Of a DNA stretch of 64,000 bases, positions 1 through 64,000 are shown piece by piece. Every line of letters begins with the position of its first letter. Position 1 is the stretch's first letter. The stretch spans positions 768,001 through 832,000 of the forward strand of contig CAWBNQ010000003.1 of NCBI GenBank assembly GCA_963790205.1. The letters are read 5' to 3'. This stretch comes from Nitrospirota bacterium. Its GTDB lineage: Bacteria; Nitrospirota; UBA9217. A program made the translations under genes and the position numbers. Under the pieces are notes generated by a model. That model saw only the letters and a program-made list of their open reading frames with translations, made no database searches and was not told the origin of the DNA.

Positions 1-2
1 TC

Positions 3-149
3 GGCATGACCGGTTCGCGCGGGAGGGGCCAGGCGGACAGGATCGCCTCGCTCGCTGCGCAAGAGCTCGGGTGGAGCGGGGATGAGACGCGTCATCAGAT
101 TGAAAATTTCCATAAGGACCTGGGCAAAGAGAATGAATGCCTGAAATGA
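3..149 (+). CDS. 3' end of a CDS, probably glycerol-3-phosphate dehydrogenase/oxidase (GlpD-like) C-terminus
   Basis: Open frame from the window edge, GMTGSRGRGQADRIASLAAQELGWSGDETRHQIENF...CLK*; ELGW motif resembles GlpD C-termini. Confidence 0.5.
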   Translation, partial: GMTGSRGRGQADRIASLAAQELGWSGDETRHQIENFHKDLGKENECLK

Positions 150-227
150 CCGGGGATATTTCAGGTTTTTCTCGGTGAACTCTGTGGTTGATTTCGGCAT
201 TACGCCTTACCCGACGAGGAGGTTCCC

Positions 228-674
228 ATGAACTGGGCGCACGTACATCTCATGATAAATCATTTTCCGGTGGTCGGCGTCCTCGGCGCCATTCTTCTGC
301 TGGTCTATTCCCTGGTGCGGAAGAGCGAAGAGGTCAAGATGGTGAGCTTCGGCCTGTTCGTGCTGCTTGCGCTGATAACGTTCGCCGTGTACTTCACCGG
401 AGAGGCGGCCCAGGACACGGTCAAGAAGCTCCCCGGCGTGACGGAGGCCTATATCGGCAGGCACGAGGAGATGGCCGGCGTGGCCCTGGTATGCATGGAA
501 ACCCTGGGCGTCGCGGCGCTGGCGGGGCTTTTTTTTCTCCGCCGCTTCGGGTCCATTCCGACGTGGCTCGTGGTCATCGTTCTCCTCCTGTCCCTCGTTG
601 CCGCCGGGGTCGTGGGCTTCACGGCAAATCTCGGCGGCCAGATCCGCCACACGGAGATCCGGGGAGACGGATAG
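228..674 (+). CDS. Four-TM membrane protein (DUF2231-like)
   Basis: GAGGAGG RBS; HxxxxHFP motif, four hydrophobic segments, C-terminal GGQIRH. Confidence 0.7.
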   Translation: MNWAHVHLMINHFPVVGVLGAILLLVYSLVRKSEEVKMVSFGLFVLLALITFAVYFTGEAAQDTVKKLPGVTEAYIGRHEEMAGVALVCMETLGVAALAGLFFLRRFGSIPTWLVVIVLLLSLVAAGVVGFTANLGGQIRHTEIRGDG

Positions 675-798
675 AGGAGCGGGGCTTTTGGAATTATAAG
701 ACGCTCTGTGCTCTCGCGGTTGAAGGGTTCAAGATAAGGATTAAAGCTTTTTCTGCGTTCTCTGTGGTTAAAGTTTGGCATGGTGTATTGGAGGTTCT

Positions 799-1701
799 AT
801 GGCGCAGTTGATGAAAGGCAGCGGGATATCCTCGAAGATCACGGCAGCGGTCGAGGAGGAGACAGCGAGACTGGCGAAGCACGGCATCAGGGCGGGGCTG
901 GCGCTCGTGCTCGTGGGCGAGGACCGGTCTTCCTATATGTATTACCAGGCGATCCAGAGCGCGGCGGCCCGGGCCGGGATCGACGTCTATAATCATACCC
1001 TGCCTGCCAAGAGAGCGTCCCTGAACGAGCTCCTGAACCTGATCAAGACGCTGAACCATGACGAACGCGCGAACGGCATCCTGGTGTTCATGCCCCTTCC
1101 CCGCCACATCGATACCCGGAAGGTCGTGAACGCGATCGCGCCCGAGAAGGACATCGACGGACAGGGGGCCATCTCCGTCGGCCGTCTCTCCGCGGACGAG
1201 ACCACGCCCCAGCTCTTCGAACCGGGCTTTACGCTGTCCGTGCGGTCGACCTTCCTTCCCTGCACGCCCTACGGCGTGATGAGGATGCTCGAACACTACG
1301 GCATCGATCCGAAGGGAAAGAAGGTCGTTATCGTGGGCAAGAGCCTTGCCGTGGGCAAACCGCTCGCGATGATGATGCTGATGCGGGAGGCCACGGTCAC
1401 CGTGTGCCACCGCGAGACCGGGGACCTCGGGGCCGAGACGAGGCAGGCCGACATCCTGTGCTCCGCAACGGGAAGGCCGGGCCTCATCAAGGCGGACATG
1501 GTGAAAGAGGGCGCCGTGGTGGTGGACATCGGCATCACCGTCCTGCCCGACGGCAAAACCGCGGGGGACGTGGATTTTGAAGAAGTCTCGAAAAAGGCGT
1601 CGTTCATCACGCCGGTGCCCGGCGGCGTGGGGCCCGTGACCATCGCCATCCTGCTCAAGAACACCGTGATCTCCGCCAAGCGGATGGTCGGGGTGGGGTA
1701 G
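799..1701 (+). CDS. folD: Bifunctional methylenetetrahydrofolate dehydrogenase/cyclohydrolase
   Basis: PEKDIDG, PCTPYG, VGKPLA, TPVPGGVGPVT motifs; GGAGG RBS before ATG 799. Confidence 0.95.
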   Translation: MAQLMKGSGISSKITAAVEEETARLAKHGIRAGLALVLVGEDRSSYMYYQAIQSAAARAGIDVYNHTLPAKRASLNELLNLIKTLNHDERANGILVFMPLPRHIDTRKVVNAIAPEKDIDGQGAISVGRLSADETTPQLFEPGFTLSVRSTFLPCTPYGVMRMLEHYGIDPKGKKVVIVGKSLAVGKPLAMMMLMREATVTVCHRETGDLGAETRQADILCSATGRPGLIKADMVKEGAVVVDIGITVLPDGKTAGDVDFEEVSKKASFITPVPGGVGPVTIAILLKNTVISAKRMVGVG

Positions 1702-1822
1702 AAAGTAAGTAAGAAGTGTGAAGAGAGAAGGGAGAAGGGGGAAGGGGGAAGTAAGCAGTAAGAAGTAAGAAGTAAGAAGTAAACAGTAAGAAGTATGAAG
1801 TAAGAAGTACGAAGTAAGAAGA
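1702..1822 (+). repeat. Purine-rich heptamer tandem repeat (AAGTAAG-type) between convergent genes
   Basis: Repeated agtaaga units visible directly. Confidence 0.85.
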
Positions 1823-1834
1823 CTCTCGCGAAAC

Positions 1835-3013
1835 CTACTTCGGCGTTACCTTCAGTTCCAGCGAGTTCGCGGTCGAGCCGACCACCTCGACGGCAAAGGC
1901 GCCGAAATCCTTGAGCGCCAGTTCGCCGGACAGGGATTGCGCGCTGCCCTTGCAGTCGACCGAGATCCTGGCCGTGTTCCCGCTGAAGCTCCGCTCATGC
2001 AGGTCCTGGATGCCGCGCACCCGGTTCTTGAGCACGTCCTTGAACTTCACGAACTGGGTCTTGTTCAAACCGGTGACGGTTATATTGACCGGCTTCGTGC
2101 CGCCGGCCTCCCTGGAATAGACCGCCAGGATCTTGTCCGCCATCTGCTCCGCGGCGGCCTGCGCGGCCTTCCTGAGGGCCTCGATCCCCGCCGTTTCTTC
2201 GGTGATGCGCACCGCGGCGCCGCGCGTGGTCGCCGAGGCGAGGACCCGGCCCGTGTCCGTCCGGATCGCCCTCGCCGACAGGTCCGCCTGCGCCGACTTC
2301 TTGCCGCCCCCGATATCGCCGTATGACCTGGCCGCCGCCTTGCCGACGATCACGACCTCGGCGTCCGCCTGGGCGCCGAGCGTCCTGGCCTGGTCGGGGG
2401 TAAGGTCCCGGACCTTGTAGGCAGCGGTGACCCTGATGTTCTTTTCAGCCGCATGGCGGTCGATGCATTCGAACCCCTTTTTCGTGAACACGTCGATAAA
2501 GGTATTTTCCACCACGCCGATGTCGGTCTGTTGTCCCTGATGTCCCCACCACCAGGCGTGCCACTCATGCCCGATGTTCTGCTCGGCGATCATGATCATG
2601 GTCCTGGGCTTGTGCATCCGCCCGGGGAGGATGCCGATGCCCGAGAGATCGTGGGCAAGTTTGCCGAGGGAGACTTCCGCATTGATCTTAACGCGCAGCA
2701 GATTTTCCTCAACGGTCTCGCCCGCAATGGAATAGTGGGTAATGTAGCCCTTGGTCTGAGGCAGGATCTTGTCGCTGATGAGCTGGTAGTTCTCGACCTG
2801 GGTCTGCGAGTCGATGAGTATGCCGATCGCCTGCTCCACCGCGCGTTTCCGGGCGTCTTCGAGGGCCGCGTCGCGGGCGATGTCCTTTGCTCCGCCCTGG
2901 ATGACGGCCACGCCCTCGGCGGCCACGGTTTTTGTCTCCTGGGACCATGCGGCAGGGGCGCCTGCGAGGAGCGCCAGGACCAGCATCGCGGCGATCTTGG
3001 AAATACGGAACAT
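1835..3013 (-). CDS. Exported protein with FlgT N-terminal-like domain
   Basis: Signal peptide (MFRISKIAAMLVLALLAGAPAAWS); ARDAALEDARKRAVEQAIG motif; GGAG RBS. Confidence 0.7.
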   Translation of the reverse strand: MFRISKIAAMLVLALLAGAPAAWSQETKTVAAEGVAVIQGGAKDIARDAALEDARKRAVEQAIGILIDSQTQVENYQLISDKILPQTKGYITHYSIAGETVEENLLRVKINAEVSLGKLAHDLSGIGILPGRMHKPRTMIMIAEQNIGHEWHAWWWGHQGQQTDIGVVENTFIDVFTKKGFECIDRHAAEKNIRVTAAYKVRDLTPDQARTLGAQADAEVVIVGKAAARSYGDIGGGKKSAQADLSARAIRTDTGRVLASATTRGAAVRITEETAGIEALRKAAQAAAEQMADKILAVYSREAGGTKPVNITVTGLNKTQFVKFKDVLKNRVRGIQDLHERSFSGNTARISVDCKGSAQSLSGELALKDFGAFAVEVVGSTANSLELKVTPK

Positions 3014-3143
3014 GGCTCCTCCCTGGACGAGCATGCGTAGGGATAGGGTAACTATATCAGAGCCCTTCTGTACGGTCAAGCCTGTATGATCATGATCCTG
3101 GTTTTTTGAGGCAGCTCATCGCATGTTGTATTTCTTTGCACAT

Positions 3144-3310
3144 CCCCTTCGCGTCCTGAACGAAATTTTTGACCCGTCTAAGGCCACGTCCGCTCGTTCG
3201 CGCAAACCCGGCCTGCGGCCTCGGACATGCGCGTTCGCCCCTTGGGACGCTACCTTAGGCCAAGACGGGTGCCCAAAAATTTCGTAGGGCCGCTCCGTGG
3301 ACGCGCGGGG
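3144..3310. repeat. Long imperfect palindrome (REP/MITE-like hairpin)
   Basis: Nested arms CGCGTCC/GGACGCG, ACGAAATTTTTG(3160-3171)/CAAAAATTTCGT(3274-3285), ACCCGTCT/AGACGGGT. Confidence 0.75.
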
Positions 3311-3346
3311 TTTGGGTAAAGACTGAAAGGAATTTTGTTTGTACCT

Positions 3347-3424
3347 TCGTTTTTCCAGAGGCCCCTGCATCCCGTGAACAGGGACGCGGCGGTGCAGGAA
3401 AAAACAATGGATCCCGAACATCAT
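3347..3424 (-). repeat. Dispersed repeat family A, short (internally deleted or empty) copy
   Basis: Reverse complement matches both ends of the ~210-bp elements at 34595 and 42687. Confidence 0.85.
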
Positions 3425-3529
3425 GGACGACCTGCAAGAGTAAGGCAGCGATAGGACGTGAATTTTCTGGATATTTATCAGGATAGATGCTAGAATTTGG
3501 AACAACAGGGTCCTGGAAGGAGTGACGCG

Positions 3530-4249
3530 GTGCCGAGACTGTCCGTGAACATCGATCATATTGCCACGCTCCGGCAGGCGAGAAAGGGCATCGAGCCCGA
3601 TCCGGTCGCCGCGGCCGTGCTCGCCGAGCTCGCCGGCGCCCAAGGCATCATCGCCCATTTGCGCGAGGACCGGCGGCATGTCCAGGACCGGGACCTGCGC
3701 CTGCTCCGCGAGACCGTGCAGACGAAGCTCAATCTCGAGATGGCGGCGACGGAAGAGATGCTGCGCATTGCGGTCGAGGTGAAGCCGGATTTTTCCACGC
3801 TGGTCCCGGAGAAAAGGGAAGAGCTCACGACCGAGGGCGGCCTGGAGGTCGCTTCGCGGATCGATTTCATGAGGTCCTCCGTCAGCCGGCTTCAGCAGGC
3901 CGGGATCGCGGTCAGTCTGTTTCTCGACCCCGATGAAAAGCAGATCGCGGCGGCGAAGAAGAGCGGCGCGGACTGGGTCGAGCTCCACACGGGCGCGTAT
4001 GCGAACGCGAAGGCCGGGAAGGACCGCGACCGGGAGTTCGCCAGGATCGCCGATGGGGCGCGGCTCGCGGCAAGTCTCGGACTGCGCGTGGGCGCGGGCC
4101 ACGGGCTCAATTACGTGAACGCGCAGCGGATCGCGGGCATTCCCGGGGTGGAGGAGCTGAACATCGGCCACAGCATCATCTCGCGGGCGGCGCTCGTGGG
4201 GCTTGAACGGGCGGTGCGGGAAATGATCGGATTGGTAAACACCAAATAA
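3530..4249 (+). CDS. pdxJ: Pyridoxine 5'-phosphate synthase
   Basis: [35 protein letters not shown] motifs. Confidence 0.97.
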
Positions 4250-4387
4250 CAAGCGCCAAATCTCAAATAAATATCAAGCACCAAGCACCAAATTTAAAAC
4301 GTTTCGAATTTGAAGCTTCGAATTTGGTTACTATTTGTAATTTGGGATTTGTAATTTGGGATTTGAATTTTTTCAACGGGGGTGGGA

Positions 4388-4792
4388 ATGATCATCGGCA
4401 TCGGGGTCGATCTCGTAAAGATAGACCGCATCGACAAAGCGGGGAAGAACCACAACGGGTTCCTTGAACGGGTCTTCACCGAGCGCGAGCGCGAGTACTG
4501 CTCCCGGCAGAAATACCCGGCCCAGCACTATGCGGGCAGGTTCGCCGCAAAAGAAGCGGTGCTCAAGGCCATCGGCACGGGCTGGAGCGCGGGCGTCAAG
4601 TGGACGGACATGGAAGTGCTGCACGGCGAGGGCGGCGGCCCGATCGTGAATATTTCGGGAAGGGTCAAGGACCTCATGGACCTCAGGGGAGTAAGGCAGA
4701 TCCTCTTAAGCTACTCGCACGACGAAGGGTATGCCGTTGCGCAGGTGGTGCTGGAGGGCGGCATGATGCAGGGGACGAGTGAACAGCCCTGA
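4388..4792 (+). CDS. acpS: Holo-ACP synthase
   Basis: GIGVDLV, AGRFAAKEAVLKA, SYSHD; follows pdxJ. Confidence 0.95.
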   Translation: MIIGIGVDLVKIDRIDKAGKNHNGFLERVFTEREREYCSRQKYPAQHYAGRFAAKEAVLKAIGTGWSAGVKWTDMEVLHGEGGGPIVNISGRVKDLMDLRGVRQILLSYSHDEGYAVAQVVLEGGMMQGTSEQP

Positions 4793-4863
4793 AAGATCAG
4801 AGCAATGAAAAAGGAAAAGCAGGTTAAGGCTGAGGCTGAGGTTTCCTCACAACCCTCCATGAT

Positions 4864-6411
4864 ATGAAGATCGTCACCGCACAACAGATAAAAAACATCG
4901 ACCGCAGGGCGATCCGGGACTTCGGCATTCCCGGCCCGGTCCTGATGGAGAACGCCGCAGCCGCGGTCATGGCCGAGATGGAGAAGTTCTTCGACGGCCT
5001 CGCCGGCATGCGGGTCGGCATTCTCTGCGGCAAGGGAAACAACGGGGGCGACGGCCTTGCGCTCGCCCGGCGGCTCAGTATCCGGGGCGTGCCGGTGCGC
5101 GTTGCGCTGCTTGCGCCCTTCGGCGCGGTCACGGGCGAGGCGAAGGTCAATCTCTCCATTCTCCGGAAGATGGATGTCGAGCTCGCGCAGAACGCGTCCA
5201 CGCGCGCAATTGCCGACGTAGTAGCGTGGTCCGACATTCTCGTGGATGCCCTGCTCGGCGTGGGACTTTCAGCGCCCCTCAGGGGGACCTACGCATTTGC
5301 CGTGGAACGGATGAATGGGTCGGGCAAACCCCTGGTTGCCGTCGATGTTCCCACGGGCATCAACGCGGACACGGGCGAGGCCATGGGCCCGGCGATCCGG
5401 GCGGACCTTACCGTCGCCATGGCGCTCATGAAGCGCGGGCTCGTGCTCCATCCGGGCGCGCAGCATGCGGGTACGGTGCGGGTCGCCGACATCGGCATTC
5501 CGTCCGGGGTGGTGGACCAGGAAAAGATCCTGACGAGCCTTTTGACGCGCGGCTCTGCCTGGGGCCTTGTCGGTCAGAGGAGGCCGGACGCCAACAAGGG
5601 GAGCTTCGGGCACGCGCTGGTCGTTGCCGGATCGCTCGGAAAGGCCGGTGCGGCGGTCATGACGGCCCGCGGCGCGCTCAGGGCCGGAGCGGGGCTGGTG
5701 AGCGTGGCATTGCCGAACGGTCTCGTCCCGATCGTCCAGCAACAGGTGTTCGAGGCGATGTGCATCCCTTCAGCGGAAAGCATCGACGGCACGATGGGCA
5801 TCGGGGCGGAGGTCGAGCTGCTCAAGGCAGCGGGCTCGATGAGCGCCTGCGCCATCGGCCCCGGACTTTCGACCCATTATGAAACGATCCAGATGGTGCG
5901 GAATTTCGTCCAGAGGCTTACGATCCCCGCGGTCATCGATGCGGACGGGCTGAACGCGCTCGTCGGCGCTCTCGGGGTGCTCAGGAAAATAAAGGCCCCG
6001 GTCATCCTGACGCCCCATCCCGGAGAAATGGGCAGGCTGCTCGGCATTTCTTCCCGCGAGGTGCAAAAGGACAGGATCGGCATCGCCGGCGAATTCGCGA
6101 TGAAATATAAAGTAACGCTCGTGCTCAAGGGCGCGGGCACGGTGGTCGCGACGCCAGACAACAGGGTCTTCATTAATTCGACGGGCAACCCCGGCATGGC
6201 CACGGGCGGCACCGGCGACGTGCTCACCGGCATGATCGTGGGTCTCCTGGCGCAGGGATATGCGTCAACGGAAGCTGCGTGTCTCGGCGTATACCTCCAC
6301 GGCCTGGCCGGCGATCTGGCGGCCAAGGAAAAAGGCGAGATGGCCATGATCGCCGGGGACCTGATCGAGAAGATACCGGACGCGATAAAACAGATAAAAG
6401 ACGAAGGATGA
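4864..6411 (+). CDS. nnr: Bifunctional NAD(P)H-hydrate epimerase/dehydratase
   Basis: LMENA, CGKGNNGGDG, TPHPGE, GGTGDVL motifs. Confidence 0.95.
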   Translation: MKIVTAQQIKNIDRRAIRDFGIPGPVLMENAAAAVMAEMEKFFDGLAGMRVGILCGKGNNGGDGLALARRLSIRGVPVRVALLAPFGAVTGEAKVNLSILRKMDVELAQNASTRAIADVVAWSDILVDALLGVGLSAPLRGTYAFAVERMNGSGKPLVAVDVPTGINADTGEAMGPAIRADLTVAMALMKRGLVLHPGAQHAGTVRVADIGIPSGVVDQEKILTSLLTRGSAWGLVGQRRPDANKGSFGHALVVAGSLGKAGAAVMTARGALRAGAGLVSVALPNGLVPIVQQQVFEAMCIPSAESIDGTMGIGAEVELLKAAGSMSACAIGPGLSTHYETIQMVRNFVQRLTIPAVIDADGLNALVGALGVLRKIKAPVILTPHPGEMGRLLGISSREVQKDRIGIAGEFAMKYKVTLVLKGAGTVVATPDNRVFINSTGNPGMATGGTGDVLTGMIVGLLAQGYASTEAACLGVYLHGLAGDLAAKEKGEMAMIAGDLIEKIPDAIKQIKDEG

Positions 6412-6605
6412 CCATAAAGTAAAACCTAAACCAAAAGCGTCTCTCGCAAAGCACGCAAAGGGCGCAAAGGTTTTAAACCAGGAATTCTTTTTGAGCTTTT
6501 CTTTGCGAGCTTGGCGCCTTTGCGAGAAAATTTATTTCGAGTTTTTGATTCAAAATTAAAGATTTTATTTTGTGCAGTACTTTAACTATTTTCCGAGGAG
6601 TAATT

Positions 6606-7058
6606 ATGCTTACTGCGAAAGACATCATGACGAAAACCGTTGTAACGGTGAAGCCTGAAACGTCCATCGAAGAACTGTCGTCCCTGCTCGTACAGAACCG
6701 GATCAGCGGCGTGCCGGTGGTGGACGCCTCGGGCGCGCTGTACGGCATTGTGACGGAGAACGATCTCATCAGCCGGAACAAGCGGCTCCATATCCCCACC
6801 GTGGTAAGCTTCCTCGATGCCGCCATTTACCTCGAAAGCTCGAAGAAGTTCGAAGAGGAGGTCAGGCGTCTGGCCGCAACAAAGGTCGGCGATATCTGCG
6901 TCCGCAAGGTGATCACGATCACGGAAGACACGACGGTGACGGACATCGCCACGATCATGGCCGAGAAAAAGGCGCATCTCCTTCCGGTGGTCAAAAACGG
7001 CAAGGTCGTGGGCATCGTCGGCAAGCGCGATGTGGTCAAAGCCGTGGCGCAGGGCTGA
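6606..7058 (+). CDS. CBS-domain pair protein
   Basis: AKDIMT...ISGVPVVD...GIVTENDL and LLPVV...VVGIV CBS repeats. Confidence 0.9.
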   Translation: MLTAKDIMTKTVVTVKPETSIEELSSLLVQNRISGVPVVDASGALYGIVTENDLISRNKRLHIPTVVSFLDAAIYLESSKKFEEEVRRLAATKVGDICVRKVITITEDTTVTDIATIMAEKKAHLLPVVKNGKVVGIVGKRDVVKAVAQG

Positions 7059-7061
7059 AGG

Positions 7062-7556
7062 ATGTACAGCGTGGTCACCTCGAGCCCGGAGCAGACCTGG
7101 CGGACGGGCGAACTGCTCGGCGCGCTGCTCGGCCCCGGCGACCTCGTTTGTCTCTATGGCGACCTCGGCGCAGGCAAAACGAGTTTTTCGTACGGCATCG
7201 CCCTGGGGCTCGGAGTCAAGGAACAGTATATAACGAGCCCTACCTTCACGTTCGTGAACGAGTACGAGGGGCGCGTGCCCTTCTATCATATCGACCTTTA
7301 CCGTCTCAAGGACCCCGGGGAGCTGGAGAACATCGGGTTCGGGGAGTATCTCGGTTCCGACGGTGTAACGGTCATTGAATGGGCCGAACGGGCGGAGGAA
7401 GAGCTTCCCGAAGAACGGCTCAGCGTGTATCTCACGTATGTCGATGAAAACAGCCGCGAGCTCGGCTTTCTTGCCGAAGGAGAACGGTATCAGAAGATAT
7501 TGGATGCTTTACAGCAAGGCCTGGGTCAAGAGATGTCCCCGCGCGGGGGACACTGA
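7062..7556 (+). CDS. tsaE: tRNA t6A biosynthesis ATPase
   Basis: GDLGAGKT, SPTF, HIDLYRL, IEWAE. Confidence 0.95.
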   Translation: MYSVVTSSPEQTWRTGELLGALLGPGDLVCLYGDLGAGKTSFSYGIALGLGVKEQYITSPTFTFVNEYEGRVPFYHIDLYRLKDPGELENIGFGEYLGSDGVTVIEWAERAEEELPEERLSVYLTYVDENSRELGFLAEGERYQKILDALQQGLGQEMSPRGGH

Positions 7557-7586
7557 CGTGAACCCTATACCCATGAGCGCTATCCT

Positions 7587-8439
7587 ATGAACAGGTTCGG
7601 CATCATCGCAAAAAACATCCCTGAGGCGCAGAAGGCTGCAAGGAAGCTTGCGTCGTGGCTTGCCTCGCGTCATAAGAAGGTTTTCATAGACAGCGATACC
7701 GCCGCGGCCATAAAAATGCCGGGCCATGAGAGGACCGAGATCGTTTCGCTCGCCGAGATGCTTATCGTGCTGGGCGGCGACGGAACGCTCCTTTCAGCGT
7801 CCCGGCTCGTCGCCGACGCGCACCGGGACGTGCCGATCTTCGGCGTCAACCTGGGGAGCCTGGGGTTCATGGCCGAAGTATCGCTCGACGAGCTCTACGA
7901 CAACCTCGAAAAGGCGATCGCGGGCAAGCTCGCGACCGAGGACCGGATGCTGCTCTCCGCGAGCGTGATCCGCGACAGCCAGGCGCGTGGCCCAATACCG
8001 GGTGCTGAACGACGCGGTGATCAACAAGGGGGCCCTCGCGCGCATGATGGAGCTCAAGATATCGGTGAACGACGGGCACCTGACCACGCTCAGGGCCGAC
8101 GGGCTGATCGTCGCAACGCCGACGGGTTCCACGGCCTATTCCCTTTCCGCGGGCGGTCCCATCATCCATCCCACGATCCACTGTTTTGTCCTGACGCCCA
8201 TCTGTCCGCACACGCTCTCGAACAGGCCGATCGCTCTGCCGGACACCGTGACGGTCACGGTATGTCTTACCTCGCAGAGCGAGGACGTGGCGCTCACGCT
8301 CGACGGGCAGATCGGGTTCCCGTTGGTCCCGCATGACGTGGTGGAGATCAAAAAGTCCCGGTTCAAGATGAAGCTGATAAAACACCCTGCGAAGAGCTAT
8401 TACGAGATCCTGAGGACCAAGCTCAAGTGGGGGAACTGA
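7587..8439 (+). CDS. nadK: NAD kinase, split by a +1 frameshift near 7980 (probable sequence error)
   Basis: GGDGT and NLGSLGF in the first frame; [24 protein letters not shown] in the second. Confidence 0.9.
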
Positions 8440-8488
8440 AATACAGTTCGGAGTTAGGAGCGCGGAGTCCGAGGTTCAAAACCTTATC

Positions 8489-9272
8489 ATGGATGAAATA
8501 CAGCGGGAATTCCTGGATATCGTAACGCAAGTGAGGACCCATCTTGAGTACCAGAGGGCGCTTGGCGTGAGCGCAGTCGAGGTCGAGACGGTTGCGGCGA
8601 AGCCCGTGTCTCCCCCGGCAATCGCTCTTCCCCCGGCGGTCAAGCCGGCAGCAAAAACACAGAAAGAACCCGAACCACAAAAACCCGCTGCTGCAGTCGC
8701 CGGAGGGCTCTCCGCCGTGCGAGAGGAGCTCGGGGACTGCACACGGTGCAAGCTCTGCAAGGGCAGAAAGACCATCGTGTTCGGCGAAGGGGACCCGGAC
8801 GCCGTGCTGGTGTTCGTGGGAGAAGGGCCGGGGCAGGAAGAGGACCAGCAGGGGCGGCCTTTTGTGGGCGCCGCGGGCCAGCTCCTGACGGACATCATCG
8901 TCAAGGGCATGAAGCTCGACCGGGAAGACGTCTACATCTGCAACATCGTAAAGTGCCGTCCGCCCGACAACCGGAATCCCGAGCCGGATGAGATCGAGGC
9001 CTGCGAGCCCTTTCCTGATAAAGCAGCTCCGGGCGATCAAGCCGAAAATGATCGTCGCGCTCGGGAACGTCGCCGTCAAGACCCTGCTCAAAACCAAAGA
9101 GGGGATCACCAAGCTGCGCGGCACGTGGAAGACCTATCAGGGGATACCGCTTATGCCCACGTTCCATCCGGCGTACCTGCTCAGAAACCCGTCGGACAAA
9201 AAACTCGTCTGGGAAGACATCAAGAAGGTCCTGGCAGAGATGGAGAAGCTAACGAAAGGAAGTAAGGAGTAG
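8489..9272 (+). CDS. Uracil-DNA glycosylase family 4, +1 frameshift in CCCTTTCC near 9010
   Basis: [20 protein letters not shown] in the first frame; [12 protein letters not shown] in the second. Confidence 0.9.
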
Positions 9273-9341
9273 ACGGCAAGCGGCAAGCAGAAAATTTATC
9301 CGCCTGCTGCCTACCGGTTACTGCATACGGTCTGCAAAACT

Positions 9342-9836
9342 ATGGACCACCTCTGGGCGCCCTGGCGGATGGGGTATATCGCGAACAACTCGAAAAATCA
9401 TGAAGGCTGCTTTCTCTGCGAGTCGCTGAAGCGGAATGACGACCGGAAGAACTATGTCCTGTACCGCGGCAGGCATTCCTGCGTCATCATGAACCTCTAT
9501 CCCTATAACAACGGCCACCTCCTGGTCGTCCCGTATGCGCACGTTCCGGACATGAACGCGCTGCCGATCGAAGCATTGACGGACCTTATGAAGCGCGCCC
9601 AGGACTCGCTCAACGCGCTGAAGCAGGACATGAACCCCGAGGGGTTCAACGTCGGCATCAATATCGGGAAGGTCGCCGGCGCGGGACTGCCCGAGCATAT
9701 GCATATCCAGATCGTACCGCGCTGGACGGGAGACACGAGCTATTTAACGGTCTTCGATGAAACGCGCGTGATGCCGGAGCTTCTCGACGGGACCTATAAG
9801 AGGCTGAGACCGTATTTTGAGAAGATCAAGGGTTGA
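9342..9836 (+). CDS. HIT family hydrolase
   Basis: LWAPWR, NLYPYNNGH, HMHIQIVPRW (HxHxQ). Confidence 0.9.
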   Translation: MDHLWAPWRMGYIANNSKNHEGCFLCESLKRNDDRKNYVLYRGRHSCVIMNLYPYNNGHLLVVPYAHVPDMNALPIEALTDLMKRAQDSLNALKQDMNPEGFNVGINIGKVAGAGLPEHMHIQIVPRWTGDTSYLTVFDETRVMPELLDGTYKRLRPYFEKIKG

Positions 9837-10017
9837 ACTTTTGTAATTAACCAGGTCATTTTTTTATCCGCAGATTACGCAGATTTCGCAGATAAAAGCA
9901 AATCCGAATCCTGGTTTTAAAATCTGCGTCCATCTGCGTAATCTGCGGGTTGACGGCCTGAGTTGATTTTTCCCTGAGCATGTTTCAATTTTTTTACAAA
10001 AGAGCCCCGTAAATCAC

Positions 10018-12708
10018 ATGACCGACCTGACCCCCCTCATGAAGCAGTACCGCGATATCAAGCGCGAACACCTGGACGCGATCCTGCTCTTCCGCATGGG
10101 CGATTTCTACGAGATGTTCGACCAGGACGCGGTGACGGCTTCCAAGGTCCTCGAGATCACGCTCACGGCGCGCAACAAGTCGAAGGGCATCGAGACGCCG
10201 CTCTGCGGGTTCCCGTACCATGCGGCGGAAGGGTACATCGCCAAGCTCATTCGGCGCGGCTTCAAGGTCGCCGTCTGCGAGCAGGTGGAGGACCCGAAGC
10301 TCGCGAAGGGGATCGTGAAGCGCGAAGTGATCCGGGTGGTGACGCCGGGCACGGTGCTCGACTCCAACCTGCTCGACGCCAAGGACAACAACTACCTCGC
10401 CTCCCTCTATCCCGCACAGGACGGTTTCGGGCTCTCGTTTCTCGACATCTCCACGGGCGGTTTTTTCATGGCCGAAGTGGCCGGCGCCGGCAATCTCGCC
10501 GAGCTCGACACCATGCTCGCCCGTTTCACGCCCCGGGAGATCGTTCTGCCCAAGGGACTTCAGATCGACGCCGGACTTTCAGGATTGCTGCGGCAGTACA
10601 CGCAGGCCGTCAATACGTACGACGACTGGACCTTTGACCGGGACACGGCCCTCCGGACGCTCCTCGATCACTTTAAGGTCTCCTCGCTGGAGGGCTTCGG
10701 CTGCAGCGGCATGAAACACGGCGTCTCCGCCGCGGGCGCCGCGCTCAGATATATCGGGGAAACGCAGAAAACGGGCCTTGCGAACATAGCCCGGATACGA
10801 CCGTTCCTCGCCCGGGAATACATGGTCCTCGACGCCTCCTGCCAGCGCAACCTCGAACTCGTCAAAAACATTTATGACGGCACATCAAAAGGGACGCTGC
10901 TGTCCGTGCTCGACTTCACCGTCACCTCCATGGGAGGGAGAAAACTGCGCGAATGGCTGCTGAACCCCCTTATGAACGCGGCTGAGATCGAGCACCGGCT
11001 CGATGCGGCAACGGAGTTCAAAAACGATCACCAGCTCCGGTCCGGACTCCGGACGGCGCTCGCCGCCGTATACGACCTCGAGCGGCTCATCAGCCGCGTC
11101 TCGCTCGGCGCGGCGAATGCGCGGGACCTCATCGCTCTCAAGCAGTCTTTTTCGGCATTGCCGGACATCAGGCGACTGTTGTCCCAATGCGAGTCGAGGC
11201 CGGTTTTCGACATGGTTTCCGGGTGGGACGGGCTTGAGGACGTATTCGAGCTCATCGACAAGTCCGTCCACGACGATCCCCCCTACACCCTGCGGGAAGG
11301 AAAACTGATCAAGAAAGGGTTCAACGCCGAGCTCGACGAGCTGCGTTCCATCAGCTCGGAAGGAAAAGGCTGGATCGCCGGCATCGAGCTGCGCGAGCGG
11401 GAGCGCACGGGCATCAATTCGCTCAAGGTGAGCTATAACAGGGTCTTCGGATACTATATCGAGGTCACGAAGACGAACCTGGCGAACGTGCCTCTGGATT
11501 TTATCCGCAAACAGACGCTCGCGAACGCCGAGCGGTTCATCACGCCGGAACTCAAGGAATATGAGGACAAGGTCCTGGGCGCCGAGGAGAAGATCCTCGA
11601 CCTGGAGTACCGTTTGTTCCAGCAGGTGCGGGAATTGGTGGCCGCCTCGACCGTCCGGATCCAGGACATGGCGCGGCGGCTTGCCGTTCTTGACTGTTTC
11701 GCCTCGCTGGCCGAGGCCGCGGCCAAGAACAATTATGCGCGACCGGTCATTCTTGAGAGCGACGTGCTCAAGATCAGCGAGGGCAGGCACCCGGTGCTCG
11801 AACAGCTCTCGCTCGAAGAGCGCTTCATTCCGAACGATACGCTGCTCGATTGCGAGGAGAACCAGCTCATAATCCTTACCGGGCCGAACATGGCGGGCAA
11901 ATCCACGTACATGCGGCAGGTCGCGGTGATCACGCTCATGGCGCAGATGGGCGGCTTTGTGCCCGCGCGCGAGGCGCAGGTGGGCCTCGTGGACCGGATC
12001 TTCACGCGCGTGGGGGCGTCGGATTTCATCACGCGCGGCCAGAGCACCTTCATGGTCGAGATGAACGAGACCGCGAACATCCTGAACAACGCCACCGACC
12101 GGAGTCTCATCATCCTGGACGAGATCGGCAGGGGGACCAGCACGTTCGACGGCATCAGCATTGCCTGGGCCGTGGCCGAGTACATTCACACGAAGCTCAG
12201 GGCGCGGACCCTCTTTGCGACGCACTATCACGAGCTTGCCGAGCTCAGCCTCACCATGGACCGCGTAAAGAACTATACCGTGGCCATTAAAGAGTGGAAC
12301 GACCAGATCATTTTTCTCCGCCGCGTCGTCGAAGGCGGGGCGGACAAATCCTACGGCATTCAGGTGGCCCGGCTCGCGGGGCTTCCCCCGGCGGTGATCC
12401 AGCGGGCCCGGGAAGTGCTGGCGAACCTCGAGAAGGCCGAGTTCAACGATCTCGGCGAGCCCGTGGCGGCATCGAAGGGCGGAGCGGGAGACGCGGGGAG
12501 CGGAAAACGCGGGGACAAGGACATTACAACCGGAAAATCCGGCGGGGAGGAAGCGGTTATGCCGCAGCTCGGCCTGTTCGCGAGCGATGCGGGGCTGTTG
12601 TTTAAAGAGATCGCGGACCTGGAACTCGACAGCATGACCCCCCTCGATGCCATGAACAAGCTGCACGAACTGAAAAAGAAGGTGAACGGCGGCGGAGCGT
12701 CGGGATAA
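10018..12708 (+). CDS. mutS: DNA mismatch repair protein MutS
   Basis: FRMGDFYE, TGPNMAGKST, STFMVE, DEIGRGT, SYGIQVA. Confidence 0.98.
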   Translation: MTDLTPLMKQYRDIKREHLDAILLFRMGDFYEMFDQDAVTASKVLEITLTARNKSKGIETPLCGFPYHAAEGYIAKLIRRGFKVAVCEQVEDPKLAKGIVKREVIRVVTPGTVLDSNLLDAKDNNYLASLYPAQDGFGLSFLDISTGGFFMAEVAGAGNLAELDTMLARFTPREIVLPKGLQIDAGLSGLLRQYTQAVNTYDDWTFDRDTALRTLLDHFKVSSLEGFGCSGMKHGVSAAGAALRYIGETQKTGLANIARIRPFLAREYMVLDASCQRNLELVKNIYDGTSKGTLLSVLDFTVTSMGGRKLREWLLNPLMNAAEIEHRLDAATEFKNDHQLRSGLRTALAAVYDLERLISRVSLGAANARDLIALKQSFSALPDIRRLLSQCESRPVFDMVSGWDGLEDVFELIDKSVHDDPPYTLREGKLIKKGFNAELDELRSISSEGKGWIAGIELRERERTGINSLKVSYNRVFGYYIEVTKTNLANVPLDFIRKQTLANAERFITPELKEYEDKVLGAEEKILDLEYRLFQQVRELVAASTVRIQDMARRLAVLDCFASLAEAAAKNNYARPVILESDVLKISEGRHPVLEQLSLEERFIPNDTLLDCEENQLIILTGPNMAGKSTYMRQVAVITLMAQMGGFVPAREAQVGLVDRIFTRVGASDFITRGQSTFMVEMNETANILNNATDRSLIILDEIGRGTSTFDGISIAWAVAEYIHTKLRARTLFATHYHELAELSLTMDRVKNYTVAIKEWNDQIIFLRRVVEGGADKSYGIQVARLAGLPPAVIQRAREVLANLEKAEFNDLGEPVAASKGGAGDAGSGKRGDKDITTGKSGGEEAVMPQLGLFASDAGLLFKEIADLELDSMTPLDAMNKLHELKKKVNGGGASG

Positions 12709-12824
12709 GAGAAGACTGACGGAAGGCGCGCCGGATGAAGAAACAGCGCCGCCATGCCGGGTAACGCCTGATGCTCCCCCGGCAAGACGGTCCAACCGGA
12801 CGGACCGTGCGAAGAAATTCCTTA

Positions 12825-12854
12825 TTGACACTTTACCCCCCTTTCTGGTAGTAT
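12825..12854 (+). promoter_or_regulatory. sigma70-type promoter upstream of rplI
   Basis: TTGACA-18bp-TAGTAT with TG extension. Confidence 0.6.
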
Positions 12855-12893
12855 CGTGCCACTATCACGTGTTCGAAAGGAGCAGTCTCGTCA

Positions 12894-13340
12894 ATGCAGG
12901 TAATATTAAGGGAAGATATTGATAATTTGGGCAAGATCGGCGATCTGGTGAAGGTGGCCGACGGTTATGCCAGGAACTTCCTCGTGCCCAACAAAAAGGC
13001 GATCGAGGCCACGCCGAAAAACGTCCACGCCATGGACCATGCGAAGAAAATGGTCTCTGACCGCATCCGCAAGCTGAAAAAGGAAGCGGCCGCCGATGCC
13101 GACAGGATCAAGGCCCTCGCGATCACCATCAAGGCCAAGTCCGGGGAAGAAGGCAAGCTCTTCGGCGCCGTGACGTCCATGGACATCGCCGAGGCCATGA
13201 AGGCCCAGGGCGTTGCCGTCGACAAGAGAAAGATCGTTCTCGATGAGCCGATCAAGCGGCTGGGAGATTTTACGGTCGCCGTAAAACTGCATGCCGATGT
13301 CACGGCTGAATTCAAGCTGTCGGTTATCGCGGAAGAGTAG
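12894..13340 (+). CDS. rplI: 50S ribosomal protein L9
   Basis: MQVIL...LGKIGDLVKVADGYARNFL, GKLFGAVT. Confidence 0.97.
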   Translation: MQVILREDIDNLGKIGDLVKVADGYARNFLVPNKKAIEATPKNVHAMDHAKKMVSDRIRKLKKEAAADADRIKALAITIKAKSGEEGKLFGAVTSMDIAEAMKAQGVAVDKRKIVLDEPIKRLGDFTVAVKLHADVTAEFKLSVIAEE

Positions 13341-13451
13341 GCTCCAGCCTGCTGTGAACGCTGCTTAGTTTTTGAATATTCATTCTCTTGAGGCTGGTGC
13401 CCGCACCAGCCTTCATTTTTCCATTCCCTGCAGGTTTCTCGAGGGTGTTCT

Positions 13452-14849
13452 ATGTCCGTCCAGACTGAAGTGTCCCTTCAAAAGCTCCCTCCCCAGAACA
13501 TAGAGGCCGAGCAAATGGTGCTCGGCGCCGTCCTCATTGAAAACGATTCCATGAACAAGGTCATCGATCTCCTGTCTCCCGACGATTTCTATAAGGACAC
13601 GCACCGCCGGATCTTTATGGCCATGATCGACATGTTCGAGACCGGAGAGGCGATCGACCTGATAACGCTGACCGACACGCTCCGCGGCAAGGTGGGCCTC
13701 GAGGCCGTGGGCGGCGCGTCCTATCTTGCGTACCTCGTGAGCCTCGTCCCTACCTCGGCGAACATACGGAATCACGCACGGATCGTGCGCGAAAAAGCCG
13801 TCCTGCGGAAGCTCATCCATACGGCCACCGATATCATTACCCAGAGCTATGACGATTCGCGCACCGTGGTCAATATCGACGAACTCCTGGACCGGGCTGA
13901 AAAAGCCATTTTCGAGATCGCCCAGAAGAAGATCAAGGATGCCTTTGTTTCCATGAAGAACATCGTGGGCCACAGCTTCGCGATCGTCGAGCGGCTCTAC
14001 GAGCGCAAAGAGATGGTCACCGGCCTTCCGACCGGCTTTGTCGACCTCGATGAGCGGACCTCCGGGCTGCAGCCGAGCGACCTCATCATCGTGGCCGGCC
14101 GGCCCTCCATGGGCAAGACGGCGTTCTGCCTCAACATCGCCGCCTATGCCGCCATCGAGAAGAGAAAGTCCGTCGCGATATTCAGCCTCGAAATGTCCAA
14201 GGAGCAGCTCGTGCTCCGTCTCCTGGGTTCCGAGTCGCGGGTGGATGCGCACAAACTGCGGACCGGCCACCTGTCCGAGCGCGACTGGCCCCCGCTTTCC
14301 AACGCGGCCGGCAGGCTGGCGGACGCGCCGATCTTTATCGACGATACGGCCGCGATCTCGGTGCTCGAGACGCGGGCCAAGGCGCGGAGGCTCAAGGCGG
14401 ACCAGGGCCTGGACCTGGTCATCGTCGACTACCTCCAGCTCATGCGCGGCAGGGGCGACGAAGGCAGCCGCGAACAGGAAATATCCAATATCTCGCGTTC
14501 GCTCAAGGCGCTGGCCAAGGAGCTCCAGGTCCCGGTCATCGCGCTCTCTCAGCTCAACCGCGCCGTGGAGACCCGTCCGGGCAAGGAAAAGAGGCCTTTG
14601 CTCGCCGACCTCCGCGAATCCGGCGCTATCGAGCAGGACGCGGACGTGATCTTATTCATCTACCGGGACGAGGTCTATAACAAGTGCGAATGCCCCCACG
14701 ACGGCGAATGTCTGTGCGGCCAGCGGGGCAAGGCCGAAGTGGTCATCGGAAAGCAGAGGAACGGCCCGATCGGAAAAGTCGATCTGACCTTCGTCAACCG
14801 GTACACGCGGTTCGAGAACGCCGAAAAACAGCACGGCATCGGCCAGTAG
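13452..14849 (+). CDS. dnaB: Replicative DNA helicase
   Basis: PPQNIEAE, GRPSMGKT, VDYLQL, LSQLNR, DLRESGAIEQDAD, KQRNGP. Confidence 0.98.
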   Translation: MSVQTEVSLQKLPPQNIEAEQMVLGAVLIENDSMNKVIDLLSPDDFYKDTHRRIFMAMIDMFETGEAIDLITLTDTLRGKVGLEAVGGASYLAYLVSLVPTSANIRNHARIVREKAVLRKLIHTATDIITQSYDDSRTVVNIDELLDRAEKAIFEIAQKKIKDAFVSMKNIVGHSFAIVERLYERKEMVTGLPTGFVDLDERTSGLQPSDLIIVAGRPSMGKTAFCLNIAAYAAIEKRKSVAIFSLEMSKEQLVLRLLGSESRVDAHKLRTGHLSERDWPPLSNAAGRLADAPIFIDDTAAISVLETRAKARRLKADQGLDLVIVDYLQLMRGRGDEGSREQEISNISRSLKALAKELQVPVIALSQLNRAVETRPGKEKRPLLADLRESGAIEQDADVILFIYRDEVYNKCECPHDGECLCGQRGKAEVVIGKQRNGPIGKVDLTFVNRYTRFENAEKQHGIGQ

Positions 14850-14994
14850 CGCATCGGCGGAGCGGCAGGGGCATTCGATACCGCGAAACAGGATCACGCG
14901 TGCGGGCGCCGTTCTTCCATACCTTTCCTGGTTTTTTCTTTGATCTGCGACATTGACCGGTCAACCCTTTCACATCAATCAAGGAGGACTCCCC

Positions 14995-15777
14995 TTGGCT
15001 TCGGAAAAAGCGGCGATCAGCGATAAAGTTCAGAAGTACCTGGATAGATCAGACTGGAAATCAGCGGTCGGGGAGATGGAAAAATTGTTCGCCGTCGACC
15101 CCGACCCTATCGTGCGGGTGCGCATGGGCGATGCATACCAGAAGCTCAGCCGGAAAGGCGAAGCGGTGAAGGAGTACATACGCGCCGCGGACCTGTACGC
15201 TGAAAAGGGGTTTGTGGTCAAGGCCCTTGCCCAGTACAAGCTCGCCCAGCGGGTCGACCCGTCGAACAAAGAGGCGCAGAAAAAGATGGAGGGGCTCCAT
15301 TCCCACAAGACGGTCTCCGAGTTCAAGCTCGAGCCGATCATGGACGGCGAGGAACAGCCTTCGCGGAGCGTCATCCCGCTCTTCTCCGATCTTACGCAGG
15401 AGGAATTCAACGAATTCACGAAGCGCATGATCATCCATACGCTGCCGCCGGGGAAACCGATCGTGCGGGAAGGCGAGGCCGGCAGTTCGGTTTTCATACT
15501 CACCCGCGGGACCGTAAAGGTTTATTCTACAATTCAGAACAAGCGGGTCGACCTCGCCGTGCTCCAGCCCAGCGATTTCTTCGGCGAGATCGCGTTCCTT
15601 ACGGGCAGACCCCGGACGGCCACGGTCGAGGCGGTGGAAACAACGGACGTGCTCGAGGTGGCCGAAGAAGACCTCAGGGACATGATCCAGAAGTGGCCGC
15701 GCATCAAGCAGGTGCTGCAGAATTATTACGAAGAACGCGTCAAGAGCACCATGGAAAAAGTGAAAGGCGTGCTGTAA
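14995..15777 (+). CDS. TPR-like plus cyclic-nucleotide-binding domain protein (paralog 1)
   Basis: AAGGAGG RBS before TTG; helical N-terminus; FFGEIAFLTGRPRTATV cNMP motif. Confidence 0.85.
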   Translation: MASEKAAISDKVQKYLDRSDWKSAVGEMEKLFAVDPDPIVRVRMGDAYQKLSRKGEAVKEYIRAADLYAEKGFVVKALAQYKLAQRVDPSNKEAQKKMEGLHSHKTVSEFKLEPIMDGEEQPSRSVIPLFSDLTQEEFNEFTKRMIIHTLPPGKPIVREGEAGSSVFILTRGTVKVYSTIQNKRVDLAVLQPSDFFGEIAFLTGRPRTATVEAVETTDVLEVAEEDLRDMIQKWPRIKQVLQNYYEERVKSTMEKVKGVL

Positions 15778-15889
15778 CAGGGCGGAAGTCGAGAAGGGAG
15801 GAAGATACGAAAATGAGACGAACTGCTTGTGGTACTCACCTTCTTGACTTCTCACGTTCCTACCTTCGGTCGGCAGACTGGAGCCTCGT

Positions 15890-16678
15890 ATGCCATCGGA
15901 TAAAGCGCAGTTGATCGACAGCATCCAGGAGCATTTCAGAAAATCCGACTGGAAGGCGGCGGTGGCGGACATGGAGAAGCTGTATGCCCTCGATCCCGAC
16001 CCCATCATCCGCGTCCGGATCGGCGATGCTTACCAGAAGCTGAGCCGGAAGGCCGAGGCGGTACAGGAATACCTGCGCGCAGCCGATAGGTACGCGGCCG
16101 CCGGGGCCGTGGTCAAAGCGCTGGCGCAGTACAAGCTTGCGCTGCGGCTCGAACCGGCAAGCGCTCAGGCCCAGGAACGGATCGAGGCGCTCCACTCGAA
16201 CAGGACCGTGAAGGAAAACAAGGCGGAACCGGTGGAGCAGGGCGCCCGGAAGCCCGCCGGCAGCGTCATTCCTCTCTTTGCCGGGTTTACGCAGGAGGAG
16301 TTCAATGCCTTTACAAAGGTCATGAACGTTCACCCCCTGCCGGGAGGCCTTCCCATCATCGAGCAGCACGATACCGGAAAATCGGTTTATATCATTGCGA
16401 ACGGCTCCGTGAAGGTCTATGCCACGCTCCTGTCCGGCGAACGGGTCGAGCTCGCCGTGCTCTGGCCCGGCGATTTCTTCGGGGAAATGTCCTTCCTGAC
16501 CGGCAAGCCCCGCACTGCGACGGTGGAGACCGCCGAAGACTCGGTCATTCTCGAGGTTACCGAGGACCAGCTCCGCGAGGTGGCGGCCCAGAGGCCCCGT
16601 GTGCTGGATGTGCTCCGGCAATATTCAGAGCTGCGGACCAAAGGCACGAGGGAAAAGATCCAGGAGTCCGGCAAGTAA
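15890..16678 (+). CDS. TPR-like plus cyclic-nucleotide-binding domain protein (paralog 2)
   Basis: FFGEMSFLTGKPRTATV; colinear similarity to the upstream gene. Confidence 0.85.
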   Translation: MPSDKAQLIDSIQEHFRKSDWKAAVADMEKLYALDPDPIIRVRIGDAYQKLSRKAEAVQEYLRAADRYAAAGAVVKALAQYKLALRLEPASAQAQERIEALHSNRTVKENKAEPVEQGARKPAGSVIPLFAGFTQEEFNAFTKVMNVHPLPGGLPIIEQHDTGKSVYIIANGSVKVYATLLSGERVELAVLWPGDFFGEMSFLTGKPRTATVETAEDSVILEVTEDQLREVAAQRPRVLDVLRQYSELRTKGTREKIQESGK

Positions 16679-16761
16679 CCCCGGGAAAGCAGGTTGAGGT
16701 TAAGGTTTAGGTTCTCTTAGCCTCAGCCTTAACTTAGCCACATTGCCTCATTGAGACGCCT

Positions 16762-17637
16762 ATGAACCGTCAACCCGCAGTTGCAGGCCATTTTTATCAG
16801 GGAACAAAGGAAGCGCTCAGGCGGCAGGTCGAGGAATTTATCGTCCCCGCTGAAAAGGTCAGGGCGTTCGGGATCCTGTCGCCGCACGCCGGCCTGATCT
16901 ATTCCGGGGCCGTGGCGGGAGCGGTGTATTCGAGCATCGATCTGCCTGATACGTTTGTGCTCATCGGCCCGAACCACACCGGGCTCGGCGCGCCGGTTTC
17001 GATCATGTGCGAAGGCAGGTGGGAAACGCCGCTCGGATCAGTGGCTATCGACGAACCCCTGGCCCGTTCCATACTCTCCCGGTCGCCGCGCCTACGGGAA
17101 GATTCCCTCGCCCACCTGAGAGAACATTCCCTCGAAGTCCAGCTCCCGTTCATACAGTATTTCAAAAAGAGCTTCACCATCGTTCCCATCCAGATGCTCG
17201 ATACGAGGCTCGAGACCTGCCTCGAGGTCGGCAGGGCGGTGGGTGAGGCGATAGGGGGAAGAAGTCAGGAGTCAGGAGTCAGGAGTCAGGGATCACGCAA
17301 TGAAAAACTCAGCGCTCCGAACTCCCTGCTCCGAACTCCTAACGGTGTTCTCATTATCGCGAGCTCCGACATGAGCCATTATGAGCCGGCAGCCGCGGCA
17401 AAAGAAAAAGATTACGAAGCCATCCGCCATATACTTGCCCTCGACCCCGAGGGCCTGTACTCCACGGTCAAAAACCAGGGCATCACCATGTGCGGTTACG
17501 GCCCCGCCGTTACCATGCTCGCGGCATGCAAGATCCTCGGCGCTACGAAAGCGAAGCTGATCAAATATGCAAACTCCGGCGACGTGAGCGGAGACTACGA
17601 ACAGGTGGTCGGATACGCGGGAATAGTCATTATGTAA
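16762..17637 (+). CDS. amrB: AmmeMemoRadiSam system protein B (MEMO1 family)
   Basis: RQPAVAGHFY, PHAGLIYSG, GPNH, EHSLEVQLPF, SSDMSHY, TMCG, VVGYAG. Confidence 0.9.
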   Translation: MNRQPAVAGHFYQGTKEALRRQVEEFIVPAEKVRAFGILSPHAGLIYSGAVAGAVYSSIDLPDTFVLIGPNHTGLGAPVSIMCEGRWETPLGSVAIDEPLARSILSRSPRLREDSLAHLREHSLEVQLPFIQYFKKSFTIVPIQMLDTRLETCLEVGRAVGEAIGGRSQESGVRSQGSRNEKLSAPNSLLRTPNGVLIIASSDMSHYEPAAAAKEKDYEAIRHILALDPEGLYSTVKNQGITMCGYGPAVTMLAACKILGATKAKLIKYANSGDVSGDYEQVVGYAGIVIM

Positions 17638-17719
17638 TCAGTTACACAGCTAAGCAGTTCTTCCCCCCAGCCCCAGCCTCAACCGGGTCATAACTCTTTA
17701 AAAATTAAACAAATTATTG

Positions 17720-17735
17720 TGGCACCGGCATTGCA
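17720..17735 (+). promoter_or_regulatory. sigma54 (-24/-12) promoter upstream of the pilus-associated cluster
   Basis: TGGCAC-CGGCA-TTGCA, exact consensus spacing, in AT-rich intergenic DNA. Confidence 0.75.
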
Positions 17736-17744
17736 CTTATTATC

Positions 17745-17972
17745 GTGAAAAAACAAATTGACGAGGTCGCGGTGTTATCCATGGTTAAATTTCAAGTGAT
17801 ATGTCCTGAATGCAGAGCGGCCGTAGTCACGGCGCACCCCGAGGCCCTTGTGTGGGAGCATTGTCCGGCGTGCGGGCGCCATATCTGGGACCGGTATGAC
17901 GCCTTGATGGCGGACGTACTGCCCAACGAAGCGCCCGGCGCCGGTGGACGAAACGCACGGATTAACAATTAA
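17745..17972 (+). CDS. Small zinc-ribbon-like protein
   Basis: CPEC...CPAC pairs; start codon uncertain. Confidence 0.6.
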   Translation: MKKQIDEVAVLSMVKFQVICPECRAAVVTAHPEALVWEHCPACGRHIWDRYDALMADVLPNEAPGAGGRNARINN

Positions 17973-18010
17973 GGGACCTTGTTTGGTCACGCAGCAATAA
18001 CCATTATCGC

Positions 18011-18340
18011 ATGGAGGGTGTCATGGAAATAAGAAAAACGCAATACGGGGTGCTCTTTATCTTGACGGTTGCATTGTTGATTTTGTTTATCCACCCCCTC
18101 TATGCCGGGGACGAGCTTTACTTGACCGGCATTGTAAAAAGTGTCGATCACAATACGAAGATAGTCGTTGTTGATGTGCAGTCCGCAAGCTGTCACGGAG
18201 TCAGGAAGTTTGTTTTGGATGAACCCGCCATATTATTAGAAGATTTTATCGGTAAAATAATCAATTTTTCCATTGATAGTTCGACCTGCGAAAGCGGTAA
18301 AGTATATACAATGTTTCCGGACGGGAGGAAATGGAGATGA
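18011..18340 (+). CDS. Small exported hypothetical protein
   Basis: Signal peptide; two Cys; stop overlaps the pilY1 start. Confidence 0.65.
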   Translation: MEGVMEIRKTQYGVLFILTVALLILFIHPLYAGDELYLTGIVKSVDHNTKIVVVDVQSASCHGVRKFVLDEPAILLEDFIGKIINFSIDSSTCESGKVYTMFPDGRKWR

Positions 18341-21300
18341 AGAAATATATTGCAAAAGGGTTGATTTTTTTCTCAATCCTGCTTTCTTTCGGTTCCTCCT
18401 CAATCAGCTTTGGCGCGGCAATGACCGATTATTGCCAGGTCCCGCCCTTTATCGGCACCGGAGGCTCGCCCAACATCCTGCTTGTCGAAGACGTCAGCGG
18501 AAGTATGTCCTGGCCCGCCTATTCAGCGATTGATAATGGCACCGCTATCCCTTATAATTCTGCACAAGGATATGAAGGATATTTTGACCCCTCAAAGACT
18601 TATAAAACGCAAAATCCGTCCTGCGATCCCACTACAACGAGCTGTCTTTATATCGAGACGACGCCCACGGGACTGCCGTGTACTCATACCTGCTCCGCGA
18701 ATTCCTGTGTGAGAAACAGCGGCTCTTGCAGCATGCACGGCCAATACGGCAGCGGAACCGGGGCATTCGGATGTAAGACGAGCAGTAATAAGCCCTATGG
18801 CTGCTGCACTGCCATTACAAGCTCCGGAGACTGCAATCTGAATACCGGCAATTACCTTAACTGGTACCATATGCACAGAATAGACCTTACCCGCTGGGCC
18901 ATGACCGGAGGCACCCCTGCTTCGTGTACCGGCACCAGTACTTTCAACGCCAACAATTGCGATCCTGAACTGTGGAACCAGACGGGAAACTCTACGAAGG
19001 TTGGTGCTGTCTGCAATAACAGCCTCGCCATCAACGATGCAGGGACCGAGCTCGGCGGCTGCATCCTTCTGATGGACGACGGAACGCAAGTTACGGTCCC
19101 CTGGAGCAGGGTTAACGACGGCCTTGCTACTCAATTTATGAATTTGCTGGTGCAGCCCAGACTGGGTGTGATGACTTTTGATGGCAATAGCCCGTATGTA
19201 AATTCCCATCAGGTGTATCTCGGTGATTTTCTTGCTTCCAACAATAACAGCGCCGCCTTTCCTTATTCGAATTTCATAACGAACATCAATTCGCAGAGCG
19301 CGGGCGGGGGCACGCCTACGGGTCTGGCCATGTGGGACGCCCTTAATTATTATGCACAGAACCCCGCGCAATATGGAGGCTTCCCTAATCAGACCGGATC
19401 AGGGGACCGATGGAAAAATCCCTTGTTTATCTGTGACGGCGGGGGAGGGAACAACTGCGTGCAAGATACCTGTGCAAGGAATTATGTGCTGCTTATGTCG
19501 GATGGAGAGTGGAACACCCCTAGCACTACAATTGGGAGCAGTCCTACCTGTAGCACGACTTCTACTTCAACGGAATCCGCAGACCCCATGGTGCCCGCTT
19601 ACTGCATGCATAAGGGCTTCACGAATGCGGCCACAAGTACTGCTACCTCGGTAAGCGGTGTTTACACCGTAGGCCTTTTTATGCAATCCGGCAGCGCTGG
19701 GCTCCAGGCCATGGAAAATACAGCCATGTACGGTTCCTTTGCGTATTCGTCACCGACACAGATCTGGCCGGGCAATAAAACCGGTTTTCCCTCGAACAGC
19801 GCTAGGTGCGGAGGTACCACTCCTCCCACTGATCCTTCTGACTGCGGCGGAAGCAATTGCGCATCGGGAAGCCTGTGCGCGCCATTGCCTCCGTCGTCTC
19901 CTGACTGGGACCAGAACGAAGACGGCGCGCCGGACACCTTTTACAACGCCTCTGATGCCATCAACATCAAACAGGACATTATGAACGCGGTCCAGGACAT
20001 ACTTGCGCACGCGACTTCGGGCACGGCCGCATCGGTCCTTGCGTCGGGCCAGGGCAGCGGCGCAAACCTCGTTCAGGCAACCTATTATCCAGTGCGCAAA
20101 TTCTTCAACTCCAGCGTCCTGTGGACCGGCGGACTCCAGAACCTGTGGTATTATATCGACCCGGCGTTTAACAACAGCAGCATCAGGGAAGATGACGGAG
20201 ACAAGATCCTTAACCTTATAACAGACTCTACCCATCAAGACAATATAACGAGTTTCTATTTTGATACCGCTGAACAGAAGGCGAAAGCGCGGCTTTATTC
20301 ATCGTTAAGCACTCCCCTCGGCGCAACGGGCTCCCTCGTCGCCACGATCGACTTCGAGGATCTTGCAAATCTCTGGGAAGCAGGTGTGCTTTTATGGAAC
20401 AGGACCGCTTCCGACAGGGCTATTTATACCCCGCTCAACGCGTCGCAGGCCCTGACCGCCGCCGCGAATAGTTTCTCGGTCGGCGCCCCCACGCCCGATA
20501 ACACCGCTGTGCTGAGACCGTTGCTGAATACCGATGATACCACGGCATCGGCCGCCGTGAACAACCAGCTTGCCGATAATATCGTCAATTACATTCGCGG
20601 CACTGACCTCGCGGATTATATCTACACGGTAGGGACTTCGACCGTGGGCGTGAGCTACAGGCCCAGGACGGTACAGATCGACCTGAACAATGACAACAAT
20701 ATAACGGACACGAGCGTTCCCGTGAGCGGCGTTGCCATGAATGAAACCGTGCCAAATGTCTGGAAACTCGGCGATATCGTCGATTCAACCCCGAAGATCG
20801 CCTCATGGGCTCCCTTGAACAACTATGACACGAAATGGAGCGACTCTAGCTACAAGTCCTTTATCAGCTCGGCCACGTATACGACCAGAGGCACGGTATA
20901 CGTGGGCGCGAACGACGGAATGCTCCACGCGTTCAACCTCGGGACCCTGCAATACACATGGTCCGGGCAGAACAATCCCAGGGAGATTGCCAAGCTTGCC
21001 GGCTCCAACCTCGGGAAAGAGAAGTGGGCCTTCATCCCCAAGAACGTGCTGCCTTATCTCAAGTATCTGGCGGACCCGAATTATTGCCATATCCACACCG
21101 TTGACCTCACGCCATTTCTCGTTGACGCAAGCATAAACAACACGGCAGGCTGTTCAGGAAACTATTGGCAGTGCCAGAAGGACGTAACCAGTTGGCGGAC
21201 GATCCTTATCGGCGGAATGAAGCTTGGAGGCGCGTGCGCGGATACCGCTTCCACCTGTACGGACTGCGTAAAGACGCCGGTTACCGGCCAGGGTTACTCC

Positions 21301-22593
21301 GAGTATTTCGCCCTCGACGTTACGGATGAGAACAATCCGCAGTTGTTGTGGGAGTTTTCGGATCCTACCCTCGGGTTCTCAACGTCCGGTCCCGCGGTTG
21401 TCAGGATAGGTTCCCGGACCCCAAACAGCTCGACAACCAGCGCCTTGGATTCAGGCACGAATGGAAGGTGGTTTGTCGTGTTCGGCTCCGGTCCGACAGG
21501 ACCGATAGATGTCGCATCGCAGAAGTTCCAGGCCCACTCTGATCAGGACCTGAAACTTTTCATTCTCGATCTAAAAGGACCCGGCACCGGTGCGTGGACA
21601 CTGAATCAAAATTACTATACAATAGACACGGGGATTCAAAATGCCTTCGCAGGCTCGTTGCTGAATTCAGTTTTTGACAATTATCCCAACTCAGGCGCTG
21701 ATTATCAGGACCGGGCGCTCTATATCCCTTATGTAAAATTGTGCTCCGCTAACTCCACTTACTGTACTGCCAATACCTGGACGGACGGCGGCGTGTTAAG
21801 GCTCCTCACCAACCAGGACCTGAACGGCACTGACGTGAGCGCCACGGGAGCGACAGCGCTTAACCCCGGCAACTGGGCCTTGAGCACGGTCATGAGCGGC
21901 ATCGGCCCGGTTACCTCGGCAGTTGCGAATCTCCTGAATAAAAATACGGGCCAGCTGTGGCTCTATTTCGGCACAGGAAGATACTACTATAGAAGCCCCG
22001 CAGGATCAGACGATCCGAACACACAAAGAAATCTCTTCGGCATCGTTGAGCCGTGCTTTTCGGGCACTGGCTTTTCGAGCGGCTGCACGACCAGCCGTCT
22101 TATAAGCGAGCTGTCGCCTGTGAACACATCAACAACAGCGGGTGTCACCACTTCAAAGGGCTGGTATGTTAATCTTCAGGGTTCAGGCACCTACACCTAT
22201 GACGAGAACAACAACGGCACAACCGCCGACGATGTGGCGAGAAGCTATAATGCTGAGCGTGTCATCACCGACCCGGTTACCTCTCCGGCTGAATATTCCG
22301 TCTTTTTCACGACCTTCGAGCCCTATAACGATCTCTGCGCCATCGGTGGCAAGACCTTTATCTGGGCGCTCAATTATAACACCGGAGGCTCTGCCAGCCA
22401 ATACCTGGTGGGAACGGCCTTGATCCAGGTCTCCACGGGCGCTATCGAACAGATGAACCTGTCGACCGCCTTTACCGACATGGGCCAGAGAAGGACAGGC
22501 GCCATGGAAGGCCTGCCGCCGACGACGCAGGGCCTGAACCTTATGTCGGCGCCGGCCCCGGTACAAAAGGTCCTTCATGTGCGGGAGAAATAA
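18337..22593 (+). CDS. pilY1: Type IV pilus tip adhesin PilY1/PilC family
   Basis: Signal peptide, vWA-like DVSGS, Cys-rich N-half, C-terminal KLGDIVDSTP, YVGANDGMLHAF, EKWAFIP, YFGTGR. Confidence 0.9.
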   Translation: MKKYIAKGLIFFSILLSFGSSSISFGAAMTDYCQVPPFIGTGGSPNILLVEDVSGSMSWPAYSAIDNGTAIPYNSAQGYEGYFDPSKTYKTQNPSCDPTTTSCLYIETTPTGLPCTHTCSANSCVRNSGSCSMHGQYGSGTGAFGCKTSSNKPYGCCTAITSSGDCNLNTGNYLNWYHMHRIDLTRWAMTGGTPASCTGTSTFNANNCDPELWNQTGNSTKVGAVCNNSLAINDAGTELGGCILLMDDGTQVTVPWSRVNDGLATQFMNLLVQPRLGVMTFDGNSPYVNSHQVYLGDFLASNNNSAAFPYSNFITNINSQSAGGGTPTGLAMWDALNYYAQNPAQYGGFPNQTGSGDRWKNPLFICDGGGGNNCVQDTCARNYVLLMSDGEWNTPSTTIGSSPTCSTTSTSTESADPMVPAYCMHKGFTNAATSTATSVSGVYTVGLFMQSGSAGLQAMENTAMYGSFAYSSPTQIWPGNKTGFPSNSARCGGTTPPTDPSDCGGSNCASGSLCAPLPPSSPDWDQNEDGAPDTFYNASDAINIKQDIMNAVQDILAHATSGTAASVLASGQGSGANLVQATYYPVRKFFNSSVLWTGGLQNLWYYIDPAFNNSSIREDDGDKILNLITDSTHQDNITSFYFDTAEQKAKARLYSSLSTPLGATGSLVATIDFEDLANLWEAGVLLWNRTASDRAIYTPLNASQALTAAANSFSVGAPTPDNTAVLRPLLNTDDTTASAAVNNQLADNIVNYIRGTDLADYIYTVGTSTVGVSYRPRTVQIDLNNDNNITDTSVPVSGVAMNETVPNVWKLGDIVDSTPKIASWAPLNNYDTKWSDSSYKSFISSATYTTRGTVYVGANDGMLHAFNLGTLQYTWSGQNNPREIAKLAGSNLGKEKWAFIPKNVLPYLKYLADPNYCHIHTVDLTPFLVDASINNTAGCSGNYWQCQKDVTSWRTILIGGMKLGGACADTASTCTDCVKTPVTGQGYSEYFALDVTDENNPQLLWEFSDPTLGFSTSGPAVVRIGSRTPNSSTTSALDSGTNGRWFVVFGSGPTGPIDVASQKFQAHSDQDLKLFILDLKGPGTGAWTLNQNYYTIDTGIQNAFAGSLLNSVFDNYPNSGADYQDRALYIPYVKLCSANSTYCTANTWTDGGVLRLLTNQDLNGTDVSATGATALNPGNWALSTVMSGIGPVTSAVANLLNKNTGQLWLYFGTGRYYYRSPAGSDDPNTQRNLFGIVEPCFSGTGFSSGCTTSRLISELSPVNTSTTAGVTTSKGWYVNLQGSGTYTYDENNNGTTADDVARSYNAERVITDPVTSPAEYSVFFTTFEPYNDLCAIGGKTFIWALNYNTGGSASQYLVGTALIQVSTGAIEQMNLSTAFTDMGQRRTGAMEGLPPTTQGLNLMSAPAPVQKVLHVREK

Positions 22594-22597
22594 AGAG

Positions 22598-23089
22598 ATG
22601 AGGGATGAGAACGGTTTTACGTTGATCGAGATGCTCATCACGCTCGCCATCATCGGCATACTGCTCGGGATTGCGGCCATTTCCGCCGGTGCATGGCTTG
22701 AACGGTACCGGGTGGAAGGCCAGACGAAACAGATGTATACCGATCTGATGAATGCACGGGTAAGCGCCATGCAGAGAAACCGGGTTTTTTTCGTGACCCT
22801 GGGGGCGAACCAGTATGCAATCTATGAGGATTCGTGGCCTGCTCCGGACGGAAACGGGAACCTTGATCCGGGAGCTGGACAAGACCGGCTCGTGATGCAG
22901 AAGACCACGCAATATGCCCTCAACTCGAGCGCGGCAAACTTTAATTTTAGCCAAAACGGCCTGGTGTCCTGGAGCAGCGGTACGATCTGGGTCACCTCTA
23001 CGGCAAGCCCGGCTTCCGACTGTATTGCCTTGGCTACTACAAGAATTCTCATGGGGAAAATGAATGGAACGAATTGCATTACACAATAA
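22598..23089 (+). CDS. FimT/GspH-family minor pilin
   Basis: Prepilin motif G|FTLIE; C-terminal Cys pair. Confidence 0.85.
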   Translation: MRDENGFTLIEMLITLAIIGILLGIAAISAGAWLERYRVEGQTKQMYTDLMNARVSAMQRNRVFFVTLGANQYAIYEDSWPAPDGNGNLDPGAGQDRLVMQKTTQYALNSSAANFNFSQNGLVSWSSGTIWVTSTASPASDCIALATTRILMGKMNGTNCITQ

Positions 23090-23462
23090 GAAGGGCATGA
23101 CGTTGATAGAGGTCCTGATCGCGCTCCTCCTTCTCATGGTCGTAGCGCTGGCGGTGATGCGGACGGCGCTGGTAGGGATGAATGCGAATCTGCAGAATTC
23201 CGAGCGGGACGAGGCGGTGAATGTTGCGGACCTGCGGATGAACGAACTGCGGGACATGCCTTTTGACAACATTGTAAGTGATCTGACGGGCACGACAATA
23301 TCACGAACTTTCCGAGGCGCCACCGTGACCTATACGCAGACGCAAACGGTAACACAGGTCGATACCGGCAATAACACGAAGCAGATAGCCATAACGGTTG
23401 CCTGGCCCTTTGGGGGGCGGACTTATACTCATAGCGTGACAACGATCATGAGGCGGCAATGA
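23064..23462 (+). CDS. PilV-like minor pilin
   Basis: G|MTLIEVLIAL; position in the cluster. Confidence 0.8.
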   Translation: MERIALHNKKGMTLIEVLIALLLLMVVALAVMRTALVGMNANLQNSERDEAVNVADLRMNELRDMPFDNIVSDLTGTTISRTFRGATVTYTQTQTVTQVDTGNNTKQIAITVAWPFGGRTYTHSVTTIMRRQ

Positions 23463-24559
23463 ACAGGCGAAATAAAGGAGTTACCTTGATCGAACTGCTG
23501 ATCGTTCTGGCGATTTTCGGCATCGTTCTGGCGGGGACCTCGCAGATGGTCGTCGGCATGCTGACTACTCACCGGCAGCAGAGCAAGATCGCGGAGAGCA
23601 ATATAGAAGGAATTATCGGCCTTGAGATGCTGCGGCAGGACCTCGGAAAAGCGGGGTTCGGCCTGCCGTGGAACGGATTGACGACGTATACCGAGGCTAC
23701 GGGCAATCCCTATAATTTGAATGATGCGTCGAACCCTCCGCGAGGGATCGTGAGTAAGAATGACGGAGGATGGAACGGCACGGATTATCTGGTGATAAAA
23801 GCCGCAAATGTGGCGACGAATACTGCATGCAACAAATGGACATTCCTTTCACCGGCCAATGTACCAACTGTATGGACGTCGTCCACGTCAACGAGCGATA
23901 ATTTTGCCGACACTGACCGGGTGATCATTCTTTCGCCAGGATCGCCTAGTTCGGAAGGCACCGCAAGAACACTGATAACATCGGGCTCGTTTTTCGCCCA
24001 GTTCGGTTCCACCTCCGCCTTGGCGTCGACTATGACGTCAACAGGAATCGTCTACGGCATCGATCCGGCCACCGACCTGAGGATGCCCTTTAACCGGGCG
24101 GACTTCTATGTCAAGCAGCCGGCCACCGCGATGCCCCAGCGATGCGCTTTGGGAACGGGCATTCTGTATAAAGCGGTCGTGAACCAGAGCGATGGGAATT
24201 TGACGGAAATGCCGCTGCTCGACTGCGTTGCCGATATGCAGGTGATCTACCGTTATGATCCGAACGGCAGCGGATCTGCGTCACTTTCACTTACAAACGA
24301 TATCTCGACCTGGAGCGCCCAGACCATTCGCGACAATGTCAAAGAGGTGAGAGTATATGTTCTGGCGCAGGAAGGCCAGAAAGATCCAAATTTCACCTAT
24401 CCGGGGGCAAACGCCTGTGTTGGCTGCGACTCGACCGTTGGCATTACGGGTTCCCTTGGAAGGCAACCTCAACCTTTCAACTTCTCCGGGATCACTAATT
24501 GGCAAAACTACCGGTGGAAAATTTACACCCTGGTTGTAAAACTGGATAACCTCCTGTGA
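23459..24559 (+). CDS. PilW-family minor pilin
   Basis: G|VTLIELLI; LRQDLGKAGFG motif. Confidence 0.85.
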   Translation: MNRRNKGVTLIELLIVLAIFGIVLAGTSQMVVGMLTTHRQQSKIAESNIEGIIGLEMLRQDLGKAGFGLPWNGLTTYTEATGNPYNLNDASNPPRGIVSKNDGGWNGTDYLVIKAANVATNTACNKWTFLSPANVPTVWTSSTSTSDNFADTDRVIILSPGSPSSEGTARTLITSGSFFAQFGSTSALASTMTSTGIVYGIDPATDLRMPFNRADFYVKQPATAMPQRCALGTGILYKAVVNQSDGNLTEMPLLDCVADMQVIYRYDPNGSGSASLSLTNDISTWSAQTIRDNVKEVRVYVLAQEGQKDPNFTYPGANACVGCDSTVGITGSLGRQPQPFNFSGITNWQNYRWKIYTLVVKLDNLL

Positions 24560-24572
24560 ATCGGGAAGAGGC

Positions 24573-25322
24573 ATGGTGGTCATATATATGAAAAACGTGG
24601 ATACGACAAAAAAACGGGAAACGCGCTTCAGTGTTTTCATCGAACCGTCTGCGGGTGATGGAGGGGAGAAGATTGCCTTGCCAACGGGTATTAAATCCGA
24701 AAAAGGGGTCGTCCTCGTCGTGGTCCTGGTGATGTCCGCGGTGGTGCTTGTGGTCATGACGGCGTTGATCTATATGATCACTTCCGGAACGCAAATCTCC
24801 GGTTTGCAGAAAAGATATAAGACGTCCCTTGAAGCGTCCAGGGGCGGCAGCGACCTTTTTTATCAAGTTGTCGGGTCAAGAGGGATACCCTTAACGCTGA
24901 CGGGCGTGAATCCATTTATTCTTGGCGCGCCGGCATGCAGCGGCACCGATATTTACACCGGAGCGACGTATACGGGATTTCAAGCCAAACTCATGACGTC
25001 TTCGGCGACATGGTCCGCAGGTTGTAATAGTACTCTGAACATCAATCTGAACGATGGTACTCCCGCTCCCTATGATATGATGCTGGCAATCGGGACATCA
25101 CCCCAATACAACTATTACGCTAAAATAGTTGGTGCCATACAGGGGAATTCAGCCTCACTCGGGAGTACCTCGCTTTATACGGGCAGTGTGATGACCGGAT
25201 CAAGCGGGGCCGGCGCCATCCCGGTAGTGAGCCAGCCCTATCTGTACGCAATAGAGGTGGACACGGAAAACGCCACGAATTCTGCTGAGCGGGCGAAATT
25301 ATCCATTCTTTATCAGTATTGA
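24573..25322 (+). CDS. PilX-like minor pilin (true start probably TTG near 24678)
   Basis: SEKG|VVLVVVLV lacking Glu5, as is typical of PilX. Confidence 0.75.
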   Translation: MVVIYMKNVDTTKKRETRFSVFIEPSAGDGGEKIALPTGIKSEKGVVLVVVLVMSAVVLVVMTALIYMITSGTQISGLQKRYKTSLEASRGGSDLFYQVVGSRGIPLTLTGVNPFILGAPACSGTDIYTGATYTGFQAKLMTSSATWSAGCNSTLNINLNDGTPAPYDMMLAIGTSPQYNYYAKIVGAIQGNSASLGSTSLYTGSVMTGSSGAGAIPVVSQPYLYAIEVDTENATNSAERAKLSILYQY

Positions 25323-25397
25323 GGCAGGCGCGGATCACTATGTTTCTGCCGACACAATAACATCACTAGCATTCTTTCCTCTTTTCCCGAAAATCCT

Positions 25398-26303
25398 ATG
25401 CGTGGACTGACTTGTGCAGTGCTTATAGTGTTTGTTCTTTCCTGCTCTTCTGAAAAGCAGGCAGAGCGCACCCGAAATCCATCTGCGGGGCCCGGCGTTG
25501 CCGGGACCACACAACCGGTTTCTCCTCGTACAAAGGAACCCTATGTACTGGAAATCTCACCGAAAGCGGCCTCTCGGGATTCAACGGTAAATCTCATCTT
25601 TACGGGCTTTGCCGCAAGTGACGCAAAGATCGAGTGGCTCCTGAACGGAGCGCCGGAGGAAAGCGCTTCGCCGAACCAATTTACGTTATCGCGGGCGAGA
25701 AAGGGTGACACGCTCCAGGCGAAGGCGATCATTCAGGGCCGGGAGATACTGTCCAACATGATCGAAATCGTGAATGCGGCCCCCGAGATCACCAGTATTA
25801 AACTTCTCGCTGAAATTGTTAAGCCCGGCGACGCTCTGGGCGTAGCGGTCACGGGAAGCGATGCCGATGGAGACACAGTAATGTTTCTGTACGAATGGAC
25901 GATCAACGGCGAACCCGCGGGGAACGAAGAGAGAATAGGGGGGCCGGTAAAAAGAGGGGATCGGGTTTCCGTGAAGGTCACGCCTTTTGACGGGGAGAGC
26001 TACGGTCGTCCCGTCGTGCTGGACAGGGAAATCCAAAATATGCCTCCAATAATTCAAGAACACAGGGAATTTCAATTCGATGGGAAACTGTACACGTATC
26101 AGGTGAAGGCATCAGACCCGGACGGTGATCCTCTCGCCTACGCAATCGAGTCGCCGGCGGAAGGCATGATGATCGATAAATCAAGCGGGTTACTAACCTG
26201 GAATGTGCCTGCTGAATTTAAAGGCAAGAAAAACGTATCCGTCATTGTGACAGACGGACACGGCGGCATTGCGAGGTATGTTTTAAATATAACCATTCAA
26301 TAA
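25398..26303 (+). CDS. Lipoprotein with Ig-like/cadherin-like repeats
   Basis: Lipobox-like VLSC; SDADGD, SDPDGD, VTDGHGG motifs. Confidence 0.8.
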   Translation: MRGLTCAVLIVFVLSCSSEKQAERTRNPSAGPGVAGTTQPVSPRTKEPYVLEISPKAASRDSTVNLIFTGFAASDAKIEWLLNGAPEESASPNQFTLSRARKGDTLQAKAIIQGREILSNMIEIVNAAPEITSIKLLAEIVKPGDALGVAVTGSDADGDTVMFLYEWTINGEPAGNEERIGGPVKRGDRVSVKVTPFDGESYGRPVVLDREIQNMPPIIQEHREFQFDGKLYTYQVKASDPDGDPLAYAIESPAEGMMIDKSSGLLTWNVPAEFKGKKNVSVIVTDGHGGIARYVLNITIQ

Positions 26304-26610
26304 AATGAAGCGTTAACATGGGCGTTACAAGCCATTTTGCTTTCTTCTTCTTCGCTTCTTTTTATCACTCATAAATCCCGCGAACCCGTGATTTTCTTCG
26401 GTTGTTTCTCTCTGACGACCGGTTCATTATCCGCTCTCCGAATACCCCGAAAATACCCGCTAACGGGTATGTACACTCGCCTGCCGTTGCGAGTAAAATC
26501 AAACCCTGAATTTGAAGCTTTTTACATAGCGTCCGGCAATCCATAGTTGCCCGGAGGGAGCCCCGTTTTTTTTGAATGACGAACCTTGCATCGAGGAGAG
26601 GTGATCAATC

Positions 26611-27111
26611 ATGAAAAATAGCGGATTTACCATGCTCGAAATTATCGTCGTCATGGCCATTCTTGGCACCCTGCTCGGCATTGCCGCCATGTCCGGACGC
26701 GACTGGTTGGAACGGTACCGGGTGGAAGGGCAGACAAAAGAGCTGTATGCAGATTTGATGAATGCAAGGGTAAGCGCCCTGCAGAAAAACCGGGTGTTTT
26801 TTGTGGCTCTGCAGACAGCAAACCAGTATGCAATCTATGAGGACACGCATCCTTCTCCTGACGGGGATGAAGACCTGCAACCGACGCGAGACACGCTTGT
26901 GATGCAGAAGCCCACGCGCTTCCCGCTTCAGCCTCGTCTGGCTTTAGGCCGCACAACCTTTAGCTTCGGGAAAAACGGCCTGGTGTCGCTCAATGGCTCG
27001 ATCCGGTTTTATTCATCCGCAGATCCTTTCTCCGACTGTATTAAACTTTTTTCAACAAGGATACTCATGGGGAAATGGGACGGATCGTCATCGACATGCA
27101 TTGCTCAATAA
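26611..27111 (+). CDS. Second FimT/GspH-family minor pilin
   Basis: G|FTMLE; close paralog of 22598-23089. Confidence 0.85.
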   Translation: MKNSGFTMLEIIVVMAILGTLLGIAAMSGRDWLERYRVEGQTKELYADLMNARVSALQKNRVFFVALQTANQYAIYEDTHPSPDGDEDLQPTRDTLVMQKPTRFPLQPRLALGRTTFSFGKNGLVSLNGSIRFYSSADPFSDCIKLFSTRILMGKWDGSSSTCIAQ

Positions 27112-27338
27112 GCATGGTATGATGCCGGGAGAGGATTGAGTCGCCGGGCACGTGGCGCTGTGGTCGCGGATGAAGATATTATATCTTCCTCGAAAAGAGG
27201 TGATATGGTATAATACAAACTCTCACCGACAAAAAAAGCGGTATCCAATGCCATGGATATTGCCGCACAGGTGATTCATGCAAAGTTTCGATGTTCTCAA
27301 AATCCGCCTCAATAGGTTTTTTAGTGTAAGAGATTACT

Positions 27339-28052
27339 ATGGATTTGCTGATCGAAGGTTTTAAACGGGCCTTTTCGCTCATTTTCCATTTTGATGCCGA
27401 GTTGATTGGCATTGTTTATTTATCCCTCAAAGTTTCAGTCCTTGCTCTGCTGATCGCAACGGCAGCTGGTTTGCCGCTGGGGGCGCTGCTCGGCCTGAAG
27501 CGTTTTTCTGCCAAAGGGCCGATCATCAGTCTCATGAATACCTTTATGGGACTGCCTCCGGTGGTGGTCGGGCTTTTTCTCTACCTCCTCCTTTCGCGCA
27601 GCGGCCCGCTCGGGTTTATGGGGTTGCTCTACACGCCCGGGGCCATGGTTTGTGCCCAGATAATCCTTGCCCTCCCGATCGTGCTGTCTCTGACACACTC
27701 CGCTGTTGTCAATGTCGATCCAATCATCCGCCAGGCGTCGCTCTCGCTCGGTGCATCGCCGTTTCAAGTCGTTCTGGCGGTTATTGCCGAGGCGCGGTAC
27801 GGCATTCTGTCGGGGATCATGGCCGCCTTCGGCCGGGTAATGGCCGAGGTCGGCGCGATCCTGATCGTGGGCGGCAATATAGCCGGGCTTACACGGGTCA
27901 TGACCACGGCCATTGCGCTCGAGACGGACAAGGGAAATTTCGAACTTGCGCTTGCGCTGGGCGTTGTTCTGCTGCTGCTGTCGTTGATCATCAACATTGC
28001 GCTCCACTTCGTCCAGAAGAAGGGGACGGTGCATACCGAAACATGGCTCTGA
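27339..28052 (+). CDS. Tungstate-type ABC transporter permease (TupB-like)
   Basis: MGLPPVVVGL, SRSGPLG, EVGA...VGGNI...TRVMTTAI. Confidence 0.85.
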   Translation: MDLLIEGFKRAFSLIFHFDAELIGIVYLSLKVSVLALLIATAAGLPLGALLGLKRFSAKGPIISLMNTFMGLPPVVVGLFLYLLLSRSGPLGFMGLLYTPGAMVCAQIILALPIVLSLTHSAVVNVDPIIRQASLSLGASPFQVVLAVIAEARYGILSGIMAAFGRVMAEVGAILIVGGNIAGLTRVMTTAIALETDKGNFELALALGVVLLLLSLIINIALHFVQKKGTVHTETWL

Positions 28053-28705
28053 CGCTCACGCTGACCAACATATCGAAACGCTATAACGGCAAAGCAGCGC
28101 TTCGCGATTGCTCCTTTGCCTTCGATCACAGCGTGATCTACGCGCTTATGGGTCTGAACGGCAGCGGGAAATCGACGCTCCTCAGGATATGCGCTCTTCT
28201 CGAACCTGTCGACGACGGCACGCTCACGTATCAGGCAGGCAAAGACCTCCTTCCGCATGACCTGGCGCTCAGGCGCAGGATGTCCCTGGTGCTGGCCAGG
28301 GTCGGCGTTTTCAACACGACGGTAATGAACAACGCGGCCTACGGGCTCAGGGTGCGGGGATTCGAAAAGGCCGTCATCGCACGGAGAGTCGAAGCGGCGC
28401 TTGAAACCGTCAGGCTCGCGCATAAAAAGCAGCAGAATGCCCTCACTCTTTCGAGCGGGGAGACCCAGCGTCTGGGCCTGGCGCGGGCGATGGCTATCGA
28501 GCCGGAAGTCCTGTTCCTGGATGAGCCCACGGCCTCGATCGATGAAGAAAATACGCAGATCGTCGAAGGCATCATTCGTGCCATGAAACAGGGCGGAAAG
28601 ACCATGGTCATCATGACTACCCATGACCGGGAACAGGCCGCGCGGCTGGCGGACAGGGTGATCGAAATGCGGGACGGAAGGATATTTATTGCTGATGGCT
28701 CATAG
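28043..28705 (+). CDS. ABC transporter ATPase (TupC-like)
   Basis: GLNGSGKST, LSSGE, LFLDEPT. Confidence 0.9.
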   Translation: MALTLTLTNISKRYNGKAALRDCSFAFDHSVIYALMGLNGSGKSTLLRICALLEPVDDGTLTYQAGKDLLPHDLALRRRMSLVLARVGVFNTTVMNNAAYGLRVRGFEKAVIARRVEAALETVRLAHKKQQNALTLSSGETQRLGLARAMAIEPEVLFLDEPTASIDEENTQIVEGIIRAMKQGGKTMVIMTTHDREQAARLADRVIEMRDGRIFIADGS

Positions 28706-28714
28706 CGGAGAGCT

Positions 28715-29326
28715 ATGAGCACCGAACACGAGCGTATGGCCCCTTTTATGAATGAACCGATCATCCTGGCGTCCAACTCCCCCCGGCGACGGGAGCTGCT
28801 GAAGCAAATCGGCTTGATCTTTACGACAGACCCGGCCGATGTGGACGAGCGGGTGCTGCCCGGCGAGGGCGCTGAAGCGTATGCTGTCCGCGTGGCGCTC
28901 GATAAAGCACGTGTCGCCGCGGGCCGGGCCGGGAAGGGGATCGTCATCGCCGCCGACACGATCGTGGTCCTCGGCGACGCTATCCTTGGCAAGCCGGCGG
29001 ACGCCCGGGACGCCGAACGCATGCTCGGCATGCTTTCGGGCAGGATGCACCGGGTGATCTCGGGATTGGCAATCGTGGACGCGAAAACGGGCAGAGCGAG
29101 CACTGGAGCGGCCGGTACCACGGTCTGGTTCCGGGGCCTCACGCCCGCCGAGATACGCTCCTATGTTTTGACCGGAGAGCCGCTCGATAAAGCGGGCGCT
29201 TACGGCATCCAGGAAAAGGGAGCGCTTCTTGTAGAGAAGATCGAAGGGTGCTACTTCAACATTGTCGGCCTTCCCCTGTTCCTTCTCGGGGGAATGCTCC
29301 GCGAGTACGGGGTAAACCTTTTATAA
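28715..29326 (+). CDS. maf: Maf-family nucleoside triphosphate pyrophosphatase
   Basis: ILASNSPRRRELL, AADT, DKAGAYGIQ, VGLP. Confidence 0.95.
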   Translation: MSTEHERMAPFMNEPIILASNSPRRRELLKQIGLIFTTDPADVDERVLPGEGAEAYAVRVALDKARVAAGRAGKGIVIAADTIVVLGDAILGKPADARDAERMLGMLSGRMHRVISGLAIVDAKTGRASTGAAGTTVWFRGLTPAEIRSYVLTGEPLDKAGAYGIQEKGALLVEKIEGCYFNIVGLPLFLLGGMLREYGVNLL

Positions 29327-29426
29327 ATCGGCTCCTTCCCCCATTTCCCCGCTTTTTGCCGAAGAGCTGCTATTTCCCGATGCGCCCCGTTGGAGCGGGT
29401 TTCGCTTAATTATTTACCCCCCCGGC

Positions 29427-29455
29427 TTGACAAGCCCTGTTTGTCATTCTAAAAT
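29427..29455 (+). promoter_or_regulatory. sigma70-type promoter of the LuxR-family gene
   Basis: TTGACA-17bp-TAAAAT. Confidence 0.7.
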
Positions 29456-29508
29456 ATTAATATGTACGAACTATCAATGAGAATGCCATGTATTGGGGGT
29501 GAGCTATT

Positions 29509-30150
29509 GTGAGTGCTATCCGCATAATGATCGCTGATAATGATACCGGACAGGTGGAGACCTTGAGAGCGGCGCTCGATCACGGGGATTTTGAGATATT
29601 GTCGGTTGTCTCGGCGCGGGAAACCGCGATCAAGCAGCTGTCTATCGAGCCCGATATCATTCTCCTGAACCCCGAGATCCTGAAACAGCGCACGCTCTCG
29701 CGTTTCATACACTCGGTGCAGAGCAAGTCTCCTTCTACCCGCGTCGTCTGCGTGCTGAAGGACGCTCCGTCCGAAGAAAACGCCATTGCCGATATCAAGG
29801 CCGGCATCAGGGGTTTCATCAAGACCACGGACCAGGCTACAAACATTGCCAAGGCCCTCCGGTCGGTGTACGGCGGTGAAATATGGGCAGAGCGCAGGAT
29901 TCTGGAGAAGGCCATTGCCAACCCCATGCTTCTGCCGGAGACGCTGCAGGCCCACGTGCCGGGCTTGCCGCCGCTGACCAACAGGGAAATGGAAATGCTT
30001 ACCCTGGTTCTGCAAGGCGCTACCAACAGAGAAATCGCCGACCGGAGCAAAATAAGCGAGAGGACGGTGAAAACTCATTTGTACCGGGTCTATCGGAAGC
30101 TCAGGGTCAAGAGCAGGACCAAGGCAATAGCTTTGCTGTCTCATGCATAA
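29509..30150 (+). CDS. NarL/LuxR-family regulator with atypical receiver domain
   Basis: LTNREMEML...GATNREIA...ISERTVKTH HTH; receiver fold with Asn at the usual phospho-Asp position. Confidence 0.9.
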   Translation: MSAIRIMIADNDTGQVETLRAALDHGDFEILSVVSARETAIKQLSIEPDIILLNPEILKQRTLSRFIHSVQSKSPSTRVVCVLKDAPSEENAIADIKAGIRGFIKTTDQATNIAKALRSVYGGEIWAERRILEKAIANPMLLPETLQAHVPGLPPLTNREMEMLTLVLQGATNREIADRSKISERTVKTHLYRVYRKLRVKSRTKAIALLSHA

Positions 30151-30184
30151 ATTTGCAGTTCCATAAAATACGACTTTGGGGCCA

Positions 30185-30212
30185 TTGACACCGGATGATT
30201 AACTGCTATGTT
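30185..30212 (+). promoter_or_regulatory. sigma70-type promoter for a non-coding transcript
   Basis: TTGACA-16bp-TATGTT with TG extension. Confidence 0.55.
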
Positions 30213-30217
30213 TAAAA

Positions 30218-30400
30218 CAACGACTGTGCTGTTGGAAGGCTTTGATCGGGCTTGAGGCTGGCGCAACGGCGGCTGACTTTACCCCCCCTATGAGCAGAGT
30301 GGATGCCGCGCTTGAGTCTCCCAACGAGATGCCGAAAGGCCGAACGAGCCGTGGTAAAAACATCAGTGCGCGTGCCAACAGAGTACAACAGTACAGCCAT
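30218..30400 (+). ncRNA. Candidate structured small RNA, family unidentified
   Basis: Own promoter and terminator; 11-bp closing stem 30224-30234/30386-30396; several nested helices; no RBS-led ORF. Confidence 0.6.
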
Positions 30401-30401
30401 T

Positions 30402-30436
30402 AAGGCGTCCCGACGAGTCGGGGCGCCTTGTTTTTT
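30402..30436 (+). terminator. Intrinsic terminator
   Basis: AAGGCGTCCCGA-CGAG-TCGGGGCGCCTT followed by a T-run. Confidence 0.85.
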
Positions 30437-30503
30437 CTTCCTCTGATGAAAGACGCCGCGGTTGGTTCTTGACGCGGACATGGAATGACGGTAGGGTATC
30501 TTT

Positions 30504-31772
30504 ATGACCGCAGCGCTCATTGTTCTTTACCTGCTTGTTGCCGGGGCCGGTTATTGGCTTAAATATCTCAATCTCACCTATTTAAAAACGCACGGCAAGA
30601 CAGTACCGTCTGAATTCGAGGGGACCGTCGACCCTGCGCTCCTGCAAAAAATAACCGCTTACACCTTCGAAAACAGCCGCACCGGTATCGTAGAATCAAT
30701 CATCGGCAATGTGCTCCTTCTTTTTTTCCTCTTCGGAGGCCTGCTCGGCGCCTATGACCGCTGGATCGCTTCCCTTTCCGGCTCTTTTATCACGGCCGGA
30801 GCGCTTTTTGTCCTCATCCTTCTTGCGGCGGAAACGCTTATCGACATTCCCTTCGGCCTCTACCGGAATTTCAGGATCGAGAACCGGTACGGGTTCAATG
30901 CCATGACCGTGAAGCTCTGGTCCACCGATCTGGTAAAAGCAGTCGCAATTTCCGCCGTCCTGGGAACGCTGGTCACGGCAGCGGCATTGTCCATCGTACA
31001 GGCAACCCCTGCCTGGTGGTGGCTCTGGGTATGGGCCTTCCTGCTGGTCTTCGGCATTTTCATGATGTATATATCTCCGTATGTGATCGAGCCGCTCTTT
31101 TTTAAGTTCGAACCGGTCAAATCCGAGGGATTGGAAAGGGATATCCGGCAGCTCATGGAACGCGCCGGACTCAAGGTGAGCCGCGTGTTCCAGGTCGACG
31201 CTTCCCGGCGGAGCCGCCACTCCAATGCCTATTTTACCGGAATAGGCCGGGTAAAGCGCATTGTGCTTTTCGACACGCTGATCGAACAGATGACGGAGAA
31301 CGAGCTTCTCGCGGTCCTTGCCCACGAAGTGGGTCATTGGAAGAAGCGGCACGTGCTCAAGCGCATGGTCCTTACCGAGGCGTCCGCCTTTCTCGGGCTG
31401 CTCGTTGCCTACTGCCTGCTCGGATGGGCCGGGCTGCCGCATATGATCGGCCTGGAGGACGCTTCATTCTATGCGCGGATCGTCATTGTGGGGTTCCTCG
31501 GTTCCCTTGCGCTATTTCCGATCACACCGCTCTTTAGTTATCTCTCAAGAAAAGACGAACGCGAGGCCGATCGCTTTGCGGCTGAGCTTACCGGCCGTCC
31601 CGAGGCCATGGCCTCGGCGCTTGTCAAGCTTTCACGGGAGAACCTCTCCAATCTTCATCCGCATCCGCTGTATGCGAAATTCTATTATTCCCACCCTCCG
31701 GTCGTTGAGAGGATAAGAAACCTGAAAAAGGCCGGCGAAGGTAACCAGCAGGCAGAAGGCAGTAAACAGTAA
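30504..31772 (+). CDS. M48 (Ste24-like) membrane zinc metallopeptidase
   Basis: SNAYFTG, LFDTL, AHEVGH, EREAD, YSHPP. Confidence 0.92.
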   Translation: MTAALIVLYLLVAGAGYWLKYLNLTYLKTHGKTVPSEFEGTVDPALLQKITAYTFENSRTGIVESIIGNVLLLFFLFGGLLGAYDRWIASLSGSFITAGALFVLILLAAETLIDIPFGLYRNFRIENRYGFNAMTVKLWSTDLVKAVAISAVLGTLVTAAALSIVQATPAWWWLWVWAFLLVFGIFMMYISPYVIEPLFFKFEPVKSEGLERDIRQLMERAGLKVSRVFQVDASRRSRHSNAYFTGIGRVKRIVLFDTLIEQMTENELLAVLAHEVGHWKKRHVLKRMVLTEASAFLGLLVAYCLLGWAGLPHMIGLEDASFYARIVIVGFLGSLALFPITPLFSYLSRKDEREADRFAAELTGRPEAMASALVKLSRENLSNLHPHPLYAKFYYSHPPVVERIRNLKKAGEGNQQAEGSKQ

Positions 31773-31900
31773 CCAGTAAACGATAAGCAGTAGACAGCAA
31801 ACGGGGGGCAGATGCGCACCTGTTCTCAAATTACCTCCGTTTTACTGCCTTCCGCTTTTTCGATTGACCGGTATCCGCCTGTTATGTTATTGTTTCCGAT

Positions 31901-32594
31901 ATGAGAAAGGCTTCCGAAATCCCGCGCCTTGAACAGAAGATCAAGCGCCTGTCCACGCTCATCGACGTCAACGCCCTCATCAGCTCCTCGCTCAATCTCG
32001 ACCAGATCCTTGAGAACGTCATGACCATTTCCAAAGAGGTGATGAACGCCGACGCGTCAAGCCTCATGCTTATCGACGAAAGGACGAACGAGCTGGTGTA
32101 CGAAGTCGCGCTCGGCACGGTGGGCGCGAAGCTCAAGCAGGAATTCCGGGTCCAGATGGGGCAGGGCATTGCCGGGACCGTGGCGCAGGAAGGGAAGCCG
32201 CTTCCGATCGAGGACGTGTATGCCCTCCCAAATTCTACCGCGGCCACGACGAGGCCACGGGCTATCGCACCAAATCCATGATCGCCGTTCCGCTCAAGGT
32301 CGGCGAACGCATCACCGGCGTGGCCCAGGTGATCAACCGGCCCGATAACAAACCCTTCGATGCCGATGATCTCGAGCTTTTTATCGCGTTGTGCAGCATG
32401 GCGGCCATCGCCATCGGGAATGCGGATTCGTGCTCGCCATCATCATGTTTGACACCGTTGTCGAGATCGGGGCCCAGTCGCTGCCGCTCGCATCGACGCC
32501 GCGATGGAAAGCTTCAAAGACATGGCGAAGAACCTGAAGGAGACCACAGACGATGTGAAGGCCCCATCCGTGGAAGCTGATCAGGAAACCTTAG
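31901..32594 (+). pseudogene. Degenerate GAF-domain gene fused to fragments resembling MlaE/MlaD-type genes
   Basis: GAF motifs (GQGIAG, TKSMIAVPL, VINR) broken by a frameshift near 32225; the domain stops abruptly, then unrelated fragments end HPWKLIRKP*. Confidence 0.6.
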
Positions 32595-32693
32595 CAGGGC
32601 GGGAATTTGAGAAACTGAGAAGTTGAGAAGATTGGAGGGAGTATCTTCCCGTCTTCTTATCTTCCTAACTTCTATTAACATACGGGAGCATAA

Positions 32694-33941
32694 ATGAGCA
32701 TTCAGGCAATCAAAGGCGTGAAGGACATTCTCCCCGGAGATATGGCCGCATGGCACTATCTTGAGGACACGGCGCGGAGGCTTTTCGAAGACTACGGTTT
32801 TGCCGAGGTCCGCGTCCCCATATTCGAATACACCGAGCTCTTTGCCCGCAGCATCGGCGCGTCAACGGACATCGTGGAAAAGGAGATGTATACCTTCGAG
32901 GACCGCGACGGTAAAAAGATCACCCTCAGGCCCGAAGGGACCGCGGGTGTGGTGCGCGCGTTTGTCGAGCACAAGATGTACGTCGACAGCCAGCTTACTA
33001 AACTGTATTACCTGGGCCCCATGTTCCGGCACGAGCGGCCCCAGAAAGGGCGGTACCGCCAGTTCTACCAGGTCGGCGTGGAAGCCCTCGGCCTGGACCA
33101 CCCCCATGTGGACATAGATATCCTGGTCATGCTGCATGGTCTCTTTACGAGACTCGGCATCAAAGGCCTCAGCCTTCAGATCAACTCCTTGGGCGACGCC
33201 GCGTGCCGGGGAGCGTATCGCGACGCGCTTAAGAACTATCTGCACGCAAAGCTTCCGACGCTTTGCGCGGACTGCCAGCGCAGGTACGAGGCCAACCCGC
33301 TCCGCGTACTGGACTGCAAGGTCGACGCGGACAAGTTTGGCGACTCGCCGGTCATGCTCGATTATCTCTGCGATCCCTGCAAGCTCCATTTTCAGACGGT
33401 TGAAGCGGGATTGACCAGGCTCGGCGTGCCTTTTGAAGTGAATCCCCGGCTGGTGCGGGGCCTCGATTATTATACGCGAACCACGTTCGAACTGGTGATG
33501 GGGCACATGGGCGCTCAGAACACGGTTGCCGCGGGCGGCAGGTACGACGGGCTGGTCAAGGAGATCGGGGGGCCGGCGACCCCGGGGATCGGTTTCGCGC
33601 TCGGCGTTGAGCGGGCTGTGTCACTCATGGACACGTCGTCCCTTCAGCCTGGCCGGCCGCATCTATTCATTTCAGCGCTCGGCGAAACGGCGGTGAACTT
33701 TGTACTTCCCCTGATCCATGGCCTCAGAACGTCAGGAATACGAGTGGAGACAGATTACACGGGAGCGAGCCTCAAGAGCCAGATGAAGAAGGCAGACAAG
33801 TCGGGCGCGGGCCATACGCTTATTATCGGCGAACAGGAACTGAAGGATGAAAAAGCCGTTCTCCGCAATATGCAGACCAAGGAGCAGGTTGATGTATCTC
33901 TCGCCAATATCGTCGATGAGTTGAAGACGAAACTGAGTTAA
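32694..33941 (+). CDS. hisS: Histidyl-tRNA synthetase
   Basis: LRPEGTA, FRHERPQKGRYRQF, LVRGLDYY, GGRYDGL. Confidence 0.98.
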   Translation: MSIQAIKGVKDILPGDMAAWHYLEDTARRLFEDYGFAEVRVPIFEYTELFARSIGASTDIVEKEMYTFEDRDGKKITLRPEGTAGVVRAFVEHKMYVDSQLTKLYYLGPMFRHERPQKGRYRQFYQVGVEALGLDHPHVDIDILVMLHGLFTRLGIKGLSLQINSLGDAACRGAYRDALKNYLHAKLPTLCADCQRRYEANPLRVLDCKVDADKFGDSPVMLDYLCDPCKLHFQTVEAGLTRLGVPFEVNPRLVRGLDYYTRTTFELVMGHMGAQNTVAAGGRYDGLVKEIGGPATPGIGFALGVERAVSLMDTSSLQPGRPHLFISALGETAVNFVLPLIHGLRTSGIRVETDYTGASLKSQMKKADKSGAGHTLIIGEQELKDEKAVLRNMQTKEQVDVSLANIVDELKTKLS

Positions 33942-34028
33942 GCCTTCATTGGTTCCGCTGCCGTCAAGTCCCTCAACCCGATTATCGCTCTGCGGCCTCT
34001 GCGGTAACTGTAAAGCAAGGAGCTTTCA

Positions 34029-34508
34029 TTGAAAGTCGGCGTCATTTCCGATACCCACATCCCGGCCATAGCGTCGTCGCTTCCTCCGGCAGTGTTCGAA
34101 ATATTCAAAGGCGTCGATCTTATTCTTCACGCCGGCGACATCGTCGAGCTCTCGGTGCTCGATGAACTCAGCGCCATTGCTCCCGTGGAAGCCGTTGCCG
34201 GCAACATGGACGGCTCCGAGGTCCATTTGAAGCTTCCCTCGAAAAAGGTCATCCCCATCAACCGCTACTCCGTCGGACTAATCCACGGAAAATTCAAGAT
34301 CGACATTCAGAAGGAAATGATCCTGAAGGAGTTCGAGCGCGTCGATCTGATCGTCTACGGGCATTCACACACGCCGTTCTGGGGAAAGGTGGGAAGCGTC
34401 TACTTTTTGAACCCGGGAAGCCCGACCGATAAACGGCACGCGCCGTACAATTCAGTCGCTCTGCTGCACGTCGGGGATGAACTGAAGGCCGAGATCATCA
34501 GGATTTGA
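34029..34508 (+). CDS. Metallophosphoesterase (YfcE/MJ0936-like)
   Basis: SDTH, HAGD, GNMD, GHSH, NPGS. Confidence 0.92.
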   Translation: MKVGVISDTHIPAIASSLPPAVFEIFKGVDLILHAGDIVELSVLDELSAIAPVEAVAGNMDGSEVHLKLPSKKVIPINRYSVGLIHGKFKIDIQKEMILKEFERVDLIVYGHSHTPFWGKVGSVYFLNPGSPTDKRHAPYNSVALLHVGDELKAEIIRI

Positions 34509-34594
34509 AATAATAGATTATCTCCAATATGTGTGGGGTGAACGGCCAAAGAATTAAGGATCATGAACATAAGAAACCCTTTCGGGAAGCCCAA

Positions 34595-34800
34595 GATCCT
34601 TTTTCTTTTTCTGCACCGCCGCTCACAGCTCCGCGCAAACATGACAGTATGTCTTCTCTTTTACCAGTTAATACGGCAATCCATGAGCGCTTACGCTGCG
34701 CACGCGCAGGCATGATCTGTGATTCACCGGCCCTATTCCGGTCATGTAACGCGCGTACCTGTTCACGAGATGCAGGGGCCTCTGGAAAAGCAAAAGACAA
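34595..34800 (+). repeat. Dispersed repeat family A, long copy
   Basis: Colinear similarity to 42687-42900, including CTGCACCGCCGCTCACAGCTCCGCGCA and CCATGAGCGCTTACGCTGCGCACGCGCA. Confidence 0.9.
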
Positions 34801-34914
34801 AAGTTTCCACCTTTTTCCTATCTGCAAAGTTTTTTAAGACACGAAGATACTCTTTCCGTTCATTTTTGTTTTAAAGTTGCAAAGGCGGACCGTTTATGAT
34901 ATTTTTGAACGAAC

Positions 34915-36345
34915 ATGGCGAATGAAAAAATAAAGTTCGGCACCTCGGGCTGGCGAGGCGTGATCGCCGACGATTTTACCTTTGCCCGGGTGCGCGCGGC
35001 CACCCAGGCCATTGCGGACCACCTTGGGGCAGAGGGGCTGAAGGACAAGGGCGTTGTCGTGGGATACGACACCCGGTTCCTGTCCGAACGCTTCGCAGCC
35101 GAGGCGGTCAAGGTCCTTGCCGCGAACGGCGTACGCTCTTTTCTTTCGAACCGGGACGTTCCCACGCCGGCGGTCGCTTTCGACATCATCCGCAGAAAGG
35201 CCGCGGGTGGGATCAACTTCACCGCCAGCCACAACCCGCCTGAATACAACGGTCTCAAGTTCTCACCGGCCTGGGGCGGCCCCGCCCTGCCGGAAACCAC
35301 CAAAGATATAGAAGCGCGGGCCAATGCGCTTATCGAAAAAAATACCATCCCCGTCATGCCCATTGCTGACGCGAAACAGAAAGGCCTTGTGGAAGACGTT
35401 GATCTTCGCAAGGCATACCTCGACGACCTGAGAAAGAAGATCGATTTCGAGCCCATCAAAAAAGCAAAACTGAAACTGGCGATCGACCTCCTGTACGGGA
35501 CGGGGAGGGACTATCTTGACAGCGCGCTCAGGGACGCGGGCTGCGCAATCACCGCGGTGCACGGCCATCGCGATGTCCTGTTCGGCGGCCGCGCTCCCGA
35601 GCCGTCGGAGGAAAATCTTGCCGAGCTGTCCGCGCTCATGAAGAAGGGCCGCTTCGACCTCGGCCTGGCGGTCGACGGCGATGCCGACCGCTTCGGGGTC
35701 ATGGACCACGACGGGACGTATATCAATTCCAACCAGGTCCTTGCCCTGGTGCTGGATTACCTCTGCCGCACCCGGGGCTGGAAGGGCGGCGCCGCGCGCT
35801 CCATTGCCACGTCGCACCTCGTAGACGCCGTGGCGAAGAAACACGGCATCGAAGTCTACGAAACAGGCGTTGGCTTCAAGTTCATCGGCGACCTGCTCGT
35901 GCAGGGTAAGATCATTTTCGGCGGCGAGGAAAGCGCGGGCATGACCATCAAAGACCATGTGCCGGAAAAAGACGGCATCCTTGCCTGCCTCCTGGTCGCT
36001 GAGATGGTATCGAGCGAGAGAAAATCCATTAAGGACCTGCTCAAGCGGCTCTATAAAGAAGTAGGGACCATCCTGAACGACCGGATCAACATCCGCCTCA
36101 CGGAAGCGAACCGCAAAGCGGTAGGAGAGCGGCTCAGCCAGCCCGTAAGCGAGCTCGGGGGCCTGCGGGTCAAGGGCAAGAAGACCACGGCCGACGGCAC
36201 CAAGTATATGCTCGAGGACGACAGCTGGGTGCTCATGCGCGCCTCGGGTACCGAGCCGGTGGTCCGCGTTTACGTCGAAGCCGGGTCCGAGGAGAAGATC
36301 AAGGAGCTCATCGAGGCGGGCAGGAAGTTCATTCTGGGACAGTGA
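34915..36345 (+). CDS. Phosphoglucomutase/phosphomannomutase family protein
   Basis: FGTSGWRG, TASHNP, DGDADR, GGEES, RASGTEP. Confidence 0.95.
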   Translation: MANEKIKFGTSGWRGVIADDFTFARVRAATQAIADHLGAEGLKDKGVVVGYDTRFLSERFAAEAVKVLAANGVRSFLSNRDVPTPAVAFDIIRRKAAGGINFTASHNPPEYNGLKFSPAWGGPALPETTKDIEARANALIEKNTIPVMPIADAKQKGLVEDVDLRKAYLDDLRKKIDFEPIKKAKLKLAIDLLYGTGRDYLDSALRDAGCAITAVHGHRDVLFGGRAPEPSEENLAELSALMKKGRFDLGLAVDGDADRFGVMDHDGTYINSNQVLALVLDYLCRTRGWKGGAARSIATSHLVDAVAKKHGIEVYETGVGFKFIGDLLVQGKIIFGGEESAGMTIKDHVPEKDGILACLLVAEMVSSERKSIKDLLKRLYKEVGTILNDRINIRLTEANRKAVGERLSQPVSELGGLRVKGKKTTADGTKYMLEDDSWVLMRASGTEPVVRVYVEAGSEEKIKELIEAGRKFILGQ

Positions 36346-36430
36346 GAAAAAACGAAGTTGGGAAGATGCGAAGTTGGGAAGATACTTCATAACTTCTTAG
36401 CCTCCCATCTTCCTAATCTTCGAATTATAA

Positions 36431-37729
<1,299 letters not shown>

Positions 37730-37737
37730 TGACCGGG

Positions 37738-37772
37738 AGCCGGAGATCGAAATGAGCTCCGGCATTTTTTTT
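37738..37772 (+). terminator. Probable intrinsic terminator after eno
   Basis: GCCGGAG...CTCCGGC followed by a T-run. Confidence 0.65.
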
Positions 37773-37973
37773 GAAATAGAACAGTCATGTTTTCAAGATG
37801 TAAAAAGATTCCTCGCGTTGCGGTACAATGGCCATTCTTTGCAACACTTAAGGTTTCAATCCGAAGTCAACTGCTTCTACTCATACAATGCCCATTTGAA
37901 GAGACTCACGGTGTTGCACATGTTGAAACCTCATCAGCTACCCAGAGGGGATGGGCAGGGAGAATAACAGACG

Positions 37974-38327
37974 GTGATTAAGTTCTCTTTATCATCAAAA
38001 TCAGAGCTGGACGTAGTCGTCATGATGCCGAGAGGCTACCTCACAGACACCGGCGCGCATCAGATAGAAAAAGCCAGTGAAGAGTTTCTCGACAGAGGTT
38101 TTAAAAAATTCATCATAAATTTTTCCAACGTCGAACTGATAAATACCCAGGGGATCTCGGTCTTCCAGAGTATCTTACAGAAGACATCCGAAAGCGGCTG
38201 CCGTGTTTGTTTCACGAATATAAACAAACTCCACCATGAAATTTTCGAGCTGACCGGCCTCATGAAACGGGTAGCTGTGTTTCAGGATGAAGATGACGCC
38301 ATGATATTTTTAAAAAGAACGTTTTGA
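37974..38327 (+). CDS. STAS-domain anti-sigma-factor antagonist
   Basis: IINFSNVELINTQGI, EIFELTGL; AT-rich. Confidence 0.8.
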   Translation: MIKFSLSSKSELDVVVMMPRGYLTDTGAHQIEKASEEFLDRGFKKFIINFSNVELINTQGISVFQSILQKTSESGCRVCFTNINKLHHEIFELTGLMKRVAVFQDEDDAMIFLKRTF

Positions 38328-38470
38328 TTCCTGAACGATACAGCGCGTCTCTTACGAGAGCATCAAAATTGAAAAAAGGAACAGAGCGTGGAAAAATAAT
38401 ATTAATTCCGCCTCTCAGCAGGACGACATTGGGAAATAATGTCCTGAGGTGTTAGTGAAGACAAAAAATA

Positions 38471-38504
38471 AAAAAGCCGCTGAAGGTTATTTTCAGCGGC
38501 TTTT
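38471..38504. terminator. Bidirectional intrinsic terminator
   Basis: AAAAGCCGCTGAA-loop-TTCAGCGGCTTTT between convergent genes. Confidence 0.85.
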
Positions 38505-38546
38505 GGTCATTTTATAGTCGGTGGCAGTGGTTTGTCTGCCCGACGT

Positions 38547-39035
38547 TCAGTTGGCCAATCCGATCTGCCGCATGAACGCGCCGCTGTCCCAGAACAGCCA
38601 CTCGTGGTCCATGACGTCGCCCTTCCAGTGGCCGATCGTCGTCATGGTAAGCTTGAATGCTTTGCCCGTGGGCGGGATCGTTTTGCCGTCCCCCGTCGGC
38701 ATGGGGTTTGAGAATGTTCCGGTCATCACCCCCGTTACGCAGGTCCATTCGTCCGTTCCGAACCTGACGGGATGGACCTTTATCTTGGTGTCGGGCGCAT
38801 AGACGAACATGGCCTTGAGGTCTTCGATGTGTTTCGCGATGCCTTTTGTCTCCCGTCCGTCGGGCCAGGTCACCACGATGCCGTCAGCGTGGCTTTCCGA
38901 CAGCCTGTTCCAGTCCTGGTTGCTGAACACGTCGAAGTCCAGCTCATCGAAGGTCTTCAGGTGCTCCTCGACCACATTTATTGTCCGTTTTTTCAACGCA
39001 ACTACATTCGCAGCTCTTTTCATTTTCATCACCAT
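38547..39035 (-). CDS. SnoaL-like ester cyclase family protein
   Basis: VTWPDG...GTF...IPPTGKAF...EWLFWD...MRQIG. Confidence 0.85.
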   Translation of the reverse strand: MVMKMKRAANVVALKKRTINVVEEHLKTFDELDFDVFSNQDWNRLSESHADGIVVTWPDGRETKGIAKHIEDLKAMFVYAPDTKIKVHPVRFGTDEWTCVTGVMTGTFSNPMPTGDGKTIPPTGKAFKLTMTTIGHWKGDVMDHEWLFWDSGAFMRQIGLAN

Positions 39036-39231
39036 CCTTTATTTCGAAAACCTGCTCACACTTAAATTATAGCGCACTTACCGCATCTCGCCTTGTGCCT
39101 CTGCACTCCTTAGTATTACAGATATAAAAGGTATTATTTATCTCAGTGGAGTTGAAGGTCTCCTGGAGAAGTTGTTTCCTACGTTGCTTTCCGCTTGCCC
39201 CTTTTCCCGAAATCCGGTATCTTTGTATCAT

Positions 39232-39951
39232 ATGAAAAAGAAAATTATTATTTGCATCACCCTCGCGCTTGTTCTGATCATCGCCGGCACCGTGGGGTAC
39301 GTTCTCACGAACCTCGACTCTATCGTGAAGACTGCCATCGAGAAGTACGGTTCCCAGGCGATGAAAACGGCCGTCCGCGTGTCTTCCGTGAAGATAAAGC
39401 TCAAGAACGGAGAGGGCGCCATCCTTGGATTGAAGGTGGCCAATCCTCCCGGTTTCTCTTCTCCCTCCATCATCACGCTTGACGACATATCAGCCCGGAT
39501 CGAGGTGAACTCCGTCACGAGCACTCCGATTGTGATCGACACTATCCTGATCTCCGGTCCTGAGGTGTTCTATGAAATGAAGGAAGACGGAACAACGAAT
39601 GTGGACGTCCTGAAGAAGAACCTCGCACCTTCCGGTCCTTCCGCGGAAGAGCAGCCGCAAAAAAGCCCCAAGGGGAAAGAGATCAGGCTGCGGATCGGAA
39701 AGCTGGTTTTCGAGAAGGGGATGGTCCACGTGCGCGTTGCAAAACTGGCGGACAAGCCGTATACCGTCGAGCTGCCCCGCCTGGAGCTGACCGATATCGG
39801 CAAGCGCGGCGGCGCCACTCCCGCGGAGATCGCGCGCATAACGGCCGCCGCTCTGGCTGAAGAGACTGCAAAGGCCGTTGCCAGGACCCAGGGCGAGCGG
39901 CTGCTCCGCAAGGGCGCCGAAGGCCTTCTCAACAAGTACCTCAACAAGTGA
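39232..39951 (+). CDS. AsmA/DUF748-like membrane-anchored protein
   Basis: N-terminal TM anchor; VANPPGF motif; beta-rich. Confidence 0.65.
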   Translation: MKKKIIICITLALVLIIAGTVGYVLTNLDSIVKTAIEKYGSQAMKTAVRVSSVKIKLKNGEGAILGLKVANPPGFSSPSIITLDDISARIEVNSVTSTPIVIDTILISGPEVFYEMKEDGTTNVDVLKKNLAPSGPSAEEQPQKSPKGKEIRLRIGKLVFEKGMVHVRVAKLADKPYTVELPRLELTDIGKRGGATPAEIARITAAALAEETAKAVARTQGERLLRKGAEGLLNKYLNK

Positions 39952-40173
39952 GCAAATCCTGTCCGTCCCCCCGTCAGTCTTAACCCACCCTGAACTTTGA
40001 ACGCATAACCCAATAGAGCCAGGTCTTGAAATATCAGTTCCGTAAGCAAAGCGTAATAGGCGCCGTTGTTTCTAATCGTAATTTCCTTAAGGCGACTTTG
40101 TTAGGCGGTTCAGCGGCAGGCAGCGATAGGGGATGGATACTATCGGGGGCAGATTGATCAAGTCTTAATGCCG

Positions 40174-40437
40174 TTATTTTTTGATTCTGGACTCAAGCAG
40201 CGATACGCGTTTGGCCAGAGCGTCAAATTCATCGTAATCGACTTTTTTCTTCAGAGCACCCTTGAGGAATTGAACATCAGTCTTTATTATCTGGATATCT
40301 TCCATCATGGAGCCGAACTGCTCGCCGATGATTTGGATTTTTGAGTCGAGATCCTCTTTGAAGATGCCGACTATGTGCTGAAAATCGTTTCTTTGTTCGG
40401 TAAGTATTTCTTTCAATTTGCCTTCGGTGATGTCCAT
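40174..40437 (-). CDS. Small coiled-coil hypothetical protein
   Basis: GGAG RBS; heptad pattern ending KRVSLLE. Confidence 0.65.
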   Translation of the reverse strand: MDITEGKLKEILTEQRNDFQHIVGIFKEDLDSKIQIIGEQFGSMMEDIQIIKTDVQFLKGALKKKVDYDEFDALAKRVSLLESRIKK

Positions 40438-40568
40438 CGTGGTTTAGTCTCCTGTTCTTAACACCGGATGGGGTAAATCAATTTTAGGCATTTAAACTTG
40501 TTCTGTCAAGCCTAGAATAATTATTTTCCATCGAACCGGAGCATGTAAGAAAACTATAGGATCGAGTA

Positions 40569-40608
40569 GAAAAAAGAAAAGAGGTCATCGATGAGACGAC
40601 CCCTTTTC
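40569..40608 (-). terminator. Probable terminator of typA
   Basis: GAAAAGAGGTC/GACCCCTTTTC stem with A-run on the + strand. Confidence 0.6.
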
Positions 40609-40627
40609 TAAGTTCATTACTGTTGGC

Positions 40628-42448
40628 TTAGTCCATCTTGTCCCGGTTCTTCGGCCGCTTGTTCTGGTCGAGCACCTTTTTGCGGAGCCGGATGGAGGCG
40701 GGCGTCACTTCCACGAGCTCGTCTTCCTTGATGAACTCAAGCGATTGCTCGAGCGACAGCTGCCGGTGGGGCACGAGCCGGAGCGCTTCGTCGGCGCCCG
40801 AAGCGCGCATGTTCGTCAGCTTCTTTTCCTTGATCACGTTCACGTCCATGTCGGTCTCGCGCGAGTTCTCACCCACGATCATGCCTTCATAGACCGCCGT
40901 GCTCTCGGGGATGAAGAGCTCGCCGCGGGGCTGGATGTGGTAGAGGGCATAGGTCGTGGTCTTGCCCGCGCGGTCGGCCACGAGGGCGCCGGTGGCGCGC
41001 TTGGCGATCGGGCCCTGCCACGGTTCGTACCCGTCGAAGAGATGGTTGAGGAGGCCGGTGCCCCGGGTATCGGTCAGGAACTCCGAGCGGAACCCGATGA
41101 GGCCGCGCGCCGGGATGCGGAACTCCAGGCGGACCCGGCCGTGGCCGTTGTTCGCCATCTTGGTCATGCGGCCCTTGCGGGCGCCGAGCTTCTGGGTCAC
41201 GACGCCGATGAACTCGTCGGGGCAGTCGATGACCAGGTTTTCCATGGGCTCGAAGGTCTTGCCGTCACGGATCTTGGTAATGGTCTCGGGCTGGGACACG
41301 GAAAGCTCATAACCTTCGCGCCGCATCATCTCGATCAGGATGGCGAGCTGAAGTTCGCCGCGTCCGAGGACCCTGAAGCTGTCCGTCGCGTCGCCCGGCT
41401 CGACCTTGATCGCCACGTTATAGAGAAGTTCCTTCTCCAGGCGTTCCTTCAAGTGGCGGGAAGTGACGAACTTGCCTTCCTTGCCGGCAAAGGGCGAGTT
41501 ATTGATGGCGAAGATCATCGAGATCGTGGGCTCGTCCACGGCAATGCGCGGCAGGGGTTTCGGGTTTTCCGGGTCGGTAATGGTATCGCCGATGTTCACG
41601 CCCTCGATGCCGGCAAGGGCCACGATGTCGCCGACGGTGGCGCTGGGCGTGTCCACGCGTTTGAGGCCCTCGAACGCGAAGAGCGACGTGATCTTGGTCT
41701 TGACCACGGCCCCCGTCTGCGTGACCACGCCGATGGGCTCGCCCACCTTTGCGGTGCCGGCAAAGATCTTGCCGATGGCCAGGCGTCCGACATAATCGTT
41801 GTAAATGATGTTCATGACCAAAAGCTGGAGCGGCGCGGCCTCGTCCCCCTCGGCCGACGGGACCGTGTTCACGATCAGGTCGAAGAGCGGCTTGAGGCTC
41901 GTTGCTTCCTCTTCCATCTTCAGCTTGGCGACGCCGTCCCGGGCGTTCGTATAGACGATCGGGAAGTCGAGCTGGGCGTCGTTCGCGTCGAGGTCGATGA
42001 ACAGGTCATAGACCTCGTTCACGACCTCGCTGATCCGGGCGTCGGGCCGGTCTATCTTGTTGATCACGAGGATCGGCGGCAGCCCGAGTTCGAGCGCCTT
42101 CTTCAGCACGAAGCGCGTCTGCGGGAGCGGTCCTTCCGAGGCGTCGACGAGCAGGAGCACGCCGTCGACCATCTTCAAGGTGCGCTCCACCTCGCCGCCG
42201 AAGTCCGCGTGGCCGGGGGTGTCCACGATGTTGATCTTCACGCCATTGTAGCGGAGAGACGTGTTCTTTGCCATGATCGTGATGCCGCGCTCCCGCTCGA
42301 GGTCGATGTTGTCCATCACGCGCTCCTGGATCCGCTCGTTGTCGCGGAAGGTGCCGCTCTGGCGGAGCAGAGTGTCCACGAGGGTGGTCTTCCCGTGGTC
42401 CACGTGGGCGATGATGGCGATATTACGCAGGTCTGTTCTTTTGAGCAT
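40628..42448 (-). CDS. typA: Translational GTPase TypA/BipA
   Basis: [34 protein letters not shown]. Confidence 0.97.
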
Positions 42449-42477
42449 GATTATTTTCCCTTAACTATAGGTAGATT

Positions 42478-42549
42478 GCCACGACGAGCTCGCCCTGCAC
42501 CCGCGTTTCCACTCGTAAACGCCGGGCGCAGGCTAAGTACACGAAGAGA
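42478..42549 (-). repeat. Dispersed repeat family B, short copy
   Basis: Reverse complement aligns with 63553-63651 (GCCTGC-CCC-GCG-TTACGAGTGG...CGTGGC). Confidence 0.7.
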
Positions 42550-42686
42550 TTCTTGGTGACAGGGTATTCTCGTGGGTAAAAAAGCACTTTCCAAAGAGGA
42601 GCATAATACAGTGCAAGGCCCAGTTTGTCAATGGAATAAATAGAGGATCATCTTTGATACGAGGGGCTTACAAAACTTCGGTTCAG

Positions 42687-42900
42687 GATGTTCATGATCC
42701 TTTTCTTTTTCTGCACCGCCGCTCACAGCTCCGCGCAGACATGCCAGGATATCTTCTGTTTTACGTGCCAGTACGGCAGCCCATGAGCGCTTACGCTGCG
42801 CACGCGCATGCATGATCTGTGGTTCACCGGGCTCTCTACCGGGCATGTAAAACGCGTCCCTGTTCACGGGATGCAGGGGCTTCGGGAAAAGCAAAGACGA
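42687..42900 (+). repeat. Dispersed repeat family A, long copy
   Basis: Colinear similarity to 34595-34800. Confidence 0.9.
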
Positions 42901-42944
42901 AAAAACCTCTGCCTTCCCGTGCGCCGGACGGGACCGCGAAGCGG

Positions 42945-44321
42945 CTATTCCGGTTCTGAAAGCTTCCCGAAGGCCTTGAGCACGACTTCCGAGAGCGCCG
43001 GGTGGATGTGCATGCCCTTGGCCACGGCCCAGAGGTTGCCGTCAGCCGCCATGACGTTCACCACTTCCTGGACAAGGACCGACGCCTGGGGACCGATGAT
43101 GTGATAGCCCAGGATCTTTCCGCTTTTTCGGTGCACCACGGCCTTGGTAAACCCCTCGATCTCCCTCATGGCCTCGCCGCGGGCCACATCGGTGTACATC
43201 GCCTTGCCCACGAGGACCTCCTGTTTTCCCATGAGCTTGACGGCCTCTTGTTCCGTCAGGCCGACGGACGCTATTTCGGGATAGGAAAATACGGCGTGCG
43301 GCACCGTGAGGTAGTTGAGCCGCGACTTCTTGCCGTGCACCGCGTTGTGCCACACGAGCTCGGCCTCATGATTGGCCGAGTGGCGGAACATCTTCTTGCC
43401 GATGGCGTCGCCGAAGGCCCAGATGTCCTTTTTTGCGGTCTCGAAGAACTCGTCCACGACGATATAGCCCCGTTCGTCTGTTTTTATACCGCTCTTTTCT
43501 ACTTTGAGAAGGTCCGCGTTCGATTTCCGCCCGCATGCCAGAAGGAGATACTGCGCAGAATGCTCGAGACGCTTTCCATCGCCGTCCCGGGTAATAACAA
43601 TGACGCCGTGGTCGCTGTTTCTGGCATCGACGACCTCGGTATTGGTATGGACTTCCATCCGGCGGCCGAGCGCTTTTCTCAGCGCTTCCGATACTTCGGG
43701 CTCCTCTTCGGGGACGAGCCGCCTGTTTCGCTGGAAGATCGTGACCCTGGTGCCCATGGCTTCGAAGAAATGGGCGAACTCGGCCGCAATGTATCCTCCG
43801 CCTATGATGATCATGCTCTCGGGCCGTTTCGTGAGCTGCAGGGCGCTCTCGTTCGTCAGGTAGGGGACGGTTTCGATGCCCCTGACCGAAGGGACGAAGG
43901 GACGCGCTCCGGAGACGAGGAATATGGTCCTGCCCCTGATCTCCTGGCCATTTACTTCGAGCGTATAGTCGCCGGTAAAGTGCGCTTCGCCGAAATAGAA
44001 ATCGAAGTCCTCGGCCTTCTCCAGGGCCTCCTTGATGCGGTCATGGGTTTTCTTGACGTGCTTGCGCATCGAGCCCATGATCGCGGCAAAGTCTATCTCC
44101 TTGATCTCGGCCGTAATGCCGAACTTTCCCGCTTCCCTGATCTCAACGATTCTATCCGCCGGATAGACAATGAGCTTGGTGGGAATTCAACCGACGTTCA
44201 GGCAGGTGCCTCCGAGCGGCCCTTTGTCCACGAGGGCCACGGTCTTGTTATGGGCGAGGGTGTCCTCGACCAGGTTCGCCCCGGCGCCGGAGCCGACGAT
44301 GACCACATCGTATTCTTTCAT
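42945..44321 (-). CDS. Class I pyridine nucleotide-disulfide oxidoreductase (LpdA/mycothione-reductase-like), 458 aa, probable selenoprotein (Sec45)
   Basis: IVGSGAG FAD motif; GGTCLNVG-TGA-IPTK in frame with GGGYIAAE, AFGD, HIHPALSE; SECIS-like hairpin just downstream. Confidence 0.85.
44142..44174 (-). promoter_or_regulatory. Candidate bacterial SECIS element
   Basis: mRNA UCUAUCC-GGC-GGAUAGA stem with G-starting loop 27 nt after UGA; lower CUCA/UGAG pairing. Confidence 0.7.
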
Positions 44322-44407
44322 GAGACCGCCTTTCAGAGGTGAGCGAACTTTTTCAATTCTATCATGTTTGCGGCAAGAGTCAATGCGGGGCCGGGAGGAC
44401 GGCGCTC

Positions 44408-45361
44408 TCACAAAAATTGCAACGTGATCACCCAGCCCCTGAGGTCCTTGTCGAACAACGGTGATATTGATATGTTCTGCAGGCCGTTGCCGGCGTCTTT
44501 TTCCTTGTGATACTTGGCGACGCCCATCCCGGCGAGGGTGCCCACGGTAATGCCGGCGATCACATCGGAGAGGAAATGCTCGTTGGCCTGGATCCTCGAC
44601 GCCCCGATAAAAGCCGTGGTCAGATAGAGCGGGACCGCGATCCTGAGGTCCCAGTCGTACATCTCTGAAATGGAAGCGGCCATCGTGGCGGTTATCGAGG
44701 CATGGCCGGAAGGGAAGGAATTGAGGTTTCCTCCGTTCGGGCGTTTCCTCCGCGCCGTCAACTTCAGGCCCTCCGTGGCGAGCCCGTCGATAACATAAGC
44801 TTCCAGCGAAACAACGCCGGTGTCGGCCAGTTTTTTATTGTTTATCAGTTCTCCCGCGCCCAGGAGCGCAAAACCCACGCCGACTTCCGGATAGCCGTTG
44901 CCGATCTTGTCCCCGGTATTCTCGACGTGCTCCAGGGGTTTTCTGTCCTGGAAGTATTTCTTGACCCTCTGGTCCACCGTGAGAGCCAGCCCGGTCAGCC
45001 CCGCTCCGATCAGCGCGAGCGGAACATTATCCTTGGAAAATATTCTTTCCGCTCCGCCCACGACATCGGGGACGAACTCTTTGACGTAGGCGCCGAAAGA
45101 CGGGACCGTCGCCCTTCCGGCGTCAGGCTGTTCGGTCGATGCAGTCTGCTCCCGTTCCGCTGTTTTGAACGGGTCAGCAAGGGTATACGCAACGGTCAAG
45201 ACAGGAGCGCTGGATCGTTCATCCCGGTCCATGGACGGCCGGCCGACGGGTGCATCGAGTCCGGGATCGCCGGTAAATCCATACACGGTCCCGGACGAGA
45301 GGATCACCAGACCAGTAAGAAGTACGACCAGGAAGCGGTATGATTGACGGGTAGTCTGCAT
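44408..45361 (-). CDS. PAP2-family phosphatase
   Basis: KLTARRKRP, SFPSGH, SRIQANEHFLSDV. Confidence 0.88.
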   Translation of the reverse strand: MQTTRQSYRFLVVLLTGLVILSSGTVYGFTGDPGLDAPVGRPSMDRDERSSAPVLTVAYTLADPFKTAEREQTASTEQPDAGRATVPSFGAYVKEFVPDVVGGAERIFSKDNVPLALIGAGLTGLALTVDQRVKKYFQDRKPLEHVENTGDKIGNGYPEVGVGFALLGAGELINNKKLADTGVVSLEAYVIDGLATEGLKLTARRKRPNGGNLNSFPSGHASITATMAASISEMYDWDLRIAVPLYLTTAFIGASRIQANEHFLSDVIAGITVGTLAGMGVAKYHKEKDAGNGLQNISISPLFDKDLRGWVITLQFL

Positions 45362-45567
45362 ACGACAGGCTCTAACGCGCGGTGACGGGTCACCGGCATC
45401 GGATCGCTTCGATCGAGGATGCTCTTGTGGTAAAAGTATATCATATTCTTCGAGATGCAGGATAATTTGCGGATTGACAGGGAACGGGGAAAAAGCTATA
45501 AACATCGAAAGAGGCACATCACCGGACGCGGATCTTTCTGAAAAAATCGGGTTCCCGTCCGCCGGCA

Positions 45568-46767
45568 TTGAGGATTCTTTTGCACGACCACATCGTTAAA
45601 TACACGAACAAACTGCTTCGCGACCGGACCGCCGTGCCGGAGAGCATCCGGTTCTACGTGCTCGACGACCGGGTGGTCACGAACCGCGAGGATGAATGGC
45701 TGCCGGTTTTCGCTGCAGTTTTTAAAGGCCTGGACGTCACGGCCCTGCTCTTTGCGAAGACCACGCTTCCCTTTGCCGACCTGCTGGTGGAGCGTGCTGA
45801 TCCCGGGTCGGACCGGCTCGTTCCGAAGGACAGCGAAACGAGGGTCTTCCTCCATGACATCCCGTTCATACGGGAGTCTGAGCGGTCTGGAAAACCGAAA
45901 ACAGCGCTTGCCGAAATGATCATCCGGTGTTTGAAAGAGCGGAAGGCGGTCATCATCCAGGGGCTCGGCGTGGTCGCTTCGGGCGGAGTGACGGTCGAAC
46001 AAGCGTTCATCGGTTTTTCCTCCATCTTTCATACTACCTTCGTAAAATATCTCCTGGACCTTCTGACAGAGGGCTTCAGGTTCCCGCGGGAGCGGAACGT
46101 CGTCGAGGCGTATCAACGATCGAACCCCGGGCCGCGGGACCTGGGCGACCTCGTGTTTACCCCGGGCCCGATAGCGGACCGGCAGACGATCATGAGGGAA
46201 ATCTGCCGCGTCGGACGTTATACCGTCGAGAAGGGGTACGTGGATTCGTTTTTCGGCAACATCAGCTATTTCGACGGGAAAACGATCTTCATCAGCCAGA
46301 CCACGTCGTCGCTGGACGAGCTTGAGGGCTTCATCGACCCCGTGCCGCTCGACGGGTCGTCGACTGCGGGCCTATCGGCGTCGTCCGAGCTGCCCGCGCA
46401 CCGCGGGATCTATGTTTCCTCGGATTATCATGCCGTTTTACACGGTCATCCGAGATTCAGCGTCATCATGTCCATGCACTGCGAAGAAGAGAACTGCGGG
46501 ATAGAGGACTGCAACCGTTTCTGCGACCGTGACCGCTCGGCTTGCGGCGTGCCGATCGTTGCCGGCGAGACCGGCGCGGGCGGACTCGCAAGATCCGTCC
46601 CCCGTGCGATCAGGGATACGGGCGTTTGCATCGTCTACGGGCACGGCATATTCGCGGCCGGGAAGACCGATTTTCACGATGCCTTCATGAAGATGGCGGA
46701 CGTGGAAAACCGCTGCAGGGAAGAGTATTTCAGACTGCTTGAAGAACGTCCAGAGTCCGACGTTTGA
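45568..46767 (+). CDS. Class II aldolase/adducin family protein
   Basis: FGNIS, SASSELPAH, LHGHP, IVYGHG. Confidence 0.8.
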   Translation: MRILLHDHIVKYTNKLLRDRTAVPESIRFYVLDDRVVTNREDEWLPVFAAVFKGLDVTALLFAKTTLPFADLLVERADPGSDRLVPKDSETRVFLHDIPFIRESERSGKPKTALAEMIIRCLKERKAVIIQGLGVVASGGVTVEQAFIGFSSIFHTTFVKYLLDLLTEGFRFPRERNVVEAYQRSNPGPRDLGDLVFTPGPIADRQTIMREICRVGRYTVEKGYVDSFFGNISYFDGKTIFISQTTSSLDELEGFIDPVPLDGSSTAGLSASSELPAHRGIYVSSDYHAVLHGHPRFSVIMSMHCEEENCGIEDCNRFCDRDRSACGVPIVAGETGAGGLARSVPRAIRDTGVCIVYGHGIFAAGKTDFHDAFMKMADVENRCREEYFRLLEERPESDV

Positions 46768-46848
46768 AGTTCAAAGTGACAGGCGGGTTACCGTCGTTGT
46801 GTTTTCTGCGTTTCACTCCAAACTCCGGACTCTGAACTGTTTTTTTAT

Positions 46849-47064
46849 TCATGCCACGCTTCTCAATTTCTCGCGGGCGATCCCGAAGTCAAAGGTGTAC
46901 ATTTTGAAGTCCCCCTCAGGGAAGGCCTTTTTGAGGCGCTCGATGAACTCCTGATACACGACGTTCTCATACTGCTGGATGTCGTATTCCCTCGTTTTTT
47001 CATTCGCTCCCTGGAGTTCCATGTCCAGGTAGAAATCCATTTCCGGCGATATCCGAAGCCACAT
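46849..47064 (-). CDS. Small hypothetical protein
   Basis: AAGGAGGTG RBS before ATG 47064. Confidence 0.65.
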   Translation of the reverse strand: MWLRISPEMDFYLDMELQGANEKTREYDIQQYENVVYQEFIERLKKAFPEGDFKMYTFDFGIAREKLRSVA

Positions 47065-47189
47065 ACAGATCACCTCCTTCGAACAGAATGCCGACAGGTC
47101 AAAAAAAGCGCGATGCCTCCTTCGCTCTTAGTTCTATTATACCTCACGTCCGCCTGTTCCTGGCTGCGACGTTCGCGAACCGCCATGCA

Positions 47190-48644
47190 TTACGGCTTGA
47201 TCGTGATATAAATAGTTCCCCCTTCGCGGTAAACGAGCAGCAGCGCACTGTCTTTCTCGCCGATCTTCGAGACCAGTCGGTCATAATCGCTGAGATTCTT
47301 GATGTCATGCCGGTTCACTTCGATGATCACGTCGCCGGGCTGGAGAATCCCCTGAGCCGGGCTGTCTGCGCCGATATCGGTGATGACCACTCCGTTCATG
47401 TTTTCCGGGACGCCGATCTGGTCCCGCAGCGAGGCCGTCAGTTCCTGCACCGTAATCCCTTTGAGCACGTTGTTGTACTCGACCTTTTTGATTGCCTGTC
47501 GCTCCTTGAATTCTGCCAGGGTCGCGGTGACGGACCGCTCTTTGCCTTCCCTGAGGATCTTCAGTTCCACCGCTTTCCCCGGCGCCGCGGCGGACACCAT
47601 GTTCCTGAGGCCTGTCGAGTCCTCGACCGGTTTCCCGTCCAGCGATATGATGACGTCGCCCCGCTTCAAACCGGCCTTTTCCGCGGGACTGTCTTTTACC
47701 ACGTCCGCTACGAGGGCGCCCGTTTGCTGCTTGATGCCGAGCGACTTGGCGATATCGGGCGTCAGGTCCTGTATGCTCACGCCGAGCCAGCCGCGGATGA
47801 CCTTGCCGTGCTTGATGATGCTGTCCATTACGGATTTCGCCATGTCCGAGGGAATGGCGAACCCGATCCCCATATAGCCGCCGGACGTCGAAAAGATCGC
47901 TGTGTTGATGCCGACCACCTCGCCGTTCGTGTTCACGAGCGCGCCGCCGGAGTTCCCGGGGTTGATCGCCGCGTCGGTCTGGATGAAATCCTCAAAGTCC
48001 GCGATGCCCACGTTCGACCTGCCGACAGCGCTCACGATCCCCAGGGTGACGGTTGAGTTCAGTCCGAAGGGCGTGCCTACGGCAAGCACGATATCTCCCG
48101 TTTTCAGTTTGGAGGAATCCCCCAGTTTTGCGGCCGGCAGGTCCCTGGCATTTATCTTGATCACCGCAAGGTCGGTCCGGGGATCGGTCCCCACGATCTT
48201 GCCCTTGAACTCGCGCTTGTCTGAAAGGACCACTTTGATTTCTTCGGCGCCTTTGACCACATGGTTGTTCGTCAGGATGTAACCGTTTTCGGAAACGATC
48301 ACTCCGGAGCCGAGCGCCGCGGATTTGTATTTCCGTTTTTGATGACCGAACTGGTCGCCGAAAAAGTGCCGGAAGAAGGGATCATTGAACAGGTTGCCTT
48401 CGGGATTATCCTCTGTCGTAACAATGCTCGTTGTCGAGACGTTCACGACGGAAGGCCGGACGACTTCGGCCACTTCGGCTAAGGCATCGCTGAACCTCCC
48501 GAGGAACTTTATCGTATCGGGCGATACGCTCTTCTCTCTGGCAAAGGCCGCCGTATCAAACGCGGTGGTTCCTGAACCGATGATGACCATAGTGATAAGC
48601 AATTGAAACAACGTCGATGTTCTCTTCGTGATGGATCTTTTCAT
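47190..48644 (-). CDS. DegP/HtrA (Do family) serine protease with two PDZ domains
   Basis: GSGVI, TNNHV, QTDAAINPGNSGG, RGWLGV. Confidence 0.95.
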   Translation of the reverse strand: MKRSITKRTSTLFQLLITMVIIGSGTTAFDTAAFAREKSVSPDTIKFLGRFSDALAEVAEVVRPSVVNVSTTSIVTTEDNPEGNLFNDPFFRHFFGDQFGHQKRKYKSAALGSGVIVSENGYILTNNHVVKGAEEIKVVLSDKREFKGKIVGTDPRTDLAVIKINARDLPAAKLGDSSKLKTGDIVLAVGTPFGLNSTVTLGIVSAVGRSNVGIADFEDFIQTDAAINPGNSGGALVNTNGEVVGINTAIFSTSGGYMGIGFAIPSDMAKSVMDSIIKHGKVIRGWLGVSIQDLTPDIAKSLGIKQQTGALVADVVKDSPAEKAGLKRGDVIISLDGKPVEDSTGLRNMVSAAAPGKAVELKILREGKERSVTATLAEFKERQAIKKVEYNNVLKGITVQELTASLRDQIGVPENMNGVVITDIGADSPAQGILQPGDVIIEVNRHDIKNLSDYDRLVSKIGEKDSALLLVYREGGTIYITIKP

Positions 48645-48794
48645 GTACGTCTCCTTATTATAAAAAATGAGATATGCGTCATTGCCGGTACTAACAAAGT
48701 AGTAGTAAAATATAACGCTGCGGAAAAGACGCCGTTCAGCTTCATTGACAATTTACAATTCATAGTATAGCAGCGATTTGAAATCCGGAGACGA

Positions 48795-51700
48795 TTAAAC
48801 AGGGGAACACCTCGCTAAGGTCATGCTGTCGAGAAACAGAAGGTAGCCTTCCACATTCTGCAGGGCAAAGATATCTTTTACGGCTTCGCAATAGATCTCG
48901 ATCTGAGGCCGGTAGTGGTCCTGCCACGATTTGAGGGCGTCATCGTTTTCTATGAGAATGGCCTTATAGTCTATCACCTATCCTCTGTTTCCTGTGATCA
49001 CAACGCGGTCGATTTTTCCGCTCACGAGCGCGTGTCCCTTCCTGGAGAGGAAGGGAAGCTCCGAGTATGCATCAGGCCGGCGCTCGAATATCCATCGGAA
49101 CTCCTCTTTGTTCAGTACGGCGTTCAGGACCGAGGCCGCATCATCGACGAAGGGCTGGCGTGCCTCGTCTCCCAGCGCCAGGATGTCCGGATATTCCATG
49201 ATGATGCTGTTGAGATCATATGCACCGGCCTTGGTGAACTCTTCGAGACAGCGGTGAAGCACGCTTCCGCGCGTGAGCGGCGATACGGCGCGGGTCCCGG
49301 ACCGGAGAAAGAGCTTTTCGATCGATTCTTCTTTCTCCTGGTGGATATAATCGGTCGCTGTTTTCCATGCCGGCGTCTCCGACCGCGGGACCGGAGAAAG
49401 GTTGTCGATGACGATCTTCCTGTCACTATCGGCTGCAGCGGATATTATTTGCCGGTCATTCCGGGCAACGCGAAGGACCTCGCTTGTGGCCCGTATGGAT
49501 ACGCCTGGTGGATAAGCGTAGGTGGTTAGTCCGGCTTCCGCTTCCAGCGGCTTTTCAAAAAGGGGCATCAAGGCGGCTTCGTGAAGATAGCTGAGCCAGG
49601 TATTTTGTTTTATCGGCGTTCTGCCGTCATTGAGCGCGCCGATCATGAACAGATGGTCCCGGGCCCGTGTCATCGCGACATAGAGCAGCCGCTGGTGCTC
49701 GCGCAAAAGCTCGTCGTGCTCCCGCGCCCACAGCTCGTCATAGACCGGGCTTCCCGCGTCCTTGACCGCCATTTGGACGCGGTCGTTCACATCCTCGATG
49801 ATGGCAAGCGGACCGGATGAGAGGGACCTGGGCTGCTGGTTCATGCCGGGCAGGAACACGATGGGATATTCGAGGCCTTTTGCCTTGTGCACGGTCATGA
49901 TGCTGACCGAGCCCTCGAACCCCGGCAGGTTCATGTCCGCCGTGGCCTCCCGCTGCTCCGTCTGACTGATGTTCCTCACCCACTCGACAAAGTCCTGGAG
50001 CGTGGTGTAGCCCCTGCGATCGAACTCGCGCGCCGTGTCGAGGAGTTTGTCGATGTTGAAAATGGCCTGCGGATTTTTCCTGCCGAAGCGGACATAGGCG
50101 CCGGTCTCGTTGACGATCCTGTGCAAAAGATCCGCCAGCGGGACGAGGCCGGCAAGGTCCATCCAATCGCGCAAAAGTTTCCAGTCCTCGGGTCTGCGCT
50201 GCTTCAGGGAATCAACGATATTCGCGCCGCCCTGCAGAAGATCGAAGATGTCTCTGTCCGTAAGCCCGAAGAGCGGGGACTTGAGCGCTGCGGCAAGAGC
50301 GAGCTTGTCGTCCCGGTTCCAGAGGAAGAAGAGCACGTTCATGAGGGCCTGCACCTCGTCCTCCTCGTAAAAGCCGATGCCGCCGATCACGCGATAGGGA
50401 ATGTTCTCCGCCTGGAGCGCGGCTTCGTACTCTTTGAGCTTCGTGCGCGACTGAATGAGGATTGCGCAGTCGCCGTATCCGGCTTCGCGTTCTTTCCATC
50501 CTCCATTGTTCGTTCCGGCATTCCCAGCGCGGGAATCCGGCGGCTTTTCATAAACAGCAGCTCCGCTTGCTATCAGAGTTTTTATCTCCCGCGCCAGCAC
50601 CTCTGCTTCTGTGGGGCCTGAAGGCCCTTCCCCTGACGACGGCGTGAGTTCGATGAGCCGCACGCTTCCTTTGTGATCCTTGCGTTCAACATTGGAAGGT
50701 TTATATGCTTCTCCCCAGAGTGTGGCGAAGACACGGTTCACGGTCTCGATGATCTCGGGCGTTGAACGGAAGTTCTTGTCAAGAGTAAGGATCTCGCGCG
50801 ATTCGGCCGGGAGGTTCTTCACCATCTTCTGTTTGACGTTCTCGATCAGGCGATAGTTCGCCTCGCGAAAGCGGTAGATGGATTGTTTCTCGTCGCCGAC
50901 GACAAAGAGGGTAGGGGCCATGCGCTTGTCAGCTCCCTGGCCGGCGAAGATCTCCTCGGTCAGCTTGTTCAGGATGGCCCACTGGATGTCGCTCGTGTCC
51001 TGGAACTCGTCAACGAGGAAGTGGAGGATCTTGCGGTCGAGCCAGTAGAGGATGTCCGGCGATTCCATTCCCTGGAGCAGGCGGTAGGCGTAGATCTCGA
51101 GGTCGTCGAAGTCGAGGAGTCCTTCCCGGAGCTTCGAGTTTTGATATTTCTTTTCGGCGCGCTGGAACAAACGAAGCAGGCTCAGGGCCTCTTGTCCCGC
51201 GCGCATGCGGGCGTGGAGAGCACGGAACTGGCCGAGCCTCTCCTGGATATCGAAAAAAGTTCTTTCGTAGTCGATGCGGTCTTTTCCAGTAAAGGCTTTT
51301 TTGGTGATGGAGGGGTTCTTGCGGGGATTTCCTTCGTTCGTAAAATAGATCGAGACCAGAGGCTCCGATGCTCTGAAGGCAGGATCTACGTCCTTTGCTT
51401 CTGAAAGCATCAGGTGCTCCTTGCCCATGCTGTCTTTATAATGATCGCCTTCGGAGCGAAGGATACGTTCCATCCGTTGCAGCAATGCCCGCCAATCAAC
51501 GCTCGTGACGAACGCCTTGAGTTCCGATTCAGCATGATCAACACCCATCCCCGTCCGAACGGCACGGAGCAACCCCTCCGGACCGCCGGTGTCGATCTCC
51601 ATGCGCTTGAGCCTGCTTCTGATGGAGAGCAGAAATCCGATCGTCTCAATGAGGGCATCAGTCGTGAAATCCCTGAGCGGAGACATGAGCTCCCGGTCGC

Positions 51701-52097
51701 GGTCGGATTCTTCAAGCGCGTCTTCGATGGCCTTTTGTATCTTATACACCTGGTCTCTGGCATCGAGCACGCCGAAGTCCGGCGGAAGCCCGGCTTCGAG
51801 CGGGTAGCGCTTCAAGAGGTTCATGCAGAAGGAGTGGATCGTCGAGATGCGGAGGTCCTGCCTGCCGCGGATGATCTTCTTGAGCATGTCCTCGGGCAGG
51901 TCGCGCATCACGCGCTCTTTGATCTCCGCCGCGGCCTTGTCCGTGAAGGTGATGGCCACGGCCTGGTCGATGGTGAGCCCGCGATCGTCGAGCACGTCCA
52001 GAAGCGCCAGGTAGCGCTCCTTGAGCGCGCGCGTTTTGCCGGAGCCGGCGGAGGCCGAGAGGTGGATGGATTTGGATGTATTTGAGGCGTTATCCAT
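48795..52097 (-). CDS. addA: AddA-type UvrD helicase-nuclease, interrupted by an in-frame TAG at 48978-48980
   Basis: ASAGSGKT, VDEFQDTS, VGDEKQSIYRFR, TVHKAKGLEY, YVAMTRA; nuclease GKIDR...[TAG]VIDYK...Q..Y continues in the same frame. Confidence 0.9.
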
Positions 52098-52142
52098 AGC
52101 TTTTACCGTCGATCAAACAGTATCAAAAATACCTTGACGAAT

Positions 52143-52167
52143 TGTAATGCAATGCATTGCAATTACA
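52143..52167 (+). promoter_or_regulatory. Palindromic operator upstream of the TA pair
   Basis: TGTAA-TGCAATGCATTGCA-ATTACA, next to TTGACG (52134). Confidence 0.6.
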
Positions 52168-52195
52168 TGCATGAACGTCCATTGAGGAGGCATCT

Positions 52196-52579
52196 ATGCA
52201 ATCGCAACTGACCGTGAGACTGCCGGAAGACCTTGACCGCGAGGTCTCCAGCGCAGCCAAAAGGCTTCGCCTCAAGCGCTCCGACATCGTGCGGCCGGCG
52301 CTGGAACAGTATCTGCGCGAGCCCCATGTTCAGGAGGAGCAGGCCCCCTACGGCAAAGTGAAACATCTCGTCGGCTCGGTCAAGAGCGGTATTCCCGATC
52401 CGGGCGCTTCTCACCGGGAGCACCTCGTGAAGCGGATCAGACGCAATGGATGGCATCCTGCTCGACACCGGGGCCTTTGTCGCGCTCCTGGACCGAAGCG
52501 AGAAGAACCATGCAAGGTGCGTAGCATTCTTCAGCTCCTTCCCTGGCAGAGTATTCACCACCGAACCCGTGCTTACTGA
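52196..52579 (+). CDS. Ribbon-helix-helix antitoxin (VapB-like); conserved part probably ends near 52450
   Basis: QLTVRLPEDL...RSDIVR RHH; GSVKSG motif; GAGGAGG RBS. Confidence 0.75.
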   Translation: MQSQLTVRLPEDLDREVSSAAKRLRLKRSDIVRPALEQYLREPHVQEEQAPYGKVKHLVGSVKSGIPDPGASHREHLVKRIRRNGWHPARHRGLCRAPGPKREEPCKVRSILQLLPWQSIHHRTRAY

Positions 52580-52859
52580 AGCCCTCTGTCTTCTCGGTCC
52601 GTCAATCAAGGCGCAACGCGCCTGTCTGGAGTTCATCCTCAAGGGCGGGGCCACTCTTGTGCCGCAATCAACAGCAAGCCTTGAACGCGCCGCTTCGCTC
52701 ATGACGAAGTATCATGACATCCCCATGGATTTCGCCGACGCGACGCTTGTCGCTCTCGCCGAAGAAACGGGTATCAATGAAGTTTTCACCCTCGACAAAC
52801 GGGGATTTCAATCTTACCGCATCCAAGGAAAGAAACCCTTTACATTACGGCCCCTATAA
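52446..52859 (+). CDS. PIN-domain VapC toxin
   Basis: LLDTG, VLTE, MDFADA, FTLD. Confidence 0.9.
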   Translation: MDGILLDTGAFVALLDRSEKNHARCVAFFSSFPGRVFTTEPVLTEALCLLGPSIKAQRACLEFILKGGATLVPQSTASLERAASLMTKYHDIPMDFADATLVALAEETGINEVFTLDKRGFQSYRIQGKKPFTLRPL

Positions 52860-52860
52860 A

Positions 52861-54060
52861 TTAAGAATGACCTAAACTCTTATATATCTCTTCGAAATTA
52901 ATACCTCCAATGGTTACGCCCTCATACGCTTCGGGAAGAGATTTTAAAACGCTCTCCAGATGACTTGAGGTTATACCGTGGGCAACGGAAAGTGATGCCT
53001 CCATATAAGCTGCAAGATGGTCACATGCCTTGATAACTTCTCCATCGACTGGAGAGAACCTGTCGTCGTTATATTGAGAATTCAATGAATCAGCAGGCAC
53101 AGCCTTTACCGTGCCATTTTCCAGAATCTTGCTGCTGAACTCGTCCTCGATGAAGTATTTTATCTCTTGGTGCCAGCTTTCAGGCAGGAGCGGAAGGATG
53201 CGTTCTTCTACCTGTTTCTTTTCGATTTCCTTGATCAAGTCTTCGAGTCCTGCAACAGACCTTTTAACCGGAGATACGATGTCCCGCGTCAAGACCTCGG
53301 GTAGATCATGGAAGAGACCAGCGAAGAAATTGTTTCTTACGCGGACATCACAGGCCCCAGCTTCCTCGGCACATATATAAGCAAGCACGGCAACAACCAG
53401 CATGTGCCCCATTACTGACGTGGCAGGAACCCTCGGCGATTTGGTCCACCGTTGCTGGAACCTGAGTTGGCCTACGAGGTCCGTGAAATTTCCGACTTTT
53501 TTTACGAGGCTGATCTTCTGCACCCCGATCATATCTGAATACAACTCGAGATCTTCCTCGATTTGCTGTTTCGTTTCGGTTATTTCATAAAAATGCTTGT
53601 TCAGTGGATAAACGATCCCGAATTCCCAATTCGTCGCTAGGTAGTGGGCCGCCTGGAGTATCCTCCGCTCATCGGGGAAGAGTCGCTCATTAAGTAAGTA
53701 AGCTTCAAAGCGGTCCATGAAGCCGCTGCTGATATCCCTGAGCGTATCGTTAAGCTGGTCGAGCACCCAACGGTTCAGCTTCTCTCCGCTATCGCGCATC
53801 ATCCGATGAAAGACCGGAGGCTTGATATCCGTGAGAACGGTCCGATGGAAAAACTCAAATAAGGCGCCCTCGATCAATACCTTCCAATCAACCGGAGATC
53901 CACCGCTCGTTTCTTCGAACTTCGCAAGAACATATGCATAAAACATTTTGTGTGCTTGTTTGTCTAATTCAGTAAAACCATGAGGTGGTCGGATATGGTC
54001 GTTCCAGCGTTGGATGTGGGCGGATTCGTAGATTAGTTCAAGGATGGCTTTAGTGATCAT
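52861..54060 (-). CDS. HD-domain hydrolase (YfbR-like 5'-deoxynucleotidase type, duplicated fold)
   Basis: QRWND...ELDKQAHK; RFQQRW...SVMGH...FHDLPE.LTRDI.SPVK; CDHL. Confidence 0.8.
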   Translation of the reverse strand: MITKAILELIYESAHIQRWNDHIRPPHGFTELDKQAHKMFYAYVLAKFEETSGGSPVDWKVLIEGALFEFFHRTVLTDIKPPVFHRMMRDSGEKLNRWVLDQLNDTLRDISSGFMDRFEAYLLNERLFPDERRILQAAHYLATNWEFGIVYPLNKHFYEITETKQQIEEDLELYSDMIGVQKISLVKKVGNFTDLVGQLRFQQRWTKSPRVPATSVMGHMLVVAVLAYICAEEAGACDVRVRNNFFAGLFHDLPEVLTRDIVSPVKRSVAGLEDLIKEIEKKQVEERILPLLPESWHQEIKYFIEDEFSSKILENGTVKAVPADSLNSQYNDDRFSPVDGEVIKACDHLAAYMEASLSVAHGITSSHLESVLKSLPEAYEGVTIGGINFEEIYKSLGHS

Positions 54061-54149
54061 AAGTGATTACGAACTGGTCGACAATAAACATATGATTGTC
54101 GCGCGTCGAAGGAGCGACATATTGCTACGACAGTGGAGCATTATGTTTA

Positions 54150-54638
54150 TCACCTTTTTCTGTTAAGTGGTGGCATTTCTAAGTGTTCATTAAAATAACG
54201 CTTCAGTAGGTCTCTCTCTGCTTTATCCGGTTGTGGATGAACTACATAATTGATAGCAATTGGTCCGTAGGTCTTAATTATATATTCATATCGTTTCCAA
54301 TTGTAGTCATCATCTCCACCTGCCTCCGTTGACGCATATTTGTAATGTCTATCGAACAAGCTAGTTATTGTTTTTCCAATATAGACAACGTCACTCGTGG
54401 ATTTTAGACGCGGTATCGCCCCCTTAGTGGTGGCCCAAACGTACACTACACCTACTGCACTATGTGCTTCATCGGATAAGAATACATTTTTAAACGCAAT
54501 TCGAAAGCTATCTCGGTTGCTACCTTCCAGTACTCCCGGAAGATTTTTTATTTCCCCATCAAGGTTAGCCATTAATTCATCATGATTCATACGTTTCATT
54601 CCTTTCTGCCTTTCTGGCGAAATAGCATTTATCTCCAT
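54150..54638 (-). CDS. GIY-YIG-like nuclease domain protein (start probably 54590)
   Basis: GVVY...VYIGKT..L..R...E...PPLN pattern. Confidence 0.65.
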   Translation of the reverse strand: MEINAISPERQKGMKRMNHDELMANLDGEIKNLPGVLEGSNRDSFRIAFKNVFLSDEAHSAVGVVYVWATTKGAIPRLKSTSDVVYIGKTITSLFDRHYKYASTEAGGDDDYNWKRYEYIIKTYGPIAINYVVHPQPDKAERDLLKRYFNEHLEMPPLNRKR

Positions 54639-54672
54639 GGTTGAGCGCGCAAATAAGGAATATCATTGTTAA

Positions 54673-55059
54673 TTACTTTCGTTTGACCTTTAGTACAACA
54701 ACTAGAGCCAAAACAGGAATTGGCACATCGCCATCGGTTTCCCAGCTATCGGAGGAGCTTCCGTTGTATGGTTTTAATGTTCTGCCATCCCATTCCCAGC
54801 TATCGGAGGAGCTTCCGTTGTATGGCTTTAATGTTCTGCCATCCCATTCCCAACTATCGGAGGAGCTTCCGTTGTATGGTTTTAATGTTCTGCCATCCCA
54901 TTCCCAACTATCGGAGGAGCTTCCGTTGTATGGTTTTAATGTTCTGCCATCCCATTCCCAACTATCGGAGGAGCTTCCGTTGTATGGCTTTAATGTTCTG
55001 CCATCCCATTCCCAGCTATCGGACGAACTTCCATTGTATGGCTTAATAGTTATGCTCAT
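54673..55059 (-). CDS. Perfect 18-aa tandem-repeat protein (KPYNGSSSDSWEWDGRTL) with hydrophobic C-terminal segment
   Basis: AGAGGTG RBS; all differences between units are synonymous in this frame. Confidence 0.85.
   Translation of the reverse strand: MSITIKPYNGSSSDSWEWDGRTLKPYNGSSSDSWEWDGRTLKPYNGSSSDSWEWDGRTLKPYNGSSSDSWEWDGRTLKPYNGSSSDSWEWDGRTLKPYNGSSSDSWETDGDVPIPVLALVVVLKVKRK
54741..55046. repeat. 54-bp tandem repeat, about 5.7 copies
   Basis: Units start at 54741, 54795, 54849, 54903, 54957 and 55011. Confidence 0.95.
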
Positions 55060-55288
55060 CGAATTTCACCTCTTTTATTAAATGGTGGGTTGATTGCGTA
55101 GAATAATGCTAAACTCGACAACTCAATATAAGCGCAGTCTGGTCCACAATAAATGAACGGCTATTCTTTCTCCTTTTATATTTTACTGTCGCTGGATAAG
55201 AGTGATCACCGACAAAAAATTTGTCGCGTAGAATGTGTCAACTGTCTTTTAAAGGCCCTATCGACTAAGCAGAGCTATGATATGACAG

Positions 55289-55317
55289 AGTGTATATAGG
55301 AAGGATGTACTTGTCAA
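55289..55317 (-). promoter_or_regulatory. sigma70-type promoter upstream of the repeat-protein gene
   Basis: Minus strand TTGACA-17bp-TACACT. Confidence 0.55.
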
Positions 55318-55455
55318 TAATATTTCTGGTTCACAAATCTAATGAGGGCCAATCATTTTTACTCGGGTTAGCTCGTAAGCGCCAAGTTGTTCTCCAGTCT
55401 GATTTTCTCAACTCCTCGACCACTGTTTCCTTCTTGGAATATCTATATCCTCACA

Positions 55456-55824
55456 TCACTTTAACTTCATCGTGCAGATATACACGCTGAGAACAGAGGC
55501 TTCCTGCGAATTATTGGGAAGCCCACCGGCTGTTTTGGCATCATAGATAAAATCAATTATGCCCTTTGACACTTCATAAGATAGCGAAGCCTCTTTGTAT
55601 CCATCAAGAAGCTCTGTCTTGGATGCACCTCTTTTATAATGGTCGAAAATCTGAGATCCATAAAGAGATGCTACATCCTTGCAGATTGAAGCATTCTGAG
55701 GTGTCATCTGGTTGAGATTTTTCTGTGCCTTCCTCGAAAGTTCCTTCGCATCAAATGCTGAAGAGGATGAACAGCCAGCCATTGTTACAAACATCACGAT
55801 AATCAAAAGCGCAAGCTTATTCAT
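55456..55824 (-). CDS. Hypothetical lipoprotein
   Basis: MNK plus hydrophobic stretch and MAGC lipobox; GGAG RBS. Confidence 0.75.
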   Translation of the reverse strand: MNKLALLIIVMFVTMAGCSSSSAFDAKELSRKAQKNLNQMTPQNASICKDVASLYGSQIFDHYKRGASKTELLDGYKEASLSYEVSKGIIDFIYDAKTAGGLPNNSQEASVLSVYICTMKLK

Positions 55825-55876
55825 ACGTGTTTTCTCCTGGCATTATTTTTTGTTACAGATATAGATCAATTATGCT

Positions 55877-56038
55877 TTACTTGCCCACTACATTTTCTTC
55901 AATGAACTTTAACCGCTCGGCCAAGTTTCTCCACGGCCCTCCACACATTTTCGCCATAAAAGGTGTAAGCATGCACTCTGGTTTATAATAACAATTATTG
56001 CACTTGATGGGTTTGTTTTCACCATTTTGAATTATCAT
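55877..56038 (-). CDS. 53-aa Cys-rich protein, not in the ORF track
   Basis: MIIQNGENKPIKCNNCYYKPECMLTPFMAKMCGGPWRNLAERLKFIEENVVGK*; ATG 6 nt after a -10 box. Confidence 0.55.
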   Translation of the reverse strand: MIIQNGENKPIKCNNCYYKPECMLTPFMAKMCGGPWRNLAERLKFIEENVVGK

Positions 56039-56044
56039 TCAAGT

Positions 56045-56077
56045 AGAATAACACCAGCTACTGACAACAGTATGTCA
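56045..56077 (-). promoter_or_regulatory. Putative WYL-activated promoter 2
   Basis: Minus strand TGACA-TACTGT-TGTCAG-N10-TATTCT-N6-ATG. Confidence 0.7.
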
Positions 56078-56455
56078 TACTCGAATAAGGGTTAAAGCTT
56101 TCTTTATCGTATTTAGCAAATATGCATTTTCTGGTGGCTTTATTATAAAATCAAATGCTCCCGTAAGAAATGCCTTCTTGGCCGTTTCCTTGCTCGCATA
56201 GTTCGCAAGTATGATCACCGGCATTCGCGGCCTGAATTCCCTCAACCTCCGTAGCGTTTCTAGCACTTCGAGCTCTGGCATGGTAGCATCCGTGTCTATG
56301 ACCGCTAGGGCGATTTCTTCTCTGGAAATTATTTCGAGTCCTTCCGCTGGGGATGTCGCCGAAATAGCCTGATAGCTCTCAGAGCAAAGAAGTCTGACAA
56401 GAGGCGCGAGAACTTCCTTGTTAAGGGTGATTATTAAAATTTTTTCATTATTCAC
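56075..56455 (-). CDS. Stand-alone atypical receiver-domain protein
   Basis: LAVID..., MPVIIL, GAFDFIIKP; lacks the N-terminal acidic pair; probable GTG start at 56455. Confidence 0.75.
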   Translation of the reverse strand: MNNEKILIITLNKEVLAPLVRLLCSESYQAISATSPAEGLEIISREEIALAVIDTDATMPELEVLETLRRLREFRPRMPVIILANYASKETAKKAFLTGAFDFIIKPPENAYLLNTIKKALTLIRV

Positions 56456-56462
56456 GAGATAT

Positions 56463-56496
56463 AAAATACCTTCTATTCCTGACAGCATTATGTCAG
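56463..56496 (-). promoter_or_regulatory. Putative WYL-activated promoter 1
   Basis: Minus strand CTGACA-TAATGC-TGTCAG-N10-TATTTT-N7-GTG. Confidence 0.7.
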
Positions 56497-56532
56497 TGGT
56501 TGAAATTTTTTATTTGAGAGAAAAATCAAGCT

Positions 56533-57513
56533 TCAGCGGCCTTTATTTTTTTTCTGATATAAAGCTGCCATTGATTTGAGTTCGCTTGCCACTTCTTTTC
56601 TGAATTCCGGCGGGGCAAGAACCTCACAGTCTGATCCCCAGTGATAAATCCAACGCCGGATCTCATCGGTGCCCTCAAGTGTGACCTTGAATATAATCGA
56701 CCCGTCTTTCTTGGTTTCTATCTTTTGTGATGGATGCCATTTCCGCCTTGTTATCCAGCGAGACATGCCGTGGCTGAACCTCAATTTTATCTCTACGGGG
56801 CTGCCATATCTGATGATATGCCAGCCTGCTTTGAAGTATTCATCCATGGAGAATCCCTGTGGAATGACATAATTTCTATGGGTTGCCGCGACATTTTGAA
56901 TGCAATCAAGAGCAAATTCCCGGATGCATTTCTTCTCGTGGCAGTAGGCAAGAGTGTACCAGACCCCGTTGCTGTAAAAGAGGCCATACGGATTTATCAT
57001 CCTTTGGGTCATCTTCTGGCTTCCCATAGCGTGGTACGTTATATCCAAGCTGACCTTCTCATCAAGGGCTTTTTGCAACGCGTCAAATTGCTTTTGAACA
57101 GCAGAAAAATCGTCGACGGGGTCTATATCAAACCAGTAATTTGAAGAAACGGTTTTCAGCCTTTGTCCTGTTTTATGTCCAGTCCCAAGCGTGATCTTCT
57201 TCATAAGACCGCTGTAAGCATTCGCAATCCCATGTCCCAGTTTGGAGAGCACAGCTTTGCTTGCCAGCATGGCCCTCGCCTCGTCAGTGGACAAATCAAT
57301 TTTTTTGAGCGAATAGCCTTCGGTAAATCGATAAGAGGCGGCGTCCTCATTAAAATAGACGGGGAAATCAAGAGAAAGCGCTCCGAGGTCCCTGTACACG
57401 GTCCTTTCTGCTACGCCGAAACGTTCGGCAAGACCTTTAGCAGTCACTTTCCCTCCTTTATCTATAAGGCTCAGGATTTCAACCATCCTGTTAACTCGTT
57501 TCATATCAGCCAT
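56533..57513 (-). CDS. wHTH-WYL-WCX transcriptional regulator (YafY/PafBC/DriD-like)
   Basis: LAERFGVAERTVYRDL HTH; R.INPYGL...WYTLAYC...REFALDCI; WHPSQ, W...WG..CEVLAP. Confidence 0.93.
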   Translation of the reverse strand: MADMKRVNRMVEILSLIDKGGKVTAKGLAERFGVAERTVYRDLGALSLDFPVYFNEDAASYRFTEGYSLKKIDLSTDEARAMLASKAVLSKLGHGIANAYSGLMKKITLGTGHKTGQRLKTVSSNYWFDIDPVDDFSAVQKQFDALQKALDEKVSLDITYHAMGSQKMTQRMINPYGLFYSNGVWYTLAYCHEKKCIREFALDCIQNVAATHRNYVIPQGFSMDEYFKAGWHIIRYGSPVEIKLRFSHGMSRWITRRKWHPSQKIETKKDGSIIFKVTLEGTDEIRRWIYHWGSDCEVLAPPEFRKEVASELKSMAALYQKKNKGR

Positions 57514-57522
57514 GGATACTCC

Positions 57523-60500
57523 TCATTTTCCCTGTGCATCATCCGTGGAGGCCGCTCCATCACACATCACCTCATTCGGGCAATAACGGCATTTGTTCTC
57601 GTCCTGCGGCGTTGAGGTGAAATTGCCCGCCAGGATGGCCTCGATTGCCTTACGGGCCTTGTCCATGCTCTGATTCAGGATCGTCTCGAATTCATCTGTG
57701 CTTTTGGGGCTTGCGTTGGGCTTGGACGAGGGGTGATCGTTCCGCGCTTCCTTGTTAAAGAGCACAACGTCCCGGGCGCCTGCCCGGGTCTTGCCCGCGA
57801 GATCGTAATACGCGAGGCCTATCGGTTTCTTCAATGCCGGACCCTTGGCGAGCAATGCCCGCTGTGACATGACCGCATAGACGGGGAGTTGAAAAATGTC
57901 CTGGTCAACGTTCATTTTCGGCAAAGGATATTTGCCCGTCTTGTAGTCTACGATGATGAAGTTCCCGTTCTCGTCCACGTCGATTCGGTCTATCCTGGCC
58001 GAGAGTTCGACTTCCTCGCCGTTCGAAAGAAGAAGCGGATAACGCTCGATCTTTTGTTCAAGGTAGGCCGGACGGAATCCTTGTTTCCAGAATTTCTCTT
58101 CCGCATCAAGGAATCGCTCAGCCATGACGGTCAGGAACAGCTCTTTCTCCCGCCGGTTGCGGAAGGTGTCGGCCTCGGGATCGAAGGCTGAGTCAGCGAG
58201 TTTTCGTAAGATCGTCCGCGCCTCATCCCGGGCCGCTCTCGTGACGGGCCTGGTCCAGGAAAGATAGAAGTTCCGGAGGATCGCGTGCACTTTGCTGCCG
58301 CGGGCCATGGGCGAAATGTCTTCGGTCGGCTCTTCGAGCGGTTCGATGCGGAGAACGTATTTTACGTAATAATCGTAGGGGCACTTGAGGTAATCGTCCA
58401 GCTCGGTGACCCGGAATTCCCGTTTCACGAACGGCGTGTTACCCTGAGCGCGTTCTTCAGGCTTATAGTCGAGGGCTGATCTGATCCCGGACACGCCTTC
58501 GATGTTCGAATTCAGGATCTCATCGAGCCCTTTGATGCTCCCCGCAAGACCGATCGCCTTTGCCAGTTCAGGAACGCTGCGACTGTCCTCGATCTTTAAA
58601 CTGAACTGAATACCGGAGGTCTTCCCGATCCCGCGATTCAGCAGGCCCGCCTCCTTGAGCGGGGTCAGCTCCTCCAGAAAGGGCGACGGCACCACGGGCC
58701 TGTCGCCCTCGTTCTCCGGCCAGGTCAGCGTGATAGTATCAGCCGAGAGCAGGAGACGGTAAAAATGATAGGCTGCGTTCAGGCGCGCCCGCTCAAGCGT
58801 GCGCACGCCCATGGCCTCGAGCGTCTGCTCGGGAAGGAAGATGTTCTGCGGCAGGCGTTGGGGAAACTTGCCGTCTGCAAGCCCGCCGAGGTAGATCTCC
58901 TGCCAGGGAGTGCCCAGGCTTTCCTCGAGCCCCAGGATCTGCACGCCCCCTTCGTCCTCGGGCGGCACCTGGAAGCGGGTGTGCATGAAGGTCTTCTTCA
59001 AAAGGAAGAGCCATTCGTGGAACGTATGCGTATAGCCGGCGAAAAGGCTCCCTGCCCGGGCAAGCGACCCCAGCGTTTCGATCAGTTTCCGGTAGGCCTG
59101 GAGATTGACATTGAGGGGGCCGTGAATTGCCGCGACCCTGGCGCCGAGGCCTGACCAGGCAATGAGAACGTCGAGGCGCTTCATCCAGATATTGAGCGGC
59201 GCAGTATCCTGTGAAGAAAAAGGTTCGAGTGCTGCAAAGAGCTCGTTCAATGGTCCGGTCAGTACGTCGGAAGCGCTTTCATCAAGCTTGTGGAGTTTAA
59301 GCGCTGCAAGGAGTTTCTGCCTGCCGCCAATAATGCGCCTGTCCCGCATGAGCCGGTCGAGCGCCGGAGCGATCGTCCGGTTTTCGGCGAACTTCAAAAA
59401 AGGAGAACTAAAGACGCGCAGGAGCGACGGGCCGGAGAAATCTTCCTGGCATGCGCGAAGGAGCGAGACCACGGCAATGGCAACCGCCGAGGTGCTGAGC
59501 TGCCTGCCAAGCGCGCGGTTGTAGGGGATGCCGTAGTCGTTGAATATCTCTTCCACGAGCGGGCCGTATTCGTCGAGCGCGGGAAAGGCAATGAGGATCG
59601 AGTCCGCCAATGTGCCGGTTTTGAGCGATCTCTTCACCTCGCCGGCGATGAGCGTAACCTCTTCACGGGTATTCACGGCTGAGAGCAGATTGATCGTCTT
59701 TGCGAACGATGAAGGTTGGGGAGCTTTGTCCGCTATCTCGGAAAAAGGCCTGTCCGAAAACAGGGCCGAGGCAAGGAACAGCTGCTCGTCATCCGCGTCA
59801 ACTCCCGCCTCCTTCGGAAGGACCCCGATACTGACAAGAGAATCGTGAACAATCCTGAGGGGATGATATTCACCTGCACGTTTAAGCAGGTCTGATGAGG
59901 GAACGTTAACGAGCCATGTGCAGTTTCCGCAGTCCGCCACTTTTTTAAGAATGTCCGCTTCGAGCGGGCCGATGTCCTGAATGCCGTCGATGATGATCGT
60001 GCGATAGTGCGCCAGCCAGACGGGATCGAAGCGGTCGCGAAGGTATGCGCGCATCCCCGCGGGATCGGTAAGGTTGCCCTCTTTTAGAGCGTTTTGATAG
60101 CGGGTATACACGTCAAGGAGCAGCCGGACTTGCGGTTTGTCGAAAGAATCCGAACCTTGTATCTTTACCGAGAGGTCGTCGGGGTTTATGCCGGCGCCCG
60201 AAAGCTGCTCGATCATTGTTGCCACTGCCGAGGTGAGCGACGGCGCGAGCAGGTCGGGACTGAGAGGGAATGAGGAGAAATTGCTCAGGCGTTCTTTCAC
60301 GATGCCTTCGAGAAGGACCAGCCTGCTGTTCTCGTCCATCAGAAGGGGCCCGTTGAGACGGCCATAGAGCAGCTGAAGGAACTGGTGGAGCGTCTGGACC
60401 TCGGGCTGGACCAGCGCGGCGGACCCTCTGCGCTCCGCGAATTCCAGGAACAGCCTGCCGTACATCCGCTTCATGCGCGAAGAGGGCACGAGGATTAGAA

Positions 60501-60612
60501 CGTCGTTATACAGGAAGGGCGCAGCCGGCCGCGAAGACAGAACATCTTCAAGCACGCGCTTTTTTTCTTCCCAGCCGGCGCTTCCATATGGCAGAACGAG
60601 CGCTTTCAACAT
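57523..60612 (-). CDS. addB: AddB-type PD-(D/E)XK nuclease subunit
   Basis: KCPY, RGSKVH, RIDRID...IVDYKTG, QLPVY, CRYCPNEVMC (Fe-S staple Cys); neighbour of addA. Confidence 0.88.
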   Translation of the reverse strand: MLKALVLPYGSAGWEEKKRVLEDVLSSRPAAPFLYNDVLILVPSSRMKRMYGRLFLEFAERRGSAALVQPEVQTLHQFLQLLYGRLNGPLLMDENSRLVLLEGIVKERLSNFSSFPLSPDLLAPSLTSAVATMIEQLSGAGINPDDLSVKIQGSDSFDKPQVRLLLDVYTRYQNALKEGNLTDPAGMRAYLRDRFDPVWLAHYRTIIIDGIQDIGPLEADILKKVADCGNCTWLVNVPSSDLLKRAGEYHPLRIVHDSLVSIGVLPKEAGVDADDEQLFLASALFSDRPFSEIADKAPQPSSFAKTINLLSAVNTREEVTLIAGEVKRSLKTGTLADSILIAFPALDEYGPLVEEIFNDYGIPYNRALGRQLSTSAVAIAVVSLLRACQEDFSGPSLLRVFSSPFLKFAENRTIAPALDRLMRDRRIIGGRQKLLAALKLHKLDESASDVLTGPLNELFAALEPFSSQDTAPLNIWMKRLDVLIAWSGLGARVAAIHGPLNVNLQAYRKLIETLGSLARAGSLFAGYTHTFHEWLFLLKKTFMHTRFQVPPEDEGGVQILGLEESLGTPWQEIYLGGLADGKFPQRLPQNIFLPEQTLEAMGVRTLERARLNAAYHFYRLLLSADTITLTWPENEGDRPVVPSPFLEELTPLKEAGLLNRGIGKTSGIQFSLKIEDSRSVPELAKAIGLAGSIKGLDEILNSNIEGVSGIRSALDYKPEERAQGNTPFVKREFRVTELDDYLKCPYDYYVKYVLRIEPLEEPTEDISPMARGSKVHAILRNFYLSWTRPVTRAARDEARTILRKLADSAFDPEADTFRNRREKELFLTVMAERFLDAEEKFWKQGFRPAYLEQKIERYPLLLSNGEEVELSARIDRIDVDENGNFIIVDYKTGKYPLPKMNVDQDIFQLPVYAVMSQRALLAKGPALKKPIGLAYYDLAGKTRAGARDVVLFNKEARNDHPSSKPNASPKSTDEFETILNQSMDKARKAIEAILAGNFTSTPQDENKCRYCPNEVMCDGAASTDDAQGK

Positions 60613-60643
60613 TGCGGCATGATTATGCCACAAGTAAAAATTA

Positions 60644-60672
60644 TTGACAATGATTAGTGCATCGTCTATAAT
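60644..60672 (+). promoter_or_regulatory. Consensus sigma70 promoter for fdx-trxA-tlpA, back-to-back with a likely addB promoter
   Basis: TTGACA-17bp-TATAAT; minus strand TTGTCA-17bp-CATAAT shares the -35 region. Confidence 0.85.
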
Positions 60673-60689
60673 TTTGAAACAATTGTTAT

Positions 60690-60884
60690 ATGCAGTATAG
60701 CGTTACGGAAAATAAGTGCACGGGATGCGGGACCTGCCTGGATGTCTGTCCGACCGAGGCGATAAAAATGATCGCGGGGCGCGCGAAGATCACGATGGAC
60801 TGCATCGACTGCGGGGCCTGCCCGCGTGTCTGCCCCGAAGGCGCGATCAAACAGGCGCTTCCTGCGGCCGTTCAAAATTCATGA
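60690..60884 (+). CDS. 2x[4Fe-4S] ferredoxin
   Basis: CTGCGTCLDVCP and CIDCGACPRVCP. Confidence 0.92.
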   Translation: MQYSVTENKCTGCGTCLDVCPTEAIKMIAGRAKITMDCIDCGACPRVCPEGAIKQALPAAVQNS

Positions 60885-60905
60885 TTACATCGTTTGAAGG
60901 AGGTT

Positions 60906-61232
60906 ATGATGGCTGAAGCCGTAACGAGCGCAACATGGGACCAGGAAGTACTGAAGGCAAACGGACTCGTCCTGGTCGACTTCTGGGCGGTATGGTGCGG
61001 GCCCTGCAGGATGGTGGCCCCGATCGTAGACGAGATATCCAAGGAGTACGAAGGAAAGATCAAGGTCCTCAAGCTCAACACCGATGAGAACCCGGACGTG
61101 GCGGGCAAGTACCGCATCATGGGCATCCCGACGTTGATGTTCTTCAAGAACGGCCAGACCGTCGACCAGGTCGTCGGCGCCGTGCCCAAGGCACAGCTCA
61201 AAACCAAGGTGGATGCGCTTCTCGCAAAATAA
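60906..61232 (+). CDS. trxA: Thioredoxin
   Basis: [22 protein letters not shown]. Confidence 0.96.
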
Positions 61233-61364
61233 GACGTCCTCCCGTTTTTAACTTGAACCGGGCGTGTGAACGCCCATCCGTTATGGTTCTGTATGGCCGG
61301 CTGCCCGCTTTCGAAAGCGGGCAGCTTCGTTTTCACGCTTTTTAAGGCGAAGGAGATCCATTCG

Positions 61365-61844
61365 ATGTTCAGGAAAGCCCTCGTGTTATCGGTCCTGGTC
61401 ATTGCGATGCTGTTCGGCTGCACCGCCGGGAACGAAAGCTCCGCATCATCGGACTTCAAGTTGCAGGATTTAAACGGGAAGATTGTCAAGCTTTCCGATT
61501 TTAAAGGCAAGCCGGTGCTGCTCGACTTCTGGGCCACCTGGTGTCCTCCGTGCCGCGCCTCCATTCCGGGGATCGAGAAACTGTATAAGACCTATAGCGG
61601 CAAGGGACTGGTTGTGCTCAGTATATCGCTCGACGAGGGCGATTGGGATTCGGTGAAGTCCTTCGCAACCGAACAGGGCATTACCTATCCGGTGCTCAAG
61701 GGGACCGAAGACGTTGCTGCGCAGTTCCAGGTGCGCACGATTCCCATGCTGGTCATCATCAATAAGGAAGGCAAGATCGTTAAACGCTATCTCGGATTCA
61801 GTGATGACGATGAGCTCGAAAAGGACATTAAAACCGTTCTGTAA
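61365..61844 (+). CDS. TlpA/ResA-family thiol-disulfide oxidoreductase lipoprotein
   Basis: LFGC lipobox; DFWATWCPPC. Confidence 0.9.
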   Translation: MFRKALVLSVLVIAMLFGCTAGNESSASSDFKLQDLNGKIVKLSDFKGKPVLLDFWATWCPPCRASIPGIEKLYKTYSGKGLVVLSISLDEGDWDSVKSFATEQGITYPVLKGTEDVAAQFQVRTIPMLVIINKEGKIVKRYLGFSDDDELEKDIKTVL

Positions 61845-61869
61845 CAATGCGAGGCGACCGGTTTTTTCA

Positions 61870-61898
61870 TTGACAGGGAACAGGCCTGCCGCTATAAT
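61870..61898 (+). promoter_or_regulatory. Consensus sigma70 promoter of tRNA-Gly
   Basis: TTGACA-17bp-TATAAT. Confidence 0.85.
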
Positions 61899-61911
61899 AA
61901 TCTTCGAAAAA

Positions 61912-61987
61912 GCGGGCGTAGCTCAGCTGGTAGAGTGCAAGCTTCCCAAGCTTGATGTCGCGGGTTCGAGCCCCGTCGCCCGCTCCA
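61912..61987 (+). tRNA. tRNA-Gly (anticodon CCC)
   Basis: GCGGGCG/CGCCCGC acceptor stem, CAAGC-TTCCCAA-GCTTG anticodon arm, GGTTCGAG T-loop, 3' CCA. Confidence 0.97.
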
Positions 61988-62090
61988 TGTTCTCCACATT
62001 AAGACACATTAAGATTAAGAATGGTTCGGCGCTCATTTCAGACCCCTTCCTGCAAAACCAGGGAGGGGTTTCTTGTCTAAGGAGGCGGCA

Positions 62091-62756
62091 ATGTCAAGAT
62101 CGTACTTTGCGGCGCTCGGCAGCGTGATGGTTTCTGTTATTTTTCTTGTTTCTCATATTGCACGGGCTGAGGACGGCCTCACGGTCGCTGATTTTTCTTC
62201 GGCTGCAGCCGGGAGCGGGGTGCCCGCGGGGTGGGAGCTCAAGGAGAAGTCCGGCAAGGCGGATTTCGCGGTCGTCAAGGACGGCGACATATCAGCTGTT
62301 CGGTTCCGGAGCAGCAATACCTCCTTCTCCCTTCAAAAAGAAGTGAAGGTGGACCTCAAGCAGTTCCCGGTGCTCGCCTGGAAATGGAAGGTGACGAAGC
62401 TGCCCGTGGGTGGCGATTTCAGAAAATCGAAGACCGACGACCAGGCAGCCCAGCTCTTCGTGGCATTCACCAGGACCAAATCCATCGTGTACATCTGGGA
62501 CACGAGCGCTCCGCAGGGGCTCATGGAAGACACGACGCCGGTCCCCTTCATGCACGTCAAGGTAGTGGTGGTGCGCTCCGGTCCGGCTGACATGGGAACA
62601 TGGAGAAGCGAGAGCCGGAACGTGTATGCGGATTACAAGAAGCTTTACGGATCGGAACCGCCGCCGGTGTCCGGGATGAGGCTCCAGATCAATTCACAGC
62701 ACACCGGGACCTCGGCCGAGAGTTATTTCGCGGATGTGGCTTTTAAAAAGCAATAA
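62091..62756 (+). CDS. Exported DUF3047-like protein
   Basis: Signal peptide; LAWKWKV, DDQAAQL, YIWD, RNVYADY. Confidence 0.8.
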   Translation: MSRSYFAALGSVMVSVIFLVSHIARAEDGLTVADFSSAAAGSGVPAGWELKEKSGKADFAVVKDGDISAVRFRSSNTSFSLQKEVKVDLKQFPVLAWKWKVTKLPVGGDFRKSKTDDQAAQLFVAFTRTKSIVYIWDTSAPQGLMEDTTPVPFMHVKVVVVRSGPADMGTWRSESRNVYADYKKLYGSEPPPVSGMRLQINSQHTGTSAESYFADVAFKKQ

Positions 62757-62907
62757 CAGATTAACAAACAAAAATTTGCCACAGAGGCACTGAGATACAG
62801 AGTAAGACTTCTTGAAAAGATAAGTTTTATTCTCTGACTCTGTGGTGAAGCACAGTTTTATCCATGGGCATCACTCCTGAGAACAAGACAGGTAAAGCGA
62901 ACGTCTG

Positions 62908-63426
62908 ATGTCGAAAGTCTACTTTATCACCGGCGGGGCGCGGTCGGGAAAATCCGCCTTTGCTGAGAAACTGGCAAAGGACCTTGCCGGCAAGCGGGCA
63001 TACATCGCCACGGCGCAGGCGCTCGATCCTGAAATGGCCGCGAAGATCGAGAAACACCGCAGGGACCGCGACAACGTATGGGATACCTACGAAGAACCTC
63101 TTGCGGTCGCCGAGCTGCTGCGGAAGCTTTCAAGCGGGTATCAGGTGGTCCTGCTCGATTGTCTCACGCTCTGGCTGAGCAACGTCATGGCCCATACCAA
63201 CGGGGACGATGCGGTGACGGCGCGTTCCCGGGAACTGGCGGCTGCGATCGCAGACTTCAGCGGTTCCTGCATCGTCGTATCGAACGAAGTGGGGCTCGGG
63301 ATCGTGCCGGACAATCCTCTTGCGAGGAAGTTCAGGGACCTCGCCGGTATGCTCAACCAAAAAATCGCACAGGCCGCGGACGAAGTGTATTTTACGGCAG
63401 CCGGGATCCCGGTGAAGATAAAGTAG
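62908..63426 (+). CDS. cobU: Adenosylcobinamide kinase/phosphate guanylyltransferase
   Basis: GGARSGKS, YIATA, LLDCLTLW, SNEVGLGIVP, FRD. Confidence 0.95.
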   Translation: MSKVYFITGGARSGKSAFAEKLAKDLAGKRAYIATAQALDPEMAAKIEKHRRDRDNVWDTYEEPLAVAELLRKLSSGYQVVLLDCLTLWLSNVMAHTNGDDAVTARSRELAAAIADFSGSCIVVSNEVGLGIVPDNPLARKFRDLAGMLNQKIAQAADEVYFTAAGIPVKIK

Positions 63427-63552
63427 AGCTCTTGCTCGGTTACGAATCAAATTCTTGTCAAAATGGAAAATAAAAGTCAGCCACGAAGGCGCTAAGACGC
63501 AAAGTATGGCCTAATTTTAATCAGGAACGCAGCATCTTGATCAATTTCTATT

Positions 63553-63651
63553 TTCTTTGTGACTTCGCCTGCACCCAGCGGTTACGAGTGGCAGGGTGGC
63601 CTGCTCTTGCGAAGACGCGGCCATAAACGAGTGCGGGTGAGTCTTCGTGGC
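63553..63651 (+). repeat. Dispersed repeat family B, long copy
   Basis: Aligns with the reverse complement of 42478-42549, plus an internal ~30-bp addition. Confidence 0.7.
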
Positions 63652-63696
63652 AAATTCTTGCTTCCGGTTTATCCGGGTTAGGGGAGGGAACAGAAA

Positions 63697-64000
63697 TTGG
63701 GAAAACTGCAAGAGGTAATAAAAAAGATCCAGCCTGTCGACACATCGCGCACGAACGCGATCCAGGCGCAGCTCGATAACCTGACGAAGCCGCAGGGGAG
63801 CCTCGGCCGGCTGGAAGAGCTGGCGAAGAAATACTGCCTGATCACGGGCAAGGACAAGCCCCGCATCGGGAACAAGATCATTTTCACCTTTGCCGGCGAC
63901 CATGGCGTTACGGATGAAGGCGTGAGCGCTTTTCCGAAGGAAGTGACGCCGCAAATGGTCTATCAATTTTATTCGCGGCGGCGCCGCGGTGAACGTGCTC
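63697..64000 (+). CDS. cobT: Nicotinate-nucleotide--dimethylbenzimidazole phosphoribosyltransferase, partial; +1 frameshift near 63964
   Basis: LTKPQGSLGRLE, FAGDHGV, VSAFP.EVT.QMV, then NFIRGGAAVNVL in the shifted frame. Confidence 0.92.
   Translation, partial: MGKLQEVIKKIQPVDTSRTNAIQAQLDNLTKPQGSLGRLEELAKKYCLITGKDKPRIGNKIIFTFAGDHGVTDEGVSAFPKEVTPQMVYQFYSRRRRGERA

Follow-up and report, generated by a model that had tools for sequence, protein, structure and literature searches.

In mammalian thioredoxin reductase, selenocysteine (Sec) is carried by a C-terminal tail remote from the flavin, while both redox residues of the CxxxxC centre are Cys. The single Cys of CoA-disulfide reductase faces the flavin, and the catalogued Sec form of such enzymes is therefore a predicted earlier case of selenium next to a flavin. 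In mycothione reductase (Mtr), Cys39 attacks the substrate and FAD passes electrons to the proximal Cys, according to the available text of PMC10910545. Here, a window of 64,000 nucleotides from a Nitrospirota genome (contig CAWBNQ010000003.1) was found to encode a reductase of this type with an in-frame TGA at the position of the proximal Cys. From the comparison of sequences, we consider it highly probable that UGA45 encodes Sec in an uncatalogued selenoprotein form of class I disulfide reductase. The features of the locus, in window coordinates, are the following.

42945..44321, minus strand: class I flavoprotein disulfide reductase gene, 458 aa, with one in-frame TGA (translation, NF004947, PDB matches)
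44187..44189, minus strand: TGA codon 45, predicted Sec at the flavin-proximal Cys position, C40-x4-U45 (orthologues, assemblies, Mtr alignment)
44202..44204, minus strand: TGC codon 40, substrate-attacking (interchange) Cys (Cys in 90/90 family rows; aligns with Mtr Cys39)
44280..44294, minus strand: FAD-binding GxGxG, G10, G12 and G14 (G10 and G12 in 90/90 rows, G14 in 89/90)
43779..43802, minus strand: NAD(P)H-binding GGGYIAAE, residues 174-181 (translation, family alignment)
43719..43733, minus strand: QRNRR, residues 197-201, with Gln at the acidic position and Arg198 (family alignment, Mtr comparison)
42987..43004, minus strand: C-terminal His440-Pro...Glu445 acid-base pair (aligns with Mtr His442/Glu447; family alignment)
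44151..44167, minus strand: bSECIS-type hairpin UCUAUCC-GGC-GGAUAGA (in 23/23 TGA genes and 3/50 Cys genes; consensus fit)
44356..44383, minus strand: sigma-70-like promoter TTGACT-16-TAGAAT with extended TG (consensus match only)
44326..44333, minus strand: purine-rich stretch resembling a ribosome-binding site 5′ of the ATG (seen in the sequence)
42897..42920, minus strand: terminator-like hairpin 3′ of the stop (consensus match only)

Around the codon, the sense strand (the minus strand of the window) reads GGC ACC TGC CTG AAC GTC GGT TGA ATT CCC ACC AAG. The initial annotation had placed this TGA at the second Cys of the family motif and had the frame run on to a complete 458-aa protein. 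Both points hold: the minus-strand letters and the alignment agree on the position, and translation of 44321-42945 on the minus strand with TGA taken as U gives 458 residues, with U45 as the sole recoded step and a terminal TAG. The TGA at 44189-44187, within GTCLNVG*IPTK, is the only internal stop. An ordinary ORF scan yields just the downstream 377 aa, which is also the length of the window's protein in databases (P0002), and five relatives are shortened likewise. The intact gene is probably a single-gene transcription unit. The promoter and terminator are to be taken as hints only, because the scan found three promoter-like sites with 0.8 expected and three terminator-like sites with 2.6 expected.

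As a check of the codon, we compared contigs of four of the 20 sequencing runs listed (X1-X4); no RNA run containing this DNA was found. Codon 45 is TGA in contigs from three runs of two studies (X1 and X2 from one study, X3 from a second), and no listed X4 piece lies across it. The X1 and X2 contigs cover 43752-44500 with two differing letters each, at 44261 and 44437, and the X3 contig covers 43990-44250 with no differences. The presence of TGA in these independent contigs and in 23 distinct orthologues leads us to reject a sequencing or assembly error.

The orthologues were drawn from 110 loci; after keeping those with at least 38% identity and residues 40-60 covered, and removing duplicates, 73 remained. 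Codon 45 is TGA in 23 of them and TGC or TGT in the other 50, and the column is Cys in all other family members. The 23 TGA orthologues, 60-84% identical to the window protein, contain no second stop. As judged from its substitution pattern, the reductase gene is shown to be under purifying selection, with an uncorrected pN/pS of 0.18-0.42 against 20 other TGA genes.

The TGA is followed by a hairpin with its 5′ arm at 44167-44161, its loop at 44160-44158 and its 3′ arm at 44157-44151. The initial annotation had described a perfect 7-bp hairpin with a G-led loop, 27 nt after the UGA. The structure is as described, but the stem begins at base 20, after a spacing of 19 bases, and it is the loop G that is base 27. 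According to the part of PMC13188914 available, bacterial SECIS elements have a loop of 3-9 nt, a stem of 4-16 bp, a G in the first two loop positions, a distance of 16-37 nt from the UGA and a minimum free energy of −7.5 kcal/mol or lower. The hairpin described here has a 3-nt GGC loop, a 7-bp stem, a 26-nt spacing and an energy of −12 kcal/mol for 50 nt (−6.7 for the bare 17-nt hairpin). The stem formed in all four folds tried, and the folding energy is unremarkable by itself (z −0.8 to −2.0). A stem of at least 6 bp with a GG-led loop of 3-4 nt follows 1252 of the 146,323 TGA trinucleotides of the genome (0.86%), compared with 0.83% after TGC. No Rfam family matched at the reductase locus.

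The decisive support for the hairpin is comparative rather than energetic. At least six of the seven stem pairs can form in 23/23 TGA genes versus 3/50 Cys genes, the pattern of TGA/Cys alternation with a conserved hairpin that the initial annotation had named as a check. Among genes that encode YPADR at this place, the codons are TAT CCG GCG GAT in 21/21 TGA genes and 0/25 Cys genes, with about 1% per gene predicted from codon usage. In 21 full-length TGA genes, 5 of the 139 amino-acid-invariant columns are also codon-invariant and three of these five lie in the hairpin; in 32 Cys genes, the corresponding number is 0 of 106. These counts overstate the case because the relatives are not independent, and we therefore attach no probability to them. 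The outer stem pair varies between UA, CG and UG across 18 chosen TGA genes while five pairs are constant. As the hairpin is almost invariant, covariation is thin: one of the seven pairs compensates, with a score reached by 18 of 500 shuffles. Outside the hairpin region, no alignment column clearly separates the Sec and Cys forms. One of the three Cys genes with at least six stem pairs (L081) can form all seven pairs in matching register, owing to a substitution of Cys for Tyr with a corresponding change on the 3′ side.

Of 36 genomes from the host's family, 33 have an orthologue (E 1e-100 or better), and of 24 from other Nitrospirota families none has one. The named relatives are Nitrospirota MAGs, and remoter Cys forms occur in Bacillota, Chloroflexota, Aminicenantes and archaea. 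The TGA motif pattern is present in 27 of 401 Nitrospirota genomes; besides the host itself, these comprise 26 of 63 family genomes. It is found in 0/337 Nitrospirota genomes outside that family, with a reversed control of 0, and in 0/351 genomes in the phylum of an Aminicenantes relative. Among at least 119 pattern matches in metagenomes, 47 belong to this family, 14 to the PRK06370 subfamily and 13 to other family members, and 45 are unrelated. All 47 members (38 distinct) have the hairpin, and there is no premature stop in the DNA available for them.

These distributions bear on whether the gene is a pseudogene or nonsense allele, or whether its real product is the 377-aa protein that gene callers start at Met82. 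The 377-aa database entries for the window gene and five relatives speak for such a reading, and 3 of the 13 metagenome TGA matches in other subfamilies are broken. However, a protein of 377 aa would have neither the FAD-binding motif nor the two redox residues. Codon 45 is TGA in 23 distinct orthologues with no second stop, pN/pS is far below 1, the codon-level conservation of the TGA genes is concentrated in the hairpin, and the pattern is missing from both outside sets of genomes. We regard both readings as extremely unlikely and Sec at codon 45 as the better account.

When the Sec column was masked in a FastTree analysis of 119 proteins, the Sec/Cys label changes 12 times on the tree, at least eight of which are forced by strong branches, compared with a mean of 35 for shuffled labels. 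In the main clade, the branches that split off first are Sec and the Cys groups are nested within, which suggests one gain of Sec followed by several returns to Cys. A paralogous clade with about 48-50% identity (L118, L119, L161, L175, L183, L190 and L257-L259) has the same TGA and hairpin, and Phe replaces the catalytic His440; its Cys-type sister also has Phe. The 14 matches in the PRK06370 FAD oxidoreductase subfamily (11 distinct; L138, L139, L150, L155, L162, L166, L167, L187, L198, L216, L218, L228, L241 and L243) carry TGA at the second Cys, and no premature stop was seen in them. Two subgroups each have their own shared hairpin and the remainder have none, and the best full-length Cys relatives of L166 are just about 73% identical. 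These genes are possibly a second Sec lineage, with error or pseudogenes as the alternative.

The initial annotation had pointed to selA, selB, selC and selD elsewhere in the genome as a check on its reading, and all four are present. In the host genome (98% complete), selA and selB are adjacent, the tRNA-Sec gene is 6 kb away, and selD itself contains a TGA. TGA is the commonest stop of long host ORFs (335/735); recoding at codon 45 is therefore codon-specific. Genome-wide reassignment of UGA can be rejected on this count and from the three paralogues, whose motif has a normal Cys at that place. A point against the Sec reading is that selA and selB were not found in four (G002, G007, G017 and G019; 89, 96, 63 and 86% complete) of the 20 relatives that carry the TGA, whereas all 16 non-carrier relatives have selA. 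Because the two genes are adjacent, one missing contig would remove both. A TGA-type selD is present in G002 and in G007, the latter also with a tRNA-Sec; neither was found in G017 (63% complete) or G019 (86% complete).

Five further host loci (C2:70317, C3:457236, C3:841759, C8:63112 and C9:31788) are likely selenoprotein genes with similar hairpins. We take them to be selD, a peroxiredoxin-like, a rhodanese-like and two HesB-like genes, the names other than selD being assigned from sequence motifs. In the host scan, the matches to selD and to the presumed peroxiredoxin, HesB-like (two) and rhodanese genes have 7-8-bp stems and GG-led loops of 3-4 nt, located 17-20 nt after the UGA. Those of selD and the presumed peroxiredoxin have 8-bp stems with GGU or GGC triloops, 20 nt after the UGA, and the reductase hairpin resembles them in build. 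SelB-directed insertion of Sec at UGA45 is, in all likelihood, how the codon is read.

The host also carries a second tRNA with a UCA anticodon (C1:656899-656993, minus strand; L005:1499-1593), with an 8-bp acceptor stem and U73 before the CCA. The gene lies directly after yedF and is flanked by two LysR genes; these match the selenium-metabolism LysR model best, though with scores under its cut-off. In its available text, the work of Mukai et al. (PMC5389517) describes selC* tRNA-Cys with U73 in Nitrospirae and reports opal suppression in E. coli by a Desulfococcus selC* tRNA; the host tRNA fits this type. UGA45 could thus be read mainly as Cys, giving an ordinary CxxxxC enzyme under selenium-linked control, and the position of the tRNA beside yedF and selenium-associated-LysR-like genes, together with the published precedent, speaks for it. 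However, the presence of the U73 tRNA does not track the TGA form. Besides the host (G000), copies were read in four relatives, two with TGA (G005 and G023) and two with Cys (G010 and G031); four further second tRNA copies in relatives were left out of this reading. Most TGA carriers have a single tRNA-Sec match. The demonstrated system, as given in the available part of PMC5389517, has A1:U72 and a dedicated CysRS*, whereas the tRNA of the host has G1:C72, and its genome yielded only a single cysS and a single selB. The fixation of a SECIS-type hairpin in TGA genes alone argues for SelB-directed Sec, and reading mainly as Cys appears very unlikely to us. Since there is one cysS and one selB and G1:C72 differs from the tested system, Cys insertion by the U73 tRNA is no more than possible. 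A mixed product, in which Cys would stand in under selenium shortage, would be compatible with Sec as the encoded residue; it is plausible, although we think it rather unlikely.

Turning to the enzyme, the best NCBIfam model by a clear margin is NF004947 (587.1 bits, cut-off 592). The class I features are all present: the FAD-binding GxGxG, CxxxxC with the second Cys as U, GxGxxA, His-Pro-x-x-x-x-Glu and a glutathione-reductase-type fold. The nearest structures by sequence and fold are mycothione reductases (8qcj: E 4e-85, TM 0.86), and C40, U45, H440 and E445 align with Mtr C39, C44, H442 and E447. Since U45 aligns with Cys44, which accepts the electrons of the flavin in Mtr, the predicted Sec45 falls at the flavin-proximal position, where the initial annotation had put it. 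In the AlphaFold model, residues 35-46 are placed with low confidence and FAD is absent, so that it is silent on active-site geometry. The models for lipoamide dehydrogenase, mycothione reductase, MerA and glutathione reductase all score below their cut-offs. A C-terminal Cys pair is a feature of MerA; the translation has none, and with 337 bits against a cut-off of 454 this candidate was rejected.

In dihydrolipoamide dehydrogenase, the nucleotide-binding strand ends in an acidic residue that serves NAD+ binding. At this position the Sec rows have Gln197 (34/38), followed by Arg198 (38/38). NADPH use had been proposed from the sequence alone; the Gln and the first Arg of the Mtr RxxxxxR motif, kept as R198, agree with it, but the second Arg aligns with Pro204. 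NADPH is therefore the likely cofactor, on partial evidence. The description of the enzyme as LpdA- or mycothione-reductase-like also stands in part: its nearest structures are Mtr, and it is probably not LpdA, as TIGR01350 is below cut-off.

It could nevertheless be proposed that the selenoenzyme is a dihydrolipoamide dehydrogenase that serves GcvH or another lipoyl protein. NF004947 bears the name dihydrolipoyl dehydrogenase, database names of the Cys orthologues are dihydrolipoyl dehydrogenase or mycothione reductase, and 13 of 81 neighbourhoods contain a gcvH close to the gene but on the other strand. Against this, the protein scores 347.1 on TIGR01350, with a cut-off of 408.8, and a relative has a separate protein that passes the model (524 bits) directly after gcvH, with a counterpart after gcvH on host C5. 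Moreover, Gln197-Arg198 points to NADPH, and the host genome gave no match for a 2-oxoacid dehydrogenase E2. We judge this role improbable and prefer a reductase of another small substrate.

The same host genome (98% complete) yielded no BshC, GshB, GCS2 or Glu-Cys ligase, and GCS2 was also found in 0/12 family relatives; MshC matched only below cut-off, on cysS. From the separate lpd and the failure to find E2 or thiol-synthesis markers, the substrate is probably not lipoamide, glutathione, mycothiol or bacillithiol. The neighbourhoods of 81 loci are housekeeping and variable, with no likely partner or substrate clue. Only degP, addA, typA, an 88-aa ORF and a convergent rnf-gcvH-lpd run recur, each in at most 21 of the 81 loci. 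The rnf-gcvH-lpd run is conserved in L047, L050, L053, L063, L064 and L100 and in the host at C5:478541-485938, with the true lpd and gcvH after the Rnf operon. A gene at 45568-46767 on the plus strand of the window encodes a 399-aa protein whose C-terminal half resembles an aldolase class II domain (residues 209-389), and it is often near the reductase in relatives. Its most likely role may be to maintain cysteine, CoA or another small thiol in the reduced state, glutathione, mycothiol and bacillithiol excepted, or to reduce a small sulfur or selenium oxidant; this is a guess that could fall either way.

A mechanism can be proposed in which SelB, bound to the hairpin, would deliver Sec-tRNA to UGA45. 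The product would be a homodimer that uses FAD and NADPH and belongs to the glutathione-reductase/mycothione-reductase class of disulfide reductases. By analogy with the chemistry of the family, NADPH would reduce FAD, which would in turn reduce the Cys40-Sec45 selenenyl-sulfide via selenium, and the Sec45 selenolate would then stack on the flavin in place of the charge-transfer thiolate. Cys40 would attack the substrate, aided by His440′ and Glu445′ of the other subunit, and Sec45 would resolve the mixed disulfide. Because both forms occur in selenium-using relatives, the benefit of selenium appears to be conditional and the residues interchangeable. Selenium is probably an upgrade in rate or oxidation resistance of an interchangeable Cys enzyme, and the reason it is kept is a guess. 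A wider reading is somewhat doubtful as a whole. Here selenium would occupy the flavin-contacting atom, with direct reduction of the selenenyl-sulfide by FAD and a selenolate-flavin charge-transfer complex. This arrangement would have arisen repeatedly: in two clades of Nitrospirota paralogues, of which one has also lost the catalytic His, and possibly in the separate PRK06370 subfamily. In some hosts, the second UGA-reading tRNA would switch between selenium and sulfur enzyme according to selenium supply.

If Sec is inserted as predicted, natural Sec/Cys pairs of up to 80% identity make directly testable what selenium gives an enzyme. The flavin charge-transfer band offers an optical read-out, next to midpoint potential and resistance to over-oxidation. 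The analysis also corrects an annotation error, by which these genes are stored as 377-aa fragments without the active site. It further points to a small-thiol system of another kind in a group of uncultured Nitrospirota that have no detected glutathione, mycothiol or bacillithiol markers.

The initial annotation had not recognised a standard selenoprotein family here, in keeping with the 119-family table of PMC13188914 (Table 1, 2026), in whose available form there is no class I disulfide reductase and no CxxxxU. The window family is also not among the families that this table, as available, credits to a reference that is likely Haft and Tolstoy 2025. The accessible text and four supplements of PMC12013277 contain no such form, and the ‘putative mercuric reductase’ listed there is a small metal-binding domain. 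No description of a CxxxxU reductase was found in the available parts of PMC9312934, PMC13326102 (BSepDB), the Haft and Gwadz preprint, PMC9335216, PMC8395237 and the Actinomarina preprint. A literature search outside subscription journals returned nothing describing this Sec form, and none of 240 database proteins retrieved has a U, a letter that may be converted in retrieval. The variant is real and absent from the catalogues checked, with Sec insertion strongly predicted from the genomic evidence.

Compared with known systems, the mammalian thioredoxin reductases and thioredoxin-glutathione reductases share the class I fold and are selenoproteins, but the window protein (146 bits on TIGR01438) lacks their C-terminal tail. 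Two bacterial FAD enzymes with Sec for a redox Cys appear in Table 1 of PMC13188914, as available: a CoA-disulfide-reductase-like protein (TIGR03385, UGxP) and a type III sulfide:quinone reductase (NF049943, HxxU). Unlike the window protein, they have no CxxxxC dithiol and no His-Glu pair, and the match of the window protein to TIGR03385 is weak (77.5 bits versus 578.8, residues 134-415). Mtr (PDB 8qcj; available text of PMC10910545) shares the CxxxxC region, GxGxxA, the C-terminal His-Glu pair and the first NADPH-phosphate Arg. However, identity is about 35%, residue 45 is UGA-encoded here, the model scores are below cut-offs (411/501 and 380/636), and the host has no MshC above cut-off. Among the closest are the Cys-type orthologues of NF004947 (PRK06292.2-5, named dihydrolipoyl dehydrogenase), for which the literature examined, as available, held no functional test of the subfamily. 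They belong to the same subfamily and are up to 80% identical within Nitrospirota, and they differ from the window gene, which scores 587.1 and so just under 592, in the TGA and the fixed hairpin. The predicted selenoenzyme would add a selenoprotein family to an enzyme class that is among the best studied, and would do so at a position without a catalogue entry.

Follow-up and report, generated by a model that had tools for sequence, protein, structure and literature searches.

Closest described systems

Regulators of the wHTH-WYL-WCX architecture, such as DriD and PafBC, are activated by single-stranded nucleic acid. The described regulators differ in their sites and in their targets: DriD of Caulobacter crescentus controls a regulon of recA, recJ and didA from CGAC-N7-GTCG sites, which overlap a missing -35 element (PMC13004042); PafBC of mycobacteria, known from a pup-proteasome context, is a heterodimer that acts on a half-site, tGTCgg(N10)tA(N3)T (PMC8635444); DdaA of Moraxellaceae is a global, chromosomal, homodimeric activator that controls repair and defence genes, joining damage and defence (PMC12392091), from the palindrome CGWCA-N5-TGWCG, located some 50 bp ahead of the start; and SiwR of Mycobacterium smegmatis is a homodimeric activator of adjacent, dinB-like genes, with a palindrome just upstream of the -10 box. 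BrxR and CapW are repressors, and their WYL genes head variable cargo in island-like DNA.

Here, we have compared these systems with a locus in a 64,000-nucleotide stretch of a Nitrospirota genome (the window), which on balance we read, from its sequence, as a horizontally acquired WYL activator cassette in the junction between addB and addA, where it would activate its local cargo.

Layout of the locus

The features of the locus are the following:

48795..60612, whole split locus, in the minus-strand order addB, WYL, receiver, 53-aa Cys protein, lipoprotein, repeat protein, GIY-YIG-like, HD, (TA pair, plus strand), addA
60650-60622, minus strand, sigma70-like promoter of addB
57523..60612, minus strand, addB, 1029 aa from ATG 60612, Fe-S cysteines and nuclease motif intact
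56533..57513, minus strand, WYL regulator, wHTH-WYL-WCX, 326 aa, DriD/PafBC-like
56463..56495, minus strand, operator-promoter 1: TGACA-N6-TGTCA (56480-56495), 11 bp, -10 box TATTTT
56075..56455, minus strand, stand-alone receiver, 126 aa from a GTG 7 nt past the -10 box (predicted leaderless)
56045..56077, minus strand, operator-promoter 2: TGACA-N6-TGTCA (56062-56077) over the receiver stop, 11 bp, -10 box TATTCT
55877..56038, minus strand, 53-aa Cys protein, ATG 6 nt past the -10 box
55456..55824, minus strand, predicted lipoprotein, 122 aa, lipobox read from the sequence, no family
54673..55059, minus strand, repeat protein, 128 aa, 54-bp tandem repeats, possibly beta-flower-like
54150..54638, minus strand, GIY-YIG-like nuclease, homologues start at Met 54590
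52861..54060, minus strand, HD hydrolase, 399 aa, C-terminal half YfbR-like (5'-deoxynucleotidase fold)
52196..52859, plus strand, RHH-PIN (VapBC-like) pair, a separate insertion
48978..52097, minus strand, addA, 1039 aa, in-frame TAG at 48978-48980 ending the frame before the DYK nuclease motif
48795..48977, minus strand, same-frame tail of addA, 60 codons, rest of the nuclease domain with the DYK motif

On re-check, the gene order, the strands and the 9-bp gap between addB and WYL reported by the first-pass annotation have all been borne out, as have its assignments of the WYL regulator, the receiver, the HD hydrolase (HD_3/YfbR-like) and the TA pair (RHH and PIN). Its AT-rich middle is equally real: GC is 43.8% over 52861-57513 against 55.1% in the genome, and GC of 45% or less occurs in 1.7% of 4280 genome windows of the same size. 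We read the gene block between addB and addA as foreign, i.e. horizontally acquired.

The product of addB is a PDDEXK_1 protein whose top NCBIfam matches are AddB-type models, below their curated cut-offs, and is the sole addB match in the genome; the product of addA is a UvrD helicase with addA_alphas as its top match, also below the curated cut-off. The SF1A helicase domain and the Fe-S nuclease AddB of an AddAB set are both present, while the AddA nuclease is cut by the TAG, which the first-pass annotation had overlooked. The site of the TAG is open in all five other cluster members listed, and in relatives it is occupied by Y, F, H, Q or S; this variation, together with the lack of a PylS match above cut-off, has led us to reject a reading as pyrrolysine. 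A general error load has also been rejected as the cause, as addA holds the sole internal stop among 40 matched regions (a small test), the remaining three stops being located in spurious extensions or in an antisense frame; the TAG is possibly an isolated error.

The WYL regulator and its pocket

The domains of the WYL regulator occur in the order HTH_11 (1e-5), WYL (4e-18) and WCX (7e-22), as in class A WYL regulators. Among PDB structures it matches PafBC and DriD best and CapW/BrxR less well (E of 7e-8 or worse for these repressors, and of 3e-19 and 3e-26 for the best matches); PafBC is the best match by sequence, and DriD, which shares its architecture and its length of about 326 aa, is the top Foldseek match. 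In an alignment of 52 WYL sequences, R37 (45/52) and R41 (52/52) of the HTH are located at positions i and i+4, as are the two HTH arginines of PafBC; equated with PafB R46 and R50 by spacing and motif, they give an HTH of the DriD/PafBC/DdaA type.

The pocket is kept in part: Y160, R171 and Y186 occur in 52/52 sequences and R198 in 51/52, and the equivalents of DriD Y168, R178, Y192 and R204 are retained, while DriD R207 and R210 are replaced by Ala (A201, 52/52) and Cys (C204, 50/52), and R189, Y240 and R288 are not kept (HMMER alignment). The motif F-R-x-x-R of the PafBC pocket accordingly reads F-A-L-D-C; the first of these arginines is also Ala in DdaA, whereas SiwR keeps both. Double mutation of the equivalent two arginines abolishes ssDNA binding in PafBC, and the altered pocket makes an ssDNA trigger uncertain here.

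Because the protein is closest to DriD and PafBC, we regard it as most likely an activator of the local cargo, and not of this genome's addAB. It is probably co-transcribed with addB, since its start lies 9 bp past the addB stop, a GAGGAG overlaps that stop, and no operator precedes the WYL gene. The clade to which it belongs is patchy (10 of 401 genomes of the phylum) and mobile, unlike the global, chromosomal DdaA; members occur in Nitrospirota, Nitrospinota and deltaproteobacterial MAGs, and no relative has been found in viral contigs.

Operators and promoters

The perfect palindrome TGACA-N6-TGTCA occurs twice in the whole 4.34-Mb genome, both times in the cassette, and in both cases a TAnnnT follows at a gap of 11 in the direction of the cargo. 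Two palindromes in the window, against 1.03 expected, are not above chance, and a shuffled genome would be expected to contain the bare palindrome 2-3 times; the argument therefore rests on position, on the spacing to the -10 box and on the orthologues. The 85 orthologue loci, which are related to each other, so that their counts overstate independence, hold 44 distinct palindromes with a spacer of 6, against at most one for each spacer of 3-5 and 7-10; TAnnnT lies at gap 11 in 35 of 42 palindromes in the forward direction, in 3 of 42 in reverse, and in at most four at any other gap. The site is present in 38 of 55 WYL groups (90% identity). A weight matrix built from the other loci recovers, across the whole genome, the two cassette sites only, at 29 and 32 bits (the training range starts at 25.8).

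Beneath the operator, the match to a -35 element averages 2.2/6 in 36 sites, i.e. there is no -35 consensus, and this, combined with the fixed distance to the -10 box, is the arrangement of DriD/PafBC/DdaA-type activators. As in DriD, a palindromic GAC…GTC site covers the missing -35, with a spacer one base longer (GAC-N8-GTC); as in PafBC, a TGTC half-site stands at the same distance from TAnnnT, and the promoters are at PafBC-like spacing to leaderless starts, although a single gene and a palindrome take the place of the heterodimer and half-site. We have rejected a DriD orthologue, as the site differs from CGAC-N7-GTCG and there is no global regulon in this genome, where the matrix sites are confined to the cassette: two promoters are found instead of the DriD regulon, and sites with two mismatches number 30, against 29-42 in three shuffles. 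The pup-proteasome context of PafBC is likewise missing, and the regulon is local. The genome has a lexA match.

The operator is apparently undescribed, and, judging from its geometry, the WYL regulator very probably switches on the adjacent genes through the two operator/-10 promoters. For the receiver, GTG 56455 is the most likely start, since ATG 56488 lies within the operator; a 52% homologue of the 53-aa Cys protein in genome G118 has the same offset behind an operator.

Cargo and proposed mechanism

The receiver lacks the N-terminal acidic pair, as read from its sequence. The resemblance of the repeat protein to beta-flower proteins has a low recognition score and is a lead only. The GIY-YIG-like protein has no Pfam match and its single-sequence fold reaches a pLDDT of 42; its assignment is backed by the Atlas and by Y50, Y70-I-G, R81, E125 and N143 in 4/4 aligned sequences, the tyrosine, Arg, Glu and Asn set of GIY-YIG nucleases, which we take to fill the catalytic roles. 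Homologues of the HD hydrolase occur in 2 of 63 relatives, each downstream of an operator.

In the mechanism that we propose, the cassette has been inserted in a slot that is open to unrelated insertions in this Nitrospirota family, mostly opportunistically as regards its position inside addAB. WYL would be expressed from the addB transcript and, as a homodimer by analogy with DriD, would bind the palindrome over the -35 position, activating the two promoters, from which the receiver and the 53-aa protein would be expressed as leaderless transcripts; the lipoprotein, beta-flower, GIY-YIG and HD genes would probably be reached by read-through. The remodelled pocket would most likely read, as its signal, nucleic acid that arises from DNA damage or invasion, and the output would be a small DNA/nucleotide stress module, local in reach and with cargo that can be exchanged, without control of addAB or recA here. 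Site, fixed spacing and restriction to the cassette in this genome are read from the sequence, whereas binding, activation and signal are what we infer.

Terminators in the locus (8 putative ones against 9.9 expected) include no strong ones, which is weak evidence for read-through. A 15-bp direct repeat on either side of the beta-flower and GIY-YIG genes is, by our own estimate, no more than chance would give, and a scan of genome contigs with a single protein has given no match.

The junction in relatives and in a peat strain

Of 53 family relatives in which one contig carries both addB and addA, none has a gap able to hold the cassette, which rules out conserved synteny of WYL with addAB in the family, the linkage on which the first-pass annotation had staked its proposal; in the five family genomes with a close WYL, the gene is located elsewhere than addAB. 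The gap has a median of 86 bp, is below 300 bp in 41 of the 53 and reaches 3017 bp (a FIST/kinase pair). The suggestion of a variable cargo hotspot fits better: the slot takes TA pairs, transposases and a kinase pair across the family, and an RHH-PIN insertion also in G007 and G020.

In a peat strain that belongs to the same species, addB-WYL-REC-Cys53…HD is retained but the middle differs, and the middle cargo of the window has not been found there. Divergence is about 10% across the whole addB-addA block of this strain and below 1% in the flanks: contig X1 shows 535 differences over 55877-61957, of which 534 fall within 55877-61098 (X2), whereas the flanks show 6 in 1486 and 2 in 573.

Alternative explanations

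Selection may instead have kept WYL in the addAB operon because resection makes its ligand, with the AddA nuclease stop raising 3' ssDNA and read-through raising addA; we hold this unlikely. The 9-bp coupling speaks for it, as does the finding of this junction on a single contig in two peat runs from one study, and AddA does cut the 3' strand (PMC3321194). Operators also precede addAB-like operons in some other Nitrospirota of genus g29 (in G034 the distance to addA-addB is 72 bp, and G042 and G059 have near-perfect sites) and, in islands of G023 and G020, addB-like genes; in L144 WYL immediately precedes an addA-addB-like pair, in L173/L184 it lies two genes upstream of one, and in G030 an addB-like gene is followed by an unrelated WYL (24%). 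Against it, besides the family junctions without the cassette and the altered pocket, only 2 of 55 WYL groups have an AddA and AddB pair within 6 kb of WYL, no operator has been found upstream of this genome's addB or addA, and no WYL has been found with A1 in G042 (96% complete) or G059 (65%). AddAB acts in trans, so linkage of WYL to it is not needed. The 10%-diverged strain that keeps the arrangement and the g29 operators nevertheless argue against a purely accidental link to AddAB, and resection coupling of the cassette is possible. The sensor coupled to resection that had been proposed from the first reading thus retains its probable co-transcription with addB and its very probable switching of cargo, but not its synteny in the family, while its ssDNA trigger is uncertain and its cargo has no defence match.

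A doubtful alternative of similar weight is an anti-phage module, in which infection leads WYL to turn on the GIY-YIG nuclease and a nucleotide-depleting HD hydrolase, and phage pressure makes strains exchange the whole addAB block. The mosaic block, the RM, GmrSD/Lamassu-like and TA genes at some orthologue loci, and the precedent of DdaA are in keeping with it; the defence role suggested earlier, however, finds no match in PADLOC 2.0 at E 0.05 for any of the 6 cargo or 2 TA proteins, i.e. no known anti-phage system, and most regulon genes elsewhere (AAA ATPases, lipoproteins, hydrolases) carry no defence annotation; viral contigs have also yielded no relative of the WYL regulator.

Tentatively, and with no better prospects, the mobile clade, with its own operator and with Ala and Cys for the two ssDNA arginines, may read another ligand (modified or short nucleic acid, or a thiol-reactive damaging agent) and repeatedly recruit AddAB-type enzymes into its regulon; here, in a strain-exchanged addAB block with a nuclease-lost AddA, resection would be a swappable, signal-generating trait.

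It is improbable that the cassette is a neutral, decaying passenger beside a degenerating addA and TA pair: the addA TAG, the antitoxin frame that continues into the toxin gene and the middle cargo missing from the peat strain would suit it, but the operators keep high scores, all cargo frames are open, and WYL and HD are 93.5% and 97.7% identical to those of the peat strain. Least probable is a BrxR/CapW-type repressor whose palindrome blocks the promoter until ligand binds, since, for all that the site covers the -35 position and CapW and BrxR are also matched, there is no -35 consensus under it, the 11-bp gap is fixed as in activators, the similarity is weaker, and PADLOC finds no known defence operon downstream.

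Implications and further observations

For an unstudied WYL clade, the locus offers a directly testable predicted operator, promoter geometry and start sites, with PafBC-like spacing and a DriD-like palindrome in bacteria beyond the groups examined to date. As both pocket arginines have been lost in nature, the clade lends itself to asking if every WYL activator reads ssDNA. Unannotated genes that carry the operator can be marked as probable damage or stress genes, and the strain mosaic suggests that core repair genes are exchangeable together with cargo. The wider link between WYL and AddAB concerns a minority of other lineages. In the cassette, operators stand before the first two cargo genes only, and GIY-YIG and HD would be reached by read-through over about 2 kb.

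Gene order and the addB-addA slot

Between addB and addA lies a cassette of foreign composition: the minus-strand order given by the first-pass annotation holds (addB, WYL, receiver, 53-aa Cys protein, lipoprotein, repeat protein, GIY-YIG-like, HD, opposite-strand RHH-PIN, addA), and so does its AT-rich middle, the inserted part having a GC content of 43.8% against 55.1% in the genome. The main features are:

56533..57513, minus: WYL regulator (wHTH-WYL-WCX, 326 aa)
56480-56495 and 56062-56077, facing the cargo: operator palindromes ahead of the receiver and the Cys protein
52861..54060, minus: HD hydrolase
52196..52859, plus: VapBC-like RHH-PIN pair
48978-48980, minus: TAG stop of addA

Among 63 family relatives, the addB end and the addA start share a single contig in 53 (three have them on separate contigs, two lack an addA match, the others an addB match). 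The gap has a median of 86 bp, is below 300 bp in 41 and reaches at most 3017 bp, against 5455 bp in the window; the addB-WYL-addA layout, whose conservation the first-pass annotation had proposed to check, is thus not conserved. Those wider gaps that were read contain unrelated inserts: the same RHH-PIN pair as in the window in G007 and G020 (72-77% DNA identity), a transposase-like gene in G006, G023, G118, G133 and G240, as well as in G008 at a contig end, PemK pairs in G008, and a FIST and kinase pair in G092 and, spanning two contig ends, in G203. One of two transposase-like genes tested matched Y1_Tnp; we take these genes, presumably, to be RAYTs. The slot is therefore an insertion site with variable cargo, as had been suggested, and the TA pair, recurring in G007 and G020, is a separate insertion.

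Of 400 other phylum genomes, 9 have a close WYL orthologue, five of these genomes being in the family; none of the orthologues is located at addAB. When 32 genomes were searched for Pfam WYL matches, a single WYL gene stood behind an addB-like gene; it belongs to G030, a member of another family, and is only 24% identical. There (L062, 2111-10411) the unrelated WYL is followed by three genes (199, 430 and 683 aa) with no Pfam or PADLOC match, and addA is on a different contig.

The RHH antitoxin frame of the window (52196-52579, 127 aa) runs into the PIN gene, while the G007 copy stops after about 85-90 aa, and the overrun appears to reflect a lost stop codon. Back-to-back sigma70 promoters are located at 60622-60672: one, a perfect TTGACA-17-TATAAT, points toward ferredoxin-thioredoxin; the other is an extended -10 promoter that serves addB with a very short leader, its -10 box explaining the 'LWHN' extension seen in relatives.

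A mosaic block in a peat strain

Two peat runs of one study contain single pieces spanning 55877-61957 (X1) and 55877-61098 (X2); both cross the addB-WYL junction, which is therefore not an assembly artefact. They differ from the window at 535 (X1) and 534 (X2) positions, with only 6 differences in 1486 and 2 in 573 letters of the flanks; addA pieces differ by 4-11%, the contigs being assigned to one organism only through equal depth and single contigs crossing the tract ends. The divergent tract, from about 48.9 to 60.7-61.1 kb, is the entire addA-cassette-addB block, which was probably replaced by homologous recombination. HD differs at 47 of 1204 positions, protein identity is 93.5% for WYL, 97.7% for HD and 92% for the Cys protein, and other sequence joins across the window's 54061-55472 and PIN gene.

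The first-pass annotation overlooked that addA stops at a TAG one codon ahead of the nuclease motif (VIDYK), the remaining 60 codons being in frame; Tyr occupies this position in all five other members listed for its 90% cluster. The TAG is either a real mutation or an isolated assembly error. If it is real, it leaves the addA helicase intact and removes the AddA nuclease, the activity that cuts the 3' strand (excerpts of PMC3321194). A pyrrolysine reading is rejected, with no PylS above the cut-off. A separate 60-aa tail could start at the GTG codon right after the TAG.

A conserved operator-promoter

The palindrome TGACA-N6-TGTCA has two copies in the genome, the two cassette sites; reading toward the cargo, TAnnnT begins 11 bp past each of them. 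A shuffled genome would be expected to contain 2-3 bare palindromes, and the palindrome with -10 box was absent from three shuffles. Spacers from 3 to 10 were compared across 85 orthologue loci (WYL at least 35% identical, from 113 returned): 44 distinct sites have spacer 6, and no other length accounts for more than one; TAnnnT stands at gap 11 in forward orientation in 35 of 42 sites with enough flank, and in reverse in 3 of 42. With grouping at 90% identity and five half-site variants allowed, 38 of 55 WYL groups have the operator, many misses being short contigs. Ten of the 63 family relatives contain the full pattern, against 1 with the control pattern; among 401 phylum genomes it is present in 37, against 11 for the control, so some of these are chance matches.

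With a weight matrix trained on other loci, the two cassette sites alone exceed 14 bits in the genome, and no operator is found ahead of WYL, addB or addA. Start codons lie 6-7 nt past the -10 boxes, as for the Cys homologue in G118, which implies leaderless mRNAs and moves the receiver start to 56455. The genome also contains lexA. Between cargo genes, at 54060-54150 and 55100-55230, there are several inverted repeats of the CGACA/TGTCG type whose spacers differ from that of the operator; they do not score with the matrix.

The palindrome covers the -35 position, which lacks consensus (mean 2.2 of 6; at least 4 matches in 1 of 36 sites), a likeness to DriD sites (excerpts of PMC13004042), while the spacing to the -10 box equals that of PafBC, tGTCgg(N10)tA(N3)T (excerpts of PMC8635444). 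Sites of DriD (PMC10853764) and DdaA (PMC12392091; PMC13010146), as partially available, are one base shorter and start with C. Profile and fold searches ranked the activators PafBC and DriD over the repressors CapW and BrxR (WYL model pLDDT 74, pTM 0.46), and SiwR offers a model of a local WYL activator (excerpts of PMC10693628). The proposed switching of neighbouring genes by WYL is thus probably right: WYL would activate the cassette promoters, with read-through transcription of the cargo. In the openly accessible text of the literature, no paper with this motif or WYL clade came up, and nothing on a Cys sensor or an addAB hotspot; subscription-only papers, and the DdaA alignments and SiwR palindrome shown in figures or supplements, may bear on this.

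The signal and the WYL pocket

Equivalents of DriD ssDNA contacts are kept in WYL at Y168, R178 and Y192 (52/52 each) and R204 (51/52); that of R207 is Ala in 52/52, that of R210 Cys in 50/52, and those of R189, Y240 and R288 are not retained. F200/A201/C204 of WYL correspond to PafB F210/R211/R214 (excerpts of PMC6789036). In PafBC, the double mutant is described as not binding ssDNA (PMC11804915). Under the mapping in the available text of the DriD paper, the PafBC pair is R204 and R208, so that one of the two is kept. DdaA, as far as the excerpts of PMC12392091 go, lacks the first Arg, yet is damage-responsive. The pocket pairs of the nearest 150 cluster representatives are Ala/Arg in 64, Arg/Arg in 26 and Ala/Cys in 6; Ala is thus common and Cys is the mark of the WYL clade. 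On balance we lean towards ssDNA or a like nucleic acid as the ligand; we do not favour a dedicated resection trigger as an explanation for where the cassette sits.

Operators at other loci

All three genomes of genus g29 with the gene (G034, G042 and G059) have the operator ahead of an addA-addB operon, those of G042 and G059 with one mismatch; WYL was not found in G042 or G059, where a normal sigma70 promoter also lies between the site and the start. Island AddAB-like pairs in G023 and G020 have operators too, and such a pair lies within 6 kb of WYL in 2 of 55 groups; the AddA proteins of these operator-linked loci are only 23-24% identical to the window's. The G023 island (L262, 1076-8634) has an integrase and two operators, the first ahead of an HD gene (46% to the window's) and the second ahead of addB-like, addA-like and ATPase genes.

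Operator-linked loci
L257 10828-10900 (G034), L296, L297: operator-promoter before the core addA-addB operon, genus g29
L109, L112, L115, L116, L123, L125, L139, L159, L160 and others: AAA ATPase directly after operator

Across 106 scored sites, annotated in subsets, first genes include many AAA ATPases, WYL itself, MBL hydrolases, UDG-like, Ogg-like, RmuC, DnaB-like, DUF2779, lipoproteins and unknowns. Some loci have RM, GmrSD/SMC and TA genes nearby. We do not favour a defence role as explaining the cassette's position. HD and WYL are at most 6 kb apart in 4 of 55 groups, and in both of the other family genomes with HD the operator is upstream of it. Across the clade, the gene that most commonly stands directly after the operator is the AAA ATPase, often with a WHD domain and IetA-like by PADLOC; the cassette lacks it. 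At L178 (580-4688), a WYL operon carries an FtsZ-family gene, a Tpt1/KptA RNA 2'-phosphotransferase and the HD gene.

Follow-up and report, generated by a model that had tools for sequence, protein, structure and literature searches.

Within a 64,000-nucleotide stretch of a Nitrospirota genome, hereafter the window, two minus-strand sites close to a gene for a WYL-domain regulator share one layout: a TGACA-N6-TGTCAG palindrome, 10 nt, a -10-like hexamer and, almost at once, a start codon. A sequence-only reading had likened them to the promoters of PafBC and proposed that a single WYL protein applies the same activation geometry outside Actinobacteria. The locus therefore raises the questions of whether the palindromes belong to the neighbouring regulator, how many genes they serve, and which known WYL system they resemble. 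Our analysis indicates that they most likely form a local regulon of two promoters, controlled by a homodimeric WYL activator of the DriD/SiwR type and carried in a mobile island.

Two promoters beside the only WYL gene

Both promoter strings occur in the window exactly as first reported, on the minus strand, with the N10 gap and with start codons 7 nt (GTG, 56455) and 6 nt (ATG, 56038) beyond the hexamers (Table 1). Box 1 starts 37 nt after the WYL stop codon and would occupy positions -39 to -23; the receiver gene ends on the TGA with which box 2 begins. An extended -10 TG is present at promoter 2 and absent from promoter 1. Neither site has a -35 element, the best match to TTGACA at 16-18 nt being 2 of 6 at both. 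Reading the upstream cTGACA as a -35 was rejected because it lies 22 nt from the -10, which is too far, and promoters firing in the opposite direction were rejected because the plus strand has no TANNNT at gap 10. The claimed lack of a ribosome-binding site (RBS) stands in substance, with anti-Shine-Dalgarno pairing of -4.6 and -3.4 kcal/mol at the two sites versus -7.1 to -7.8 for three neighbouring genes, and needs amending for site 1, where a weak AGAAGG lies 13 nt before the GTG, within the N10 spacer, and could be used by a read-through transcript. Two conventional sigma-70 promoters were also seen in the window: a near-consensus TTGACA-17-TACACT inside the island (55289-55317, minus strand) and a perfect TTGACA-17-TATAAT before ferredoxin-thioredoxin genes (60644-60672, plus strand).

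Table 1. Features of the WYL locus and its flanks, in window coordinates.
Feature	Position	Strand	Remarks
addB-like gene (flank)	57523..60633	-	
Low-GC accessory island, ~5.4 kb	52100..57520		between addB and addA; delimited by GC
WYL regulator, 326 aa	56533..57513	-	wHTH + WYL + WCX; Pfam HTH_11/DeoR, PF13280, PF25583
Operator box 1 (predicted)	56479..56496	-	(C)TGACA-N6-TGTCAG; palindrome 56495-56480, G 56479; matrix score 33.4
-10-like hexamer TATTTT	56463..56468	-	10 nt past box 1; no -35
Target 1, 126-aa stand-alone receiver domain	56075..56455	-	GTG start; PF00072
Operator box 2 (predicted)	56061..56077	-	TGACA-N6-TGTCAG; palindrome 56077-56062, then G; matrix score 26.8
-10-like hexamer TATTCT	56045..56050	-	extended -10 TG; 10 nt past box 2; no -35
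Target 2, 53-aa miniprotein	55877..56038	-	ATG 6 nt after -10; C-X2-C-X5-C-X9-C conserved
122-aa lipoprotein-like gene (weak basis)	55456..55824	-	own RBS; read-through from promoter 2 possible
Possible decayed third box	55193..55226	-	CGACA-N7-TGTCGG-N10-TATCCA; spacer one base too long, -10 without last T; below 15 bits in matrix scan
128-aa ORF	54673-55059	-	six to seven 54-bp (18-aa) tandem repeats
162-aa ORF	54150-54638	-	Atlas neighbours (0.95-0.96), GIY-YIG on 11-25% of members
HD/YfbR-like (5'-deoxynucleotidase-like) protein, 399 aa	52861-54060	-	
Antitoxin + PIN-domain toxin pair	52196-52859	+	addA end of island
addA-like UvrD helicase-nuclease (flank)	48978..52097	-	

The number of palindromes is by itself ordinary. 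Allowing at most one mismatch, the window contains 2 against 1.03 expected, and 23 of 100 shuffles reach 2; in the 4.34-Mb genome, TGACA-N6-TGTCA occurs twice, compared with a mean of 2.8 across 15 other spacers (0-15). Their placement is not chance. A scan of the genome for the palindrome, as the sequence-only reading had suggested, returned just these two copies, both within 500 bp downstream of the genome's sole WYL gene, in the same orientation and with G-N10-TANNNT on the same side of each. With a weight matrix derived from 39 sites of other genomes, the two boxes come out first and second genome-wide, the next score being 20.1 bits and the best of three column-shuffled matrices reaching 16.9; since the training sites were chosen with the same pattern, the matrix shows uniqueness in the genome rather than the reality of the pattern. 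A third matrix match (C3:668077) has no fitting gene start.

The boxes do not extend to a genome-wide regulon of the PafBC kind. Genes for recA and lexA, both present in the genome, carry neither box nor half-site across 600 bp upstream, and, genome-wide, gap 10 shows no excess over other gaps in half-sites combined with a -10 (TGTCAG-N10-TANNNT, 11 versus 7-24; TGTCGG-N10-TANNNT, 17 versus 12-23). On these counts, together with the matrix scan, the wide regulon that had been anticipated is rejected and the regulon is local, consisting of two promoters.

Conservation of the box, the gap and the recognition helix

A search of 64 genomes of the class identified six orthologs of the WYL gene (54-65% identity), two of them partial. 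In four of the six, TANNNT follows an exact box at gap 10; the motif and its spacing are conserved beside orthologous WYL genes, as had been predicted. Beside the ortholog in genome G020, an exact palindrome is followed by TATTTA and a one-mismatch box by TATACT, and the ortholog in G035 has variant boxes in place of the TGACA-N6-TGTCA type. A search for related loci recovered only four orthologs, all of them known already.

Preference for the spacer and the gap is also apparent where the motif played no part in the choice of loci. In 41 loci picked by WYL match alone, spacer 6 accounts for 14 exact palindromes and the spacers 2-11 for 0-3 each (3 at the DriD spacer), and 11 of 28 oriented sites have TANNNT at gap 10, versus 0-2 at any other gap from 4 to 21. 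When gaps of 5-16 were allowed in a scan of the whole of the 64 class genomes, 8 of 15 matches fell at gap 10, or 7 of 14 without the bacterium's own genome. Across 401 genomes of the phylum, 49 matches to the full pattern were obtained, a reversed-pattern control giving 28 (hand count). This excess lies within the family (24 versus 2); outside it the counts are 25 and 26, so many of the outside-family matches are chance, and, among the matches listed, 6 of these 25 have a WYL gene no more than 4 kb away. Of all 49, at least 18 have one within 5 kb. The extended -10 TG, required by none of the patterns, occurs at 14 of 42 Nitrospirota sites versus 1-6 at other positions, and this unselected enrichment supports a real -10.

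Metagenome contigs, searched for exact matches to CTGACA-N6-TGTCAG-N10-TANNNT, yielded at least 120 stretches. Among the matches listed, 22 of 119 loci have a WYL gene, about a third of the loci being only 0.6 kb long; because the gap was fixed, this shows an association with WYL genes and not a gap preference. Again among the matches listed, the loci span 26-74% GC, the 17 readable WYL helices have R37 in all cases and Y40 in 16, and the extended TG occurs at 12 of 23 WYL-linked sites versus at most 6 at other positions. At several metagenome loci the WYL gene terminates at the TGA of the box. Second sites give no support, as none of 30 oriented, unselected one-mismatch palindromes in the 22 WYL loci has TANNNT at gap 10. 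Metagenome boxes often (L289, L320, L328, L295, L305, L325, L326, L365) stand before genes that, by eye and from N-terminal sequence, resemble 3-methyladenine glycosylases, GyrI and glyoxalase/VOC proteins. Such proteins are typical stress cargo.

Plasmid WYL loci (14 of 129 records) are less uniform. Exact N6 palindromes adjoin three of them (Bacillus, Clostridium and Spirosoma), none with TANNNT at gap 10; the best -10 of the two Bacillota loci is at gap 11, one further one-mismatch site has gap 10, and 5 of the 14 have nothing. In viral contigs, a version of the pattern with looser gaps found no WYL gene at any of 121 loci and a flat gap histogram, an imperfect control in that viruses seldom carry WYL genes. 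This flat distribution, like the two palindromes per genome expected by chance, is what could be cited for the view that the palindromes are fortuitous or belong to another regulator. Against it stand the WYL-adjacent location across genomes and phyla, the fixed gap and the covariation of the boxes with the WYL helix described below. We regard that view as largely refuted and give it next to no weight.

The recognition helix offers a molecular counterpart to the box. Helix 3 of the WYL protein (E36-R37-T38-V39-Y40-R41) aligns with R36-R37-T38-A39-E40-R41 of DriD, a protein that recognises the guanines through R37 and R41 and the outer cytosine through E40 (PMC10853764), and the GAC/GTC palindrome would be read by R37 and R41 here as in the DriD/SiwR type. 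In the G035 ortholog, Arg37 is replaced by Gln, and its island has four boxes that start with TAACA or TATCA and end with TGTTA, TGTAA or TGTCA, three of the four with TANNNT at gap 10; across five genomes searched, CTAACA-N6-TGTTA has its sole copy in this island. WYL paralogs with D40 adjoin CGACA halves. The G041 ortholog, which has Asn at position 37 and unchanged TGACA boxes, counts against a simple helix code, and the Gln37 case is a single genome. In 66 WYL loci that were not picked by motif, an exact box lies near 9 of 17 with R37, [YFD]40 and R41 versus 2 of 49 others, both of them close orthologs named above. In this comparison kin are not independent, two known boxes lie beyond the distance cut, and proteins shorter than 280 or longer than 420 aa were left out; the other 8 of the 17 right-helix loci have no exact box in the stretch examined.

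A probable DriD-like activator rather than a sigma adapter or a repressor

The WYL protein has the class A layout of an N-terminal wHTH followed by WYL and WCX domains, and is the only WYL match in its own genome (98% complete). A homodimer is suggested by the single gene together with the palindrome. The RBS of the gene overlaps the addB stop codon, so the regulator would be made from the addB transcript, and the matrix scan of the genome found no box upstream of the WYL gene itself. In the mechanism that we propose, the homodimer would bind each palindrome with one winged helix per half-site, over -39 to -23, and upon a signal that is probably a single-stranded nucleic acid would bring housekeeping RNA polymerase to the two promoters, each with a -10 and no -35. 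The predicted output is the switching on of two genes, one for the pseudo-receiver and one, likely leaderless, for the 53-aa cysteine peptide. The locus would thus act as a small, mobile, local stress switch, supplied constitutively from the addB transcript, beside an intact LexA/RecA system. Given the sequence evidence, we consider it highly probable that the WYL protein binds the boxes.

Its closest model is the homodimer DriD, and also SiwR, rather than PafBC sigma adaptation. DriD of Caulobacter crescentus binds a palindrome that covers the -35 region, at one set distance from the -10, in promoters without a -35 element; both of its HTHs sit on DNA, and it touches alphaCTD and beta but hardly contacts sigma (PMC13004042). 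The claim that the geometry would be new outside Actinobacteria thus fails, as DriD already shows it (PMC13004042). This wHTH-3HB-WYL-WCX homodimeric activator shares its domain order, its fold and the base-reading R37 and R41 with the WYL protein; DriD was the top match in a fold search with the predicted structure, itself of modest quality (pLDDT 68, pTM 0.35). The three DriD promoters printed in the methods section of that work have, by our own count, TG[TG]CGC, 10 nt and CAANN(T), which is the same register. DriD differs in its half-sites, GAC-N7-GTC as opposed to GAC-N8-GTC here, and in having E40 with outer base C where this protein has Y40 with outer base T. The arginine patch through which DriD contacts RNA polymerase (R120-R122/P125) does not appear to be kept, as only one Arg falls in the aligned WYL stretch; of the further DriD contact residues, A20 is matched by Gly and G18 falls in a gap, the alignment being weak there. 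Identity to DriD is about 17-20%, and unlike DriD the present system has two local targets and no recA.

The fixed distance from site to -10 without a -35 is shared with SiwR of Mycobacterium smegmatis as well, a homodimer with a 19-bp palindrome and an essential -26 region (PMC10693628). Acting as a stand-alone homodimer that activates adjacent genes via a palindrome, SiwR resembles the layout proposed here, and we read its EMSA probes as GGAC-N7-GTCC, 10 nt, CAGGGT, 7 nt and the start, in the same register and leaderless-like (PMC10693628). It departs from the present case in its N7 spacer, divergent layout, dinB-like targets, possession of both WYL arginines and occurrence in Actinobacteria. 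DdaA of Acinetobacter/Moraxellaceae, with sites of CGWCA-N5-TGWCG about 50 bp upstream (PMC12392091, PMC13010146), is likewise a homodimeric WYL activator in which the first Sm-2 arginine is replaced, and is unlike this system in its N5 spacer, the distance of the site from the start and its genome-wide damage and defence regulon. AntJ and MbpR were rejected as models because their motifs are unrelated (PMC11880434, PMC5133734); the comparison also drew on PMC7617703. Relative to DriD, SiwR and DdaA, the new features appear to be an operator one base longer and the replacement of both Sm-2 arginines, the geometry itself being known. Our literature search, which left most subscription papers outside its reach, returned neither an N6 (GAC-N8-GTC) class nor a Nitrospirota WYL regulator, and the DriD and DdaA supplements may list such sites.

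PafBC requires separate consideration, as it was the system named by the sequence-only reading. The consensus quoted there agrees with the published tGTCgg(N10)tA(N3)T, at which the HTH of PafB alone reads DNA and that of PafC binds sigma region 4 (PMC8635444). The GTC triplet at -28 to -23, the two helix-3 arginines, the 10 nt to the -10 and the lack of a -35 are common to both systems (PMC8635444, PMC6789036). A single WYL protein could accordingly be imagined as a sigma adapter, with one HTH of the homodimer on the -26 half-site, the other on sigma region 4, and the upstream half-site as a mere parking site. The right half-site in exact PafBC register, the standing of PafBC as best sequence match among solved structures, the apparent divergence from the DriD contact patch (where the alignment is weak) and the opinion of the SiwR authors that a related mechanism is plausible (PMC10693628) all speak for this. 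The heterodimer (two genes or a fusion), non-palindromic site, PafC sigma adaptation and regulon of about 150 genes that distinguish PafBC in these sources do not fit a genome with one 326-aa WYL match and no second, PafC-like gene, a site with both halves conserved, and no genome-wide DNA-repair regulon that includes recA. The half-sites are alike in information content (1.1-1.7 bits per position), in G035 they have changed jointly, the winged helix has no tryptophan equivalent to PafB W70, and the DriD structures place both HTHs on DNA with almost no sigma contact (PMC13004042). Equal conservation of the half-sites fits DriD, whose two HTHs both bind DNA. Hence the part of the earlier proposal that holds is a single WYL protein with a palindromic site whose right half, at -28 to -23, is in PafBC register; the equation of that geometry with the PafBC mechanism is not supported. 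We consider sigma adaptation improbable, and DriD-like recruitment via alphaCTD/beta probable.

A repressor in the manner of BrxR or CapW would place the box over the -35 region of weak extended -10 promoters and be released by ssDNA. The island does carry defence-like cargo (GIY-YIG-like, HD and PIN proteins), islands of relatives include an IetA-like ATPase, a NERD helicase and a beta-CASP nuclease, the extended -10 TG could permit activity without a -35, and in some relatives a box also precedes the WYL gene itself. A repressor, however, has no need of a base-exact gap, yet the gap is fixed at 10 as in activators. There is no -35 to block, with 40 of 41 sites matching 3 or fewer of 6 positions, and promoter 1 has no TG. 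BrxR and CapW rank below DriD and PafBC for this protein by both sequence and fold, and their operator within the promoter of their own defence operon has no counterpart at this box-free WYL gene coupled to addB. Repression is accordingly given little more credence than sigma adaptation, and activation is strongly favoured.

The ligand of the proposed activator is less certain. Residues of DriD that contact ssDNA include Y168, R178, Y192, R204 and W206 (PMC9186387), which are matched by Y160, R171, Y186, R198 and F200. Four of six conserved ssDNA residues (Y168, R178, Y192 and R204) are kept; R207 is replaced by A201 and R176 by T169, and the next arginine is Cys204. The Sm-2 loop reads F-A-L-D-C in four of five close orthologs, with both arginines gone. 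The PafB loop reads F-R-L-S-R, and PafBC needs both Sm-2 arginines (PMC6789036); DdaA retains a damage response with the first replaced by alanine (PMC12392091, PMC13010146). With both loop arginines replaced, the ligand is uncertain, and the losses may have altered ssDNA sensing. We still judge ssDNA the likeliest signal, with moderate confidence, and regard it as the weakest step of the explanation.

Taken alone the locus is modest, since its class of mechanism has already been described; it is valuable as evidence for the suggestion in the DriD paper that homodimeric WYL activators share one layout (PMC13004042). WYL neighbourhoods on unrelated metagenome contigs are found with the pattern CTGACA-N6-TGTCAG-N10-TANNNT, which can help to assign targets and start sites to WYL regulators of uncultured bacteria. 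Three features of the system are handles on DNA reading and sensing by WYL dimers: the longer spacer, the natural covariation of Arg-to-Gln with G-to-A, and the loss of the WYL arginines.

Target genes and the island

Neither target is a known damage-response gene. The receiver domain, for which the GTG 7 nt after the -10 is the sole fitting start, has no N-terminal acidic pair and no switch Thr when set against the usual receiver motif, and we take it to be a pseudo-receiver. A 30%-identical receiver domain is found in the WYL island of G022 and is no closer than generic paralogs.

The 53-aa peptide belongs to no known family, without matches in Pfam, NCBIfam or PADLOC. Within the class it has homologs in G022, G016 and G048 (45-52% identity), the G048 copy being broken. 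In all four of these genes the box is followed by 10 nt, a TAT-hexamer, six unrelated nucleotides and the ATG, with no indel from half-site to start and no Shine-Dalgarno before the ATG; two of the four hexamers are without the last T. A protein search with the peptide found only one relative (92%), and Atlas matches were uninformative. Contigs from two runs of one study keep WYL gene, receiver and peptide as a unit at ~91% identity, with box 2, its -10 and the 6-nt gap unchanged and two changes in the N10, which is weak evidence at such divergence. The box appears to mark this conserved, unannotated miniprotein as a real, regulated gene.

The proposal that both genes are leaderless is upheld in part. 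In usual sigma-70 geometry, +1 lies seven bases after the -10 hexamer. The A of the peptide ATG would then be +1, and with 6 nt to the ATG in all four homologs a leaderless start is very likely for this gene; for the receiver gene it is plausible. Leaderless starts as a trait of the class were rejected, because other Nitrospirota targets of related WYL genes mostly have leaders with an RBS. Among the metagenome matches listed, 15 of 115 sites have an ATG 6-8 nt after the -10 versus ~5 expected, so that about a tenth are leaderless-like. The C-X2-C-X5-C-X9-C pattern of the peptide resembles a CX2CX5C motif that is also found in the addB of the window. At the C-terminus of AddB, CX2CX5C is an iron-sulfur motif. 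A broader reading, which we hold to be speculative and rather unlikely, would posit a large WYL branch (YafY-like, RxxYR helix) with one promoter design across phyla, a longer spacer and a helix code of R37 to G, Q37 to A, Y40 to T and D/E40 to C, of which the Nitrospirota sub-branch (FALDC) would sense something other than ssDNA, perhaps redox or metal via its cysteines, and fire a leaderless four-cysteine miniprotein that possibly binds Fe-S or zinc.

The WYL gene is the first gene of the island, whose GC is 40-47% over 54000-57500 and 47-50% over 52500-54000, compared with about 55-60% in the flanks. In all five relatives compared, addB and addA are at most 0.7 kb apart, abutting in three. 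In relatives, other inserts, of about 0.2 and 0.65 kb, occupy this junction (L255, L258) and suggest an insertion hot spot. PADLOC gave no match for six island cargo proteins. The 162-aa ORF is without a Pfam match and is likely a stand-alone GIY-YIG nuclease. The HD/YfbR-like protein has a 43% identical copy in the G041 WYL island (L035 2950-4146) and may represent cargo that recurs. A long imperfect hairpin with 10-nt AT-rich arms and a REP- or attC-like look (54085-54150, minus strand) separates the GIY-YIG-like gene from the HD gene. A short repeat-rich ORF is found in the G020 WYL island too (L032 5245-5529), comparable to the 128-aa ORF in its repeat character, homology not being implied. 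Three WYL islands (L032, L036, L037) have a beta-CASP/RNase J-like nuclease in common, and that of G038 has an ATG 7 nt after the -10, in leaderless-like fashion. At L041 and L042, a second WYL subfamily (RxxDRY helix) has boxes on both sides, would drive an IetA-like AAA ATPase and has a NERD-helicase nearby, making these a candidate defence island.
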